A stretch of 64,000 nucleotides of DNA from Gammaproteobacteria bacterium (GTDB taxonomy: Bacteria; Pseudomonadota; Gammaproteobacteria; GCA-001735895), in the NCBI GenBank assembly GCA_050298595.1, contig JBNKUM010000118.1, positions 41,146 through 105,145 of the forward strand, read 5' to 3'. The translations under genes and the position numbers were made by a program. Positions 1-64,000 of this stretch are shown piece after piece. Positions within the stretch are counted from its first letter, which is position 1. Each line of letters starts with the position of its first letter. The notes below the pieces were generated by a model. That model was not told the DNA's origin. It worked only from the letters and a program-made list of their open reading frames with translations, and searched no databases.

Positions 1-681
1 ACCTTCAATCACCAGCGTTTCCAGACAAAGCTCACCTCCAGGCTTGAGCAGTGACTTTAATTGCAGTAAATGATCAATTGGCGACTTTCTGTGATACAAA
101 ACCCCCATTGAAAAAACCGTATCAAACCATTGCATGTTTACAGGCATATGCTGTATGCCGACCGGCAGCATATGAATACGCCCATCCTGGATATAATGTT
201 GTAACGCGCGAAACTGCAAATTGAACAGCAAGGAGGGGTCTATACCCAGTACCAGATCGGGCTCATGAGCCAGCATACGCCAGCAGTGATAACCATTTCC
301 ACAACCCACATCCAGTATACGTCGCTGTTTGAGTGGAGACAGATGTCGATAAATTCGATCCCATTTAAAATCGCTATGCCATTCAGTATCTATATACACA
401 TCTGCCAGCTGGAACGGCCCCTTTCGCCAGGGCTTTAAGCCCTGCAAGGCCTGCAATAGCAACTCACCCTGCTCACAGCCTCCACTAACCGTCACAGCTG
501 AGCGATTTAACTGGATTTGAGCTTCATCAATGGGAGGAAGGGAATTTAAAGCCTGATTCCAGCGTTCGAAATCTCCATGATGCGCGGCACTGAACCAGTG
601 CGGATCCGAAGTTCGCAATGTTTCAACCCAGCCCTGAAAACCAGATTGCTCAAGTTGTTGATAGAGTACTTCACGAAACAT
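1..681 (-). CDS. cmoB: tRNA U34 carboxymethyltransferase CmoB (3' end runs off the window)
   Basis: Translated by hand from the ATG overlapping the cmoA stop (TAATG): MFREVLYQQL...LKPWRKGPF...IDTEWHSDFKWDR...ILDVGCGNGYHCWRM...FSMGVLYHRKSP...GGELCLETLVIEG; sits directly after cmoA. Confidence 0.92.
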   Translation of the reverse strand, partial: MFREVLYQQLEQSGFQGWVETLRTSDPHWFSAAHHGDFERWNQALNSLPPIDEAQIQLNRSAVTVSGGCEQGELLLQALQGLKPWRKGPFQLADVYIDTEWHSDFKWDRIYRHLSPLKQRRILDVGCGNGYHCWRMLAHEPDLVLGIDPSLLFNLQFRALQHYIQDGRIHMLPVGIQHMPVNMQWFDTVFSMGVLYHRKSPIDHLLQLKSLLKPGGELCLETLVIEG

Positions 682-1406
682 TATTTAATTGCCAGAAAAG
701 AAACAAAATTAAAACAGTGAAAACTTTCAATCACTTCACTAAAGCCACATTCCTTAAGCCTTGTCAGGTGAAGTGATTTCTTATCCGGAATTAGCACTTT
801 CTCCAGAGCTGTACGTTTCTGAGCGATTTCAAGATCGCTATAGCCCTGTAATTTTTTAAACGCCTGATACAGCTCTGTCATATTGACCTGAGTCTCAGCA
901 TCATCGTACTCAACCTTTTCACTCAGCACCAGCGCACCACCAGGACACATCCCTTGGTGGATTTTTGTTAATAGCGCTAAACGTTGTTCGGGGTTGATAA
1001 ACTGCAAGGTCAGGTTCAACACAACCAGAGAAGCATTTTCAATAGCAAGCGATTCAAGATCATCACAAATCCAGTCAATGTCCTGGTCAGAATTTTTTTC
1101 TCGACATTTACTGATCATAGAGGGTGAGTTATCCACTGCTAAAATTGAACAGTTTCTTTCCTCAACCTGTTGGGCAATCACTCGAGACACAACACCTGTC
1201 GAACACCCCAGATCATAGACATTGCTATTTTCGGTAACAAAAATATCTGCATACAGAGCGATCAGACGCACCAGTAATTCATACCCTGGCACCGAACGAC
1301 CAATCATGTCATCAAAAACCCTGGTCACCTGCTCATCAAACTCAAATGCCTTGACTGAGGTTAGAGGCCTGGAAAAAACTTTGTCTTTTGCTGTGATATC
1401 GGTCAT
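681..1406 (-). CDS. cmoA: carboxy-S-adenosyl-L-methionine synthase CmoA
   Basis: FEFDEQVTRVFDDMIGRSVPGY, YDLGCSTG, LTLQF, GYSDLEIAQKRTALE; start placed at MTDITAK. Confidence 0.92.
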   Translation of the reverse strand: MTDITAKDKVFSRPLTSVKAFEFDEQVTRVFDDMIGRSVPGYELLVRLIALYADIFVTENSNVYDLGCSTGVVSRVIAQQVEERNCSILAVDNSPSMISKCREKNSDQDIDWICDDLESLAIENASLVVLNLTLQFINPEQRLALLTKIHQGMCPGGALVLSEKVEYDDAETQVNMTELYQAFKKLQGYSDLEIAQKRTALEKVLIPDKKSLHLTRLKECGFSEVIESFHCFNFVSFLAIK

Positions 1407-1462
1407 GTTTCGTGGGTGGCTAGATGCTACAATCAAATTTTTGCTAATTATCGCACATCATT

Positions 1463-2293
1463 ATGTTAAAGAAATGTCTTTACCCAGTAGCCGGTTATGG
1501 AACCCGTTTTCTTCCCGCAACCAAATCCATGGCAAAGGAAATGTTGCCCATTGTCGATAAACCTCTGATTCAGTATGCCGTAGAAGAAGCCATGAGCGCT
1601 GGTCTTGTGCAACAGGCATTTGTCACCGGCCGAACCAAACGATCAATAGAGGATCATTTCGATATCAGCTATGAACTGGAGAACGAAATAAGGGGCAGCG
1701 CTAAAGAAGATCAACTGAAAGAGATTAGAGATATACGTGACAATTGCGTATTTACCTACACGCGCCAGAAAGCGATGAATGGATTAGGCAAGGCCATTCT
1801 GACTGGAGAACCGATGATAGGCGATGAAGCATTCGGCGTGATCCTGGCTGACGACTTATGTATTACCGAAGGAGATTCGGTGATGCAACAGATGGCCGGC
1901 CTGTATAAACAATTTCGCTGTAGTATCGTAGCCATTGAAGAAGTCCCGGCAGAAGAAACCTATAAATATGGTGTGATTGCCGGCGAACAGTTTCAGGATA
2001 ATATTTTCAAGGTCACCGACATGGTTGAAAAACCAGCCCCGGAAGATGCCCCTAGCAATATGGCAATCATTGGTCGCTATATACTCACTCCGGACATTTT
2101 TGATTATATCCGGGAAACCAAGCCGGGTTCGAATGGTGAGGTTCAAATCACTGATGCATTGCTTGCGCAGGCTAAAAGCGGTTGTGTACTGGCGTATCGA
2201 TTCAAGGGCAAGCGTTTTGATTGCGGCAGTCTACATGGATACGTTGAAGCCACCAATTATTGCTACAACAAATTCCACGACCCTTCAGAGTAG
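1463..2293 (+). CDS. galU: UTP-glucose-1-phosphate uridylyltransferase
   Basis: PVAGYGTRFLPATKSMAKEMLPIVDKP, MVEKP, GEVQITDAL, RFDCGS. Confidence 0.95.
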   Translation: MLKKCLYPVAGYGTRFLPATKSMAKEMLPIVDKPLIQYAVEEAMSAGLVQQAFVTGRTKRSIEDHFDISYELENEIRGSAKEDQLKEIRDIRDNCVFTYTRQKAMNGLGKAILTGEPMIGDEAFGVILADDLCITEGDSVMQQMAGLYKQFRCSIVAIEEVPAEETYKYGVIAGEQFQDNIFKVTDMVEKPAPEDAPSNMAIIGRYILTPDIFDYIRETKPGSNGEVQITDALLAQAKSGCVLAYRFKGKRFDCGSLHGYVEATNYCYNKFHDPSE

Positions 2294-3523
2294 TAGCAGG
2301 TCAGTTAATTTACCGTCTACATATATTTGTGGCGTAGTAGTACGTAACCAGGGCGGGACACGATACTTTTGAAAAAGACGTTTCAGGCGATGACTGCTTG
2401 AAGCGTCCGTCGAAGCGTGCTCAGTTCGAAAATGCAAAGCCAGTGTCTGCCCCTCCTCGGTCATCTTGAGTTTAGCTAGCAGCTGCTGCCGACTGATTAA
2501 GATATTCAGCGCTTTAATCTCTAAAGATGTATCTTCTGGCACATCGTAAGCCGGCAATAAATCTGGCTCCAGATAATCATCCACCATAAACAGCAAACCA
2601 TCATAACAGCGCAGACTATAACCCTGGGCCTTAATCAGCGGCATTGCATCTGAGGCTGCCGAAACCTGTTTAAGAACCTGTTGTAGCTTTTTGAATCCAG
2701 GTTGCTGTTGATGTCTGGTATTTATCCAGAAACGTATAAGGTTCTTCTGGCGTTCAGCGGAAAGACGGGTTAAGGCGAATATATCCAGACAGGGGGAGGT
2801 TGAAAATAAATGATCCCGTGTACAGGTCTGTAAATCAATCTGTGCCAAATCCTCTAGCAGTTGATGCTGTTCCCTTTGCCATTCGCTAACCCGGTGTAAT
2901 AGTGGAATCACAGCAGGCCAGCGCTGTTTAATTCGCGGCAGAATCTGGTGGCGCAGATAATTCCGGTCATATTTAAATGAGTCGTTACTTGGATCTTCTA
3001 CCCACTGCAAATTATGTTGAGCTGCATATTGTTCAATCGCTTCGCGCTGAAAATTGAGTAGCGGTCGAAACAGCCAGCCCTGCCCTAAACGGGTTAAATC
3101 AGCGATGGCTCTCAAACCCGCCGAGCCAGATCCACGCATCAGATTCAACATCAGCGTTTCCGCCTGATCATTCATATGATGAGCTGTTAGCAGTGCATCT
3201 TGCGCAGTTAGCGCCTGAGAGAATAAATCATAGCGAGCCTGACGGGCTACCGCTTCGAGATTAGCGCTATCAGGATTGAGATTCAGATGATCAACCCGAA
3301 TCTCCAGATTGTATTTTTCTGCCAGATCATAGGCCATCTGCTGCATCTGTAGCGCATTAGCTTGTAGACCGTGATTAATATGCCAAAGTACCAGCGAGTA
3401 ACTATGCTGCTGCTGGAGCAGCCTGTGCAGCAACACACAGGAATCGATTCCTGCACTGAAAGCCAAATACAGTCGATTTACGCTTTCAGGTAATTTTTCC
3501 AGCGAGAGATGCAGGGAAGACAT
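2285..3523 (-). CDS. tilS: tRNA(Ile)-lysidine synthetase
   Basis: PP-loop variant AFSAGIDS, HINHGLQ, EAVARQARY, TAHHMNDQAET, EDPSN, RNYLRH; follows accA. Confidence 0.93.
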   Translation of the reverse strand: MSSLHLSLEKLPESVNRLYLAFSAGIDSCVLLHRLLQQQHSYSLVLWHINHGLQANALQMQQMAYDLAEKYNLEIRVDHLNLNPDSANLEAVARQARYDLFSQALTAQDALLTAHHMNDQAETLMLNLMRGSGSAGLRAIADLTRLGQGWLFRPLLNFQREAIEQYAAQHNLQWVEDPSNDSFKYDRNYLRHQILPRIKQRWPAVIPLLHRVSEWQREQHQLLEDLAQIDLQTCTRDHLFSTSPCLDIFALTRLSAERQKNLIRFWINTRHQQQPGFKKLQQVLKQVSAASDAMPLIKAQGYSLRCYDGLLFMVDDYLEPDLLPAYDVPEDTSLEIKALNILISRQQLLAKLKMTEEGQTLALHFRTEHASTDASSSHRLKRLFQKYRVPPWLRTTTPQIYVDGKLTDLLLL

Positions 3524-3527
3524 TGCA

Positions 3528-4487
3528 TCAAGTTTCTATAAAGGCACCAAATCCCATTAATCGGTTATAGCGTTGATCCAGTAGCTTATCGATACCGATT
3601 GCATCCAGTATCTCAATATTTTCAGATAGATTTTCACGCAAGCTATGAGCCATCTGATCATAATCCCTGTGAGCTCCACCCAAAGGCTCTCCGATAACCT
3701 GATCGATGAGTTTGAGCTCCAGTAATCGATTTGCAGTAATGCCCATGGCATCTGCAGCCTGAGCGGCCTTATCTGAACTTTTCCATAGAATAGAGGCACA
3801 GCCTTCCGGTGAAATGACAGAATAGGTTGCATACTGAAGCATATTAACCCGGTCACCCACGGCTATAGCCAGAGCACCGCCTGAACCTCCTTCTCCGATG
3901 ACAGTACAGATAATAGGCGTTTTAAGATCAGCCATCACATATAGATTTCGTGCAATCGCTTCACTCTGCCCACGCTCTTCTGCACCGATACCAGGATAGG
4001 CCCCCGGGGTGTCTACCAGTGTGATCAATGGCATTTTAAATTTCTCAGCCATCTTCATTAATCGCATAGCCTTTCTGTAACCTTCTGGTCGAGGCATACC
4101 AAAATTACGTTTTATTTTTTCTCGGGTATCACGACCTTTTTGCTGGCCTAATACCATCACAGGCTTTCCATTCAAGCGTCCGATTCCGCCTACCATTGGG
4201 CTATCATCAGCATATACTCGATCTCCATGTAGATACTCAAAATCCACAAACATCCGCTCGATGTAATCTACCGCATAAGGACGATTCGGATGACGAGCAA
4301 TTTGTGAAATCTGCCAGGAGCTTAATTTGGAAAAAATTGAGTTGGTCAGACTTTCTGCCTTTTTTTCCAGAGTGCCAATTTCTTCTGTGATATTGATATC
4401 AGAGTCATCGGTTACATAACGTAGTTCTTCGATCTTGGCCTGAAGTTCAGCAATTGGTTGTTCAAAGTCTAGAAAATTTGGATCCAT
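3528..4487 (-). CDS. accA: acetyl-CoA carboxylase carboxyltransferase alpha subunit
   Basis: [56 protein letters not shown]. Confidence 0.97.
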
Positions 4488-4677
4488 AGCGCTATAAGCC
4501 TGCCTTTATATTCGGTGTATTTATAGAAAACATTATTGTGTTATTGTTTGCGCATAATGAGTGATCACTGATCTTATACAAGGAATAAATTAAAATGATT
4601 CACTACGGGTTAGAAACAGGAATTGTATCGATTTAAGCTTAAACTGTCAGTAATAACCGATAATTTAACGCCAACAA

Positions 4678-5382
4678 TTATTCACATAAAGACTGGTTGA
4701 TACGTTCTAGCTGTGCCACCGGGTCGATATGTGCGGTAATGGGTCGACCAATCACCAGATAGCTGGAACCTGCGGCAATGGCCTGCTGAGGTGTCATGAT
4801 ACGCTGCTGATCATTACTATCTGAGCCTTCAGGCCGAATACCTGGTGTCACCAGTAAAGGCTTAGTGCCAAATTGATTTCGAATAGCTTCAGACTCTAGT
4901 GCAGAACAGACCATACCATCCAGCCCACATTCCAGGCTTAAAGCGGTCAAATCCATAACAGCCTGACCAGGTGTTTTTTGAATGCCTATTTGGTCCAGAC
5001 CCTGCTGATCGGTACTGGTTAGAATAGAAACCGCAATCAAATACGGAGCCTGACCATCAAAATCATCGACTGCCTGTTTGGCCGCCAACATCATATTTCG
5101 ACCACCAAGCGCATGAACATTAACCATCCATATACCTAGTCTGGCTGCAGCAGTGATCGCCTTATTAACCGTATTGGGAATATCATGAAATTTCAAATCA
5201 AGAAACACATCATAACCTCGAGAGACTATGGCTTTGACAAGCTCGGGCCCTGCAGCTGTAAAAAGTTCCTTTCCAATTTTAACCCTGCACAGGGATGGGG
5301 AGATTTGATCAATAAATTGTAGAGCATTTTTCGCATCGGCATAATCCAGCGCGACAATAATCTTTGAATCTGTTTTTTGCAT
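4678..5382 (-). CDS. pyrF: orotidine-5'-phosphate decarboxylase
   Basis: IIVALD, FLDLKFHDIPNTV, VTPGIRP, LVIGRPIT; start placed at MQKTDSK to avoid overlap with lapB. Confidence 0.95.
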   Translation of the reverse strand: MQKTDSKIIVALDYADAKNALQFIDQISPSLCRVKIGKELFTAAGPELVKAIVSRGYDVFLDLKFHDIPNTVNKAITAAARLGIWMVNVHALGGRNMMLAAKQAVDDFDGQAPYLIAVSILTSTDQQGLDQIGIQKTPGQAVMDLTALSLECGLDGMVCSALESEAIRNQFGTKPLLVTPGIRPEGSDSNDQQRIMTPQQAIAAGSSYLVIGRPITAHIDPVAQLERINQSLCE

Positions 5383-5396
5383 ATAAGTACTCAGAA

Positions 5397-6554
5397 TTAG
5401 TGAACCGGCTTCAGGCTTGACCAGGATTTGCAGCTGGGACAATTCCAGAACATGCTTTGACTGCCATAGCCACAGATATTACAGGTGTATGCTACACGTT
5501 TATTTTTGATTTCCTTAAACTGACTAGTCAGATCGGGCCAGGTATCATCCAGATGTTGAGGGTAAGCCTTAAAATAGCGCATCGCAAATTCAAAAACGTC
5601 TAGTGCAGCTGACTGCTTGAGCGCCTGTTTGATAAATTCCAGCAACTGTTTGTGCTGATCTCCAGCCAGATAACTTTCAAGCAGTTCTACCGCCAGAGGG
5701 CTAACCGGCATTTTTTCATACTGCCTGTAAAGAAACTCCTGAAATCGCTGAGTAGAACCACGATTAAGTAATATTTCACGAGCAGCAGGAATCAATAGCT
5801 CGATCTGGTGAGAATTTGGTTCAAGTATCTGATCGAACAACCTGGTTGCTTTGCTTATCTCATTATTTTTCAAATGGACGTCGATCAATAACAGGGAGGC
5901 TCGCGTGCATTTACTATCGGTTTGCAGTGCCATATCAAGCTGCTCTCGTGCCTGTCTCAAATTACCTCTTGCCAGTGATTGCTGAGCCAGTTCGCAATAA
6001 CAATGACTCAAAATCAGACGCGCATCGGGTTCATTCATATCAAGTAAGATTTTTGCTTCGTCTCTGGCTTCAAGCCATGACTTTTCCATACTATACAGTT
6101 GCAACAACTGGCGGTGAGCATGGGCATGTTGTGGATTTATTTGAACCAGTTCTTTATACAGATTTTCTGCACGATCCAGCAGACCTGCTTTTTGATAATC
6201 CTCAGCCAGCTCAGACAATGCCATAACTCTTTGGCCCTGTTCAAGATTGGGTCTGGCTATCAGGTTTTGATGAATTTTAATGGCTCGATCTACTTCGCCT
6301 TTACTGCGGAAGAGATTACCTAAAGCGAGATGGGTTTCTATGGTGTCTTTATCAACCTTGACCAGCTCTACAAATAACTCGATAGCTTTATCTGAGTTAT
6401 TGGCCAACAGGTAATTCAAGCCCTGTATATAATATTCGGAACAGTTAGCAAAATCGCTCTGTGTTGATTTTGATGGCTTAGGCTTAGAAAAACGACCAAC
6501 TAGCCATCCGCTAAATAAAGCCAGAAAAATAATGACTGGTAACCAGATATCCAT
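5397..6554 (-). CDS. lapB: lipopolysaccharide assembly protein LapB (TPR repeats plus rubredoxin-like domain)
   Basis: N-terminal TM, YIQGLNYLL, ALGNLFRSKGEVDRAIKIHQNL, C-terminal CNICG...WNCPSCKSW. Confidence 0.93.
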   Translation of the reverse strand: MDIWLPVIIFLALFSGWLVGRFSKPKPSKSTQSDFANCSEYYIQGLNYLLANNSDKAIELFVELVKVDKDTIETHLALGNLFRSKGEVDRAIKIHQNLIARPNLEQGQRVMALSELAEDYQKAGLLDRAENLYKELVQINPQHAHAHRQLLQLYSMEKSWLEARDEAKILLDMNEPDARLILSHCYCELAQQSLARGNLRQAREQLDMALQTDSKCTRASLLLIDVHLKNNEISKATRLFDQILEPNSHQIELLIPAAREILLNRGSTQRFQEFLYRQYEKMPVSPLAVELLESYLAGDQHKQLLEFIKQALKQSAALDVFEFAMRYFKAYPQHLDDTWPDLTSQFKEIKNKRVAYTCNICGYGSQSMFWNCPSCKSWSSLKPVH

Positions 6555-6614
6555 ACGAGGGATGGTAGTCTACCTGGATTAAAGCATCAATGATTTGAAT
6601 CGGGAGTAAAGCTT

Positions 6615-6926
6615 TTACTTCTGATTATTTGCGCGATCACGCAACTCCTTACCCGGCTTGAAATGCGGTACATATTTACCCGGCAATTCAACCTTATCAC
6701 CTGATTTTGGGTTCCGGCCCACACGAGGAGGACGAAAATGCAGGCTAAAGCTTCCAAAGCCACGTATCTCTATTCTTTCACCCATAGATAACGCGTTGCT
6801 CATCATCTCGATTAAGCTTTTCACTGCCAACTCGACATCTTTATACGCAAGATGACTTTGACTACGAGAAAGGTTATCGATCAAATCAGATTTTGTTAAT
6901 GAAGGTATATATTCTTGTTCTTTCAT
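6615..6926 (-). CDS. ihfB: integration host factor beta subunit
   Basis: [47 protein letters not shown]; follows rpsA. Confidence 0.95.
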
Positions 6927-6944
6927 AACAACGCCCCTTATTGA

Positions 6945-6973
6945 ATAAAAGGGCGGGTAATTAACCCGCCCTT
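6945..6973 (-). terminator. intrinsic terminator-like hairpin after rpsA
   Basis: Minus strand AAGGGCGGGT-TAATT-ACCCGCCCTT followed by TTAT. Confidence 0.7.
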
Positions 6974-6978
6974 CAATT

Positions 6979-8658
6979 TTACTCGTCTGAACCTAGCTTC
7001 TCTTTCAGCAGGTCACCCAGACTGGTAGTTGCTGCACTGCTATCACTGCTGGCAGCATAATCCTGTAAAGCTTCCTGTTCTTCATCAGCATCTTTGGCTT
7101 TGATTGACAGAAAAACACTACGGTTTTTACGATCCATACCGGTTAGTTTGGCTTCAACTTCATCACCTTCGCTAATGAAAGCTCTGGCATCTTCAACGCG
7201 ATCTTTGGCCATTTCGGATGCACGCAGAATACCTTCCAGTCCATCACCCAGATCAATGATAGCTGCTTTAGCATCTACCGATATGACCTTGCCTGTCACG
7301 ATGCTACCCTTGGGGTAAGTACCGATGAAGTTAGCAAATGGGTCTTTATCCAGTTGTTTGATACCCAACGAGATACGCTCACGCTCAGGATCAATAGACA
7401 GAACCATGGCTTCAACTTCCTGGCCTTTCTGGTAATCGCGAACCGCTTCATCACCAGTTTTATGCCAGGATAGATCTGTCAGATGAATCAGACCATCAAT
7501 ATTGCCATCCAGGCCAATGAAGATACCAAAATCTGTAATTGACTTGATTTTACCACTGATCAGATCGCCCTTGTTATGAGTTGCTGAGAACTCATCCCAT
7601 GGATTAGCCTGACACTGCTTCATGCCCAGAGAAATACGACGACGTTCTTCATCGATCTCAAGGATCATAACTTCAGTCTCATCACCCAGGTTTACAACCT
7701 TGTTTGGATTGACGTTCTTGTTAGTCCAATCCATTTCTGAAACGTGAACCAGGCCTTCAACACCATCTTCAATTTCAACAAAACAGCCGTAATCGGTGAT
7801 ATTGCTGACCTTACCGAACAGACGTGAACCTTCTGGATAGCGACGCATGATGTTAACCCACGGATCATCACCCATCTGTTTCAGGCCAAGAGATACACGA
7901 TTCTTATCACGGTCGAACTTCAGCACCACAACTTCGATTTCCTGTCCGATCTCAACAACCTCTGAAGGATGCTTAACACGCTTCCAGGCCATATCGGTGA
8001 TATGCAGCAGACCATCGATACCACCCAGGTCCAGGAACGCACCGTAATCGGTCAGGTTCTTGACAATAGCGGTAACCTTTTCGCCTTCTTTCAGTGATTC
8101 CAGCATTTTTTCGCGTTCTTCACTGAATTCCTGCTCAACCACTGCGCGACGAGATACCACAACATTGTTGCGCTTCTGGTCTAACTTGATGATTTTGAAT
8201 TCTAAATCTTTTTCTTCGAGATATGCAGTATCTCTAACGGGTCTTACATCTACCAGTGAACCTGGCAGGAATGCACGAATTTCACCGATATCAACAGTAA
8301 ATCCGCCTTTGACCTTTCCGGTAAAGCGACCGGTAACGATTTCGTCGGCTTCAAGCGCCTGCTCAAGACGTTTCCAGGCACGAGCACGTTTTGCTTTTTC
8401 GCGAGACAGTCTGGTTTCACCATAACCATCTTCAAATGAATCTAGTGCAACTTCAACCTGATCACCGATCTCGACGCTGAGTTCACCTTTTTCATTGTAA
8501 AACTGTTCTACTGGTATAACACCTTCAGATTTGAGTCCGGCATTTACGATAACAACATCGCGGTTGATACCAACAACCTCACCGGTAATTATTTCACCTA
8601 CGTTCATATTTGTCTGAGCAATACTTGCCTCAAACATTTCTGCGAAACTTTCTGACAT
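6979..8658 (-). CDS. rpsA: 30S ribosomal protein S1
   Basis: [10 protein letters not shown], repeated S1 domains ([43 protein letters not shown]). Confidence 0.98.
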
Positions 8659-8778
8659 GGAATTTCCTAAAGAATAAAATAAGTAATCAGGCTAAGGAGA
8701 GCCCAGATTACAGTCTAGTTAAACAACATGGTGGCAGAGTGCCTGACACCACACCTAAAATTACTGACGCATAAGTGA

Positions 8779-9465
8779 CTACACTTCAGTATTTGAATCG
8801 TTGATCGTTCGTATATGTTCCATCACCAGTTCAAATACCTGCTCCAGGTCCATCATACTTGAATCAACAACTACTGCATCGGTAGCTGGAATCAACGGAG
8901 AAACAGGGCGATTCTGGTCGCGCTCGTCTCTGATTTCAATTTCTTTTTGCAGGTCGGCGATGTTAGCGGATAATCCCATATCAATCAACTGCTTATAACG
9001 CCTTTTTGCCCTTTGCTCGGCACTTGCGTGCAAATAAAGCTTAATTTTGGCATCTGGGAACACCACGGTACCCATATCACGACCATCAGCCACCAGCCCC
9101 GGAGGCTGAAAAAAATCTCGCTGTAACTGCAACAATTGTTCGCGAATGCTGGGATATGCAGCAATAACGGAGGCAGATGCGGCCGTTTTTTCTTCACGAA
9201 TCTGGCTGGATACATCGACTCCATCCAGATAAGGGATAGTCAATTCGTCACCGGTTTTAAAACTGATCTGCATTGAGCTTATAGCGCCCAGTACTGCAGA
9301 TTCATCTGTCAGATCGACGCCTTTTTTTAATGCCTGTAATGCCGCCAGACGATAAATAGCCCCACTGTCCAGAATTTGAAACCCAAGTTCGCGTGCAACA
9401 CGTAAAGCTAAACTCCCCTTACCTGAGCCACTGGGGCCATCGATTGTGATGACATATGCGGTCAT
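8779..9465 (-). CDS. cmk: cytidylate kinase
   Basis: ITIDGPSGSGKG, LDSGAIYR, VADGRDMGTVVFPDA. Confidence 0.96.
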   Translation of the reverse strand: MTAYVITIDGPSGSGKGSLALRVARELGFQILDSGAIYRLAALQALKKGVDLTDESAVLGAISSMQISFKTGDELTIPYLDGVDVSSQIREEKTAASASVIAAYPSIREQLLQLQRDFFQPPGLVADGRDMGTVVFPDAKIKLYLHASAEQRAKRRYKQLIDMGLSANIADLQKEIEIRDERDQNRPVSPLIPATDAVVVDSSMMDLEQVFELVMEHIRTINDSNTEV

Positions 9466-10772
9466 GGCTTCTCCTCTACCCTGATATCGAAACCAGCATG
9501 TTTAGCCAGGTCACTAAAGCCTGGAAACGAGGTATTGACATTATCACAGTCATTAATCGTGATGGTTCCCTTAGCTCGCAGTGATGCAACGGCAAAAGCC
9601 ATCGCAATACGATGGTCGCCATGTGATTCAACAGTACCTGATCCAATTTGACCACCCTGAATCACAATACCATCGGGCGTAGCCTCAGCAGAAATTCCCA
9701 GAGTGTTCAGGCCATCTGCCATTACCTGAATACGGTCACTCTCTTTTACTCTTAATTCTTCTGCACCTGTAAGAATGGTAGTGCCTGTGGCGCAGCTCGC
9801 TGCAACGAACAGTACCGGAAATTCATCTATAGCTAAAGGGACCAGGTGTTCAGGGATTTGAATGCCTTTTAACTGGGCACTGTGCACAACAATATCAGCC
9901 ACTGGTTCTCCACCCACTTCACGCTCATTGATTAAAGTAATATCAGCCCCCATCAATTGAAGGATATCTATGACACCTGTACGGGTTGGGTTGACACCCA
10001 CATGAGTGAGCGTGAGTTCGCTATCAGGGGTAATACTAGCAGCAACCATAAAAAAAGCTGAGGATGATATATCAGCAGGAACTTCTATGTTGCAGGCTGT
10101 TAATTGCTGTCCGCCCTTCAGACTGATGTGATTGTCTTCAGTAATCACTTCACAACCAAACCCACGTAGCATTCTTTCGCTATGGTCGCGTGTCGGGGCA
10201 GGCTCAATCACCTCCGTCACACCGTCAGCATATAGTCCTGCCAGCAGCACACAGGATTTAATCTGAGCAGAGGCAACCGGTAAGGGATAACGAATTGATC
10301 GTAATGGATTATTCCGGGCATGAATTGTTAAGGGTGCTGTGCCCCCAGCCTGGCTATCGACCCTGGCACCCATCAATTCAACCGGGTCTATTACCCGTTT
10401 CATTGGTCGTGATGATAGAGAAGCATCACCAATTAATACCGAATCAAATGCCTGGCCGCTTAACAAACCCACCAGTAAACGCATAGCTGTGCCTGAATTA
10501 CCCATATCAAGTGCGGCAGCAGGTTTACACAGGCCATTCAAACCAACACCCTGAACGATAATTTCAGATTTAGTTTGCTGAATATCTACCCCCATAGCCT
10601 GAAAAGCTTTCAATGTATTCAGGCTATCTTCACCATGTAAAAAACCGGTGATTTCGGTAGTACCATTGGCAATTGAAGCCAACATGATAGAACGGTGTGA
10701 CATCGATTTGTCACCTGGCACCCGGACATAGCCGTAAACAGGACCAGCAGGATTGCAGATATAAGTTGTCAT
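9462..10772 (-). CDS. aroA: 3-phosphoshikimate 1-carboxyvinyltransferase (EPSP synthase)
   Basis: VPGDKSMSHR, GNSGTAMRL, ASAQIKS, RDHSERML, ELRVKESDRI, GDHRIAM. Confidence 0.97.
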   Translation of the reverse strand: MTTYICNPAGPVYGYVRVPGDKSMSHRSIMLASIANGTTEITGFLHGEDSLNTLKAFQAMGVDIQQTKSEIIVQGVGLNGLCKPAAALDMGNSGTAMRLLVGLLSGQAFDSVLIGDASLSSRPMKRVIDPVELMGARVDSQAGGTAPLTIHARNNPLRSIRYPLPVASAQIKSCVLLAGLYADGVTEVIEPAPTRDHSERMLRGFGCEVITEDNHISLKGGQQLTACNIEVPADISSSAFFMVAASITPDSELTLTHVGVNPTRTGVIDILQLMGADITLINEREVGGEPVADIVVHSAQLKGIQIPEHLVPLAIDEFPVLFVAASCATGTTILTGAEELRVKESDRIQVMADGLNTLGISAEATPDGIVIQGGQIGSGTVESHGDHRIAMAFAVASLRAKGTITINDCDNVNTSFPGFSDLAKHAGFDIRVEEKP

Positions 10773-10874
10773 TACTTAAGTAAGTTAGGGTAAATTGAGA
10801 AAGCGAATTGTACCTTATGTTATAGAAGGAAATTACAAAAGGTTAATTAATAACTATCAGAGCTGCCATACATA

Positions 10875-11735
10875 TTAAAGTTTGCGTAACTGATCTCGCG
10901 TATGCTTCGCATCTTTGAAAGAATCGTGTAGCGCTTCAGCATCATGCTCCCTGATGGCTTTTGAGATCGAATCCAGTTCGCGCTGATAGCCTTCGATCAA
11001 TTCCAGCAAAGCCTCGCTATTGGCCAGGCAGATATCACGCCACATCACCGGGTCGCTGGATGCAATACGGGTAAAGTCTCGAAAACCACCCGCAGCATAA
11101 CTAAAGATCTCATCCTGATCACTCATCTTGGATAAATGTGATACCAGTGAAAAAGCCAACATATGTGGTAAATGTGAAGTAGCCGCAAGCACCCGGTCAT
11201 GATGCTGCACATCCATGGATTCAACCTCTGCTGAACAGGCTAGCCACATATTACGCACGGTTTCCAGCGCATCGGCAGATGTCTCAGCTATGGGTGTTAG
11301 AATTATTTTCCGATTTTGATACAGGGTAGCAAAGCCCGCTTCAACACCACTGCGTTCAGTACCCGCGATAGGATGACCCGGTACAAAGCGTGCTACATTT
11401 TTGCCCAGGCGTGCTCTAGCACAATCAATGACGCTTGCTTTAGCACTTCCAACATCGGTAATCACAGCAGTTTCTGAAATCGCATCTGCCAGTTCAGCAA
11501 ACACAGCATCCATTGCTCCTAAAGGCACTGCAACCACAACCACATCAGCATCTTTAACCGCATCGGCGATCGTTGTTTGATAGTTATCCAGAACACCGAG
11601 TTGCACACCCAGCTTTAGATTTTCGACATTACGGCCATAACCGGTTACTTTTTTTACATACCCAGCCTGTTTGAGAGCCAAAGCAAGCGAGCTGCCGATC
11701 AAACCAACACCGATTATGCTTAAATGATCAATCAT
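10875..11735 (-). CDS. tyrA: prephenate/arogenate dehydrogenase
   Basis: GVGLIGSS, TDVGSAK, GHPIAGTERSG, HDRVLAATSHLPH, GGFRDFTRIASSDP. Confidence 0.92.
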   Translation of the reverse strand: MIDHLSIIGVGLIGSSLALALKQAGYVKKVTGYGRNVENLKLGVQLGVLDNYQTTIADAVKDADVVVVAVPLGAMDAVFAELADAISETAVITDVGSAKASVIDCARARLGKNVARFVPGHPIAGTERSGVEAGFATLYQNRKIILTPIAETSADALETVRNMWLACSAEVESMDVQHHDRVLAATSHLPHMLAFSLVSHLSKMSDQDEIFSYAAGGFRDFTRIASSDPVMWRDICLANSEALLELIEGYQRELDSISKAIREHDAEALHDSFKDAKHTRDQLRKL

Positions 11736-11779
11736 TGGTTTTACATTCCAAATAGCTTAAAGATTCCTTCGCCCGCATG

Positions 11780-12886
11780 TTAAAGCGCAATTTTTGGATA
11801 AGAGCCGAGAATTTTGAATAGTGCCGCCTGCTTCTGCAAGCCTTCCAGAGCAATAGCCACATGCTCATCGTTTTGATGGCCATCAATATCGATAAAAAAC
11901 ACATAATCCCACAAACGATCTGGCGAGGGACGTGATTCAATCTTATTCATACTTATTTTATTTTCCGCCAGAGGCGACAGCAGTGAGAGTAATGAACCCG
12001 GCTGGTTGCGCGTGGATAATAACAATGAAGTCTTATCGTGTCCGCTGGGTGCTACTTCCATATCGCCTATCACCATGAAACGAGTAGTATTATTTACCAT
12101 ATCCTCAACATTTTTTGCACAAACCTTAAGCCCGACTATTTCAACAGCCTGAATACCGCAAATTGCAGCTGCTGTTTTATCTTCGCTGGCCAGATGAGCA
12201 GCTTCAGAATTACTGTTTACAGGAATACGCTCTATGCCCGGATAATTCTGGTCAAGCCAGTTTCGACATTGGGCAAAAGATTGCTGGTGCGAGTATATCT
12301 TTTTTATATCAGCAGGATTCTGGCTAAGATTTGCTAATTGATGGTGAATACGGATTTCAACTTCTCCACACACTTTAAGATCACTATGTAAAAACATATC
12401 CAGAGTATGGCTGATTACACCTTCAGTAGAGTTCTCCACTGGTACCAGCCCGAAGTCTGCATGCCCGGCTTCGACCGCATTAAAAACATCAGGAATACAA
12501 CTTAAAGCCACTGTATCGACCGAGTGACCAAAGTGTTTTAACGCAGCAGCCTGAGTGAAAGTTCCCTCAGGTCCCAGATAGGCGATACGCAAAGGTTGTT
12601 CAAGAGCAAGGCAGGCTGACATCACTTCGCGTATCAGGCGCCCAGCCTCTTTATCGCTAAGCGGTCCCTGATTCAATTGTTTCAGGCGATTGATCACCTG
12701 AACTTCACGATCAGGGCGAAAAAAATCCAGAGCCTCACCGTCCTTCAGCTCGGCTTTTTTTGCTTCAGCCACCTGGATAGCGTACTGCGCGCGTTGGTTA
12801 AATAACTTTAATAATTGCTCATCGATTTCATCGATGCGCTGTCGTAAGCTGAGTAAATCAGGAGTTGAATCGGTTTTTTGGGACAT
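11780..12886 (-). CDS. pheA: bifunctional chorismate mutase/prephenate dehydratase
   Basis: LRQRIDEIDEQLL, AYLGPEGTFT, PVENSTEG, NTTRF, KIESRP. Confidence 0.95.
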   Translation of the reverse strand: MSQKTDSTPDLLSLRQRIDEIDEQLLKLFNQRAQYAIQVAEAKKAELKDGEALDFFRPDREVQVINRLKQLNQGPLSDKEAGRLIREVMSACLALEQPLRIAYLGPEGTFTQAAALKHFGHSVDTVALSCIPDVFNAVEAGHADFGLVPVENSTEGVISHTLDMFLHSDLKVCGEVEIRIHHQLANLSQNPADIKKIYSHQQSFAQCRNWLDQNYPGIERIPVNSNSEAAHLASEDKTAAAICGIQAVEIVGLKVCAKNVEDMVNNTTRFMVIGDMEVAPSGHDKTSLLLSTRNQPGSLLSLLSPLAENKISMNKIESRPSPDRLWDYVFFIDIDGHQNDEHVAIALEGLQKQAALFKILGSYPKIAL

Positions 12887-14049
12887 CAGATAATACGTAC
12901 TGCCAGTACACCTTTGATTTGTTTTATTTGTTCAGCCACTGAAGCATCAATGGTTTTATCCAGATCCATCACAGTATATGCAATATCCTTACGTGACTCA
13001 TTCACCATATGGTGGATGTTAATATTGTTCGCACCGAGAATATGTGAAATCTGCCCAACCATATCCGGCATATTCTGATTTACAACGGTAAGACGAAAAT
13101 CGGTAGCCCTTGCCAACTGAACCTCGGGAAAATTTACCGAATTAGTAACATTCCCATTTTCCAGATAATCACGTATCTGATCAGCCACCATAATCGCACA
13201 ATTCTGTTCGGCTTCATGGGTTGAGGCACCCAGATGCGGTAGCATAATCACACCCTTTTTCCCTTTTAGCAGGTTTGAAGGAAAGTCAGAGACATAGGCC
13301 TGCAAATGATCCGATGCCAGTGAATCCAGTACCGCCTGATCATCGACGATACCATCTCGAGAAAAATTTAAAATCACGCCACCCTTTTTCATCATCGCAA
13401 GACGTTCAGCATTGATAATATTTTTTGTTGCCGGGATTAACGGCACATGCAAGGAGATAAAATCCACCTTGGTCATCATACTATCAACGCTACTGGTTGC
13501 TTTTACATCAGCGGACAGGTTCCAGGCGCTTTTTACGCTAATACCAGGATCATAACCAATTACCTTCATACCCAGAGATCGAGCCACATTTGCTACCTTG
13601 ACCCCTATCGCACCCAGACCAATAACACCTAATGTACGACCTGGTAATTCGTAGCCTACGTATTTTTTCTTTCCTTCTTCAACCTGTTTCGATATCGCTA
13701 CATCATCGCCTTTCAACTGACTGGTATATTCCCAGGCCTGGCATAGATTACGACAGGCAAGCAACATACCTGCAACCACTAGCTCCTTTACTGCATTGGC
13801 ATTCGCGCCGGGTGCATTGAATACAGCCACCCCGCGTTCGCTCATTTTTTCCAGTGGAATATTATTAACCCCGGCACCAGCTCGACCTACTGCTACGAGT
13901 GAAGACGGGATTTCCATATCATGCATCTTGAAAGATCGCAGTAAGATTGCATCAGGCTCAGAACATTCAGATGAAACCTCGTAGTCTCCGCGAGGTAAAC
14001 GTTCCAGACCCTGAGCCGAGATATTATTCAGAGTTAATATTTTTTTCAT
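12886..14049 (-). CDS. serA: D-3-phosphoglycerate dehydrogenase with C-terminal ACT domain
   Basis: RAGAGVNNIP, GVIGLGAIG, PHLGASTHEA, NSVNFP; follows serC. Confidence 0.88.
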   Translation of the reverse strand: MKKILTLNNISAQGLERLPRGDYEVSSECSEPDAILLRSFKMHDMEIPSSLVAVGRAGAGVNNIPLEKMSERGVAVFNAPGANANAVKELVVAGMLLACRNLCQAWEYTSQLKGDDVAISKQVEEGKKKYVGYELPGRTLGVIGLGAIGVKVANVARSLGMKVIGYDPGISVKSAWNLSADVKATSSVDSMMTKVDFISLHVPLIPATKNIINAERLAMMKKGGVILNFSRDGIVDDQAVLDSLASDHLQAYVSDFPSNLLKGKKGVIMLPHLGASTHEAEQNCAIMVADQIRDYLENGNVTNSVNFPEVQLARATDFRLTVVNQNMPDMVGQISHILGANNINIHHMVNESRKDIAYTVMDLDKTIDASVAEQIKQIKGVLAVRII

Positions 14050-14060
14050 TGGACTAATCC

Positions 14061-15143
14061 TTATCCATTGCGATTGGAGAAATCTTTCATGAACTCAATC
14101 AGAGTATCCACACCCTCTTCTGGCATTGCATTATAGATACTGGCTCGCATGCCACCCACTGAACGATGTCCTTTTAGAGTCACCAGACCCGCTTCCTTCG
14201 CTTCAGACAGGAAGGCAGCGTCCAGTTCTGAATTTTTCAGCACGAAAGGTACATTCATCCAGGAACGATTTTCCACCCTGACAGGGTTGGAGTAAAAATC
14301 ATTTCCATCAATAGCAGCATATAACTTTTGTGCCTTACGCTGATTTACTTCACCCATTGCGCTTAATCCACCATTCTTTTTCAACCACTGAAATACCAGA
14401 CCGGAAAGATACCAGGCATAGGTGGGAGGTGTGTTGTACATCGATTCGTTTTCAGCATAGGTCGCATAATTCAGCATAGCCGGGCAGCTATCAGTGGCAG
14501 AACCTATCAGATCATCACGAACAATGGCTATGGTTAAACCGGCAGGTCCGATATTCTTCTGTGCTCCCGCATAAATAATACCGTATTTGGTGACATCTAC
14601 TGGACGCGAAAGAATAGTAGATGACATATCTGCAACAATCGGTACATCACCTGTATCAGGTAATCCATCAAACTCTACACCGCCGATAGTTTCGTTTGGC
14701 GTGATATGGACATAGGCGGCATCACTGGATAAGGTCCAGTCAGCATAATCGGGCACAGAATTAAAACCATCCGCTTCAGAGCTTGCACAGATATTGACTT
14801 CTCCATAACGCTTACCTTCAGAGATCGCCTTCCTGGACCAGGCCCCAGTGTTACTATAATCCGCTTTACCAGTGCGCCCCATCAAATTTAACGGTACCAT
14901 AGCAAATTGAGTGCTTGCTCCACCTTGCAGAAACAGCACTTTATAGTTATCAGGAATAGACATTAACTCTCGTAAATCCTTTTCAGCAGTGCTGGCAATG
15001 CCCATAAACTCCTTGCCACGATGACTCATTTCCATCACCGACATACCACATCCCTGCCAGTCAATCAGTTCCTCTTGTGCCTGTTGCAATACTTCAGCCG
15101 GCAACACAGCCGGACCTGCACTGAAATTAAACACTTTTGCCAT
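14061..15143 (-). CDS. serC: phosphoserine aminotransferase
   Basis: [48 protein letters not shown]. Confidence 0.97.
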
Positions 15144-15243
15144 TCTCTTTTCCCATTGAGTTAAAAAGTTTAAAGTTTCCCTCTGCTACCAGTTGAGTAA
15201 AAAATAAAACTCAGCGCTATTCGAAAAGGGTGTATTAGTGAAT

Positions 15244-17808
15244 CTATTCTTCGCCAGCATCTCCGTTCTCTTCATCGTCGGTGGCAACAGGCTCAATTTG
15301 AACCAGTTTTTCATCTTTGCTAAGACGTATCAGGGTGACACCCTGAGTATTACGCGACATGACTGAAATATCTGAAACTGGGGTACGCACCAGAGTACCG
15401 GCATTACTGATCAACATGACTTCATCTTCATCACTGGCAAGAATAGCGCCAACTACCTTTCCGTTTCTATCGCTAGTCTGGATTGAAATCACGCCCTGGC
15501 CACCACGCCCCTGACGGGAGAAATCTGACACTATGGTACGTTTTCCAAAACCGTTTTCAGTAGCAAACAGTATGGTATTTTCTACTTCAGGTTGAACTGC
15601 GATCAATGAGATCACCTGATCGTCAGGTTTAATCCGAATACCGCGTACACCCGCTGCAGTACGGCCCATGGCGCGTACACCCTGTTCGGGGAAGCGTATA
15701 CCCTTACCAGAAGCGGTAAACATCATCAGGTCTTTTTCACCGTGAGTGAGTTGTACACCCACCAGACTATCATCATCGCGCAGGTCAATCGCAATAATGC
15801 CATTTGTTCTGGGGCGGGAGAAACTGGAAAGTGGCGTACGTTTTACCGTACCGCTAGTAGTAGCGAAAAAGATAAAATCACTTTCTGGATAATCACGTAC
15901 CGGCAGTATAGCGGTAATGCGTTCATTTTCTTCCAGCGGTAACAGGTTAACCATAGGACGACCACGTGCCGTTCTGGAACCAATAGGTAACTGATAAACC
16001 TTTAGCCAGTAAACCTTGCCAAGTGTGGAGAAACATAACAGCGTATCGTGAGTAGAAGCGATAAACATCTTTTCGATAAAATCTTCATCCTTAACCTTAG
16101 TGGCTGCTTTGCCGCGCCCACCTCTTTTTTGGGCCGTATAGGCCTCTAAAGGCTGCGCCTTTGCGTAGCCAGCATGACTTAAGGTCACCACGACTTCTTC
16201 ATCATTGATTAAATCTTCAACCGTCAAATCCTGCTGATCAATAACGATTTCTGTACGTCGTGGATCGGCAAACTGTTCTTTGGCTGAGAGTAATTCAATA
16301 CGGATTTCGGACATCAGGCGCTCTTCGCGATTCAGGATATCCAGTAAGTCTTCAATCTTTTCCAGGATTTCGCGGTACTCGCTGATAATTTTTTCCTGCT
16401 CTAAACCAGTCAGCTTGTGCAGCCTTAAATCCAGAATCGACTGAGCCTGTTTTTCAGTCAGGTGGTAGGCATTGTCATTCAGACCGAATTCAGTCCCCAG
16501 CCCATCTGGGCGTGATGCTGCAGAACCGGCACGCAATAACATGTCATTGACCAGTCCAGGCGCCCAGGCACGTTCCAGTAAGGATGCCTTTGCAACCGCA
16601 GGACTAGGAGATTTTTTGATCAATTCGATAATTTCATCGATATTGGACAGGGCAACCGCCAGACCTTCTAACAGATGCGCACGTTCACGCGCCTTACGTA
16701 AATCATAAATGGTTCTACGGGTAACGATTTCACGACGATGACGGATAAAGGCATGCAGGATCTGACTCAGATTCAACAAACGCGGCTGGCCATCGACCAA
16801 AGCCACCATATTGATACCAAATACATTTTGTAATTGAGTTTGCTGGTACAGGTTATTCAGAATCACATCGGCGATTTCACCTCGACGTAATTCGATTACC
16901 ATGCGCATACCGTCCTTATCAGACTCATCACGTAGGCCGGTGATTCCTTCTATTTTCTTTTCTTTAACAAGCTCAGCAATCTTTTCCAGCAAACGCGCCT
17001 TGTTCACCTGATAAGGTAACTCATGCACGATAATACTTAGCTTACCGGACTTCTCATCTTCTTCTATCTCAGTACGAGCTCGCAGGTAAATTCTGCCACG
17101 GCCTGTTCGATAGGCCTCACGTATGCCACGCGCACCGTTGATGAAGGCAGCAGTTGGGAAATCGGGCCCAGGAATACATTCCATTAACTGTTCAACGGTT
17201 GCATCGGGTTGATCAACCAGCAATACACAGGCATCAATCACTTCACCCAGATTATGCGGTGGGATATTAGTCGCCATACCCACGGCGATACCGGATGAAC
17301 CATTCACCAGTAGATTAGGAATTTTGGTTGGCAGAACTGAGGGTTCTGACTCTGATTCATCATAGTTAGGAATGAAATCAACGGTTTCCTTTTCCAGGTC
17401 GGCCAGCAACTCGTGCGCAATCTTGGACATACGGACTTCTGTATATCGCATTGCAGCAGGCGAATCACCATCCACCGAACCAAAGTTACCCTGACCATCA
17501 ATCAGCATATGACGTAAGGAAAATGGCTGTGCCATACGTACTATCGTATCGTACACTGCAGTATCACCATGCGGGTGATATTTACCGATTACATCACCCA
17601 CAACACGGGCAGATTTCTTGTAAGGTTTATTCCAGTCATTGCCCAGTTCGCTCATCGCGAACAGCACTCTTCGATGCACCGGTTTCAAGCCATCGCGTAC
17701 ATCAGGAAGAGCACGACCAACGATGACACTCATGGCGTATTCAAGATACGACTGGCGCATCTCATCTTCAAGGTTTACGGGAAAGATTTCCTTTGCTATA
17801 TCAGCCAT
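15244..17808 (-). CDS. gyrA: DNA gyrase subunit A
   Basis: [32 protein letters not shown] (catalytic Tyr), GyrA box QKRGGRG. Confidence 0.98.
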
Positions 17809-18086
17809 TCAAACAGTTTCTCATGTGGGGTTACAGCCTAAGCCAGATTGCAGTCTGAGCGATACATCAACCCGATAATCGGGTCGTGCTTGGCATCAAA
17901 TTGGGATGATTTGATGAAATAAAAATGATTGGAATTGATAATATTTATTGCTAATTCGCCAGACGTTAAACTGTGCTAGCGGCTCCATATTTTTGATTTG
18001 AGCGATTTTAACACACACCCTGACAAAACCACTAGTCCAATAAACGCCGCTTACAGCCCATTTAGGGGTGATTTATCCAAAATTTG

Positions 18087-19106
18087 TTAAAATAAGTCCT
18101 TCATTTTGTTTTTGTCAGGCTGCATAACGATACCCTTCTCTGTGACGATGGCTGTCACCAGACTTGCCGGGGTCACATCGAACACTGGATTCCAGGCATC
18201 TACCCTGCTCTGATCGGTATAATACTGACCCAGAATCTCATCCTGGCCGCGCTGTTCTATCTCGACCTGATCACCACTTTCGGTCACCATATCGACTGTA
18301 GTAATAGGGGCAACCACCATCATGGAAACCCCGTAATGCTGTGCCATCACAGCCAGGTTATTGGTGCCGACCTTATTAATAACATCTCCGTTGGCACAGA
18401 TTCGATCTGCGCCGACTATGACCCAGTCGATTTTCATCTGTGCAAATAAAGAAGAAGCCGCGCCTTCAATGATGACCGAAACAGGGATATCATCTTCAGC
18501 CAGCTCCCAGGCTGTTAATCGAAGGCCCTGTAACCAGGGCCGGGTTTCTGATGCAAACACTCGATCCAGACGCTTTTCATACCAGGCACTTCTAATAACG
18601 CCCAGAGCGGTGCCATAACCCGCTGTAGCCAGAGCTCCCGCATTACAATGTGTTAGCACCCTGCTTCCCGGTTTGATAAGGCTTGCACCTAGCTGGCCCA
18701 TGGCCAGATTATCATCCAGATCCTGCTGATGTATGCGTCTCGCATTATCCAGCAATGCCTGTTGCATATTCTCGCACTGGTTGTCGAGTACCTGGCGCTG
18801 CTGCTGTACCGCCCAGCTTAGATTAACAGCTGTGGGTCGTGCATCATTTAATAACACCAATGCCTGTTCAAAATCATAACTCGAGTCCCGCAACCACTGA
18901 CGATATCCCAGACAGACCGCATACGCGGCAGTAATGCCTATAGCAGGTGCGCCTCGAACCACCAGATCTTTAATCGCCTGCGCCGCTTGCTCCAGCGTGT
19001 TACACACAAGATTCTCCATCTGCTGGGGAAGCTTACGCTGATCGATTAGTATAAGACTGTCATTCGACCAGCTGATCGGTGAGATTTTGGATGGATGTGT
19101 AGACAT
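18087..19106 (-). CDS. mtnA: S-methyl-5-thioribose-1-phosphate isomerase
   Basis: VRGAPAIG, RPTAVNL, LTHCNAGALAT, ETRPWLQG, GADRICANGD, NPVFDVTP. Confidence 0.94.
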   Translation of the reverse strand: MSTHPSKISPISWSNDSLILIDQRKLPQQMENLVCNTLEQAAQAIKDLVVRGAPAIGITAAYAVCLGYRQWLRDSSYDFEQALVLLNDARPTAVNLSWAVQQQRQVLDNQCENMQQALLDNARRIHQQDLDDNLAMGQLGASLIKPGSRVLTHCNAGALATAGYGTALGVIRSAWYEKRLDRVFASETRPWLQGLRLTAWELAEDDIPVSVIIEGAASSLFAQMKIDWVIVGADRICANGDVINKVGTNNLAVMAQHYGVSMMVVAPITTVDMVTESGDQVEIEQRGQDEILGQYYTDQSRVDAWNPVFDVTPASLVTAIVTEKGIVMQPDKNKMKDLF

Positions 19107-19193
19107 GATTTAACCGGGCTAAAAATCGCGTATTATACGTTTAAAATGTCCCGTGACATTGCACAATATTCATTTTCGTCATAAGGTTCGCGC

Positions 19194-20513
19194 ATGAAAA
19201 CCCTAACCATCATAAAAGCCCGCTGGATTTTGACCGTTAACCCGCAGTTTGAACTACTGGAGCATGCTGCGCTGGTGATAGATGGTGATGAGATTCAACG
19301 CATTCTACCTGCAGACGAGCTCCAGCCTCAGGAGCTGGATCAGGCTGAAGTGTTTGAACTGGAAAACCACGTACTAATGCCGGGCCTGGTCAATACTCAT
19401 ACTCATGCAGCGATGAGCCTGATGCGCGGTATCGCCGATGACCTACCTTTAATGGAATGGTTGAATGATCATATCTGGCCGGTTGAAAGGCGTTGGGTGG
19501 ACCGAGAGTTTATTGAGGATGGTATTAAGCTAGCCGTTGCAGAAATGGTGCGCGGTGGCACGACCTGTTTTAACGATATGTATTTCTTCCCCGATGTAAT
19601 GGCCAAAACCTGTCAACAGATGGGCATGCGTGCCACAGCAGGTCTGATCGTACTGGATTTCCCAACCATGTGGGCGCAATCTGCCGATGAATATCTGAGC
19701 AAGGCATTGACGGTACTCGACGAGATACACGAATTTCCATTAATCTCTTCAGCACTTGCCCCACATGCGCCCTATACCGTTTCTGATGAACCCTTAAAGA
19801 AAATAGCCATGTACAGCAACGAACTCGACTTACCCGTTCACATACATGTACACGAAACCCAGTTCGAGATCGACGAAGCGGTAAAAAATAGCGGCATGCG
19901 GCCACTAGAAAGGCTGGATCAGCTAGGCCTGCTCACCCCCAACCTGATGGCTGTCCACATGACCAGCATTAATGAAATGGAGCTGGAACGCCTGGCCGAA
20001 ACCGGGGTAAATATCGTGCATTGCCCAGAATCTAACCTGAAACTGGCAAGCGGCTTCTGCCCGGTTAGCAAGTTGCAACAGCAAAACAGCAATGTCTGCC
20101 TGGGTACCGATGGCGCTGCCAGCAATAATGATCTGGATATGTTTGGCGAAATGCGTAGCGCTGCACTTTTGGCCAAAGGCATATCCGGTGATGCTAGTAG
20201 CTGTAACGCTGAGCAGAGCGTACGTATGGCAACCATTAATGGGGCCAAAGCACTGGGGTTGAATAAAAAAATCGGCTCACTTGAAGTCGGCAAGAAAGCC
20301 GACATGATAGCGGTCGACTTTTCACAGATAAACAGTCAACCCATCTACGACCCGGTCGCCCAACTGGTGTATTCCTGCAACAGCCTGCAGGTTTCGCATG
20401 TATGGATAAACGGTATCAACAAACTCAACAACTATCAACTTACCGATATAGATGCGGTAGAAATCATTTCAAAAGCCCAACAGTGGCAGCAAAAAATCTC
20501 AGATAATTCATGA
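19194..20513 (+). CDS. mtaD: TRZ/ATZ-family amidohydrolase (MTA/SAH deaminase-like)
   Basis: PGLVNTHTHAAM, APHAPY, HIHVHET, HCPESNLKLASG, GTDGAASNN; divergent from mtnA, upstream of ubiG. Confidence 0.8.
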   Translation: MKTLTIIKARWILTVNPQFELLEHAALVIDGDEIQRILPADELQPQELDQAEVFELENHVLMPGLVNTHTHAAMSLMRGIADDLPLMEWLNDHIWPVERRWVDREFIEDGIKLAVAEMVRGGTTCFNDMYFFPDVMAKTCQQMGMRATAGLIVLDFPTMWAQSADEYLSKALTVLDEIHEFPLISSALAPHAPYTVSDEPLKKIAMYSNELDLPVHIHVHETQFEIDEAVKNSGMRPLERLDQLGLLTPNLMAVHMTSINEMELERLAETGVNIVHCPESNLKLASGFCPVSKLQQQNSNVCLGTDGAASNNDLDMFGEMRSAALLAKGISGDASSCNAEQSVRMATINGAKALGLNKKIGSLEVGKKADMIAVDFSQINSQPIYDPVAQLVYSCNSLQVSHVWINGINKLNNYQLTDIDAVEIISKAQQWQQKISDNS

Positions 20514-21214
20514 ATACACAAAATGTCGATCACGCTGAAGTTGAAAAATTTCAGTCTATAGCCAGTCGCTGGTGGGATACCGAAAGCGAATTCAAAACCC
20601 TGCATGATATCAATCCCCTGCGCATCAATTATATTGAACAGCAATGCGGCGGACTGGAAGGCAAAAAGGTCCTGGACATAGGCTGCGGTGGCGGCATTCT
20701 ATCAGAAGCCATGGCAGCAAAAGGCGCCATAGTAACAGGAATAGATATGGCGGAATTGTCGCTTGATGTTGCGCGTATGCATTTAATGGAATCTGGCCTT
20801 AAGGTGGACTATCAGAAAATCACAGCTGAAGAATTCTGTGCTCTTCATACTCATCAATTCGATGTGGTTACCTGCATGGAATTACTTGAGCATGTACCTC
20901 AGCCATTATCCATAATCAATGCAGCCGCTCACTCACTAAAGCCAGAAGGCAGTATGGTTTTATCCACGCTAAATAGAAATCCTAAATCCTATCTGCTGGC
21001 TATAGTCGGTGCCGAATACATCATGAAGATGCTGCCCAAAGGCACCCACGATTACAATAAATTCATCAAGCCCTCAGAGCTTGCGCGAGCAGTTCGAGAA
21101 TCGGGTATGGAAGTACAGGATGTCAGCGGCATGAGCTACCACCCCATTACCCGACAATACAGTCTGAGTCGTGATGTAGATGTCAACTACCTGATGTCCT
21201 GTCGCCACAGATAA
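20510..21214 (+). CDS. ubiG: ubiquinone biosynthesis O-methyltransferase
   Basis: NVDHAEVEKF, LHDINPLR, LDIGCGGGILSE, CMELLEHVP, LPKGTHDY. Confidence 0.96.
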   Translation: MNTQNVDHAEVEKFQSIASRWWDTESEFKTLHDINPLRINYIEQQCGGLEGKKVLDIGCGGGILSEAMAAKGAIVTGIDMAELSLDVARMHLMESGLKVDYQKITAEEFCALHTHQFDVVTCMELLEHVPQPLSIINAAAHSLKPEGSMVLSTLNRNPKSYLLAIVGAEYIMKMLPKGTHDYNKFIKPSELARAVRESGMEVQDVSGMSYHPITRQYSLSRDVDVNYLMSCRHR

Positions 21215-21220
21215 CTCCCT

Positions 21221-21871
21221 ATGACGATTCAGGCTATTTTATTCGACCTGGACGGCACCCTGGTCGATACAGCTCCCGATTTAGCGGTTGCACTAAATCA
21301 CGTCGTGGCTGAAGAAGGGCTAGCCACCCTGCCGCTAGAAGAAATACGCCCGCATGTTTCACGCGGCGGGCTGGCACTCATCCAGCTGGCATTCCAGCAA
21401 CATCGTCAGGAACATGAACTTGAGCCCCTGCGCTTGCGTCTGCTGAACTATTATCTGGAGCATATCGCGGATCACTCGCGCCTGTTTGATGGTTTTGAAT
21501 CGGTACTTGAAACTCTGGAAAACAATTCGATCCCCTGGGGCATAGTCACCAATAAACCGGGCTGGCTCACCCAACCTTTATTAGTAGCATTAAAACTCGA
21601 CCAACGCTCCGCTGTTACGATCTCTGCCGACACCACAGCACAAAAGAAACCGCATCCTTTGCCGCTGACCACCGCAGCTGAGTTAATCAATGTTGATTGC
21701 AAAAACTGCCTGTATATTGGTGACGACCCACGCGATATTACTGCAGGTAACGCGGCTGAAATGATTACAGTCATCGCAAAATACGGCTATATAAGTGAGA
21801 ATGCAGATCTGGACCAATGGCAGGCGCAACACCACATCGATTCTCCACAGCAAATTCTTGAACTGATCTAA
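21221..21871 (+). CDS. HAD phosphatase (phosphoglycolate phosphatase/MupP-like)
   Basis: LFDLDGTLVDTAPD, VTNKP, KKPHP, YIGDD; typical position after ubiG. Confidence 0.85.
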   Translation: MTIQAILFDLDGTLVDTAPDLAVALNHVVAEEGLATLPLEEIRPHVSRGGLALIQLAFQQHRQEHELEPLRLRLLNYYLEHIADHSRLFDGFESVLETLENNSIPWGIVTNKPGWLTQPLLVALKLDQRSAVTISADTTAQKKPHPLPLTTAAELINVDCKNCLYIGDDPRDITAGNAAEMITVIAKYGYISENADLDQWQAQHHIDSPQQILELI

Positions 21872-21903
21872 AGCTTAATAAATTTTACACATCTAAAAAC
21901 ACT

Positions 21904-22647
21904 ATGAACACAGCAACCATACCCAAAGACTATCAACCCACAGATAACTGCCTGAAAGATAAGGTCATCCTGATTACCGGTGCCACTGGAGCGTATGGCA
22001 AAGCCATGTCATTGTCTTACGCCAGTCACGGAGCCACTGTGATCCTGCTCGGCAAAAATGTACGCCTGCTTGAAAACCTGTACGATGAAATCGAACAGGC
22101 AGGCTACCCCATGCCCGCCATCTACCCACTCAATCTTGAAGGGGCTACTGAAAAAGATTACTACGATATGGCGCAGAATATAGACAATGAATTCGGACGA
22201 CTGGATGGACTGGTACATGCTGCTGGTATTCTGGGTGACCCTACCCCGTTCCAGCATAGCGAAACAGAAGGCTGGTACAAGGTTATGCAGGTTAATCTGA
22301 ATGGCCCGTATATGATGACCAAACATCTGATCGATTTATTCAAAAAGTCCGACCATGCCTCACTAGTTTTTATGACCGATGTAAAAACAGGGGCTTACTG
22401 GGATGCCTATACGGTGAGTAAAAAGGCAGTCGATGGCCTGATGCAGAATCTTGCAGCGGAATACGAAGGTTCCAGTCTTTTCGTTAACAGCTTTAATCCT
22501 GGTCCATCAAAAACTGCACTGCATATTCGTGCCTTTCCTGCTTCAATGGAGAATGATTCACTGCCTGAACCGAAACAGCATAAAGACCTGATGCTTTATC
22601 TGATGAGTGATGAGTTAGATCAATGTGGTGTTTGTTTTACGCCTTAA
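21904..22647 (+). CDS. yciK: YciK-family short-chain dehydrogenase/reductase
   Basis: LITGATGAYG, GATVILLG, YDEIEQAG.P.PAIYPLNL, YWDAYTVSK (YxxSK); ubiG-gph-yciK synteny. Confidence 0.82.
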   Translation: MNTATIPKDYQPTDNCLKDKVILITGATGAYGKAMSLSYASHGATVILLGKNVRLLENLYDEIEQAGYPMPAIYPLNLEGATEKDYYDMAQNIDNEFGRLDGLVHAAGILGDPTPFQHSETEGWYKVMQVNLNGPYMMTKHLIDLFKKSDHASLVFMTDVKTGAYWDAYTVSKKAVDGLMQNLAAEYEGSSLFVNSFNPGPSKTALHIRAFPASMENDSLPEPKQHKDLMLYLMSDELDQCGVCFTP

Positions 22648-22741
22648 ACTAAGGGCATTAAAAAACCAAAGATATCCTGGTGTCGGAGTCTGTGATTATT
22701 TAAGGCTCAATGCTAAATCCTCATCTGCATTTTCAAGCACC

Positions 22742-23230
22742 TCAGTCCTCAATCTTTAAACGCTGGTGCCATTCCGCAAGTGACTCTTGCGGGTACTCCT
22801 CAAACATTTTGTCTGTTGGCCCGGCATGGACTTCAACCCATGAAGCCTTTGAGCCCAGCATCATGTGTGTACGCTCTGGAGGTATGGGCATTTCAGTATC
22901 AATTGCCGAAGCAAATGGGTGCACAAGTTCCGGCCACCTCGGATCCCATTGCCAGAGAGCACTGCCGCAGATTTTGCAAAAATGTCTTTGACCGGGACTC
23001 TCCTTATTTTCTCCGATTTCTGGATCTTTGATTATCGCCTGATAGACACTGATGTGTTCTTCACCTTCAACTTTCAGTGTTGCGTAGTCTCCTCCCAGAT
23101 TAATTGCATAACCGCCTCCTCCGGCAGTTTTTCGGCAAATAGAGCAATAACATTGATTAAATGGATAGGGCTGGTTTGAATTAAGAGTGAAGTGGACGCG
23201 ACCACAATGACATGAACCTTCGAGCTGCAT
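22742..23230 (-). CDS. GFA-family (CENP-V/GFA) zinc-binding protein
   Basis: LEGSCHCG, CYCSICRK, RHFCKICGSALW. Confidence 0.85.
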   Translation of the reverse strand: MQLEGSCHCGRVHFTLNSNQPYPFNQCYCSICRKTAGGGGYAINLGGDYATLKVEGEEHISVYQAIIKDPEIGENKESPGQRHFCKICGSALWQWDPRWPELVHPFASAIDTEMPIPPERTHMMLGSKASWVEVHAGPTDKMFEEYPQESLAEWHQRLKIED

Positions 23231-23257
23231 GGTTTACTCTCCAAATATTATTCTGCA

Positions 23258-23392
23258 TTACAAACGGCTTACTTTCCTAGCGTAAATAACAGCGTTAATA
23301 AATGATTCTCCGTCACCACCCATGAATGTGTACATATTACCTTCGATGGTTACAGGCATTTTTAATTCAAAGAGTAATTCATTGTAACGCAT
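23258..23392 (-). CDS. possible 44-aa small protein
   Basis: MRYNELLFELKMPVTIEGNMYTFMGGDGESFINAVIYARKVSRL preceded by GAGG; no family recognised. Confidence 0.25.
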   Translation of the reverse strand: MRYNELLFELKMPVTIEGNMYTFMGGDGESFINAVIYARKVSRL

Positions 23393-23467
23393 CCCTATCC
23401 TCAATAAATCACAGGTTGAATCAGGGCTGACATCTATTATTTAGTGAAAATAGCCGCACATTTTTAA

Positions 23468-23493
23468 GTCCGAGTGCAATAGCGTTGTTATAT
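23468..23493 (-). mobile_element. truncated attC-like site (left half only)
   Basis: About 20 nt after the stop of 23515..23892 the minus strand reads ATATAAC-AACGCTATTGCACTCGGAC, resembling an attC R''/L'' start; no complementary right half found. Confidence 0.35.
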
Positions 23494-23514
23494 GCTCTTC
23501 TACCAAATTTGTAC

Positions 23515-23892
23515 TCAGTTTATTACCAATCCAGATAGTCCAAGCAAAGCGACCGAGGCGAAAAGTGAAGTAGAAGGAAATCGAAACGGATTTATACCAC
23601 CCTTTCGAGCCACCGCTGCACTGAGCAATGATAAAGCTGAATTCAATAATGTTAAAAATATTACCAACTCTGGACGATCAGGATGTAAAGCCACATACGC
23701 ATAAGCTGCCCCCATAAATAAAGTGTAAATGGTAGTAACGTGCCAACAGTAATAGTTCAGCCATTTTGAGGCTATTGGCAAACTGGAGTTAGCTAATAAT
23801 GGTATCGCTACACGAGGACCACCGATAAATGTATGAACAGAAAAGGTAACAACACTCATAATTGTCGCCGCCCAAAATAATGATACCTGCAT
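23515..23892 (-). CDS. small four-TM membrane protein of unknown function
   Basis: Hydrophobic segments, VHTFIGG, WLNYYCWH; GAGG RBS upstream. Confidence 0.65.
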   Translation of the reverse strand: MQVSLFWAATIMSVVTFSVHTFIGGPRVAIPLLANSSLPIASKWLNYYCWHVTTIYTLFMGAAYAYVALHPDRPELVIFLTLLNSALSLLSAAVARKGGINPFRFPSTSLFASVALLGLSGLVIN

Positions 23893-24003
23893 GCTTTTTC
23901 CTCAAAGTTTGAATTTTTTCCGTTAAACGGGTTGTTTGAGCTTCAAATTACAGGTTTATTTATACCATGAATCTATAATATCAATGAGTTACTCAGGTCC
24001 GCC

Positions 24004-24266
24004 CTGAATGGCGAAACTACTTAAAAAAATCAGCGCACACTTCGCTAGTTTTTATGGCTGATGCAAAACCTTGCTGCCGAATACGATGACTCCAATCTAT
24101 TCGTTAAGAGTTTCAACCCTGGCCTGTCAAAACAGCATTACATATTCGCGCCTTTCCGGCATCTACGGAAAATGATTCTCTACCTGAAGCAACACAGCAT
24201 ATAGACCTGTTGCTTTCTCTGATGAGTAACGAGCAGAATCAAAGCGGTATTTATATTACTCAATAG
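24004..24266 (+). pseudogene. diverged, frameshifted second copy of the yciK 3' end
   Basis: Aligns to about 22297-22647; encodes LMQNLAAEYDDSNLFVKSFNPGLSK/TALHIRAFPASTENDSLPE...* with a 1-nt deletion and internal deletions. Confidence 0.85.
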
Positions 24267-24295
24267 AAAAAGCCCCATCCTTTGAGGATGGGAGT
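24267..24295 (-). terminator. intrinsic terminator after the lipoprotein gene
   Basis: Minus strand CCCATCCT-CAA-AGGATGGG followed by GCTTTTT. Confidence 0.65.
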
Positions 24296-24326
24296 TTACC
24301 TTTTATTTTCTGGGTCCTACTTAACT

Positions 24327-25181
24327 CTATGGGAGATAATCTGACCAGCTATAAGTAGTACCTACACCTTCAACTGTGACGGTAAAACTGTCACAACTAT
24401 TAAATTCTACACTACCTGTTGAACCGCCTGAACCGGTATAAGTAATTGACCCCGATGAAGGAACGCCACCAGTACAACTTCCATAGGTAACATCAGCATT
24501 GATTACGACATAGCCATAATCCGGATCATAAACTGTAGCATTAATAGAATAAGAACTGGATCCAGTACTATAAACTGAATCGACGTCTACCCGGTAAGTA
24601 CGACCATCAAGTCCTGAGAAATCAGATAGATAGGAACAGTTATATGAAGCGTCACATTCTATCGTTGTATTCAGATTATAGGTTTCACCCATATAAACCA
24701 TTGTGAAATTGTTATAGCGAAGAATGAATGATCCATCTGAATTTTGTGTAAAAACAGCAGTTCCATTAACCACAATGCCTGAACCAGTCATTGTGCAATT
24801 ATTATAAGTAAACGTCATCTGAGAATTATCAGCATTATTAGTCGCATCTACGGAACCAGAACTACATACATTCGCTACTGGCGTATTTGCAGTTCGATTG
24901 GCTAAAAATAGACTACGTAATGTTTTACTGGATAAATCAAGCAAAGAAGACGCTACAGGAGAAGGTCTGGGAATAGGAGCATTATCAGAAGCAACTGCCT
25001 CACTGGCACCACCAGCTGCAGCAACCGCTAATTTATCAGCATTTGAAGTATCAACTTTTGCCTGTGACGTTGCGCCACCATAAGTAACTCCAGTGCCACC
25101 TCCTCCACTACTACCACCTCCACAGGAGATTAAAAGCACACTAGAAAATATAACCACAGGAAGTGACATTTTATATTTCAT
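24327..25181 (-). CDS. Gly/Ser/Thr-rich lipoprotein of unknown function
   Basis: Signal peptide with lipobox LISC followed by a GGGSSGGGG linker; six further Cys. Confidence 0.75.
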   Translation of the reverse strand: MKYKMSLPVVIFSSVLLISCGGGSSGGGGTGVTYGGATSQAKVDTSNADKLAVAAAGGASEAVASDNAPIPRPSPVASSLLDLSSKTLRSLFLANRTANTPVANVCSSGSVDATNNADNSQMTFTYNNCTMTGSGIVVNGTAVFTQNSDGSFILRYNNFTMVYMGETYNLNTTIECDASYNCSYLSDFSGLDGRTYRVDVDSVYSTGSSSYSINATVYDPDYGYVVINADVTYGSCTGGVPSSGSITYTGSGGSTGSVEFNSCDSFTVTVEGVGTTYSWSDYLP

Positions 25182-25489
25182 ACGAGTTTCCTCAATATTG
25201 ATGTGATAAATGAAGTTACAGATACTAGACTAAAGAATGACTATCCATAGTAAAAAACTCCGCAATCTGATGTTTTATTAAAAGAAATTCACAAAAAATT
25301 GTGGAATATCAAAAGCTGATCTAACTCGTAATTTGCTGTAAAACAAGAAAAATCCGAGCCAGAGGACAATATCCACTAATATTTGAAAGTAATGCTCTCT
25401 GACCTGGGTTTTTAAAACACTGAAAACAGCCCGTTCTGGGATGGAGTTTTAATATAATCAATAGCGTAAGTAGGTCTGATCTGGTGTAT

Positions 25490-26152
25490 TCACATTCCAT
25501 TACAACTATGCAATCGAACTACTCCAGATGGCGTATCGATATCAACAGTCAGGTAGGGTGTTTCATTGGCAGGTAGCTCATATATTTTTACAAGTTGTAA
25601 AGCATCTATCGAATCCAGTGCATTACGCAGCCAATCCGGATAAGGATGGTAAATTTCCAGGCTTTTAAGTTTGCAACCCAGATCTGCCATACTTTCAGAA
25701 GGATGAATCTCTGTATGCCATTCGATGGCATAGGGCAATAGACCTCCAGCCAACAGTCTACCGTCTTCAGGAAGACCAAAATACCAACTTAGATTTCCTC
25801 TACTGATTAATTCCGGTTTTCCAGGTGAAAAACTGGCTTGCTGCATTAGCCCATTAATATCTTGAGTGTTGACAACCCAAGTGAGTAGTGAGGGTTGTTG
25901 CTCAATACAGTGTCGAGTATAGGGGTCATCTAATCCGTACCATCTTGGGCGACTGGGCGCTGCAATTTCTTTGTTTACAGCAATGACTTCCAGGAAAATC
26001 CCATCTCCCAACTTCATCAGGTGATTATGAGTTCCCATTTTTATATGCTCACCACCATAAGGAATATCTACACCGAGCACATTTTTTAGATAATTTACAC
26101 CCTCTGAGAGACTACTTGCTCCAATTACAAAATGATCAATTTTTGGTGGCAT
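25490..26152 (-). CDS. VOC/glyoxalase-like family protein
   Basis: IDHFVIGA, GGEHIKMGTHNHLMKLG, FLEVIA, PRWYGLD, LPYAIEW. Confidence 0.8.
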   Translation of the reverse strand: MPPKIDHFVIGASSLSEGVNYLKNVLGVDIPYGGEHIKMGTHNHLMKLGDGIFLEVIAVNKEIAAPSRPRWYGLDDPYTRHCIEQQPSLLTWVVNTQDINGLMQQASFSPGKPELISRGNLSWYFGLPEDGRLLAGGLLPYAIEWHTEIHPSESMADLGCKLKSLEIYHPYPDWLRNALDSIDALQLVKIYELPANETPYLTVDIDTPSGVVRLHSCNGM

Positions 26153-26246
26153 GTTTACCTTTTTAAATATTTCAAAATAATGGTACTAGATAATAATGCT
26201 CAGGTTAGGCCATGTCATTTTTTACAGCGTTACGGTAAGAAGGGAA

Positions 26247-26427
26247 GTAAAAACGCGGATGACGTAAACGCAACGTAAACGCGCATAAACGCGGACACCC
26301 ATAGATCATTGCCCTTTCGGATCGGTCTTGCGGTTCAGGTTGTCGTAGGGATTAAGTGGTTGGGGTTACATAGGAATAATTCTCATGTACCTCCGACCCC
26401 TTTATCTCCGCGCCCCCTTTATCTCCG
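26247..26427. repeat. short stuttered repeats
   Basis: AAACGC at 26251, 26266, 26277 and 26287; direct repeat CCCCTTTATCTCCG at 26397 and 26414. Confidence 0.6.
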
Positions 26428-26555
26428 ATTTTGTCTTGGGCGTCCTTCAGACCTCACCTCACGATGACGCCCTTGCCCTTTGACAAACCTTCGGCTCTGC
26501 GAATACCTGGTAAGAAGACTTTCACCTCTCTAGTTAAGTGCCATGCCCGGCACAC
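26428..26555 (-). mobile_element. 5' fragment (start of domain I) of a group II intron
   Basis: Begins with the GUGYG boundary: GTGTGCCGGGCATGG...GGTGAAAGTC...GCAAGGGCGTC...TCTGAAGGACGC, collinear with motifs recalled from class C intron 5' ends; no RT ORF or domain V/VI seen. Confidence 0.7.
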
Positions 26556-26630
26556 ACGACTTAAACAGCGGCGCGCGCGTTTTGCGCGTCCGAATGAGCG
26601 CAGCGAATGACTACTTTTACTTGTTAGAGC
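26556..26630 (-). mobile_element. integron attC site of the 26617..27087 cassette, with the core site interrupted
   Basis: GCTCTAAC-AAGTAAAAGTAGTCATTCGCTGCGCTCATTCGGACGCGCAAAACGCGCGCGCCGCTGTTTAAGTCGT, then the intron start. Confidence 0.72.
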
Positions 26631-27087
26631 GTTCATTGGATAGAGCTTCAAGCTCTAATGCTTTAGCTTCTATTGCCATATCTAATTCTTTGCCATGTTT
26701 GGAACCAAGCTCTCCACCAAATATCATTGATTTCTCAAGAACGAGTGGGGCCTTTTTCATATAGCTGGCTAGGCGGGGATCACTAAAAGCCTTATTAGCG
26801 TACTCCAACTCTTCAAGGGTAAATATGTCCATGTATATTCTAGTTTGGCCTTCTTTATATTCTTCAGATGAAAGTATTTTTTTAAAGAACGATGTGAATT
26901 CATATTTAAAAGGCCTTAACTGTGGTTTCGACATAAAAATGCCGTTTACCATACTTTCAGCCATTTCATCAGTGCTAGAAATATTTTGTATTAGTTCGAC
27001 ATGCTTTCTTGCTGCTTTATAAAGATTGTCAGAAGCAAAAGCGGAAGAGATACACAGAGATAAAAATAAAATATTTAAAAGTTTCAT
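26617..27087 (-). CDS. secreted protein, DUF2059-like, carried as an integron gene cassette
   Basis: Signal peptide ending SAFA; YMDIFTLEEL...FSDP...KKAP; AT-rich; bounded by GTTAGAGC upstream and GCTCTAAC at the 3' end. Confidence 0.7.
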   Translation of the reverse strand: MKLLNILFLSLCISSAFASDNLYKAARKHVELIQNISSTDEMAESMVNGIFMSKPQLRPFKYEFTSFFKKILSSEEYKEGQTRIYMDIFTLEELEYANKAFSDPRLASYMKKAPLVLEKSMIFGGELGSKHGKELDMAIEAKALELEALSNERSNK

Positions 27088-27104
27088 GAATTTTCCATTT
27101 TTAA

Positions 27105-27152
27105 GCTCTAACGCCTGGACTCAAAGGAGAGCGAACGCAGTGAGCGAATGAG
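27105..27152 (-). mobile_element. 3' remnant of the upstream attC site (cassette 5' boundary)
   Basis: Minus strand TCATTCGCTCACTGCGTTCGCTCTCCTTTGAGTCCAGGC-GTTAGAGC, ending 17 nt before the cassette ATG. Confidence 0.6.
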
Positions 27153-27211
27153 AACCACATCAATGGTGGACGATGCGGGAAGTATACGGTCCCTACCCCA
27201 CCACATAGCAA

Positions 27212-30200
27212 TTACATAGACCTCGAATAATCCACATAAAACCCCGTCTTCCCCAGATGCTGCTCAAGTGTCAACATACACTCTTCACTAGCTGAAAGCG
27301 TCCATGAATCTGACTTCAGGCGATACTCATAGCCCTTGTCCTGACGTTTAAATATCACGGGAATACATTCATTGATTTGAAAGGGCCGCAACGCTTCTGC
27401 AAGCTGATCGATTTTTTCTGCTGCGCCATTGTGTAGATTGATATGCAAGGCTTGCGCATGATTCAGACGCCAGGTTTCCAGTAGCTCGACCTTGCGTGCT
27501 TTGATACGAATGCCATTGTTAAAATCATCGTAGGAGATACCGCCTTCTACTACCCAGATCTGATCCTTTTGTACGATGGATTCAATCTCGCTTAACATGT
27601 CAGGGAATATACGCACATCGATGCGCCCACTGCGATCATCCAGTGTGACAAAGGCTTCACGTCCACTGGGTGCGTTACGCGTGCGGATACCAATCACTAA
27701 ACCTGCTACCACAGTATCTTCATCCTTACGCCTGTATCCACCCGAGGAGGCATCGGAATTATCCAGTTTTTCGTGCCATGCGCCCAGACTGGTAGGCGAG
27801 ATCTGTTTGATTTCCTGTTCATACATATCAATCGGGTGACCGGTGAGAAACAGACCCAGGCTTTCGCGCTCATGCATGAGCCTTGTTTTCTCATCCCAGA
27901 AAGGCACATCTGGGAGCGGCTTATCCTCGGTTTCATCCCCCGCTGCTGCAAACATGTCGACCATACCGGCATCTGCATTTTTCTGTGCCTGTTCTGCTGC
28001 CTGCAGAGCATAGGGTAGATGTGCCTGAATAGCTGCTCGGTTTTCGGAAAAACAATCCAGCGCTCCACAGCTGACCAGGGCTTCCATGACCTTTTTATTC
28101 GCCTTGGACATGTCTACCCGATTACAGAAATCATCCAGAGATCGATACTCACCATTTTTGCGTTCGTTGATGATGACATCAATCGCTGCCAGCCCTACCC
28201 CTTTAATCGCACCCAGCCCATAGATAACTTCACCCTTGTCGCTGGCGCGGAAATGATAATCCGAGCGATTCACACTGGGCGGTAGCACGGGTAACTTCAT
28301 GCTGCGACATTCTTCGATCAGGGTCACCACCTTGTCGGTATTATCCATATCAGATGACAATACAGCAGCCATAAATTCTGGCGGATAGTGGGCCTTTAAC
28401 CAGGCCGTCTGATAGGATACCAGCGCATAGGCTGCGGAGTGGGATTTGTTGAAACCATAGCCGGCAAACTTTTCTACCAGATCAAAGATCTTCATCGCCA
28501 GATCAGGATCGATATTGTTTTCTTTTGCACCTTCAGCGAATACCGAGCGCTGTTTTTCCATCTCTTCGGGTTTTTTCTTACCCATTGCCCGGCGTAGTAG
28601 ATCCGCACCGCCCAGCGAATAACCCGACATTCTCTGCGCAATCTGCATGACCTGTTCCTGATACAGGATAATGCCGTAGGTGGGTTCCAGCGTTTCTTTC
28701 AGGCATTCGTGCTGGTAATTAGCGTCCGGGTAGGATACGGCCTCTCGACCATGCTTACGGTTGATGAAGTTATCCACCATGCCCGACTGTAGAGGCCCCG
28801 GTCTAAATAGCGCCACCAAAGCGATAATATCTTCGAAGCAGTCAGGTTGCAGACGACGAATCAGATCTTTCATGCCGCGTGATTCAAGCTGGAACACCGC
28901 TGTGGTCTGACAGGCCTGTAATAGATCGAAGGTGGGTTTATCGTCCAGCGGGATACGCTCTATCTCTACCGGAGTCTCACGATTTTGATTGATCGCTTTC
29001 AGCGCCCAGTCAATGATGGTCAGGGTCCGTAGCCCCAGAAAGTCAAACTTGACCAGACCGACATCTTCTACGTCGCCTTTATCAAACTGCGATACCAGGC
29101 CTCCTCCCCCCTGTTCGCAATAGATGGGAGAAAAGTCATTCAGATCACTGGGTGATATAACCACGCCACCCGCGTGCTTGCCGACATTACGCGTGAGCCC
29201 TTCCAGTGAGCGTGCCATATCCAGAATGGAGGTAACTTCCTCATCTTCCTGATACAGCGTGCGCAGGTCTTCTTCCTGCTCCAGTGCCTTGGTCAGTGTC
29301 ATGCCGATCTCGAAGGGGATCAGCTTTGCGATGCGGTCAACGAATCCATAAGGCTGGCCGAGTACCCGCCCCACATCGCGTACCACCGCTTTGGCGGCCA
29401 TGGTACCGTAGGTAATGATCTGTGATACCTGATTACGGCCATAGGTTCTGGCTACGTAGTCGATAACACGATCACGCTTTTCCATGCAGAAGTCGATATC
29501 GAAATCGGGCATGGATACCCGCTCTGGATTCAGAAACCGCTCGAACAGTAACTCGTATTCCAGTGGGTCAAGGTCAGTAATCTTCAGCGCATAAGCTACC
29601 AGTGAGCCAGCACCGGAACCACGACCCGGACCAACGGGAATATCATTTTCCTTTGACCATGCGATAAAGTCCGCCACGATCAGAAAGTAGCCTGGAAACC
29701 CCATCTGGGTGATAACGTCGAGCTCGATCTGTAAACGCTCGTCGTAAGGTTTACGATCCAGCACTTCACCTTCGGGTAATTGTTCCTGTAAAAACTGCAG
29801 GCGTTTTTCCAGACCATCCTCAGACACCTTGCGGAAATAACTGTCTTCGGTGTGCTCTTCCGGGATGGGGAAAGCTGGCAGATAATTCTTGCCCAGCGAT
29901 AGCTTCACATTACAGGCCATCGCGATATTCACCGTATTTTCTATCGCCTGTGGAATATCACGAAACAGCTCAACCATCTCTTCGCTGGAGCGCAGATACT
30001 GTTTCGGGCTATAGTTTTTGGGTCGACGATTATCCTCCAGCGTAAAACCGCTGCAGATACACACGCGAACCTCGTGCGCATCGAAATCACTGGCATCGAT
30101 AAAGCGTACATCGTTGGTGGCGACTAATGGAATATTCTTGCTGCTGGAAAACTGTAAGGCTTGCTGGATATACAGCTCTTCGTAAGGCCTGTCGGTACGC

Positions 30201-30709
30201 TGAATCTCCAGGAAGAATCGGCCCGGAAACAGCTCCTGCCAGGCATCCAGATATTCCTCAGCCAGCACCGGGTTACCCGCCTTGATAGCCTGCCCCACAT
30301 CCCCCTCCAGTGCGGCGGATAATGCTATCAAGCCATCGCAGTGACCCTGCAGCCAGTCAAGTAAGATGGTGGGGCGATCAGCCACCTGCCCTTCCTGATA
30401 GGAACGGGAAATCAGGCGTTTGAGATTGAGATAGCCGATATCATTCTGGCATAACATCACCAGTCGACTCAGATTCTGTGGCCGGTCTTCGGTTCGAATC
30501 CACACATCAGCACCGAAGATCGGTTTTACCCCGGCGGCTGTAGCGGTTTTAAACAGTTTGACCAGACCGAACAGGTTGGACATATCGGTCATAGCAACCG
30601 CACCCATACCCCGTTCAACCACTTTTTCGATCATTGGCTTAATACGAAGCGTGGAATCGACTAGCGAGAACTCAGAATGCAGGTGTAGATGTACGAATTT
30701 TGTTGTCAT
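27212..30709 (-). CDS. dnaE: DNA polymerase III alpha subunit
   Basis: FVHLHLHSEFSL, GPGRGSGAGSL, FERFLNPERVSMPDFDIDF, KFDFLGL, FAGYGFNKSH. Confidence 0.98.
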   Translation of the reverse strand: MTTKFVHLHLHSEFSLVDSTLRIKPMIEKVVERGMGAVAMTDMSNLFGLVKLFKTATAAGVKPIFGADVWIRTEDRPQNLSRLVMLCQNDIGYLNLKRLISRSYQEGQVADRPTILLDWLQGHCDGLIALSAALEGDVGQAIKAGNPVLAEEYLDAWQELFPGRFFLEIQRTDRPYEELYIQQALQFSSSKNIPLVATNDVRFIDASDFDAHEVRVCICSGFTLEDNRRPKNYSPKQYLRSSEEMVELFRDIPQAIENTVNIAMACNVKLSLGKNYLPAFPIPEEHTEDSYFRKVSEDGLEKRLQFLQEQLPEGEVLDRKPYDERLQIELDVITQMGFPGYFLIVADFIAWSKENDIPVGPGRGSGAGSLVAYALKITDLDPLEYELLFERFLNPERVSMPDFDIDFCMEKRDRVIDYVARTYGRNQVSQIITYGTMAAKAVVRDVGRVLGQPYGFVDRIAKLIPFEIGMTLTKALEQEEDLRTLYQEDEEVTSILDMARSLEGLTRNVGKHAGGVVISPSDLNDFSPIYCEQGGGGLVSQFDKGDVEDVGLVKFDFLGLRTLTIIDWALKAINQNRETPVEIERIPLDDKPTFDLLQACQTTAVFQLESRGMKDLIRRLQPDCFEDIIALVALFRPGPLQSGMVDNFINRKHGREAVSYPDANYQHECLKETLEPTYGIILYQEQVMQIAQRMSGYSLGGADLLRRAMGKKKPEEMEKQRSVFAEGAKENNIDPDLAMKIFDLVEKFAGYGFNKSHSAAYALVSYQTAWLKAHYPPEFMAAVLSSDMDNTDKVVTLIEECRSMKLPVLPPSVNRSDYHFRASDKGEVIYGLGAIKGVGLAAIDVIINERKNGEYRSLDDFCNRVDMSKANKKVMEALVSCGALDCFSENRAAIQAHLPYALQAAEQAQKNADAGMVDMFAAAGDETEDKPLPDVPFWDEKTRLMHERESLGLFLTGHPIDMYEQEIKQISPTSLGAWHEKLDNSDASSGGYRRKDEDTVVAGLVIGIRTRNAPSGREAFVTLDDRSGRIDVRIFPDMLSEIESIVQKDQIWVVEGGISYDDFNNGIRIKARKVELLETWRLNHAQALHINLHNGAAEKIDQLAEALRPFQINECIPVIFKRQDKGYEYRLKSDSWTLSASEECMLTLEQHLGKTGFYVDYSRSM

Positions 30710-30725
30710 GAATTAAAAGCAATTA

Positions 30726-30809
30726 AACCACAAAGGGCACGAAGAACACGAAGGGGGATTAGTGAGTTACTAACACCTCCTCTTCGTGTCCTTTGTGTAC
30801 TTCGTGGTT
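30726..30809. repeat. imperfect 28-bp inverted repeat built from 9-nt CACRAAGNN units
   Basis: Left arm AACCACAAAGGGCACGAAGAACACGAAG; right arm CTTCGTGTCCTTTGTGTACTTCGTGGTT (23/28 complementary). Confidence 0.75.
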
Positions 30810-30818
30810 GGTTAAACG

Positions 30819-31406
30819 TCACAGGATATCCCGCACCGGTTTAAAACTGCGTCTATGCACAGGGGAAACCCCATGTTCGATCAACAGATCACGATGCAGT
30901 TGGGTGGGATAGCCTTTGTGTTTGGCAAACTGGTATTCTGGGTACTGTTCGTCCAACTCCAGCATCTGGCGATCTCGATGCTGCTTGGCAAGTATAGAAG
31001 CTGCACTGATGCAGGCTTCGGTTAGATCTCCTTTGACGATGGCTTCTACCGAGTAACCGGGCAAATCCGGTTCGCGGTTACCATCTACCTGCACATGTTC
31101 GGGACGCACATCCAGCGCCAGCACCGCTCGTTGCATCGCCAGCATGCTGGCGTGCAGAATATTGATTTCATCGATCTCCTGCACGCTCGCCTCGGCTATG
31201 GCATAGCTAAGCGCATGCTGTTTAATCTGCTGCTCCAGAATGATGCGTTTTTTCTCGCTTAACTTCTTGGAATCGGTCAAACCCTGGATTGGGTTATTGG
31301 CATCCAGGATGACGGCAGCTGCTACCACCGAACCTGCCAGCGGCCCTCGACCGGCTTCATCTACCCCGGCCAGCAGAACAGGAATATATTTAGTGCTGTT
31401 ATTCAT
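30819..31406 (-). CDS. rnhB: ribonuclease HII
   Basis: [43 protein letters not shown]. Confidence 0.96.
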
Positions 31407-31468
31407 TAGTGTTATCGCTGCTGCATGTCTATAATGCAGCGGTTTTTTAATCGGAATTCGGTGTTCTT

Positions 31469-32419
31469 ATGTCACAAAAAATCAATGTTGCTGTAATCGG
31501 CGTCGGCCATCTGGGTAAGTGGCATGCAGATAAATATGCTGCGTCTGAAGATTGTAACCTGGTCGCTGTGGTAGATACCGATCTGGATGCCGCCCGCGCC
31601 GTTGCCGACAAGCATGGTGCCGAAGCCGTCACCGATTATCAAGCGATTTTAGCTCGAATCGATGCCGTCAGTCTGGTGGTGCCCACCAGCGTGCATTACC
31701 CGATTGCGAAGGACTGCCTGGAAGCAGGAATTCACTGCCTGATCGAAAAACCCATCACCGAAACTGTAGAACAGGCACAAACCCTGATCGACATAGCCAA
31801 AGCCAAGAACCTGACACTACAGGTCGGGCATATCGAACGCTTTAACTCGGTGATGATGGATATAGATGATATTCTGGATAAACCACAGTTCATGGAATCC
31901 ACCCGTCTGGCACCCTTTACCCCACGTGCTACCGATGTCAGTGTTATCCTTGATTTAATGATCCACGATATCGATATCATCCTCGATTTGATCGATAGCC
32001 CGATCAGGCATATCTCAGCTAGTGGCATCTCGGTGCTATCCGATGAAATCGATATCGCGAATGCCAGACTGGAGTTTGAAAGTGGTTGTGTTGCCAATGT
32101 CACCGCCAGCCGCATTAGCCGTAAGCGTGAACGCAAGCTACGTATCTTCCAGAAAGACGCTTACATCTCAGCTGACTTCCAGGAAAAGATTCTGGCAGTG
32201 AATCGTAAGGGCGATGAAAAAACAGAAAGCGGCTTTCATGATATTACCCACAATGAAAAAACCTATCAGGATACCGATGCCCTGAATCTGGAAGTGCTGG
32301 ATTTCATCCGCGCGATCAAAACCGGCAATTCACCCAAGGTAACCGGTGAAGATGGTAAACGCGCCTTGCAGGCAGCTAGTGAAATCACCCGACTGATAAG
32401 AGCTTCAGTGACCCAATAA
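31469..32419 (+). CDS. gnnA: Gfo/Idh/MocA oxidoreductase, probable UDP-GlcNAc 3-dehydrogenase
   Basis: GVGHLGKWHA, IEKP, VGHIERFN, RATDVSVILDLMIHDID, ARLEF.SGCVANVTASRIS; upstream of a DegT aminotransferase and lpxB. Confidence 0.72.
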   Translation: MSQKINVAVIGVGHLGKWHADKYAASEDCNLVAVVDTDLDAARAVADKHGAEAVTDYQAILARIDAVSLVVPTSVHYPIAKDCLEAGIHCLIEKPITETVEQAQTLIDIAKAKNLTLQVGHIERFNSVMMDIDDILDKPQFMESTRLAPFTPRATDVSVILDLMIHDIDIILDLIDSPIRHISASGISVLSDEIDIANARLEFESGCVANVTASRISRKRERKLRIFQKDAYISADFQEKILAVNRKGDEKTESGFHDITHNEKTYQDTDALNLEVLDFIRAIKTGNSPKVTGEDGKRALQAASEITRLIRASVTQ

Positions 32420-32495
32420 CCCATTTAAACCCTGCAGGGTCTTCACAGTATTAGCTGACTTTGCAGGAATATATTTTTTTTAAAAGGTAAATACT

Positions 32496-33587
32496 ATGCC
32501 AATACCTATGGTCGACCTGAAAGGTCAATACGAAACCCTGAAACCCGAAATCGATGCCGCTATAATCCAGGCACTGGGTGAAACTCGCTATATCCTGGGC
32601 CCAAACGTACAGGCCTTTGAACAGGAAGCGGCTGATTACCTGGGCGTCAAACACGCGATTAGCTGCGCCTCTGGCACCGATGCACTTCATCTGGCGCTGC
32701 TTGCTGCAGGTATTAAAGCGGGTGATGAGGTGATTACTACCGCTTTCACTTTCATTGCGACTGCAGAAGCCATCCGCTATGTGGGTGCGACACCGCTTTT
32801 CGTTGATATCCTTCCTGACACATTGAATATCGATCCACAGAAGATTCGTGAAGCTATCACACCTAAGACCACGGCTATCATCCCGGTACATATCTTCGGA
32901 CAACCAGCCGACATGGATGAAATCATGTCCATCGCCAATGAAAATAATCTAAAGGTAGTTGAGGATTGCGCACAGTCATTCGGCAGTCGTTATCACGGCA
33001 AGATGACTGGCTCTATCGGTGATCTGGGTGCATTCAGTTTTTTCCCAAGCAAAAATCTTGGCTGTTATGGTGACGGTGGACTAATCACTACCAACTCTGA
33101 TAGCTATGCTGAACAGATTAAGATTTACCGCAACCATGGCAGTAGCAAGCAATATCACCATGATGTCATCGGTTATAACAGCCGCCTGGACGAATTGCAG
33201 GCGGTTATCCTGCGCATCAAGCTAAAGCATATTGATGAGTACAATCAAAACCGTTTGAATGTAGCGAAAACCTATAATCGCCTGTTGGCTGATTCGGCCA
33301 TTATCACACCGAGTATTCCTGAAGATAGCGATCATATCTTTCATCAGTACACGGTACTGGCTGAAAACCGTGATCAGATAAAAGACCATGTGCTTTCGAA
33401 AGAGATTGCCAGTGCTGTGTATTACCCAGTGCCTCTGCATCAACAAAAGGCATTTGCTGACTCACCTAAGGTCTCTTTACCAGTAACCGAAGATATTTCT
33501 ACGCGCTGTGTTTCCTTTCCGGTATTTCCTGAAATGACCCAGCAACAGATTGAAACCGTTTGCCAGGCGATACTTGAAGTTGCCTAG
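32496..33587 (+). CDS. gnnB: DegT/DnrJ/EryC1/StrS aminotransferase, probable GnnB
   Basis: IPMVDLK, SGTDALHLAL, EDCAQSFG, SFFPSKNLG.YGDGG, GYNSRLDELQA; between gnnA-like gene and lpxB. Confidence 0.72.
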   Translation: MPIPMVDLKGQYETLKPEIDAAIIQALGETRYILGPNVQAFEQEAADYLGVKHAISCASGTDALHLALLAAGIKAGDEVITTAFTFIATAEAIRYVGATPLFVDILPDTLNIDPQKIREAITPKTTAIIPVHIFGQPADMDEIMSIANENNLKVVEDCAQSFGSRYHGKMTGSIGDLGAFSFFPSKNLGCYGDGGLITTNSDSYAEQIKIYRNHGSSKQYHHDVIGYNSRLDELQAVILRIKLKHIDEYNQNRLNVAKTYNRLLADSAIITPSIPEDSDHIFHQYTVLAENRDQIKDHVLSKEIASAVYYPVPLHQQKAFADSPKVSLPVTEDISTRCVSFPVFPEMTQQQIETVCQAILEVA

Positions 33588-33594
33588 TTATTCC

Positions 33595-34743
33595 ATGAGC
33601 CAGAAACACGCCCCTCATGTCATGCTGCTAGCCGGTGAAGCCTCCGGCGATGCACATGGCGCCGAAGTCGTTGAAGCCATGAAGCAACTGAACCCGGATG
33701 TACATTTTTCCGGCATGGGCAGCACCGAATTAAAACGTGCTGGAGTCGATGTATTCTTTGACTCCGCCAGCATTGCCGTAGTCGGCATCGTTGAAGTGTT
33801 AAAACACTGGGGCGAAATTAAGCAGGCGATGGAGCTGGTTAAAAACAAGCTGGAAACCACCCGCCCTGACCTGCTGGTATTAATCGATTACCCAGAATTC
33901 AATCTCAAGATGGCGCGGCATGCCAGGTCTCTGGGCATCAAGGTACTGTTTTATATCAGCCCTCAGGTGTGGGCCTGGCGTCCCAAACGTATTCATAAGA
34001 TCGGACAGTCCATCGACCACATGGCAGTGCTGTTCAAGTTTGAGGCCGAATATTACCAACGCGCCAATATTCCTGTTACTTTTGTAGGCCACCCTCTGGT
34101 TGACAAGGTAAAAACCAGTCCCCATGTTGCTCAGCAACGTGAAAGTATTAATGTCGCGCAAGATCAGAAACTGATTGGTCTGTTTCCCGGTAGCCGTAAA
34201 AGTGAAATACATCGTCTATTACCGCTGATGCTGGAAACCGCTGCACGCATGCAGAAACATGATAAAAATCTGGTTTTTGTTATGCCGGTGGCAGCCTCGC
34301 TGGATTATGCGGCTATTAAAGCGCAATGCGAGCAGTCTGGTATCGATATCAGACTCACCCGAGAAAATATTTACGATGTCATCGCCAGTTGTGACGCAAT
34401 CGTCTCCTGCTCAGGTACGGTTACTCTTGAGATCGCCCTGTTAGGGGTTCCATTATGTATTGTTTACAAAATGTCCTGGCTTTCCTATCAGATCATGAGC
34501 CGCCTGATCACCATCCCTCATATTGGTCTGGCCAATATCGTTGCTAATAAACATATTGTGAAGGAATTCCTTCAGGATGAAGCAAGCAGTGAAAATATAG
34601 CCAATGAACTCTTTCGCTTGCTGAATGATACTTCTTATCGACAGCAGGTTATAACGGGATTGCAGGAAGTAAAAGTTAACCTGGGTATGGGAGAAGGCTC
34701 CAAAAATATGGCAGAGCTCATTTTACGCACACTGGATAATTAA
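33595..34743 (+). CDS. lpxB: lipid A disaccharide synthase
   Basis: AGEASGD, IDYPEFN, YISPQVWAWR, FVGHPL, PGSRKSE, SGTVTLE, IGLANI. Confidence 0.95.
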   Translation: MSQKHAPHVMLLAGEASGDAHGAEVVEAMKQLNPDVHFSGMGSTELKRAGVDVFFDSASIAVVGIVEVLKHWGEIKQAMELVKNKLETTRPDLLVLIDYPEFNLKMARHARSLGIKVLFYISPQVWAWRPKRIHKIGQSIDHMAVLFKFEAEYYQRANIPVTFVGHPLVDKVKTSPHVAQQRESINVAQDQKLIGLFPGSRKSEIHRLLPLMLETAARMQKHDKNLVFVMPVAASLDYAAIKAQCEQSGIDIRLTRENIYDVIASCDAIVSCSGTVTLEIALLGVPLCIVYKMSWLSYQIMSRLITIPHIGLANIVANKHIVKEFLQDEASSENIANELFRLLNDTSYRQQVITGLQEVKVNLGMGEGSKNMAELILRTLDN

Positions 34744-34875
34744 TGGTCCCGCAAAAATTATAAAAAATTCCACATAAACTATATACTGGTTAAGTTCTTT
34801 AATGTTATGCCGAAATAGTTAAATCTGAATCCGAGATTTCAGATTGAAATTAACCAATATTGTGGGGTATGTTTT

Positions 34876-36579
34876 ATGCAAGCCTATAAGGCATTGTTTT
34901 TTGCTTTTATACTGACAGTAGTTGCCCAGCTTTTTGCCACGCTTCTTGTTCTATGGATATCAGGTGGGGACATCTCGCAGTGGTTGATGTACTTCCTGAG
35001 TGCTTTATTTGCAACCATGACAGGTGCAATTTACTTCTACCAGAGCACCAACAAACCCATTAATCTCGCATTAAAGCTTATTAATTGTCGATTCAAGGAT
35101 GCGGGGAAAGATAGTCAGCAAATGCAGCAACAACTAAAAGCTCTGCTGCAATCGCATTCTGAGTTACTTGGCGATATCTCCCTGCTGGATACTACACTGA
35201 ATAACTTTGATATTACCGCACAAAGTCTGTCAAAAACATCCAGTCGTAGTGCTATTTCCGCTGCTGAAGTTTCATTTTCTGTGAGTGAGCTACGGAAAAA
35301 ACTGGAAATTCAGGCGAATGCCATTACCCAACTGGTAGAGTCCTTTAAACAGATTACCGACAGCGGGCAGCAGGTTGCCGAACGTTGTTCTTCAGCCAGT
35401 GATTATTCGCGTCAGGCCTATAAGGACAGCACTGAAAGCAAGGATGTATTGCATGCAACACACGATAAAATTAGTTTGATCCTGAAAAATACTGAAAAGG
35501 TATATGGATTGATTGAAGCACTGGGTCAAAATTCAGACAAGATCAAGGACGTAACACAGGTTATCGAAGACATCGCCAACCAAACCAATCTGTTGGCACT
35601 CAATGCCGCCATAGAAGCTGCTCGCGCCGGTGATATGGGCCGTGGATTTGCAGTCGTTGCCGACGAAGTACGCAACCTGGCGGCAAGAACTTCTGAAGCT
35701 ACCAACGAAGTCGGTAAAATTATAGAACATAACCACAATGAAACTTCTGAGGTGGTGATCTTATTTAAAAACCTGGCCGAGGAATTACAACAGGGAACTC
35801 AATACATCAAGGATATTGAAGACATTCTGGGTGCTGTATCAGAAAAAGTTGCCAATGTGGAAGACCACATTTCAGAGATGGCTTCGCATGCTGCTGAAAA
35901 TCATAAGCATATGCAGGATATCACTCAATCGATCAGCACTCTGGATGGAGAAATCTGCGAAAGCAGGGATCACATTCAACAACTGGATGATGAAGCAGAA
36001 CGATTTACTGATCTGGCAGAGCAGGCAAACTCAGCATTAGCAGAATTGAATATTCAGGGCATACATCAGAAAGTATTTCATATTGCCAGTAACGCCGCAG
36101 AGAACATTCAGGCTCGATTTGAAAAAGCTATCCGCCAGGGTGAGATTAGTGAAACTGATCTGTTTGATCGTAATTATGAGAAAATAGCCCATACCAACCC
36201 ACAGAAATATGCAAGCCGATTTGATCGATTTACCGATCAGGTACTACCGCAAATTCAGGAAGATATCTTACTCAACCATCAGTTTCTGGCTTTTGCAATC
36301 ACTACCGACGATCATGCCTATGTGCCCACACATAACAACAAATTCTGCAAACCACTAACCGGTGACCCAGAAAAAGACCTGATTGGAAATCGCACCAAAC
36401 GTCTATTTAACGACAAAACCGGAGCTCGTTGCGGCAGTCATACTCAAAAGTTACTGCTGCAAACCTATAAACGTGATACCGGTGAAGTAATGCACGACCT
36501 GTCTGTACCGGTTTATGTCAACGGCAGGCATTGGGGTGGTTTTCGAGTTGGTTATACCAGCGATGCTATATTTATTTAA
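34876..36579 (+). CDS. methyl-accepting chemotaxis protein with an extra C-terminal domain
   Basis: Two N-terminal TMs; [20 protein letters not shown]...[15 protein letters not shown]; C-terminal YVPTHN...[18 protein letters not shown]...GRHWG. Confidence 0.9.
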
Positions 36580-38053
36580 ACTTAAGCCTGTAGCCAAGCT
36601 TTAAAATTTCGATACATTCCTGAGTAAGATCAGCATGGGTTAATGGATGTTTATCCAGATACCCTTTGCTGAATTTCAGCTTGAATAACTTCTTGGCATA
36701 TTTGATTTTAACCAGACGTGTACTATCAAAATCTCGACTTCGCTCAAGGATGATTGCAATACGTAACAGGCATAAAACTAACAGTATCTTTTTATTCAGA
36801 CGTGGAAATTCTTCAACCAGGTGAATTTTGATCTTGCCACGTTGTAAGCGTAATAACAGCCCAAGAGTATTTTGCATCTCGCGCGAAAAACCCGGCATAT
36901 CTGATTGTTCAATAATATATCCACTATGATCTGGATAGTTAGTGTGTGAGATTGATAAACCGACTTCATGCAGTTTGCAGCTCCATAATAACAATAAGCG
37001 CTGCTGCTCTTCAGTCTCAATATCCAGTTGATCGTACAGATGCATTGCGCTGCTGCAAATGCGCCCTGACTGGGCCACATCGATCTGGTAACGTAATTCA
37101 AAATCACGTACGGTATCTATTCGGATATCATGGCCGCCAGCGGTTTCTATCATGTCATTTAACAGGCCTTCTCGCAGTGCGCCTTCTGACGCCAGCATGG
37201 ATTCAATCTGAAATTCTTCAAATGCAGCAATCAAAACACACAAGCCACCAATAATGACCGGTGCGCGGTTTTCCGATAAGCCCGGCAAAATGACATGGTC
37301 TATATGCCCTGCCCTGGCCCACAACTCACTGAGTTGTTTAAGGTGTGAATAATCGATTAAGCCCTGTGTGCCGTAATTCTCGGTTAGAATTCTGGCAATG
37401 GTTTTTATAGTACCGGATGAACCAATACACTCCTGCCAACCATGCGCCATATATTCATCACTAATCCATTCCAGTTTGCGACGACAGTCAATGACAGCAC
37501 ACTGGATCAAGGTTTCGCTGATTACACCGTCGGCAAACCATTTCTTGGTCGTGGTTACACAGCCCATATTCAGGCTTTCCATCATGATCGGCTGGTAAGC
37601 CTGGCCTATGATAAATTCTGTACTACCACCACCGATATCAATGACCAGACGATAATCTTCGGTTTGAGCCAGGCTATGCGCAACCCCCTGATAAACCAGA
37701 CGCGCTTCTTCTCGACCAGCAACAATACTAATAGGGAACCCCAGAGCCTGTTCAGCGCGGGAAAGAAAGGAGGCAGAGTTACGTGCCCGGCGTAGGGTAT
37801 TGGTACCAACAGCTATGACATTCTCTGCTGGCAAATCCTTAATGCGTTGACCGAATCTGCTCAGGCATTGCAAAGCCTGCTCCATTTTTTCTTCGGATAA
37901 AACATTTTTTGCGTCAAGACCTGCTGCCAGGCGTACCATTTCCTTTATCGCATCAATAGTTTGCGGCTGGTTATTCTGTAACCTGGCAACAACCATGTGA
38001 AAACTGTTCGACCCCAGATCGATAGCAGCCAGTTGGCGTTTGGTATTGATCAT
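36572..38053 (-). CDS. ppx: exopolyphosphatase (Ppx/GppA)
   Basis: [38 protein letters not shown]. Confidence 0.92.
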
Positions 38054-38056
38054 ATA

Positions 38057-40258
38057 TTATCGATTTCTGTTTTTTCGCAAGCTACTGCGGTAGTTCATTT
38101 TTTTATGTGCCCGAGCTGACTTACTGCGCTGATTGGCCAGTTGCACCATCTTATCCTGTGCACTAAGTCCATCTTCAACACTGCCTGATCGACGAATATA
38201 GCTGCCGTCTGCTTGCATATCCCAGGCAGAAATCGGGTCATTCAAACAGGAATTTAATATACTGCGACATTCTTCGCGGTGTACATCTTCTTCCACCGGG
38301 GTAATGACTTCCACCCGGTGTTCCAGGTTACGCGTCATTAAATCGGCTGAACCGATATAGAACTCTTCAACGCCCCCATTTCTGAAATAATAGATTCGAC
38401 TATGTTCCAGAAACCGGCCAACAATGCTGACTACTGAGATATTATCTGATAAGCCCTTGATCCCAGGTCTAATACGGCAGGTATCACGTATAATCAATTC
38501 CACTTTGACCCCTTGCATAGAGGCAAGATACAGCTCACGACAGATATCAACATCTTCCAGTGCATTTGCCTTAAAACGAATCAAGCCCTGAGTTTTACCT
38601 TTATGGTGTTTTATTTCGCGCTGAATCTTACTGATCAGCGCTGCTTTCAATAATTTTGGAGCAGGAAGAATCTTCAGATAATTTCGTTTCGGTGTAAAAC
38701 CAGTGGTCAGATAATTGAATAATTCGGTTAAGTCACGACCAATTTCATCATTACAGGTCAGAATACCCACATCACTGTACAGGCGCGCAGTGCCTGCGTG
38801 ATAATTCCCGGTACCCAGATGGGCATAGCGCCTTAGCCCGGTATAATCCTTGCGCACTACCAGAATAACCTTGCAATGAGTCTTCAGCCCGACGACGCCG
38901 TAGGTCACGTGTATACCCGCTTCTTCCAGTCGGCTGGCCCAGATGATATTAGCGGCTTCGTCGAAACGTGCCTGTAACTCAACCACAACGGCTACCTGCT
39001 TGCCATTACGTGCTGCGGTAATCAGGTAGTCAATGATCTTGCTATCTTCTGAAGTACGATACAGTGTCATTTTAATCGCATGTACCTTGGGATCCTGACT
39101 GGCTTCTTTCAAAAAACGAATCACACTGGTCGCAAAAGATTCATAAGGATGAGTCAGGAATAACGATCCAGCATCCCTGATGGCATAGAATATACTTCGT
39201 GATGCACGTAGTTTGACATGATCTATGGGGCGATGTGGTTCATCGTGCAATTCGGGTTTATTGATCGAAACCAGTTGCATCAGGTCACGCATGCCCAACA
39301 TGCCTGGACCAGGAAAAGTATCCTGTTCTCCTTTCAAACCCAGTTCCGCTGACAACATGCCTCTGCGCCCTTCATCCATATCGTTATTTACCGATAAACG
39401 TACCACAGTGGCAAATTTTCGATTGCGTACTTCTGACTCTATGGATGCCAGTAAGTCATCTGCCTTTTCACGTGAGGTGCCAACATTGATATTTCTCACC
39501 ACACGAAATAGTTCGCAGGCTTCAATTTTCAGTTTGGGGAATAACAGGTCGAGGTTGTTCGACATCACGTCTTCAAGCTTGACGTATTTATGTTGCTTAC
39601 CCAGGTTTATGAATCGATCAATCCCCGACTCGCCACTAGGTACCTTGACCCTTGCCAATAGACTATCTTCACCTTCCGGATAGCGTAGTGTTACCAGCAA
39701 ATTAAGTGATAGATTTGAAATAAAGGGAAATGGGTGAGCGGGGTCTACAGATTGCGGGGTAACCAGAGGGAAAATATTCTGTATATAATACTCACGTAAT
39801 TCGGCCTGCTCTTCCAGTGTCAGATCATCATATCCACAGATATTGATCTCGTGTTCGGCGAGTAACTTTACCAGTTCCGGATAAATCTCACGGATACGAT
39901 CTTCCAGTTCGTTGACAATGACATAAGATTGCACAATCTGCTGGCTAGGGGTACGCCCGTCTACTGACAGCAGCTGAATATTTGCACCTAGTTGCTGTTT
40001 TAAGCCGCCGATACGTTTCATGAAAAACTCATCCAGGTTAGAATTCACGATCGCGATGAACTTTAGTCTCTCGAGCAGCGGGTTGTTTTCATTCTCCGCT
40101 TCAAAAAGAACGCGTCTATTAAATTCCAGCCACGAATATTCTCGATTCAGGTAATATTGCGGGTCAGACAAATCGAATTCAGTTACCGGCTCGGCAGCTT
40201 CCAGCGCTGGTTTTGCTGTGATTTCGGAGACTTCATCGGTAGGTTGGTTTAAAGACAT
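38057..40258 (-). CDS. ppk1: polyphosphate kinase 1
   Basis: NREYSWLEFNRRV, DPAHPFP, HPYESF, KMTLYR, ARFDE, KTHCK, GTGNY, GRFLEHSR. Confidence 0.96.
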   Translation of the reverse strand: MSLNQPTDEVSEITAKPALEAAEPVTEFDLSDPQYYLNREYSWLEFNRRVLFEAENENNPLLERLKFIAIVNSNLDEFFMKRIGGLKQQLGANIQLLSVDGRTPSQQIVQSYVIVNELEDRIREIYPELVKLLAEHEINICGYDDLTLEEQAELREYYIQNIFPLVTPQSVDPAHPFPFISNLSLNLLVTLRYPEGEDSLLARVKVPSGESGIDRFINLGKQHKYVKLEDVMSNNLDLLFPKLKIEACELFRVVRNINVGTSREKADDLLASIESEVRNRKFATVVRLSVNNDMDEGRRGMLSAELGLKGEQDTFPGPGMLGMRDLMQLVSINKPELHDEPHRPIDHVKLRASRSIFYAIRDAGSLFLTHPYESFATSVIRFLKEASQDPKVHAIKMTLYRTSEDSKIIDYLITAARNGKQVAVVVELQARFDEAANIIWASRLEEAGIHVTYGVVGLKTHCKVILVVRKDYTGLRRYAHLGTGNYHAGTARLYSDVGILTCNDEIGRDLTELFNYLTTGFTPKRNYLKILPAPKLLKAALISKIQREIKHHKGKTQGLIRFKANALEDVDICRELYLASMQGVKVELIIRDTCRIRPGIKGLSDNISVVSIVGRFLEHSRIYYFRNGGVEEFYIGSADLMTRNLEHRVEVITPVEEDVHREECRSILNSCLNDPISAWDMQADGSYIRRSGSVEDGLSAQDKMVQLANQRSKSARAHKKMNYRSSLRKNRNR

Positions 40259-40380
40259 TTGAATTCCTGGCGATATTTTTGGACTAGGTCATGTAAAATT
40301 AGATTCGCTACCCGTTAAGATTAAAGTATAAACGTTTTTTTTTCATTAATTTCATTCTCATAAATAACTCTTCTAATGTT

Positions 40381-40944
40381 ATGCCTCAAATATTAAATAA
40401 CGATTTGATTCCTGTTATTCTGATTGTTTTCGGTTTATTTTTCATTTTTTTCATCAATCGATCCCGCCTCTCGGGCTATTGGCTGAACCTGAAAACTCGC
40501 CGCTGCCTGGAACACCTGGGAGTGGATCAGATTACCAATGTTAAATGCCCGGATGGACTAGGGCACGAATTCAGCTTAGATCGGTTGATTCTGCGCCAAA
40601 ATGGCATATCCATACTGATATACAAAAAATACCCCGGAAAGATTTTCTGTGCCGACCATATAGATGAATGGACACAGATGCTGGGTCAGAAAAGCTATAC
40701 TTTTACAAACCCACTGTTTGAACTGGATTTTCAGATTAAGGCTCTGCAGGCCTGTATCCCCGGCATTGACATTGATGGCTACCTGTTTTTTGACCACAAT
40801 GCCGAATTTCCAAAAGGACACCCGCAACGGGTCATTCACCCTCAGCATATTCCACACAATCTTCATCGCCCTCAACATATCGAGATTGATCAAAAGATCA
40901 TACAGGCGTGGAATGATTTTAGATCTGATATGAAAACTGCATGA
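40381..40944 (+). CDS. membrane-anchored NERD-like domain protein
   Basis: N-terminal TM; LDRLIL..NGI....K.Y.G.I, WTQ, FTNPL, FPKGHP. Confidence 0.65.
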   Translation: MPQILNNDLIPVILIVFGLFFIFFINRSRLSGYWLNLKTRRCLEHLGVDQITNVKCPDGLGHEFSLDRLILRQNGISILIYKKYPGKIFCADHIDEWTQMLGQKSYTFTNPLFELDFQIKALQACIPGIDIDGYLFFDHNAEFPKGHPQRVIHPQHIPHNLHRPQHIEIDQKIIQAWNDFRSDMKTA

Positions 40945-42134
40945 CCCCTGACAGCAGGTTGAAAAATGTCTGGCAGCTATCCCTGGCCCAGGCATTAATG
41001 ATGTCGGTGAATACCCTTCTATTCACCCTGTCCGCCATCCTTGGATATGAGCTTGCTGATACCAAGTCACTGGCTACCCTGCCACTGGCTATTCAATTTT
41101 GCATTACCATGCTAACCAGTTTTCCTGCTTCTATGTTTATGAACCGTTATGGGCGCAAGGCCGGATTCATTCTCAGCTCATTTATAGGATTCGCAGGAAC
41201 GCTACTGGCCATTCTTGCGGTAAACGAACACTCTTTTGTTGTGTACTGCATGGCAACAGCACTGTTTGGCATTTACACTGGATTTGGCAATTATTATCGC
41301 TTTGTAGCAGTCGAGGTTTCACCTCCAGAAAAACGAAATAACGCGATTTCCTATGTACTCGCTGGCGGTGTCATAGCAGCAGTGGTTGGCCCTAATCTCG
41401 CCAATTACACCAGAGATCTTTTCAGCATCGCCTATATTGGTAGTTTTATAGCAGTATTTATCCTGTATGGATTTAACCTGCTCAATTTCTCCATAATGGA
41501 TTTACCCAAACCAGTAAACCGTTCAATACAGGACTACGCTCGTCCACTCAAAGAGATTATTGCACAGCCTGCTTATCTGGCAGCTCTGCTATCTGCCACT
41601 TTGGGGTATAGCATGATGTCGCTGTTGATGACTGCTACTCCTCTGGCGATGAAGCATCACGACATGGGCTTAGGCGATGTTGCTTTTGTCATTCAATGGC
41701 ACGTATTAGGTATGTTTGTGCCATCATTTTTTACTGGTCACCTAATGACCCGTTTTGGTATCGAACGCATTATGTTCATCGGCACCGTAGCGATCTTTGC
41801 TGCGATTACTATTAACCTGACTGGCAGCAGCATATGGAATTTCTGGCTGGCGTTACTGTTACTCGGCGTAGGTTGGAATTTCATGTTTATCGGTGGGACA
41901 ACCCTGCTAACAAAAACTTACACCGAAGTAGAAAAGGCAAAGGCTCAGGCTTTTAATGACTTTATCGTTTTCAGTGCAGTGACCTTGTCATCTCTTGGAG
42001 CGGGTGCTTTACAGTACCTGCTGGGGTGGTGGATGGTAAATTTCAGTGTCATACCCTGCGTACTGATCTGTATGATCTCTATCGCCCTGTATGACCTACA
42101 TAAACGCAGAGAGACTGCTCAGAATGTCTTTTAA
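40941..42134 (+). CDS. major facilitator superfamily transporter
   Basis: About 12 TM segments; RYGRKAGF, YRF, MTATPLAM, IQWHVLGMFVPSFFTG. Confidence 0.88.
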   Translation: MTPDSRLKNVWQLSLAQALMMSVNTLLFTLSAILGYELADTKSLATLPLAIQFCITMLTSFPASMFMNRYGRKAGFILSSFIGFAGTLLAILAVNEHSFVVYCMATALFGIYTGFGNYYRFVAVEVSPPEKRNNAISYVLAGGVIAAVVGPNLANYTRDLFSIAYIGSFIAVFILYGFNLLNFSIMDLPKPVNRSIQDYARPLKEIIAQPAYLAALLSATLGYSMMSLLMTATPLAMKHHDMGLGDVAFVIQWHVLGMFVPSFFTGHLMTRFGIERIMFIGTVAIFAAITINLTGSSIWNFWLALLLLGVGWNFMFIGGTTLLTKTYTEVEKAKAQAFNDFIVFSAVTLSSLGAGALQYLLGWWMVNFSVIPCVLICMISIALYDLHKRRETAQNVF

Positions 42135-42563
42135 CTCTGGGAACTGATCACCTTTTTTGTACAGATGAAACTGCGATTCACTCAACTCGATAATATATCG
42201 TGATGGGCGTGGTGCCCCATAAATTGGACAGTTAACGACTTTACAGGGCAGTAAAAGTTTAATATCGACAATCTCAGCCTGTTCATCCATCCATATAACG
42301 GTTAGCGGGATGAGGGTATTTTTCATCCAGAAACGATAATTGCCTGATTTCGGATAAACGAAAAGCATACCTTCATTATCAGCCAGTGACGCTCGATACA
42401 TTAAGCCCTGCTGTCGCCGTTCATTATTGTCTGCAATCTGTAATTGATAATGCCGCTGGTTCAGGTTGATAGACAGAATATCAAAGGACATTCCTGAGGC
42501 TAAAGGCGAGACAGAAAAAATCAGCAGGTATATTAAACTAAAAGCAGTTAGAAATATTTTCAT
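42096..42563 (-). CDS. DUF192-family protein
   Basis: RQQGLMYR, GMLFVY, FWMKNTLIPL. Confidence 0.85.
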   Translation of the reverse strand: MKIFLTAFSLIYLLIFSVSPLASGMSFDILSINLNQRHYQLQIADNNERRQQGLMYRASLADNEGMLFVYPKSGNYRFWMKNTLIPLTVIWMDEQAEIVDIKLLLPCKVVNCPIYGAPRPSRYIIELSESQFHLYKKGDQFPELKDILSSLSAFM

Positions 42564-42640
42564 CAGACTGTCTATGTGTGGATTGAGATAGAAGTATTGC
42601 CGCAATATAATGACTTCAAGCCGCCACTGCCTTAAAACGC

Positions 42641-42841
42641 TTAATCATGTTCTTCTATCCATGCCATCTGAATAGCTTCCAGAATTTTTTCATTTGAGCC
42701 TTCTGGGTTATCATCAAAATCATCCAGAGCACAAACCCAGCTATGTAGATCAGTAAAGCGAACATACTGGGGGTCTACATCCGCATGTGTTTGTTCCAGT
42801 TCAATCGCTATATCCAGTGTATCTATCCATTTTAAAGCCAT
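42641..42841 (-). CDS. iscX: Fe-S assembly protein IscX
   Basis: LKWIDTLDIAIEL, VRFTDLH, SNEKILEAIQMAW. Confidence 0.93.
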   Translation of the reverse strand: MALKWIDTLDIAIELEQTHADVDPQYVRFTDLHSWVCALDDFDDNPEGSNEKILEAIQMAWIEEHD

Positions 42842-43037
42842 AGTTCACCTCCTCAGTATCATTAGCCTTAAATTATAAATCAGCTGTCGTAAAAACCTAC
42901 TATTTTGAGACAAAATTGATGATTATGAATGTTTGATGCAGGTGCTTTATGGGATACTGAATCTGGGTTACTACTCTTATGCGAGTGGTCAACTGCAGAA
43001 TCCAGGTTAAACTTGCTAAAAGCAAAGTAGCTGCACT

Positions 43038-43376
43038 TTAATGAGTTTCAGAAACCATGTTGATGGTGTATTTAGGAATTTCAATAACCAGATCATTCTG
43101 ATTAACCTTTGCCTGACAGCTTAAGCGGGAATCCGGTTCCAGACCCCAGGCTTTGTCCAGATAATCATCTTCATTCTCATCAGACTCTTCCAGGGTTTCA
43201 AAACCTTCTCGGATATAGACGTGGCAGGTGGTACAGGCACAGGATTTTTCACAGGCATGTTCAATTTCAATGCCATTCTGTAACAGCGCGTCACAGATAC
43301 TAACACCGCTTTCGGCGTTAAACACTGCGCCATCGGGGCAAATTTCTTCATGTGGAAGTACGATAATCTGGGGCAT
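43038..43376 (-). CDS. fdx: ISC-type [2Fe-2S] ferredoxin
   Basis: [37 protein letters not shown]. Confidence 0.95.
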
Positions 43377-45248
43377 TTACACATCCACCTGTTCAATATT
43401 TTTTCCTGAGAGTACTTTCTGTACACTCGCATTCATACGTCGGGCCACGTACTCTTCGCTAGCCACTTCAACCTGCTTGATCGCCTTCTTCAAGCTATCG
43501 CTGGAAGCAGTTTCGATTATTCTTTCCAGCTCATCACGAACCGATTGAATCTGTTGATATTCATCATTTGATAACAGCTCATGACCATCCGATGCCAGCG
43601 CTGAATCTACTGCTTCTAACACACGTCTTGCTTCAACCTGCTGTTCAGCCAGCATGCGCGCATCGATATCTTCTTTGGCATGCGACATAGAGTCACGCAG
43701 CATGGTCTCAATCTCATTATCCGTTAAACCATAGGAAGGTTTAATCACGATATCTGCACGCACTCCGCTACTTTTTTCTTCTGCCAATACTGATAGCAAC
43801 CCATCTGCATCCACCTGATAGGTTACCCGGATACGTGCAGCCCCGGCTGTCATTGGAGGAATGCCGCGCAATTCGAAGTGGGCTAGTGAACGACAATCAG
43901 AAACCAGCTCACGCTCTCCCTGCACGACATGGAATGCCATTGCCGTCTGGCCATCCTTGAAGGTAGTAAACTCCTGTGCTCGAGCTACAGGGATAGGGCT
44001 ATTCCGATCAATAATCTTTTCACTCAGTCCACCCATGGTTTCGATACACAGCGATAATGGCAACACATCTAACAGCAACATTTCCTGGTCATTTTTATTA
44101 CCTGCCAGTACATCCGCCTGTAAAGCTGCACCTATCGCCACTACCTTGTCCGGATCAAGATCGATTAAGGGTTCGCGCTCAAAGAACTTACCCACCTGTT
44201 CAACAACCAGAGGAACCCGGGTAGATCCACCGACCATGACAACATTGGTTATTTCGCTTTTATCCAGCTTCGCATCGCGTAATACCCGGCGACAGGACAT
44301 CAGGGTTTTCTTCACCAGATCCTGGATCAGACTATTCATGGTGTCGCGCGTCAGCGTTGTAGTAAAACTGAGGTTTGCGTGCTCAATCTTGATTTCAGTG
44401 GAATCATTTAAAGTCAGGTCTTCCTTGGCCTTACGTGCAGCAATCAGAATCTGACGTGACAATATAGAATCTATCTTTTCTATACCGGCCTGTTTGATTA
44501 TCCATTCACCGATATCGTTATCCATATCATCACCACCCAGAGAACTATTCCCGCCGGTGGCCAGTACTTCGAATACACCCTTATTCAAATGCAAAATGGA
44601 GATATCAAAGGTACCGCCACCCAGATCATAAATGGCAATAACACCATCGGGCTGTTGATCCAGGCCATAAGCGACCGCCGCTGCGGTTGGTTCGCCGAGC
44701 AATCGATACACATTCAATCCAGCCAGTCTGGCCGCATCACGCGTAGCCTGGCGCTGGGCATCATCGAAATAAGCAGGCACCGTAATCACAACACCGCTAA
44801 GTTCCTCACCCAATGTTTGTTCTGCACGATCAGCCAGAGATTTAAGTATTTCTGCAGATACCTCAATGGCACTCACATGCCTCTGTCGGGTAATGATACG
44901 TGGAACAGTAGAATCAGTATTGCCATCAAACTCATAGGGTAAGACATTAGAAAGGCCTTTCAGGTCTTCGATACCTCGGCCCATGATGCGTTTCACCGAT
45001 GATAATGTATTCAATGGGTCGGAAGCCTGTAACAGCTGTGCTTCATACCCAACCAGAGTCTGTTCAGCGCCATAATGCACAATAGAGGGCAGCAAATGCC
45101 TGCCCGCTTCATCGGGCAGAGTTTCTATCTTGCCGCTGCGTTTTACCGCTACCAGTGAATTGGTAGTGCCAAGGTCAATACCCGCAGCATAATTACGATG
45201 GTGCGGCGCACTGGCTTGTCCAGGTTCTGTGATTTGTAGTAATGCCAT
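43377..45248 (-). CDS. hscA: Fe-S chaperone HscA
   Basis: [49 protein letters not shown]. Confidence 0.95.
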
Positions 45249-45270
45249 GATTTATTAGTGTTAACAGCCC

Positions 45271-45813
45271 CTAAAATAACTGATCTTCCAGCTCAAACTG
45301 AAAGTCGTCGAGCTGATCGAGTATACGTTGGACAAACTGCATTTTTTTGCTCACTTGACGCGCCTCTTCCAGCTTGCCCTGCTGATAGAGAGTTTCAAAT
45401 TGTTCGGCATACTCTTTTGAGCGTTGGTCGAGTTTACCCGTCACATGATCGCAGCAACGCATGGGATCCTGGCAGCTTTTGCATTGATCCATCTCTTCGC
45501 GTATTTCAATCTGTTCCATCAGAAAAGCAGTATCATTGGTGGTTTCGTGCTCATCATTCATATCCAGGCCACCGATTTCGAGCATATAGCGTGCTCTTTT
45601 CACCGAGTGATGCAGAATTTCATAAGCTTCGTTAATCCACGCTGCCTTTTGTACTGCTATACGCTTTTCCTGATCACTGCCATTTATAAAGCGATCAGGA
45701 TGATAGGCTGCCTGTAATTTTTGGTGATTATCATGTAGCAGGCGCTTATCCAGTTGAAAATCAACCGGCAGGCCAAACAGCTCAAAGTAATTTTGATTCA
45801 GATCGAGTTGCAT
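45271..45813 (-). CDS. hscB: co-chaperone HscB with an unusual Cys-rich segment
   Basis: NYFELFGLP, J-domain HPDRF, INEAY, FLMEQIEIRE followed by CKSCQDPMRCCDH. Confidence 0.92.
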   Translation of the reverse strand: MQLDLNQNYFELFGLPVDFQLDKRLLHDNHQKLQAAYHPDRFINGSDQEKRIAVQKAAWINEAYEILHHSVKRARYMLEIGGLDMNDEHETTNDTAFLMEQIEIREEMDQCKSCQDPMRCCDHVTGKLDQRSKEYAEQFETLYQQGKLEEARQVSKKMQFVQRILDQLDDFQFELEDQLF

Positions 45814-45824
45814 ATCGGCAATAT

Positions 45825-46148
45825 TCAGACGGTAAAGCTTTCGCCGCAACCACACTCATCCTTGGCATTAGGATTGGTGAACTTAAAGCCTTCATTAAGC
45901 CCTTCACGCGTAAAATCTACCTGAGTGCCATCGAGATAAACCAGGCTTTTCGGGTCTATAATGACCTTCACACCCTGGCTCTCAAACACCTGGTCTTCTT
46001 CGTTTAACTCGTCTACAAACTCGAGAACATAAGCCATACCTGAACAGCCCGTGGTCTTGATACCGATTCTCAAACCGATACCTGAACCTCGATTATCCAG
46101 AAAGCTCTTCACGCGTTGGGCAGCAGTTTCAGTCAAACTTATTGTCAT
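45825..46148 (-). CDS. iscA: A-type Fe-S carrier IscA
   Basis: [28 protein letters not shown]. Confidence 0.95.
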
Positions 46149-46159
46149 GTGTATCTCCT

Positions 46160-47314
46160 TCAGTTAGCTGCACGTCTAAAACTGGCAGGCACCTGATTGA
46201 TTAAACTGTGTAACAAAGCAATCAGTTGATCGATTTGTTGACAGGTATTGTCATTACCAAAACTAACCCTGACGGCATTCAGTGCCAGCGCTTCATCGAC
46301 CCCCATGGCCCTGAGTACATGGCTGGGTTGAGTGACCGCACTATGACATGCTGATCCACTGGCTAGCTCGAAACCGGCCTGATCAAGTTGCATCAGCAGG
46401 GTTTCACCGTGGTAGTAAGGAATTGAAAAGTAACTGGTATTGGGCAAACGTTCGCAGCTACCTGAAAAAATATGCACACCGCTTATGCCCATCAGTTGCT
46501 GTTCAAAATAGCGCCGCAATTCTAACAGATATGTCTGACGCTCTTGCAAATTTATTTGTGCTAATTGCGCAGCTTTCCCCATACCCACCAGTAGTGCCAC
46601 ATTCTCAGTGCCAGCGCGTCGCCTGGATTCCTGTGGTCCACCACTTAGTAAAGGTTTTTTAATATTAGCCTTATGATTGAGTATTAACGCACCGCAGCCC
46701 TGTGGGCCCTGGAATTTATGTCCTGAGAGCGTTAACAGGCCTGCGTTTAGATCTTTAATATCAACCTCAATCTTGCCTACCGCCTGAGTAGCATCGGTAT
46801 GCAGCAATAGATTATCTGACGAAACTTGTTCGAATAGTCGTTTTACTGGCTGAATAGCGCCAGTTTCATTATTCGCTAGTTGCACTGATAGCAGATCAGG
46901 ATTGTATTCAGCAATCACAGCGGTCGATTCTGAGACGTCTACCAATCCTTCAGCATTCACCGCTAAATAAGCAGTGGATCCACCCATAGCCGCAATCTGC
47001 CTGACCGGTTCAAGAACACTGGCGTGTTCAATTGAGCTGCACATAATGCGACTGTTCTGGCTATCCGCAACAAAGCCTTTGATAGCTAAATTGTTTGCCT
47101 CAGTACCACCGCTAGTGAAGATAACGTTTGCAGCATCGGCATTCACCAGCTCAGCAACCTGCTGACGCGCACTCTCAATCGCTGAACGTAAAAAGCGGCC
47201 ACTTTGATGCAGGCTGGAAGCATTGCCATGCGATGCCTTCAGGAAAGGTAACATAGCATCCAGCACTTCAGGGTGTAGCGGGGCTGAAGCATTATGATCA
47301 AGATACACGGGCAT
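46160..47314 (-). CDS. group I cysteine desulfurase (NifS/IscS-like, short C-terminus)
   Basis: [33 protein letters not shown] (PLP Lys), RAGTEN, ASGSAC (catalytic Cys). Confidence 0.9.
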
Positions 47315-47326
47315 CGGCTTTAATAA

Positions 47327-47788
47327 TCAGGACTGGCCGGACGCCATGTAATGTGGAAAGTCCTGTTCTGTATAATCTTCGTCACTGATCTGGTTACGAA
47401 TCATATCAGCCAGAGATATACCGGTCAGGTAGCTGGAAATCTGATTGCTTAATTCATCCCACAGCTGTTCGGTGAGACAGGGCTCGTAATTATTGGCTCC
47501 TGGTAAGGCATCTTTATTAGTCACTTCAACCTTATCGTCTACCGCTAGAATGATGTCCGAGACACTCACCTGTTCTGGAGAAACACTCAATCGATACCCG
47601 CCGCCAGGGCCACGCGTACTGATAACCAGCTTATTACGCCGCATCTTGGCGAATAACTGTTCCAGATAGGACAGGGAAATCCCCTGACGTTGAGAGATAT
47701 CTGCTAAGGATACGGGTCCCTTATCCGAGTGCATAACCATATCGAGTAATGAAGTAACTGCATATCTGCTTTTGGTGGATAAACGCAT
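47327..47788 (-). CDS. iscR: IscR-like Rrf2 regulator lacking most cluster ligands
   Basis: MRLSTKSRYAVT, ISQRQGISLSYLEQLF, RGPGGGY; K92, A98, C104 and E107 where E. coli IscR has C92, C98, C104 and H107. Confidence 0.85.
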   Translation of the reverse strand: MRLSTKSRYAVTSLLDMVMHSDKGPVSLADISQRQGISLSYLEQLFAKMRRNKLVISTRGPGGGYRLSVSPEQVSVSDIILAVDDKVEVTNKDALPGANNYEPCLTEQLWDELSNQISSYLTGISLADMIRNQISDEDYTEQDFPHYMASGQS

Positions 47789-47820
47789 TGGTACACCTGT
47801 TGTTTGGCCGATTTCGAGTC

Positions 47821-47879
47821 AGTATACAATCCTGACTAAATTGGTCAAGTATTAATTCCTACTATTTTAGTCGGGATTA
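47821..47879 (-). promoter_or_regulatory. sigma70 promoter overlapped by tandem type-1 IscR boxes
   Basis: Minus strand ATCCCGACTAAAATAGTAGGAAT-TA-ATACTTGACCAATTTAGTCAGGATT; TTGACC-16 nt-TATACT. Confidence 0.75.
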
Positions 47880-47903
47880 ATATTGATTTCTTCAGGCTAC
47901 CCA

Positions 47904-49193
47904 TCAGGCCACTGGCAATATTATCCGAACCAGGCTCCCCTCACCTAACTGACTTTGTATCAGCATTTCAGCCTGATGTGCATCGACTATCTTTTGACAA
48001 AGGTACAACCCGAGCCCAAAACCACCGGTAGCCCGCTGGCGCGCAGGGTCGGCTCGATAGAAAGCCTCGGTAGCCTGATTCAGGTCTTCTGTAGCCATAC
48101 CGCAGCCATGATCTTCCACCTCTATGACGATGTTTTGCCGGTGTTGTATTAGTCTGATCTCTGGACTTACGTCTGACTCGGAAGAGTACTTGAATGCGTT
48201 ATCTAACAGATTTTTCACTAAAAGCTCCAATCTAGCTCTATCAGCATTGATTGAGATTGAAGGAAGAGAGGCTGTTATTGACCTGTCGGCAAAAAATTCA
48301 TTTAACAGCTCTCTAATCATTTCATCCAGTTGAAAATCAGTTCGATTGAGCACAGCGTGCGGCCGATTCAAACGCTCCGACTCCAGTATCAATGCGAGCA
48401 GGCTTTCCATCTCGCGAATATCATCCACCAGCGCCTGGCGTGTCGCATCATCAGCCATGAGCTCAAGGTTTACTCTTGCTCGTGTTAAGGGTGATCTCAG
48501 CTCATGACTGATGGCGAGTAGCAGTTGCTGCTTGGCTTCCAGCATCGAATGTATCTGCTGTGCCATTTCATTAATGCCCTGCCCCAGGCTCTTAAATTCA
48601 ATACTGCCCGTGGGTTCCAATGGTTGTAAAAGGTCCCCCTGGCCAATTCGTGCGACAGCATCGTTGATCGGCTTTAGCGGTTTTAAGCTCTGTCGAATCA
48701 ACACAAACAGAAACACAAGCGTAACAATAAAAATCACCAACATGGAAAAACCTCGTTGGTGTGATTCGCTTTTGAATAAACGGCCAACTGCGTAGAGATA
48801 GGTATAACCATCCTGTTTCAGCATCAGATAATTATTACCTCGTTCAAAGGCAAGCTGATAACGCTGGTAGGGTTCGGGTGCATTTTCGAAATCTAACTGT
48901 GAAATATCGGGTATTTTTGAATGAGATTGCCAGTTTATATCTGGACCACGTATCGAAAGCTCAAATGCTAGCCCATCACTTAAACGGCGCGCTTTATCGA
49001 TATCCGGTGGGCTGCCAATATCCTGCACTATGTAGTCCAGATATTGCACAATATTTGGCAATAGATCCTGCTTAAAGTGCGCCTTGATACTATGAGCCAG
49101 ATTGATACCAAACAGGGCAATTACCAGCACACCTGTTACCAGAAAATACAGCATTAAACGAGTGATCAAAGATTGCCTTAAGCGTTGCAACAT
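47904..49193 (-). CDS. HAMP sensor histidine kinase (CpxA-like)
   Basis: Two TMs, HAMP, ISHELRSPL, NLLDNAFKY, DHGCG, GGFGLGL. Confidence 0.9.
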   Translation of the reverse strand: MLQRLRQSLITRLMLYFLVTGVLVIALFGINLAHSIKAHFKQDLLPNIVQYLDYIVQDIGSPPDIDKARRLSDGLAFELSIRGPDINWQSHSKIPDISQLDFENAPEPYQRYQLAFERGNNYLMLKQDGYTYLYAVGRLFKSESHQRGFSMLVIFIVTLVFLFVLIRQSLKPLKPINDAVARIGQGDLLQPLEPTGSIEFKSLGQGINEMAQQIHSMLEAKQQLLLAISHELRSPLTRARVNLELMADDATRQALVDDIREMESLLALILESERLNRPHAVLNRTDFQLDEMIRELLNEFFADRSITASLPSISINADRARLELLVKNLLDNAFKYSSESDVSPEIRLIQHRQNIVIEVEDHGCGMATEDLNQATEAFYRADPARQRATGGFGLGLYLCQKIVDAHQAEMLIQSQLGEGSLVRIILPVA

Positions 49194-49199
49194 GTACTT

Positions 49200-49880
49200 T
49201 TACTCGCTAATAACGGGTGGTAAAACAAATTGATAACCTCTGGCACGTATGGTTTTGATTATCTGCAGCGGGTTCAGCTTTTGACGTAAACGACTGATTT
49301 GAATATCAATCGCTCGGCTAAAGATATCGGCTTCGATTCCATTTAACTCAGTCATAATGTCATCGCGCGAAAAGACTTTTTGCGGCTGCTGCGCCAATAG
49401 CAGTAAAAGCCGGTATTCATTGGAAGTGAGATCCACAATCCCATCATCCGTTTTAACCTGCTGGGTTTGAGTATCAATCTTTAGTCCCTCAAAAACTAAC
49501 TCGTGACTGGATTTAACAATAACCGATCGCTTGAGAATATTTTTAATTCTCGCAACCAGTTCGCGAGGTTCGAAGGGTTTTGGCAGGTAATCGTCAGCTC
49601 CAATCTCAAGACCAACTACTCTGTCCATCACATCACCTCTGGCAGTTAGCATTAATACAGGGGTTTCAGAAAACTGGCGGATTCTTCTACAGGTTTCGAA
49701 GCCATCGATTTCCGGAAGCATAACGTCGAGAATGATTAACTCGAACGAATGCCCTCTTAACAACTCCAGAGCCTTCAGTGGATGAGTTTCGCTGGATAAT
49801 TCAAAGTCAAACTGCGCCAGATACGCCTTAAGTGGTGCAGCCAGTTTTTCATCGTCATCAATCAAAAGTAGCTTTTTCAT
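49200..49880 (-). CDS. OmpR-family response regulator (CpxR-like)
   Basis: LLIDDD, ILDVMLP, GADDYLPKPF, RAIDIQISRLR. Confidence 0.92.
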   Translation of the reverse strand: MKKLLLIDDDEKLAAPLKAYLAQFDFELSSETHPLKALELLRGHSFELIILDVMLPEIDGFETCRRIRQFSETPVLMLTARGDVMDRVVGLEIGADDYLPKPFEPRELVARIKNILKRSVIVKSSHELVFEGLKIDTQTQQVKTDDGIVDLTSNEYRLLLLLAQQPQKVFSRDDIMTELNGIEADIFSRAIDIQISRLRQKLNPLQIIKTIRARGYQFVLPPVISE

Positions 49881-49918
49881 TTAGCTATTGTAGGTTTTAA
49901 GTCTCAAGATAGGTAGCA

Positions 49919-49948
49919 TCCGGAGTTGCCAATGATGGCAACTCCGGA
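49919..49948. terminator. perfect 13-bp hairpin between the spy-like gene and the response regulator
   Basis: TCCGGAGTTGCCA-ATGA-TGGCAACTCCGGA; no U-tract on the minus strand, so possibly an mRNA-stabilising or processing stem. Confidence 0.5.
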
Positions 49949-49958
49949 ACAAACAGAT

Positions 49959-50462
49959 CTAACCATCTATCCATTGAGTATGGTCATGTCGATAACCAAA
50001 GTTGCCTGTAAACCTATAATGACCGCCGCGTTTCTCAATTATTTCCTTAAGCTCTACTTTCTGTTCAGCATCTAATGAATCAACAAACTGGGCAATTAAA
50101 GCCACCATCTCAGGAGCATTTTGATTCACCATATCGGTTTTCTCGGTGATTTTCTGTAACACAGCAGATTGATCCATAGGACCTTCACCCAGCATCTGTT
50201 GAATAACAGATACCCTGTCTTCTCTTTGCTGCCTTACCTGTTGCATGATTTCAGCGAAACGCGAGGTTAAGGATTCGAGTTTAATTTCCTGCTCGCTATT
50301 TAAGTCCAGTTTACGACTGATGTGATAATTAAACATATCGGCTTTCTCCTGCATGCTCATATTTTCGAAGTGGTGTTTGGCGCCAAAAGCGAGTACAGAT
50401 CCGCTAATCATCAGGATAACTACACTGGCGATTATGATTTTGCTTGATTTTTTCATGATCAT
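49959..50462 (-). CDS. Spy/CpxP-family periplasmic protein
   Basis: Signal peptide; LDLNSEQ and SLDAEQK (LTxxQ-like) repeats; upstream of the response regulator/kinase pair. Confidence 0.72.
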   Translation of the reverse strand: MIMKKSSKIIIASVVILMISGSVLAFGAKHHFENMSMQEKADMFNYHISRKLDLNSEQEIKLESLTSRFAEIMQQVRQQREDRVSVIQQMLGEGPMDQSAVLQKITEKTDMVNQNAPEMVALIAQFVDSLDAEQKVELKEIIEKRGGHYRFTGNFGYRHDHTQWIDG

Positions 50463-50503
50463 CTCGTTTGTTTTATGACAACTACATAATAAGCATTAGC
50501 TGT

Positions 50504-50548
50504 GTAACAAACTTCTCTGAGGGGTAACGATTTGTATCTATGTGTAAC
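50504..50548. promoter_or_regulatory. 10-bp-phased GTAAC/GTATC repeats, CpxR-box-like
   Basis: GTAAC at 50504, 50524 and 50544, GTATC at 50534; resembles GTAAA-N5-GTAAA. Confidence 0.55.
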
Positions 50549-50647
50549 GTTGGATAATTCAAAAGCCGTGTTATGATGATATATATCAACCCAGTTCAAA
50601 ACCCTGATTGGTTACAATAGCTACTTACAAACTCAACTCTTCACACC

Positions 50648-51310
50648 TTGGACCTTAACTCAACACATTTAGCTGATGGCTGGATCTGGGCACATTTTAT
50701 CTACTGGCCGATATTTCTGTGGGCTGTGTATCGTGCTCCATGGCGAATCCTGATACAAAATGACTCTAGCAATATACTATTTGCAGCCTGTACTGCAGTG
50801 TTTGTACTATGGATATTAAAGGTCAATATAGAAACAGGTCTGTCGATACATTTACTGGGGTCTACTATCCTGACATTGATGTTTCGCTGGCAGGTTGCTG
50901 TATTGGCAAATGCCGTTATCGTACTGGGAATCACGCTGGTTACTGCTGCGGATTTTCAGGCCTATGCTATGAATACTTTACTCACTGGAGTCCTGCCCAT
51001 TTTTATAAGCTACTCGATCTGGCGACTTAATGAGTGGTACCTGCCCCCCAATTATTTTGTCTATATCTTTATCGCGGCTTTCCTTTCTGCAGGTTTATCC
51101 ATGATTTCCAGCGGATTTGCCTCCTATCAGATACTTACCTTGCTAGATAACAACCTTTCACCAGAAATGCTTGATGAATACCTGATGGTTTTTATCCCCA
51201 TTATGTATCCTGAAGCATTTATAACAGGAGCGATTATTTCCATCTTCGTGATATATAAGCCTGAATGGATATCAACTTTTGACGATAAGCGATACCTCGA
51301 TAACAACTAA
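50648..51310 (+). CDS. CbiM-like/ECF-type integral membrane protein
   Basis: GLSIHLLG.T..TLMF.W, LPPNYFVYIF, YPEAFITG, YKPEWI.TFDD. Confidence 0.7.
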   Translation: MDLNSTHLADGWIWAHFIYWPIFLWAVYRAPWRILIQNDSSNILFAACTAVFVLWILKVNIETGLSIHLLGSTILTLMFRWQVAVLANAVIVLGITLVTAADFQAYAMNTLLTGVLPIFISYSIWRLNEWYLPPNYFVYIFIAAFLSAGLSMISSGFASYQILTLLDNNLSPEMLDEYLMVFIPIMYPEAFITGAIISIFVIYKPEWISTFDDKRYLDNN

Positions 51311-52047
51311 TTTTTATACTTCTCTACTGAGCTTAAAATCCCTCGCAGGATATTAACCTCATTTTGTGTAGGCAAAACGCGTTGATACAATCTGCGTAAG
51401 CGTTTCATCATCTGACGGGGATTTTCAGCATCGATAAATCCTGTAGAAACCAATACCTGTTCCAGATGGCAGAAATAGCCTTCAAGCTCGGCGCTACTCG
51501 CCATAGGCTCTTCTTCGCTGGCAGGCTGATCAATAGTTTCAGCTGAAATTGCTAAAGATTGTTGATATTGCTGATAAATTTCGTAACTAATGACCTGTAT
51601 CGCAGCACCAACATTAAGCGAACTGAAATCAGGGTTTGTTGGAATGTTTACTGTAAAATGGCAATGTTGTAATTCTTCATTGGTGAGTCCTGCATGCTCA
51701 CGGCCAAATACAACGGCCAGTTTCTGATCATCTGGTAGCGCGACTGCTTTTTCACCCACCTCACGCGGGTTCAATTGTGGCCAGGTGAGTGACCTGATTC
51801 TTGCACTTGTACCTATCACCAGATGACAATCCGCCAATGCTTCAGTTAAGGTATTAAACCTCGTTAGCTCATCCAGTACGCTATTCGCACCTGATGCACG
51901 AGCATAAGCCCGTTCACCGACAGGGCACTTTGGATTAACCAGAGCCAGATCGCTAAATTGCATATTTTTCATGGCCCGGGCGGCAGCACCGATATTACCC
52001 GGATGCGTGGTTTCCACCATGACGATTCTGATGTTGTCTAATTTCAT
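51307..52047 (-). CDS. trmJ: tRNA (C32/U32) 2'-O-methyltransferase TrmJ
   Basis: ETTHPGNIGAAARAMKNM, GTSAR, VFGRE..GLTNEEL, SSLNV, EVNILRGIL. Confidence 0.93.
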   Translation of the reverse strand: MKLDNIRIVMVETTHPGNIGAAARAMKNMQFSDLALVNPKCPVGERAYARASGANSVLDELTRFNTLTEALADCHLVIGTSARIRSLTWPQLNPREVGEKAVALPDDQKLAVVFGREHAGLTNEELQHCHFTVNIPTNPDFSSLNVGAAIQVISYEIYQQYQQSLAISAETIDQPASEEEPMASSAELEGYFCHLEQVLVSTGFIDAENPRQMMKRLRRLYQRVLPTQNEVNILRGILSSVEKYKN

Positions 52048-52079
52048 TAAGGCCTGTTGACGCTATTTTATAAAGCCCG

Positions 52080-54416
52080 TCAGGATACATCAAAATCAAC
52101 GGAAATATTGGAAGGTTGGCTTTGAAACTCGATTGATTTCAAATTTTGAGGTTTGTGAATATAGTAGCCCTGACCGTAGGCAACACCGATATCCTGTAAT
52201 TTCCTGTTAATTTCTTCATTCTCGATAAATTCTGCAATACATTCCTTGCCCATAACCCTGACTACACCATTGATTGACTCAACCATTGCATGATGCACTA
52301 GATCGGTATGCAGATTACGCACAAAACTACCATCTAGCTTGACGTAATCTACATCCAGGTTTTTCAGGTAGCTAAACGATGACATGCCTGAACCAAAATC
52401 ATCCAATGCTAACTGACACCCCTGGTCCTTGATTCCCTGAATAAATTTGCGTGCCTGAGAGACATTGGTCATTGCAACCGTTTCAGTAATTTCGAAGACC
52501 AGGCTCTCAGGCAAAATCTGATGTTGCGCAATCAGATTTCTGATAAGTGTCAGCATCTCTTGATTACCTACTGATTTACCCGACAGGTTTATATTTAAAC
52601 GAATTCCTGGATGCTGAGCCAGGAATTCAATCGATTTGATAACCACCTGCCGATCCAGTTTATCGATTCCTCCATATTGTTCCAGCGCGGGTATAAACAC
52701 GTCCGGGTAGATCAAATTGTTTTCATTATCACGTAACCTAACCAGTATCTCATACCAGTCAGGTATATCCTGACCACTGATTGCCTGAATTTTCTGCCCA
52801 AAAAGCTCCATTCGACCAGACTCAATCAGCCGTATGGTTTCACCCGACCAGTACATTTCATTGCGCCGGTTTTGAGACATAGTGTCATCAGGATGGTATA
52901 GATGAACCCGATTGCGACCCATCACCTTGGCAGCAGAACAGGCTGATTCAACCTCTCTGAGCAGGTCAGAAGCATCGACCACTTCTTCAGTGACCTCAGC
53001 TACTCCAATACTGGCAGAGATATCAAACTTTTTATTGTCCCACATGAAGGCATGAGCACTTATCTGGGTTCTGATAGTCAGCGCAATCAATTCCGCCTGA
53101 ATCAGATTACATTCTCTCAACAAGATGCCGAATTCATCGCCACCGATACGTGCTAACTGATCATTTCGACGCAATATGCCACCCAGTGATATCGCTATTT
53201 GTTTGATCATTTCATCACCGGCGGCAAGACCACAGGTTTCATTGATAATCTTGAAGTGATCTAAATCGATATATAAAACTACTGCGGCAAGTTCTACATT
53301 ATGTTTAACCTCTTCAACTGCCTGACTTATCTGGATCTCAAACTCCTTTCTATTTTTCAGCCCGGTCAGGGCATCATGAGTCGCCTGGTAGGAGAGTAAT
53401 TGTTTGCTTTGTTCAAGCTGAGTAGTACGCTGCTTTACGGTCTGTGTCAGCGAAGCGTTGAGCTTCCTGATTTCTTCATCCAGATGCAATCGCTTCAATT
53501 CACCACGCCTGAAAACATAAAAGAACAGTAAGCTTAATATCAGGTATAACCCCCCTATGCTGAGCGCATCTTGCAGGTAACTAAGCTTGTTAGCTTGCAA
53601 ATACTTATGATCAATAAGATCAACCATTTCCCATTTAGTACCAGGAATCAATACACGCGAATAGATCGAGGCTATTTCTGCCTCGCTTAGATATTTATCC
53701 CTGCTGATTTTAGATCGACTGCCCTTAGCCCCCATTTCAATCAGGAATCGCCCATCATCCTGTATTCGAATCAGAAAGAATTGATGATGGTAGGGCTGTC
53801 CATTGTTTATTAGACGTTGCAACACCCAGGTATCCAGGCTGACGAAAAAAATCCCATCACTCAGCCCTATCAAATTAGGAATTTTTTGCAGTATATCGAT
53901 ATGGTAAATATCTGTGTGAGCGCGACTGTGAATCGCTATTTCGTTATCTTTCCAGGTCTGAGAAAACTTCTCGATATCCGCACGACAGGACCTGCCGACA
54001 AAATTGTTCGGGTCCGCCAGTAAAATACTTCCCTGATTTTCCACCAGCGTAAAGTTGATCATCTCGGGAAAATAGCTTCGCACAACATCACCAAGCTCAG
54101 AATAAATGCTAGAGGAAACTGGGTTTGCTGCTAGTTTCTGGATCACAGTAGGATGATTTTTTATCAGCAGGCTTAGCAGGTGGCGGCTTTGAGAGATATA
54201 ATTTTCTATCTCACTACGGGTTATCTTCAGGCCATGCTCACTTATTTCATACTGGTTTTTAATAAAATCAGCAGTTCGGCTCTGATACACAAAAGACAGA
54301 CCACCACCTATCAACACCCAGGAAAGGATAAGAAAAATAAGTGTATTAAGAATAGTCGTGTCAAATTTCACGAATGCGTCCTTATCAGTTCCAGTGATTA
54401 AAAGGATGAGTACCAC
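52080..54416 (-). CDS. membrane-bound GGDEF-EAL protein
   Basis: Two TMs flanking a periplasmic domain; HDALTGL, RRND..GGDEF, EILVRL, DDFGSG; exact start uncertain. Confidence 0.88.
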   Translation of the reverse strand: MVLILLITGTDKDAFVKFDTTILNTLIFLILSWVLIGGGLSFVYQSRTADFIKNQYEISEHGLKITRSEIENYISQSRHLLSLLIKNHPTVIQKLAANPVSSSIYSELGDVVRSYFPEMINFTLVENQGSILLADPNNFVGRSCRADIEKFSQTWKDNEIAIHSRAHTDIYHIDILQKIPNLIGLSDGIFFVSLDTWVLQRLINNGQPYHHQFFLIRIQDDGRFLIEMGAKGSRSKISRDKYLSEAEIASIYSRVLIPGTKWEMVDLIDHKYLQANKLSYLQDALSIGGLYLILSLLFFYVFRRGELKRLHLDEEIRKLNASLTQTVKQRTTQLEQSKQLLSYQATHDALTGLKNRKEFEIQISQAVEEVKHNVELAAVVLYIDLDHFKIINETCGLAAGDEMIKQIAISLGGILRRNDQLARIGGDEFGILLRECNLIQAELIALTIRTQISAHAFMWDNKKFDISASIGVAEVTEEVVDASDLLREVESACSAAKVMGRNRVHLYHPDDTMSQNRRNEMYWSGETIRLIESGRMELFGQKIQAISGQDIPDWYEILVRLRDNENNLIYPDVFIPALEQYGGIDKLDRQVVIKSIEFLAQHPGIRLNINLSGKSVGNQEMLTLIRNLIAQHQILPESLVFEITETVAMTNVSQARKFIQGIKDQGCQLALDDFGSGMSSFSYLKNLDVDYVKLDGSFVRNLHTDLVHHAMVESINGVVRVMGKECIAEFIENEEINRKLQDIGVAYGQGYYIHKPQNLKSIEFQSQPSNISVDFDVS

Positions 54417-54629
54417 TTTCCTTATTCATTAATTTAATAGTACATCTTTGTAGATAAATCACAGCTATTTTCGCCTGCAATAAGCCAAAGGCTAATTTTT
54501 GAAGAACATTGCTAACAATTTAATAAACCTCTAAAGGCCGTAGTTAAACTGTGAAATTCCCCGACATTTTATAGTCAGTTTTGTTAAACTGCGCGCCTCT
54601 TAGCGAACCTCTGTTTCAGAAAATATCTT

Positions 54630-55427
54630 ATGCAACCCATGATGAACATAGCTATCCGTGCTGCACGCTTAGCTGGCGACTATATTACCCGTCAAATCAA
54701 CAACATCCCTAATCTGGAAATTGAATCAAAATCACCCAATGATTTTGTCACTCAGGTTGATCGGCAGGCTGAAGCGCGCATTATCGATACCTTATTAAAA
54801 GCCTACCCTGATCACAGCATTCTGGCAGAAGAATCAGGCTTATCCGGTGATAGCGAATATCAATGGATCATCGATCCACTGGATGGCACCACCAATTATT
54901 TACATGGCATCCCACATTTTGCAGTTTCTATCGCACTGGCACACAAAGGCCGTCTGGAACAGGCTGTCATCTACGACCCCAGCAAAGAGGAACTGTTCAC
55001 GGCCAGTAAAGGTGATGGCGCATCGCTAAATAACCGCAGAATTCGAGTCGCCAAACCGGTGAGTATTCAGGGTGCCCTGCTCGGCACTGGATTTCCTTTC
55101 AGAGAAAAGCATCATTACCCTGCCTATCAAGCCATGCTGACTGACTTCTTCAGCCAGGCCGGAGATATCCGCCGAGCAGGCTCTGCAGCGCTGGATCTGG
55201 CTTATGTCGCCGCTGGCAGACTCGATGGTTTCTGGGAAATTGGATTAAAGCCCTGGGATATGGCTGCAGGCGCACTGATTATTCGTGAAGCTGGCGGTCT
55301 GGTGGGTGATTTCAGTGGCAATGAAAACTATCTGCAAACGGGTAATATCGTCACCGGCAACCCAAAAGTATTTGCCGATATGATCCGTAAGCTTCAACCC
55401 CACCTGACAAACGACCTCAAAGCATAA
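54630..55427 (+). CDS. suhB: inositol monophosphatase SuhB
   Basis: WIIDPLDGTTNY, RRAGSAALDLAYVAAGR, WDMAAG. Confidence 0.94.
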   Translation: MQPMMNIAIRAARLAGDYITRQINNIPNLEIESKSPNDFVTQVDRQAEARIIDTLLKAYPDHSILAEESGLSGDSEYQWIIDPLDGTTNYLHGIPHFAVSIALAHKGRLEQAVIYDPSKEELFTASKGDGASLNNRRIRVAKPVSIQGALLGTGFPFREKHHYPAYQAMLTDFFSQAGDIRRAGSAALDLAYVAAGRLDGFWEIGLKPWDMAAGALIIREAGGLVGDFSGNENYLQTGNIVTGNPKVFADMIRKLQPHLTNDLKA

Positions 55428-55434
55428 AATTCAC

Positions 55435-55480
55435 TGGGTTTGATCAAAGACTCCCTAATCAAACCCAAATTATTTTTATT
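55435..55480 (+). terminator. possible terminator after suhB
   Basis: TGGGTTTGAT...ATCAAACCCA followed by an AT-rich tract. Confidence 0.5.
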
Positions 55481-55794
55481 ACCAAATGCCATATTTCAGC
55501 CTGAATTACAGCGATTTATGGCATCTTCAAGGAATGCCTAGTTCAAGTGGTATAAGCCTCGCAGTAGCCATATATCTCTAAAGAAATATAAATAAGTCCA
55601 GCTTATAGCGTCACAAGATAAATCGAATTGTATTATCTGATGAAAGGAATACCCTAGCCATCGTTCTAAGATAGATCAGATTTTGGCCGCAGGTTGCACT
55701 TTGATCTCTCTTACATCAGTTTATTGATGGTTGAGACATTCTCGTTTCAGGTATCGATATTATTACTGCAGTAATTAAAAACTAGGAGAAAATA

Positions 55795-56262
55795 ATGCCT
55801 ACATTTGTTCGTACCGAAAAATGCGATGGCTGTAAGGGTCAAGATAAGACCGCTTGCATGTACATCTGCCCTCACGACCTGATGAAGCTGGATATGGACG
55901 GTTCAGATACCGGTCATGCCATGAAAGCTTACAACCAGGAACCTGAGCAATGCTGGGAATGCTATTCCTGCGTGAAAATTTGCCCTCAAAATGCTATCGA
56001 ATGTCGTCACTATGCTGACGTTGTTCCTCTGGGTGGTTCTGTACAGCCTCTTCGTGGTACAGATTCAATCATGTGGACCATCAAGTTCCGTAATGGAACC
56101 ATGAAGCGTTTTAAATTCCCGATTCGTACTACTGCTGAAGGTTCTATCGATCCTTATGCGGGTAAGCCAGATGCTGACATGTCCAAGATTGCTGATAACG
56201 GCTTCTTCTGTCAGAACAATGGTTACCGTGCCGGCGACCCAAGCGAATTAATCAAACTTTAA
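55795..56262 (+). CDS. aprB: adenylylsulfate reductase beta subunit
   Basis: MPTFV, CDGCKG...ACMYICP, CWECYSCVKICP, MWTIKFRNG.MKRFKFPIRTT. Confidence 0.96.
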   Translation: MPTFVRTEKCDGCKGQDKTACMYICPHDLMKLDMDGSDTGHAMKAYNQEPEQCWECYSCVKICPQNAIECRHYADVVPLGGSVQPLRGTDSIMWTIKFRNGTMKRFKFPIRTTAEGSIDPYAGKPDADMSKIADNGFFCQNNGYRAGDPSELIKL

Positions 56263-56279
56263 ACCTGAGGAATAAAACT

Positions 56280-58262
56280 ATGGCAGGTGAATTTGGAAAT
56301 CCAGAAGTCGTCCAGGAAACGGTCGACATCTTAATGATCGGTGGCGGTATGGCCAACTGCGGCGCTGCATTTGAAATTATGCAGTGGGCCAAAGGTACTG
56401 ATCTTAAAATCAAACTGGTTGATAAAGCAGCTATGGATCGTTCTGGTGCGGTTGCACAGGGTCTGTCCGCGATCAACACTTACATCGGTACTGAGCAGGA
56501 TCCAGCGGATTACGCACGTATGGTTTCTAACGATCTGATGGGTATTACCCGTGACGATCTAGCCTACGATCTTGGCCGTCACGTTGACGAATCTGTACAT
56601 CTTTTCGAAGAATGGGGTCTACCTATCTGGAAAACTGATGAAAACGGTGAGCGTTTTGACGGTTCAAAAGGTCTGACTCCTCTGGCAGAAGGCGGCAAGC
56701 CCGTTCGTTCTGGTAAGTGGCAGATCATGATCAATGGTGAATCTTACAAGTGGATCGTTGCTGAAGCTGCTAAGAAAGCCCTGGGTATTGAAAACATTGA
56801 AGAGCGTATCTTCGTTGTAAAACTGATTAACGACAAAAACGACCCTAGCCGTATCGCTGGTGCCGTTGGTTTCTCAGTTCGTGAAAACAAAATCGTTATC
56901 TACACTGCTAAAGCTATCCTGTTAGCCGCTGGTGGTTGTGTAAACATCTTCCGTCCTCGTTCAGTGGGTGAAGGTACTGGTCGTGCCTGGTACCCAGTAT
57001 GGAACGCTGGTTCAACTTACGCGATGGCTGCTGAAGCCGGCGCTGAGCTGACTATGATGGAAAATCGTTTCGTACCGACTCGTTTTAAGGACGGTTACGG
57101 TCCTGTAGGTGCTTGGTTCCTGTTATTCAAAGCGAAAGCCACTAACGCTTTCGGTGAAATATACATGGAAAAGAACAAGGAAATGCTGAATGACTATCCT
57201 CCTTATGGTCAGGCTGCAGTTCCTGCTTCATGTCTGCGTAATCACCTGATGCTGAAAGAAATGCGTGAAGGTCGTGGCCCTATCTACATGGATACTGTGA
57301 CTGCACTGGCTAACCTGCGTGAAACTCTGTCTCCTCGCGAAGTTAAGCATCTGGAAGCAGAAGCATGGGAAGACTTCCTGGATATGTGTGTCGGCCAATG
57401 TGGTATCTGGGTTGGTGAAAACATCGAGCCTGAGAAGAAAAACTCAGAACTGATGCCTACCGAACCTTACCTGCTGGGATCTCACTCAGGTTGTTGTGGT
57501 ATCTGGACTTCTGGTCCAACTGACGTAGGTGCACCTACTGAAGAAACTATGGAAGGCATACCTTCTCACCTGCCTTCTGGCTGGAACTGGGGCTACCGTG
57601 GTATGACCACTGTTAAAGGCCTGTTCACTGCTGGTGACGGTGTGGGTGCTTCTGGCCACAAGTTCTCTTCTGGTTCACACGCTGAAGGCCGTATGGCTGC
57701 TAAAGCGATGGTTAAGTACTGCCTGGACAACGCTGACTTCACTCCAGAACTGGATACTACCGTTGAAGAACTGGTTGAAGATATCTACCGTCCGGTTAGA
57801 ACCTTCCTTGAGTTCAAAGACTACACCACAGCAATCGACGTTAACCCTAACTACATCACTCCTAAGATGCTTCAGTTCCGTTTACAGAAGATCATGGATG
57901 AATACGTAGCGGGTGTTGCCACTTACTACACCACCAACTCAGAAATGCTGAAGATTGCTGGTGAGAAGCTGGACATGCTGAAAGAAGATGCTCTTAAGAT
58001 GCGTGCTAAAGACCTTCACGAACTACTTCGTGCCTGGGAAAACTATCACCGCATCCTGACTGCTGAAGCGCATATGAAGCACATCGAGTTCCGCGAAGAA
58101 TCTCGTTATCCTGGTTTCTACTACCGCATGGATAAGAACTTCGTTGACGAAGAAAACTGGAAGTGCTTTGTAAACTCTATCTATGACAAGAACACCAAGC
58201 AGTGGACATGCTTTAAGCGTGCACACGTTGACCTGGTAGACAAGTCTAAACTGTTTAAGTAA
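56280..58262 (+). CDS. aprA: adenylylsulfate reductase alpha subunit
   Basis: RSGAVAQGLSAINTY, WQIMINGESYK, RFKDGYGPVGAWFL, EAWEDFLDM, GHKFSSGSHAEGR. Confidence 0.97.
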   Translation: MAGEFGNPEVVQETVDILMIGGGMANCGAAFEIMQWAKGTDLKIKLVDKAAMDRSGAVAQGLSAINTYIGTEQDPADYARMVSNDLMGITRDDLAYDLGRHVDESVHLFEEWGLPIWKTDENGERFDGSKGLTPLAEGGKPVRSGKWQIMINGESYKWIVAEAAKKALGIENIEERIFVVKLINDKNDPSRIAGAVGFSVRENKIVIYTAKAILLAAGGCVNIFRPRSVGEGTGRAWYPVWNAGSTYAMAAEAGAELTMMENRFVPTRFKDGYGPVGAWFLLFKAKATNAFGEIYMEKNKEMLNDYPPYGQAAVPASCLRNHLMLKEMREGRGPIYMDTVTALANLRETLSPREVKHLEAEAWEDFLDMCVGQCGIWVGENIEPEKKNSELMPTEPYLLGSHSGCCGIWTSGPTDVGAPTEETMEGIPSHLPSGWNWGYRGMTTVKGLFTAGDGVGASGHKFSSGSHAEGRMAAKAMVKYCLDNADFTPELDTTVEELVEDIYRPVRTFLEFKDYTTAIDVNPNYITPKMLQFRLQKIMDEYVAGVATYYTTNSEMLKIAGEKLDMLKEDALKMRAKDLHELLRAWENYHRILTAEAHMKHIEFREESRYPGFYYRMDKNFVDEENWKCFVNSIYDKNTKQWTCFKRAHVDLVDKSKLFK

Positions 58263-58288
58263 ACCACCACTTAAGCAGTAAGAGTTAT

Positions 58289-58324
58289 AAAGCCGGGTAG
58301 CGCAAGCTGCCCGGCTTTTTTATT
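58289..58324 (+). terminator. intrinsic terminator after aprA
   Basis: AAAGCCGGGTAGC-GCAA-GCTGCCCGGCTTT followed by TTTATT. Confidence 0.85.
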
Positions 58325-58571
58325 GAGTTCAATATTTGGGATAAAAGTTATACGGGGTTTAGTATTTGAATGTGTTAACAAGCAGCCAGTCCCTATCCAG
58401 ATATATTGAGTAGTATACACATCAATAAAGCCTGCTAACTGAGTACAATGGAAGACTGTAGCAGCGAGGTATATAACAGACAACCTGTATAAGCCCTTAC
58501 CTCTCTGGCATTATCAGAGAGTCTTAAATAAATTTCGTACAGGATTTTGAGGGGCAACAATCTTTTTTAAA

Positions 58572-59750
58572 TCAGGCCTTAACTGAAGTCCACAGAGTCA
58601 CCTGCCCATTAACCCCTATACTACGTGCGCGACCTGTAGATTTTGCCTCATACATACGCTTATCGGCCAACTCAACCTGAGCCTTCCAGTCTTTTAACGC
58701 ATCTTCCTGAACCTCTGCCACACCGATACTTGCGGTCACTGGCTCATTATCTGGTTTCTCACCTAAACCCGCCTGCATCAGGCGTTTCACCACATCATTC
58801 GCTTCGTTGAAATCAGCAGTGGGTAGAATAATAATGAATTCCTCACCACCCCAGCGAATAACGCTATCCCCTTTCCGTACCGATGCAACCATCTGCTGAG
58901 CCGCTTTCTTTAAAACAACATCGCCGGCATCATGGCCAAATGTATCGTTTACCGCCTTAAAATGATCAAGATCGAGATAAAGTAGCGACAACGAATTTTC
59001 GCTCATAGCTGCAAGGCGGAATTGTAAATCAAGCATCTCAATACCAGCCCGACGAGTTAACATTCCTGTGAGCACGTCATAACTGGCTCGGCTGGCCTGA
59101 GAAAGCATATATCGCAACTGGGTTAGGGATGAAAAAAGCGCAACGCCAAGAATCAGCACAAACAGCCAGATAGTAGAAACCGCCTGTGGGATTTCACTTC
59201 TCGTCTCGGGATAACTGGCATAGATAGTAACTATCAGCATGGGTATGGCCAAAGCCAGGAACTCAACCAGAGTCAACGGAAACAAAGTCAGTCCAGCAAC
59301 CATAACAAAGGGTAATAAGCCATAAAGTTCTGCTACAATCTGCTCTGGCCCGTTTAATTCATAAGCACTTATCCAATGGTCAGAGGCTATATAAAACAGA
59401 GGGGTAACCGCCAACATACTGGCGAGCAATAAACGTGCTCGTTTTAAATCAGGTTCCTTACGAGCCTGCCAGGCAATGGCCGCAAAAGTTAATGCGGAAA
59501 TTACTCGGATAGAAATAAGTTCAGCCCATAATCCTTTCGGTAAAAACAAAAGGTCAACCAGAGACCATGCTGGCACCAGAATGGCAAACACCACACAAAA
59601 GAAAAAGACTCGGCTCTGCATAATGGTTGCTCGATGCCGAGAGATGGGCAAACCGTGATGTTTATTATAGAGCAACTCGTAGAGCTGATCTGCAGTGTAA
59701 ATCCCTAAAGACTCGCTTAGTGTTATATACATATGAATCAAGTACTTCAT
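58572..59750 (-). CDS. multi-TM diguanylate cyclase
   Basis: About six TMs; YDVLTGML, DLDHFKAVND, I-site RKGD, GGEEF. Confidence 0.88.
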   Translation of the reverse strand: MKYLIHMYITLSESLGIYTADQLYELLYNKHHGLPISRHRATIMQSRVFFFCVVFAILVPAWSLVDLLFLPKGLWAELISIRVISALTFAAIAWQARKEPDLKRARLLLASMLAVTPLFYIASDHWISAYELNGPEQIVAELYGLLPFVMVAGLTLFPLTLVEFLALAIPMLIVTIYASYPETRSEIPQAVSTIWLFVLILGVALFSSLTQLRYMLSQASRASYDVLTGMLTRRAGIEMLDLQFRLAAMSENSLSLLYLDLDHFKAVNDTFGHDAGDVVLKKAAQQMVASVRKGDSVIRWGGEEFIIILPTADFNEANDVVKRLMQAGLGEKPDNEPVTASIGVAEVQEDALKDWKAQVELADKRMYEAKSTGRARSIGVNGQVTLWTSVKA

Positions 59751-59827
59751 GCCTCAGCATCCAAAATCAGATTGGTTGCTACTATATATTCCAACCGTAG
59801 AATTGAATCATAGATATTCTACATCGG

Positions 59828-59841
59828 TTGACCCAGGTCAA
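59828..59841. promoter_or_regulatory. TTGAC-N4-GTCAA palindrome (FNR/CRP-family-like site)
   Basis: TTGACCCAGGTCAA between the divergent DGC and HD-GYP genes. Confidence 0.45.
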
Positions 59842-60149
59842 AAATTAAATTTTTTGCTATCAGGATGTCTTAACAATCACTGCCGATAACTCTGTCAAAG
59901 AATCTCACCACTCGATCAGACTGATCTCCGACGAGCCTGTAACTACTTTCAAGGACAGTTTCAAAATTTAGCCAGCGCTTACAGGCAGCAACAGTATCGA
60001 TGAGAATTTTATTTTAACTTTCACAGATTGATAAACACCCCTGCAATCACTCATTCTTATACTAATAGAATTATAAAACTTAACCAATTTGTATCTTTCA
60101 AAAGCTCATATGATATTCTTCAATTTCTTTTTTTAATGACACAAAATTA

Positions 60150-60758
60150 ATGTCGACCGGGCTTTATCAATCTGAGCAGAATGTTTTTGGTGTGTTAAAC
60201 GTCGTTGCCCAGGCTCTTTCCAATGCTTTGAGGCATAAAGACCTGTTTACACAGCTCCATTCATCCCGAGTGATTAATTTATCGATTGAAATAGGAAAAC
60301 AGTGTCAGCTCTCCCTACATGATCTGGAGTTACTTAAAATTAGTGCTTCCCTGCACGATCTGGGCAAAATAGGTATCTATGATACAATTCTTAGTAAACC
60401 CGGGCCGCTTAACGATGAGGAATGGAACAGGATGAAAGCTCATGCAGAGATCGGCGCTGAGATCGTTTCTGATTTAGACTCATCCGAAGAATCAGCAAAA
60501 GTTGCAGAAGCCATCAGGCATCATCACGAAAACTATGCAGGCAATGGCTATCCAGACAGGCTAAAGGGTGAGGACATCCCTTATCTATCAAGAATCATCT
60601 CCATCGCCGACTGCTTTGATGCTTTAACCGAAACACGTTCCTACCATCAACCTATTGACAAATCTAGGGCACTCAAAATTATGCTCATAGAGATGCAGGA
60701 AGATAAATTTGATCCGTATCTATTCAATAAATTTATCAAGCTAAAAGAAGCTGTATAA
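60150..60758 (+). CDS. stand-alone HD-GYP phosphodiesterase
   Basis: HSSRV, LHDLGKIG, HHENYAGNGYP, IADCFDALT. Confidence 0.88.
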   Translation: MSTGLYQSEQNVFGVLNVVAQALSNALRHKDLFTQLHSSRVINLSIEIGKQCQLSLHDLELLKISASLHDLGKIGIYDTILSKPGPLNDEEWNRMKAHAEIGAEIVSDLDSSEESAKVAEAIRHHHENYAGNGYPDRLKGEDIPYLSRIISIADCFDALTETRSYHQPIDKSRALKIMLIEMQEDKFDPYLFNKFIKLKEAV

Positions 60759-60957
60759 AAAGATCGCTCTAAATATCAAGCTGTTTAGCACTTTACGTCT
60801 ATTATTTAGCAAACCATAATCTTTTCTGAATATTTTTATAATTTGCCATGAAAATAACAATTCACTTTCAAAAATTTAATTTGTATGTAGCCATAAAAGG
60901 CATGCTATAAAGTGCAGGTTTTACATTAGATTTATTAACACTGGACAAGCACAATTA

Positions 60958-63786
60958 ATGAATACAGATTTTACGCGCAGGCAAAGAGGTACAGGCCTCA
61001 ATGCAATAAACGCCGAGTATATCGACCAACTCTATGAAGCTTTTAAACACGATCCTGACAGCGTCCCAGATGAATGGAAGAATTATTTTTATGGCTTTGA
61101 GCATTCTCAATCTGAACATCCATCTCCCAGTCCGGTTGTTGATCTATCATCAACAGATGTCAGCACACCTGAGATAAAGTTTTCACGCTCTGCTGAGCGT
61201 TTGATTCAAGCCTACAGAATGATGGGGCATTTATGCGCTCAAATCGATCCATTAAATCTGGATCTCAATACACGGCCGACAGAACTCGATCCTGCCTATT
61301 ACGGACTGGAAGAAAAGGACCTGAGTCGTGATCTACCTCTGGTAAGTATTGATCCCAATCAGAGTCTGCCTTTAGCCGAAATCATTCAGGTATTGGACAA
61401 GGTCTACTGCGGTAGCCTGGCCAGCGAATACATGCACATTACTGCCCCTGAGCAACATCGCTGGATAGAACAACGGCTCGAATCTACCCGAGGTGACTGG
61501 CAAGGTCAGCATGACAGCCTGACTCGGATAGAGATACTCAAAGACCTAACCGCTGCTGAAGGCCTCGAACAATATCTCCACCGTAAATACATCGGTCAGA
61601 AACGGTTTTCACTTGAAGGCGGTGACTCACTGATTCCATTACTCGACGAAGTGGTACAGGGTGGAGGAAAACTGGGCGTCACCGATATTGTCATTGGCAT
61701 GGCACACCGAGGCCGTCTGAATGTTCTGGTCAACCTGATGGGTAAAGCCCCACAGGAGTTATTTGATGAATTTGAAGGTAATTTCGAACCGGACAGTCAG
61801 CGTGGATCAGGCGATGTAAAATATCATCAGGGATTTTATTCTGATATCCAGACCAAAGGAGGGCCCGTGCACGTTGCATTGGCATTTAATCCTTCGCATC
61901 TGGAAATCGTATCTCCAGTTGTCGAAGGCGGAGTTCGCGCACGTCAGGACCGAATCGGTGAAACCGGACATCAAGAGGTTATGCCAGTGCTAATTCATGG
62001 AGATGCCTCTTTCATCGGCCAGGGCGTGACCACTGAAACCCTCAACTTCGCCAAAGCAGAAGGCTACAACACCGGTGGCACTCTTCATATAGTCATCAAT
62101 AACCAGATCGGATTCACCACCAGTCCGATAGAGGCCCGCTCCACGCGCTATTGCACTGAGGTAGCCAAGCTAATACAGGCACCTGTATTCCACGTCAATG
62201 GCAATGACCCTGATGCCGTAGTTTTCGTTACTCAACTAGCCCTTGAGTACCGCAATACCTTTCATAACGATGTCGTTATCGATCTCGTCTGTTACCGTCG
62301 TCAAGGCCATAACGAGGCCGATGAGCCGATGGTAACTCAACCCAGTATGTATCAAAAAATTAAGGTTATGGATACCACGCGAGCACTTTATGCGATGCGT
62401 CTGTTTCAACAAAACCTCATTGATGAAGATCTGGCCGATCAGATGGTAGCTGACTATCAGCATTCACTGGAGCAGGGAAAGGTTATGGTCAGCGAATTTC
62501 TGGATGGTTCTAGCAGTGGTTATAAAAGTGCTGACTGGCATCGTTTTATAGAGGCACGTCCAGGCGATGCGCCGCAGACCATGGTGGATGCAGAAACACT
62601 GAAACTGGTAGGTTACAAAGCACTCACCCTGCCTGAAGACTTTAGCGTACATTCTCGTGTTAACAAAGTCCTGAAAAGCCGCATCACAATGCTTGAACAG
62701 CAGCAACCTATGGACTGGGGCATGGCCGAAATGATGGCTTATGCAACATTGCTGCATGAAGGCGTTGCCATTCGCCTGACAGGTCAGGATGCTGGCCGTG
62801 GCACCTTTGCTCACCGGCATGGAATATTGCATGACCAGGAGAATGATAAACAACTCATCCCCCTGTCTCAGGTCAACCCGCAAGGTCCCCGCTTTGACCT
62901 GATCAATTCGATGCTATCGGAACTGGCAGTTGTTGCTTTTGAATATGGTTACGCAACCTCCAGCCCAAAAACGCTGGTGATCTGGGAAGCCCAGTTCGGT
63001 GACTTTGCTAACTGTGCTCAACCTGTGATCGATCAATTCATATCCAGCGGTTATCTGAAATGGGGCCGACTGTGTCAACTAACCCTGTTCCTACCACATG
63101 GATTTGAAGGCCAGGGACCGGAGCATTCCTCTGCTCGTCTGGAACGTTTTCTTCAGCTTTGTGCTGAGTTGAATATGCGCGTGTGGAACCCGACGACTCC
63201 GGCACAATTATTTCATTTGCTTCGTGATCAATACTACCGTGATTTTCGTCGACCATTAATCGTCATGACACCCAAAAGTCTGTTAAGACATCCGCTGGCA
63301 GTATCGAGCATGGATGAATTATCAGAAGGTGGACTCAAGCTGATCATTGAGGAAAGCGATGAGCTTGCCAACAACAAGGTCACCCGGGTTGTTGCCTGTA
63401 GTGGCAAGGTTTATTACGACCTGCTTAAGTCCAGACGAGAGAGAGAGATTGATAACATAGCTATTATACGAATCGAGCAGTTATACCCCTTCCCACGACG
63501 CACACTGAAAAAGTTGCTAGCGCAATACAAATCTCTCACTGAGCTAGTCTGGTGTCAGGAAGAGCCACGAAACCAGGGTGCCTGGTATCAGATTCAGCAT
63601 CACCTGCGCGTGAGTAAGCCTTACTATGTTTCACTTGGCTATGCGGGTCGAGCGCCGTCAGCATCACCAGCCTGTGGAAATGCACGCCTGCACCATATCC
63701 AGCAACAGGATCTGATTGATCGTGCTCTATCCGATCAGCCGGTAGATGATCCCGGAGAACGTCTGGAAGATACGGATATTCACTAA
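60958..63786 (+). CDS. sucA: 2-oxoglutarate dehydrogenase E1 component
   Basis: GQKRFSLEG, GMAHRGRLN, GDVKYHQG, HGDASF (ThDP motif), GHNEADEP, WEAQFGDF, GQGPEHSSAR. Confidence 0.94.
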   Translation: MNTDFTRRQRGTGLNAINAEYIDQLYEAFKHDPDSVPDEWKNYFYGFEHSQSEHPSPSPVVDLSSTDVSTPEIKFSRSAERLIQAYRMMGHLCAQIDPLNLDLNTRPTELDPAYYGLEEKDLSRDLPLVSIDPNQSLPLAEIIQVLDKVYCGSLASEYMHITAPEQHRWIEQRLESTRGDWQGQHDSLTRIEILKDLTAAEGLEQYLHRKYIGQKRFSLEGGDSLIPLLDEVVQGGGKLGVTDIVIGMAHRGRLNVLVNLMGKAPQELFDEFEGNFEPDSQRGSGDVKYHQGFYSDIQTKGGPVHVALAFNPSHLEIVSPVVEGGVRARQDRIGETGHQEVMPVLIHGDASFIGQGVTTETLNFAKAEGYNTGGTLHIVINNQIGFTTSPIEARSTRYCTEVAKLIQAPVFHVNGNDPDAVVFVTQLALEYRNTFHNDVVIDLVCYRRQGHNEADEPMVTQPSMYQKIKVMDTTRALYAMRLFQQNLIDEDLADQMVADYQHSLEQGKVMVSEFLDGSSSGYKSADWHRFIEARPGDAPQTMVDAETLKLVGYKALTLPEDFSVHSRVNKVLKSRITMLEQQQPMDWGMAEMMAYATLLHEGVAIRLTGQDAGRGTFAHRHGILHDQENDKQLIPLSQVNPQGPRFDLINSMLSELAVVAFEYGYATSSPKTLVIWEAQFGDFANCAQPVIDQFISSGYLKWGRLCQLTLFLPHGFEGQGPEHSSARLERFLQLCAELNMRVWNPTTPAQLFHLLRDQYYRDFRRPLIVMTPKSLLRHPLAVSSMDELSEGGLKLIIEESDELANNKVTRVVACSGKVYYDLLKSRREREIDNIAIIRIEQLYPFPRRTLKKLLAQYKSLTELVWCQEEPRNQGAWYQIQHHLRVSKPYYVSLGYAGRAPSASPACGNARLHHIQQQDLIDRALSDQPVDDPGERLEDTDIH

Positions 63787-63795
63787 GCATCAATC

Positions 63796-63845
63796 CAGGA
63801 GATATTGGTACCAGGGCCTGTTAAATACTGGTGCCAATATTCCTG
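63796..63845. terminator. inverted repeat between convergent sucA and RND genes
   Basis: CAGGA.ATATTGGTACCAG...CTGGTGCCAATAT.TCCTG. Confidence 0.5.
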
Positions 63846-63891
63846 ATAAGTTTCACTACAAGGAATGAAGCCTGCTAAGTTGCCGCTAGCT

Positions 63892-64000
63892 TTACTGGAT
63901 CCCCGTATTTACATCTGTTGCAGGCCTGATTCGGAACCAGGTTACATACAGCGCCGGCAGGAACAACAATGTGAGAACTGTTCCGACAATAATCCCACCC
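63892..64000 (-). CDS. C-terminal end of an RND (AcrB-family) efflux permease, partial
   Basis: Translated by hand: GGIIVGTVLTLLFLPALYVTWFRIRPATDVNTGIQ*, resembling the last TM of AcrB-family proteins. Confidence 0.7.
   Translation of the reverse strand, partial: GGIIVGTVLTLLFLPALYVTWFRIRPATDVNTGIQ

Follow-up and report, generated by a model that had tools for sequence, protein, structure and literature searches.

A putative metal site of conserved cysteine and histidine residues in the C-domain hairpin of HscB from an iscU-less gammaproteobacterial operon

Descriptions of the bacterial J-protein HscB, which helps to pass on iron-sulfur clusters from the scaffold IscU, usually present it as an adaptor without metal. 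Cysteine-rich zinc sites of chaperones are known from the CxxCxGxG zinc fingers of DnaJ and from the redox-switch zinc centre of Hsp33, where they are structural or redox-responsive, and sites made up of three cysteines and one histidine hold [2Fe-2S] clusters in IscR (C92, C98, C104 and H107) and in the NEET-type CDGSH proteins. For the E. coli HscB, one report assigns the greatest weight in IscU binding to L92, L96 and F153, with R87, R99 and E100 contributing less and with D103 and E104 being peripheral to the docking (PMC3040723). The human homologue HSC20 was reported to bind zinc via two CXXC pairs, C41/C44 and C58/C61, which belong to an extra N-terminal domain, and this tetrahedral cysteine site was thought to stabilise a conformation (PMC6006194); the N-terminal position of the human metal site, as stated in the original prediction for the locus described here, is hence borne out.

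With the structurally characterised bacterial HscBs (1FPO, 4IT5), the HscB described here shares the two-domain fold, the HPD tripeptide, the IscU-docking residues and the hscA and fdx neighbours, and it differs from them in being encoded in an operon devoid of iscS-iscU, the genome carrying this pair at another place. With human HSC20 (3BVO) it has in common that an HscB-family J-protein carries an extra cysteine site, any metal at the site reported here being putative, whereas the N-terminal zinc domain is absent from it, the alignment pairing residue 4 of the window HscB with residue 40 of the 3bvo chain. The N-terminal site of HSC20 and the hairpin site of the C-domain arose independently.

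The gene was found in a stretch of 64,000 nucleotides from a gammaproteobacterial genome assembly (GCA_050298595.1, contig JBNKUM010000118.1), the whole of which is referred to as the window. On the minus strand, positions 42641 to 47788 of the window hold a row of seven genes, listed in reading order:

47327..47788, minus strand: IscR paralogue (Rrf2) with K92, A98, C104 and E107 (TIGR02010 172.6 bits, below the cut-off of 207.55)
46160..47314, minus strand: Des384, a 384-aa group-I (class-V) cysteine desulfurase (Pfam Aminotran_5)
45825..46148, minus strand: iscA, A-type carrier (TIGR02011 188.9 bits, cut-off 150.6)
45271..45813 including the stop codon, minus strand: hscB, J-domain and three-helix C-domain (Pfam DnaJ and HSCB_C; TIGR00714)
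43377..45248, minus strand: hscA, Hsp70 partner (NF003520 HscA 944 bits, cut-off 620)
43038..43376, minus strand: fdx, ISC-type [2Fe-2S] ferredoxin (TIGR02007 179.9 bits, cut-off 132.1)
42641..42841, minus strand: iscX (TIGR03412 110.4 bits, cut-off 40.4)

Between the desulfurase gene and iscA of this operon no iscU was found. Des384 occupies the place that is usually held by iscS-iscU. It scores below every NCBIfam equivalog cut-off (best NifS, 375 bits as against 530.75) and shares 34% identity with the IscS of this genome, the alignment ending near IscS residue 383 of 410. The IscR paralogue is 50% identical to the canonical IscR that is encoded on contig C56 of the same genome and possesses C92, C98, C104 and H107; three of these four cluster ligands are missing from the paralogue. 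In the window and in the related loci alike, hscB resides beside hscA in an isc-type cluster (iscA-hscB-hscA-fdx-iscX).

For hscB, the open reading frame caller had placed the start at a GTG at 45855 (194 aa), overlapping iscA; since the HscB homologues are nearly all 179-182 aa in length, translation probably begins at the ATG at 45813 (180 aa), and residues are numbered from this ATG. The protein reaches 105.8 bits with the NCBIfam model TIGR00714 for hscB (cut-off 46.75) and scores below the cut-offs of the narrower HscB equivalogs NF003449, NF002935 and NF001420. Pfam assigned the DnaJ domain with 27.8 bits, which is exactly its cut-off of 27.8, and HSCB_C (PF07743) with 46 bits (cut-off 22.1), and these two were the only Pfam domains found on it, without any CDGSH, Rrf2 or DnaJ-type zinc finger domain, the latter being PF00684, the model of the CxxCxGxG repeats. 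The window HscB is the sole HSCB_C match in the genome. An AlphaFold2 model, for which a 30-sequence HscB alignment (A1) served as input, has a mean pLDDT of 90 and a pTM of 0.81 and is confident at the hairpin in question (pLDDT 91-95) with no metal included; its C-domain consists of helices 95-113, 117-144 and 148-179, the first two being connected by a three-residue loop (114-116). The best fold matches in the PDB were human 3bvo (0.86), V. cholerae 4it5 (0.84) and E. coli 1fpo (0.80; TM-scores normalised to the query length), and the sequence E-values were 2.7e-35 to 4it5 and 3e-31 to 1fpo. Within hscB, the following features are of relevance:

45694..45702, minus strand: HPD tripeptide of the J-domain (H38, P39, D40), invariant columns in alignment A1
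45475..45531, minus strand: C-domain helix 1, residues 95-113, with the docking stripe F97, L98, I102, R105 and E106 and ending in C111, as placed by the gap-free E. coli alignment
45445..45483, minus strand: Cys/His cluster C111-x2-C114-x5-C120-C121-x-H123, as translated
45481-45483, 45472-45474, 45454-45456, 45451-45453 and 45445-45447, minus strand: cluster codons of C111, C114, C120, C121 and H123, respectively

Positions 45445..45483 of the minus strand translate to CKSCQDPMRCCDH, which corresponds to residues 111-123 of the 180-aa HscB; the reading frame around it is ...TAFLMEQIEIREEMDQCKSCQDPMRCCDHVTGKLDQRSK..., and the longer stretch enclosing it is ...FLMEQIEIREEMDQCKSCQDPMRCCDHVTGK..., by which the C-x2-C-x5-C-C-x-H motif of the original prediction was confirmed. 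HscB contains four cysteines in total, all of them in the motif and none outside residues 111-121. When four cysteines were placed at random in 180 positions, a span of at most 11 residues was obtained in 0.046% of 200,000 trials; as the motif comprises all four cysteines of the protein and is kept in relatives, the clustering goes beyond chance. The motif contains no glycine. Heme c binding (CxxCH) was ruled out from the sequence, as C114 is followed by Gln. Upon searching the PDB with the 25-aa motif stretch (E<=10), only chance-level matches to the beta-1 adrenergic receptor and to hydrophobin were obtained (E 1.2-3.8), and among the papers listed by literature searches outside subscription journals, none was seen to describe a bacterial HscB with a cysteine cluster in its C-domain. 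With the zinc centres of DnaJ and Hsp33 the cluster would share the principle, while there is no relation in sequence or fold and CxxCxGxG repeats are absent from the window HscB; with the sites of IscR and the CDGSH proteins it shares the kinds of ligands within a short stretch and, for IscR, also the pathway, whereas spacing and fold differ.

Alignments with phmmer revealed no insertion or deletion across the hairpin relative to the HscBs of E. coli or V. cholerae and, judged by these alignments, the motif is a substitution and not an insertion. C111, C114, C120, C121 and H123 align to I105, A108, L114, E115 and F117 of E. coli HscB and to V, C, A, L and A in V. cholerae HscB, which hence has a single cysteine, at the position of C114, and the cluster positions are largely hydrophobic in these solved relatives. 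Considering the gap-free alignment and the modelled helices with their loop 114-116, the cluster sits at the turn of the hairpin that the first two C-domain helices form. The E. coli docking residues L92, L96, R99, E100 and F153 align to L98, I102, R105, E106 and F160 of the window HscB, and R87, D103 and E104 to N93, D109 and Q110. In alignment A1 the residues F97, L98, E100, Q101, R105, E106 and F160 of the docking region are invariant, and I102 is conserved along with the HPD tripeptide, L98, R105, E106 and F160. C111 directly follows Q110 (E. coli E104), the last of the peripheral docking residues. The original claim that the motif lies beside the IscU-docking helix is therefore correct, as documented by the alignment of E. 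coli L92, L96, E100 and F153 to L98, I102, E106 and F160. Helical phase would place C111 in the bundle-facing stripe 97-101-104-108-111, opposite to the IscU-facing stripe 98-102-105/106-109.

Conservation was assessed with a set of 206 homologous proteins (E<=0.001, among 223 candidates), of which the best 120 were analysed. Among these best 120 of 206, 55 cluster representatives are at least 68% identical to the window HscB, and in them C111, C114, C121, H123 and P117 are each found in 55/55 and D116 in 54/55, which confirms that the cysteines C111, C114 and C121, together with H123, are kept in close orthologues. C120 is present in 36/55 and is otherwise replaced by S (8), A (4), R (3), G (3) or I (1). 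In 53/55 of these representatives the hairpin cysteines are the only cysteines of the protein. At 50-67% identity (n=56, likewise among the best 120 of 206), C111 was found in 49/56, C121 in 45/56 with Ser at this position in 10/56, C120 in 31/56 and H123 in 27/56, but C114 in only 8/56, its replacements being N (15), D (10), A (11) and K (7). Within the crown group, residues 106-134 have a conservation of 0.89 versus 0.81 for the whole protein, as calculated from 49 of the 55 sequences, those shorter than 170 aa having been left out as not full-length. The DNA of the ligands turned over meanwhile, as 14 distinct DNA versions, taken from species-level genomes, show both synonymous codons at every ligand (C111, TGC 8 and TGT 6; C114, TGT 8 and TGC 6; C121, TGT 10 and TGC 4; H123, CAT 10 and CAC 4). 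A wider set, clustered at 50% identity and taken as the best of 5741 HscB matches (E <= 0.001), comprised 150 representatives; in these, residues 106-129 hold no cysteine in 135, one in 9, two in 2 and three in 4 cases. Of the six with more than one cysteine, five are those most closely related to the window HscB. The remaining one is the representative P0139, 43% identical, with three hairpin cysteines and a small insertion, which might be an independent case; its genome was not found among 400 genomes of the class (G271 left out), the best match there being the window HscB with 43%.

The sequence data support a functional, selected site of three to four cysteines and one histidine at the hairpin turn. 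One way in which such a site might work without metal is by reversible disulfides, for example C111-C121 across the hairpin or C111-x2-C114, by which the co-chaperone activity would be switched according to redox state. The conserved CxxC pair and the conserved facing cysteine pair would fit this idea, and a redox input would be sensible, as Fe-S assembly is oxidant-sensitive. However, H123 is as conserved as the cysteines (55/55) and would be poorly explained by it, the cytoplasm is reducing, and the CxxC pair sits at the C-terminus of a helix, unlike the thioredoxin-type arrangement. A disulfide switch is hence regarded as improbable.

The origin of the site was traced on a maximum-likelihood tree of 81 HscBs, which was calculated after removal of 14 motif columns (quick IQ-TREE, SH-aLRT support only) and rooted on one distant iscU-linked HscB. 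A 59-row clade (SH-aLRT 99), all members of which come from iscU-less operons, has C111 and either C or S at position 121. Nested within it is a 34-row clade (support 92), which in turn encloses a clade of 24 rows (support 85) characterised by C111, N or D at 114, the pair C120-C121 and one of H, Q, K or R at 123, and nested in the latter is the 15-row crown clade (SH-aLRT 96), which includes the window HscB and has C111, C114, x120, C121 and H123. The Cys/His set thus arose stepwise across nested clades, C111 and C121 being older than C114, C120 and H123, and on this tree the full set occurs only in the crown clade, which comprises two genera. In the GTDB-based sample, 12/12 HscB matches of the window's genus have the full set, as have 2/2 genomes of the second genus when full-length matches are considered (an extra partial match ends before the hairpin), while the remaining two genera of the family possess partial sets. 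The lineage that carries the full set is one group of uncultured sediment-type Gammaproteobacteria. As the full motif is found in only 15/59 rows of the iscU-less clade, namely in 14 loci and in the window HscB, the iscU-less layout predates the motif.

This order of events bears on whether the residues are ligands at all, as the cysteines and the histidine might simply be lineage-specific packing residues without ligand function. The two older cysteines, C111 and C121, align to hydrophobic core positions of the solved HscBs, and the AlphaFold2 model is confident without metal, both of which would agree with mere packing. On the other hand, four to five rare residues were gained in nested steps, C111, C114, C121 and H123 are frozen down to 68% identity while their codons turned over synonymously, and 135/150 representatives of the wider set manage without any hairpin cysteine, all of which makes packing a distinctly improbable explanation.

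The absence of iscU, on which the original prediction had built its interpretation, holds true for the operon but not for the genome. Contig C56 encodes a true IscU (PF01592 and TIGR01999, 221.7 bits, cut-off 192.4), which retains LPPVKIHCS including the LPPVK motif, adjoins a true IscS (755 bits, cut-off 643) and is preceded, together with the latter, by the canonical IscR. A NifU-NifS pair is found on contig C85 of the same genome. Within the family of the window genome, IscU scored above the cut-off in 23/25 genomes, the two misses being 79% and 74% complete, and in 22/22 family genomes in which both genes were found, IscU sits beside IscS on another contig than hscB. Considering the ligand-less IscR paralogue and the Des384 operon that exist beside a canonical iscR-iscS-iscU, the ISC system of this family is split and partly duplicated, the second operon being composed of the IscR paralogue, the NifS-like desulfurase, iscA, hscBA, fdx and iscX. 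The structure of an HscB-IscU complex was predicted with Zn included and reached a score of 0.51, as compared to 0.01 for the best control, which was graded as weak support. Passing scores up to 0.60 comprise only 18 of 157 solved complexes, and both of the mismatched pairs that passed. The mark itself is reached by 116/157 solved complexes and by 2/215 mismatched pairs, the runs agree in at least 98% of the contacts with a partner pLDDT of at least 90, and the pass may reflect likeness to a solved complex, if such exists.

Among 80 related loci, 53 are iscU-less and contain the desulfurase (iscR-like, 384-aa desulfurase, iscA, hscB), 4 lack both desulfurase and iscU (iscR-like, iscA, hscB), 3 are cut upstream and 20 are canonical (iscR-iscS-iscU-iscA-hscB). 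Most of the canonical loci are labelled as Thiotrichaceae, Thiothrix, Cocleimonas, Leucothrix or Methylophagaceae, and the few others just as Gammaproteobacteria or Pseudomonadota. Residues 111-123 contain zero cysteines in 20/20 canonical loci and one to four in 56/56 readable iscU-less loci, so the motif is not equally common in iscU-containing operons, and at face value the association with the absence of iscU is complete. It does not stand as recurrent evidence, however, since all these iscU-less loci form one clade and the association is therefore a single evolutionary event; in addition, a separate lineage from another family (G033) has iscS-iscA-hscB without iscU in between, IscU on another contig, and no hairpin cysteine. 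Moreover, the full ligand set is restricted to 14 of the 80 loci (12 iscU-less and 2 cut upstream).

These data bear on the proposal that HscB replaces IscU, be it as scaffold or as sulfur acceptor for the neighbouring 384-aa desulfurase. Such a role was suggested by an operon with a desulfurase but no IscU, and the lack of hairpin cysteines in 20/20 iscU-containing operons would agree with it. It is opposed by the presence of IscS and of an LPPVK-bearing IscU in the window genome and in 23/25 genomes of the family, by the retention of the IscU-docking residues and of the HPD tripeptide, by 40/52 readable desulfurase-containing iscU-less loci (53 in total, one being unreadable) that lack the full set, by the four loci without desulfurase, which still carry C121 and only this cysteine, and by the independent iscU-less arrangement of G033 with its cysteine-free hairpin. 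As IscS and IscU are encoded elsewhere and the association amounts to one event, HscB acting as scaffold in place of IscU, as had been envisaged, is very improbable.

With metal binding being considered, the question arises which metal the hairpin would hold. In a protein dealing with Fe-S clusters, three cysteines and a histidine are typical of [2Fe-2S] ligation too, and the hairpin might bind an Fe-S cluster, most simply a [2Fe-2S] cluster with Cys3His ligation. HscB might then transiently accept or carry the cluster that IscU releases, or serve as a sensor by which chaperone activity is coupled to cluster supply. This reading would be compatible with the strict conservation of C111, C114, C121 and H123, with the position of the site one turn past the peripheral docking residues D109 and Q110 (E. 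coli D103 and E104), and with the Asp or Asn at position 114 in intermediate clades, as Asp can ligate Fe-S clusters. It would also be in line with the IscR paralogue of the operon lacking three of four Cys3His ligands: its x-x-C-E pattern was found in 49/49 iscU-less IscR sequences (48 loci and the window), while the C-C-C-H ligands are intact in 15/15 canonical IscRs (14 iscU-linked loci and the C56 copy), loci without an IscR match of more than 300 bases having been dropped from this scoring. Against it, helical phase would direct C111 toward the bundle core and not toward the IscU-docking face, and a 13-residue site in a helical hairpin is more typical of structural zinc. Binding of an Fe-S cluster is therefore judged possible but rather unlikely. 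The loss of the IscR-paralogue ligands in iscU-less operons suggests that cluster sensing may have been displaced, and a labile [2Fe-2S] cluster ligated by the hairpin via Cys3His could then allow cluster status to be read at the chaperone step, instead of or besides transcription, a version which is considered unlikely.

The explanation preferred here is that of a conventional IscU co-chaperone which in addition carries a putative metal site, most likely a structural or redox-sensitive Zn(Cys3His) site, and judged by what the sequences tell, its chances are about even. HscB would dock IscU and hand it to HscA as a normal J-protein, and one lineage would have converted a small hydrophobic plug at the turn of helices 1 and 2 into a putative metal-binding site, with C111, C114, C121 and H123 as the most probable ligands, C120 as an optional fifth and zinc as the most probable metal. 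Bound there, zinc would staple the hairpin just past the IscU-docking stripe. The zinc staple is favoured because the site is compact, because a hydrophobic plug was replaced and because the N-terminal zinc site of HSC20 provides a precedent (PMC6006194). As HscB handles Fe-S clusters and its Cys3His set would suit [2Fe-2S] as well, zinc is a preference and not a result. The geometry leaves some reservation, since the set that appears geometrically neat, C111/C114/C120/H123, would include the non-invariant C120, and C121 and H123 are spaced i, i+2, which in a regular helix would point them to different sides; C111 and C121, being older and at buried positions, could also be plain small core residues, and Ser does occur at 121 in 10/56 relatives of 50-67% identity. 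As the site is thiolate-rich, the stability of the C-domain could be sensitive to oxidants or to metal supply.

If the metal site holds true, it would be the second, independent metal site in the HscB family after that of human HSC20, and if the reading of a labile [2Fe-2S] cluster holds true, the co-chaperone itself would be a cluster acceptor or sensor. The nested intermediates represent a natural series for the residue-by-residue assembly of a metal site, and the hairpin site offers a testable handle on the tuning of Fe-S delivery by zinc, redox state or cluster supply.

The window's isc-type operon opens with two genes at which it was found to depart from a canonical layout, and the corresponding coordinates, together with those of a further assembly locus in the same host genome, are as follows.

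Window 47327-47788, minus strand: IscR paralogue, first gene of the isc-type operon, with three of the four [2Fe-2S] ligands missing.
L144:3644-4126: genomic locus to which, along with window 47327-47788 (minus strand), the IscR observation refers.
Window 46160-47314, minus strand: group-I cysteine desulfurase of 384 aa, at the iscS-iscU position of the operon.
L002 (contig C85 of the host genome, G000): nif-type cluster in which NifU (298 aa) and NifS are accompanied by an IscA/HesB-like gene.

Sequence comparison with canonical IscR revealed K92, A98, C104 and E107 at the ligand positions of the window paralogue. A separate iscR-iscS-iscU operon on contig C56 begins with a canonical IscR (C92, C98, C104, H107). 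The pattern of the window paralogue was also identified in 48 related iscU-less loci, and the C-C-C-H set is kept by IscR at 14 iscU-linked loci. The desulfurase shares 34% identity with the IscS of the host genome, lacks approximately 25 residues of the IscS C-terminus and scores below all NCBIfam equivalog cut-offs, the best being that of NifS (375 vs 530.75). Further downstream, the predicted hscB ORF (194 aa) opens at a GTG overlapping the end of iscA (window 45816-45855, minus strand); the 179-182 aa of its homologues indicate that translation probably begins at the ATG at 45813.

Among relatives, one subclade (L027, L031, L032, L034) was found to possess an iscR-like gene and iscA-hscB in direct succession; desulfurase and iscU are both missing, and its HscB carries V at position 111 and, of the hairpin ligands, C121 only. 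The record titles of three of these four loci name Acidimicrobiia, Polaribacter and Urechidicola, and since their operon is of the gammaproteobacterial type, the respective contigs may be mis-binned. In several relatives with the full hairpin ligand set C111, C114, C121, H123 (L006-L009, L013, L015, L017), iscX lies approximately 2.5 kb downstream of fdx, hence at least one gene is inserted between them; this distance amounts to approximately 30-200 bases in the window, L004 and L010.

Another HscB, the representative protein P0139 (43% identical to the window HscB), carries, in the same hairpin, an insertion of four residues as well as three Cys (CRKFDDPNGCLGCSDK) and may represent an independent multi-Cys hairpin; the genome encoding it did not turn up when 400 genomes of the class were scored, one further genome (G271) being left unscored. 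In G033 (L138 on contig C9, L084 on contig C30), a genome of another family, iscU is absent between iscS and iscA of the iscS-iscA-hscB arrangement, a stand-alone IscU resides on a different contig and HscB has no hairpin Cys; iscU of this genome is independently relocated. As for the host genome itself, the nif-type cluster at L002 brings its desulfurase-linked Fe-S assembly loci to three.
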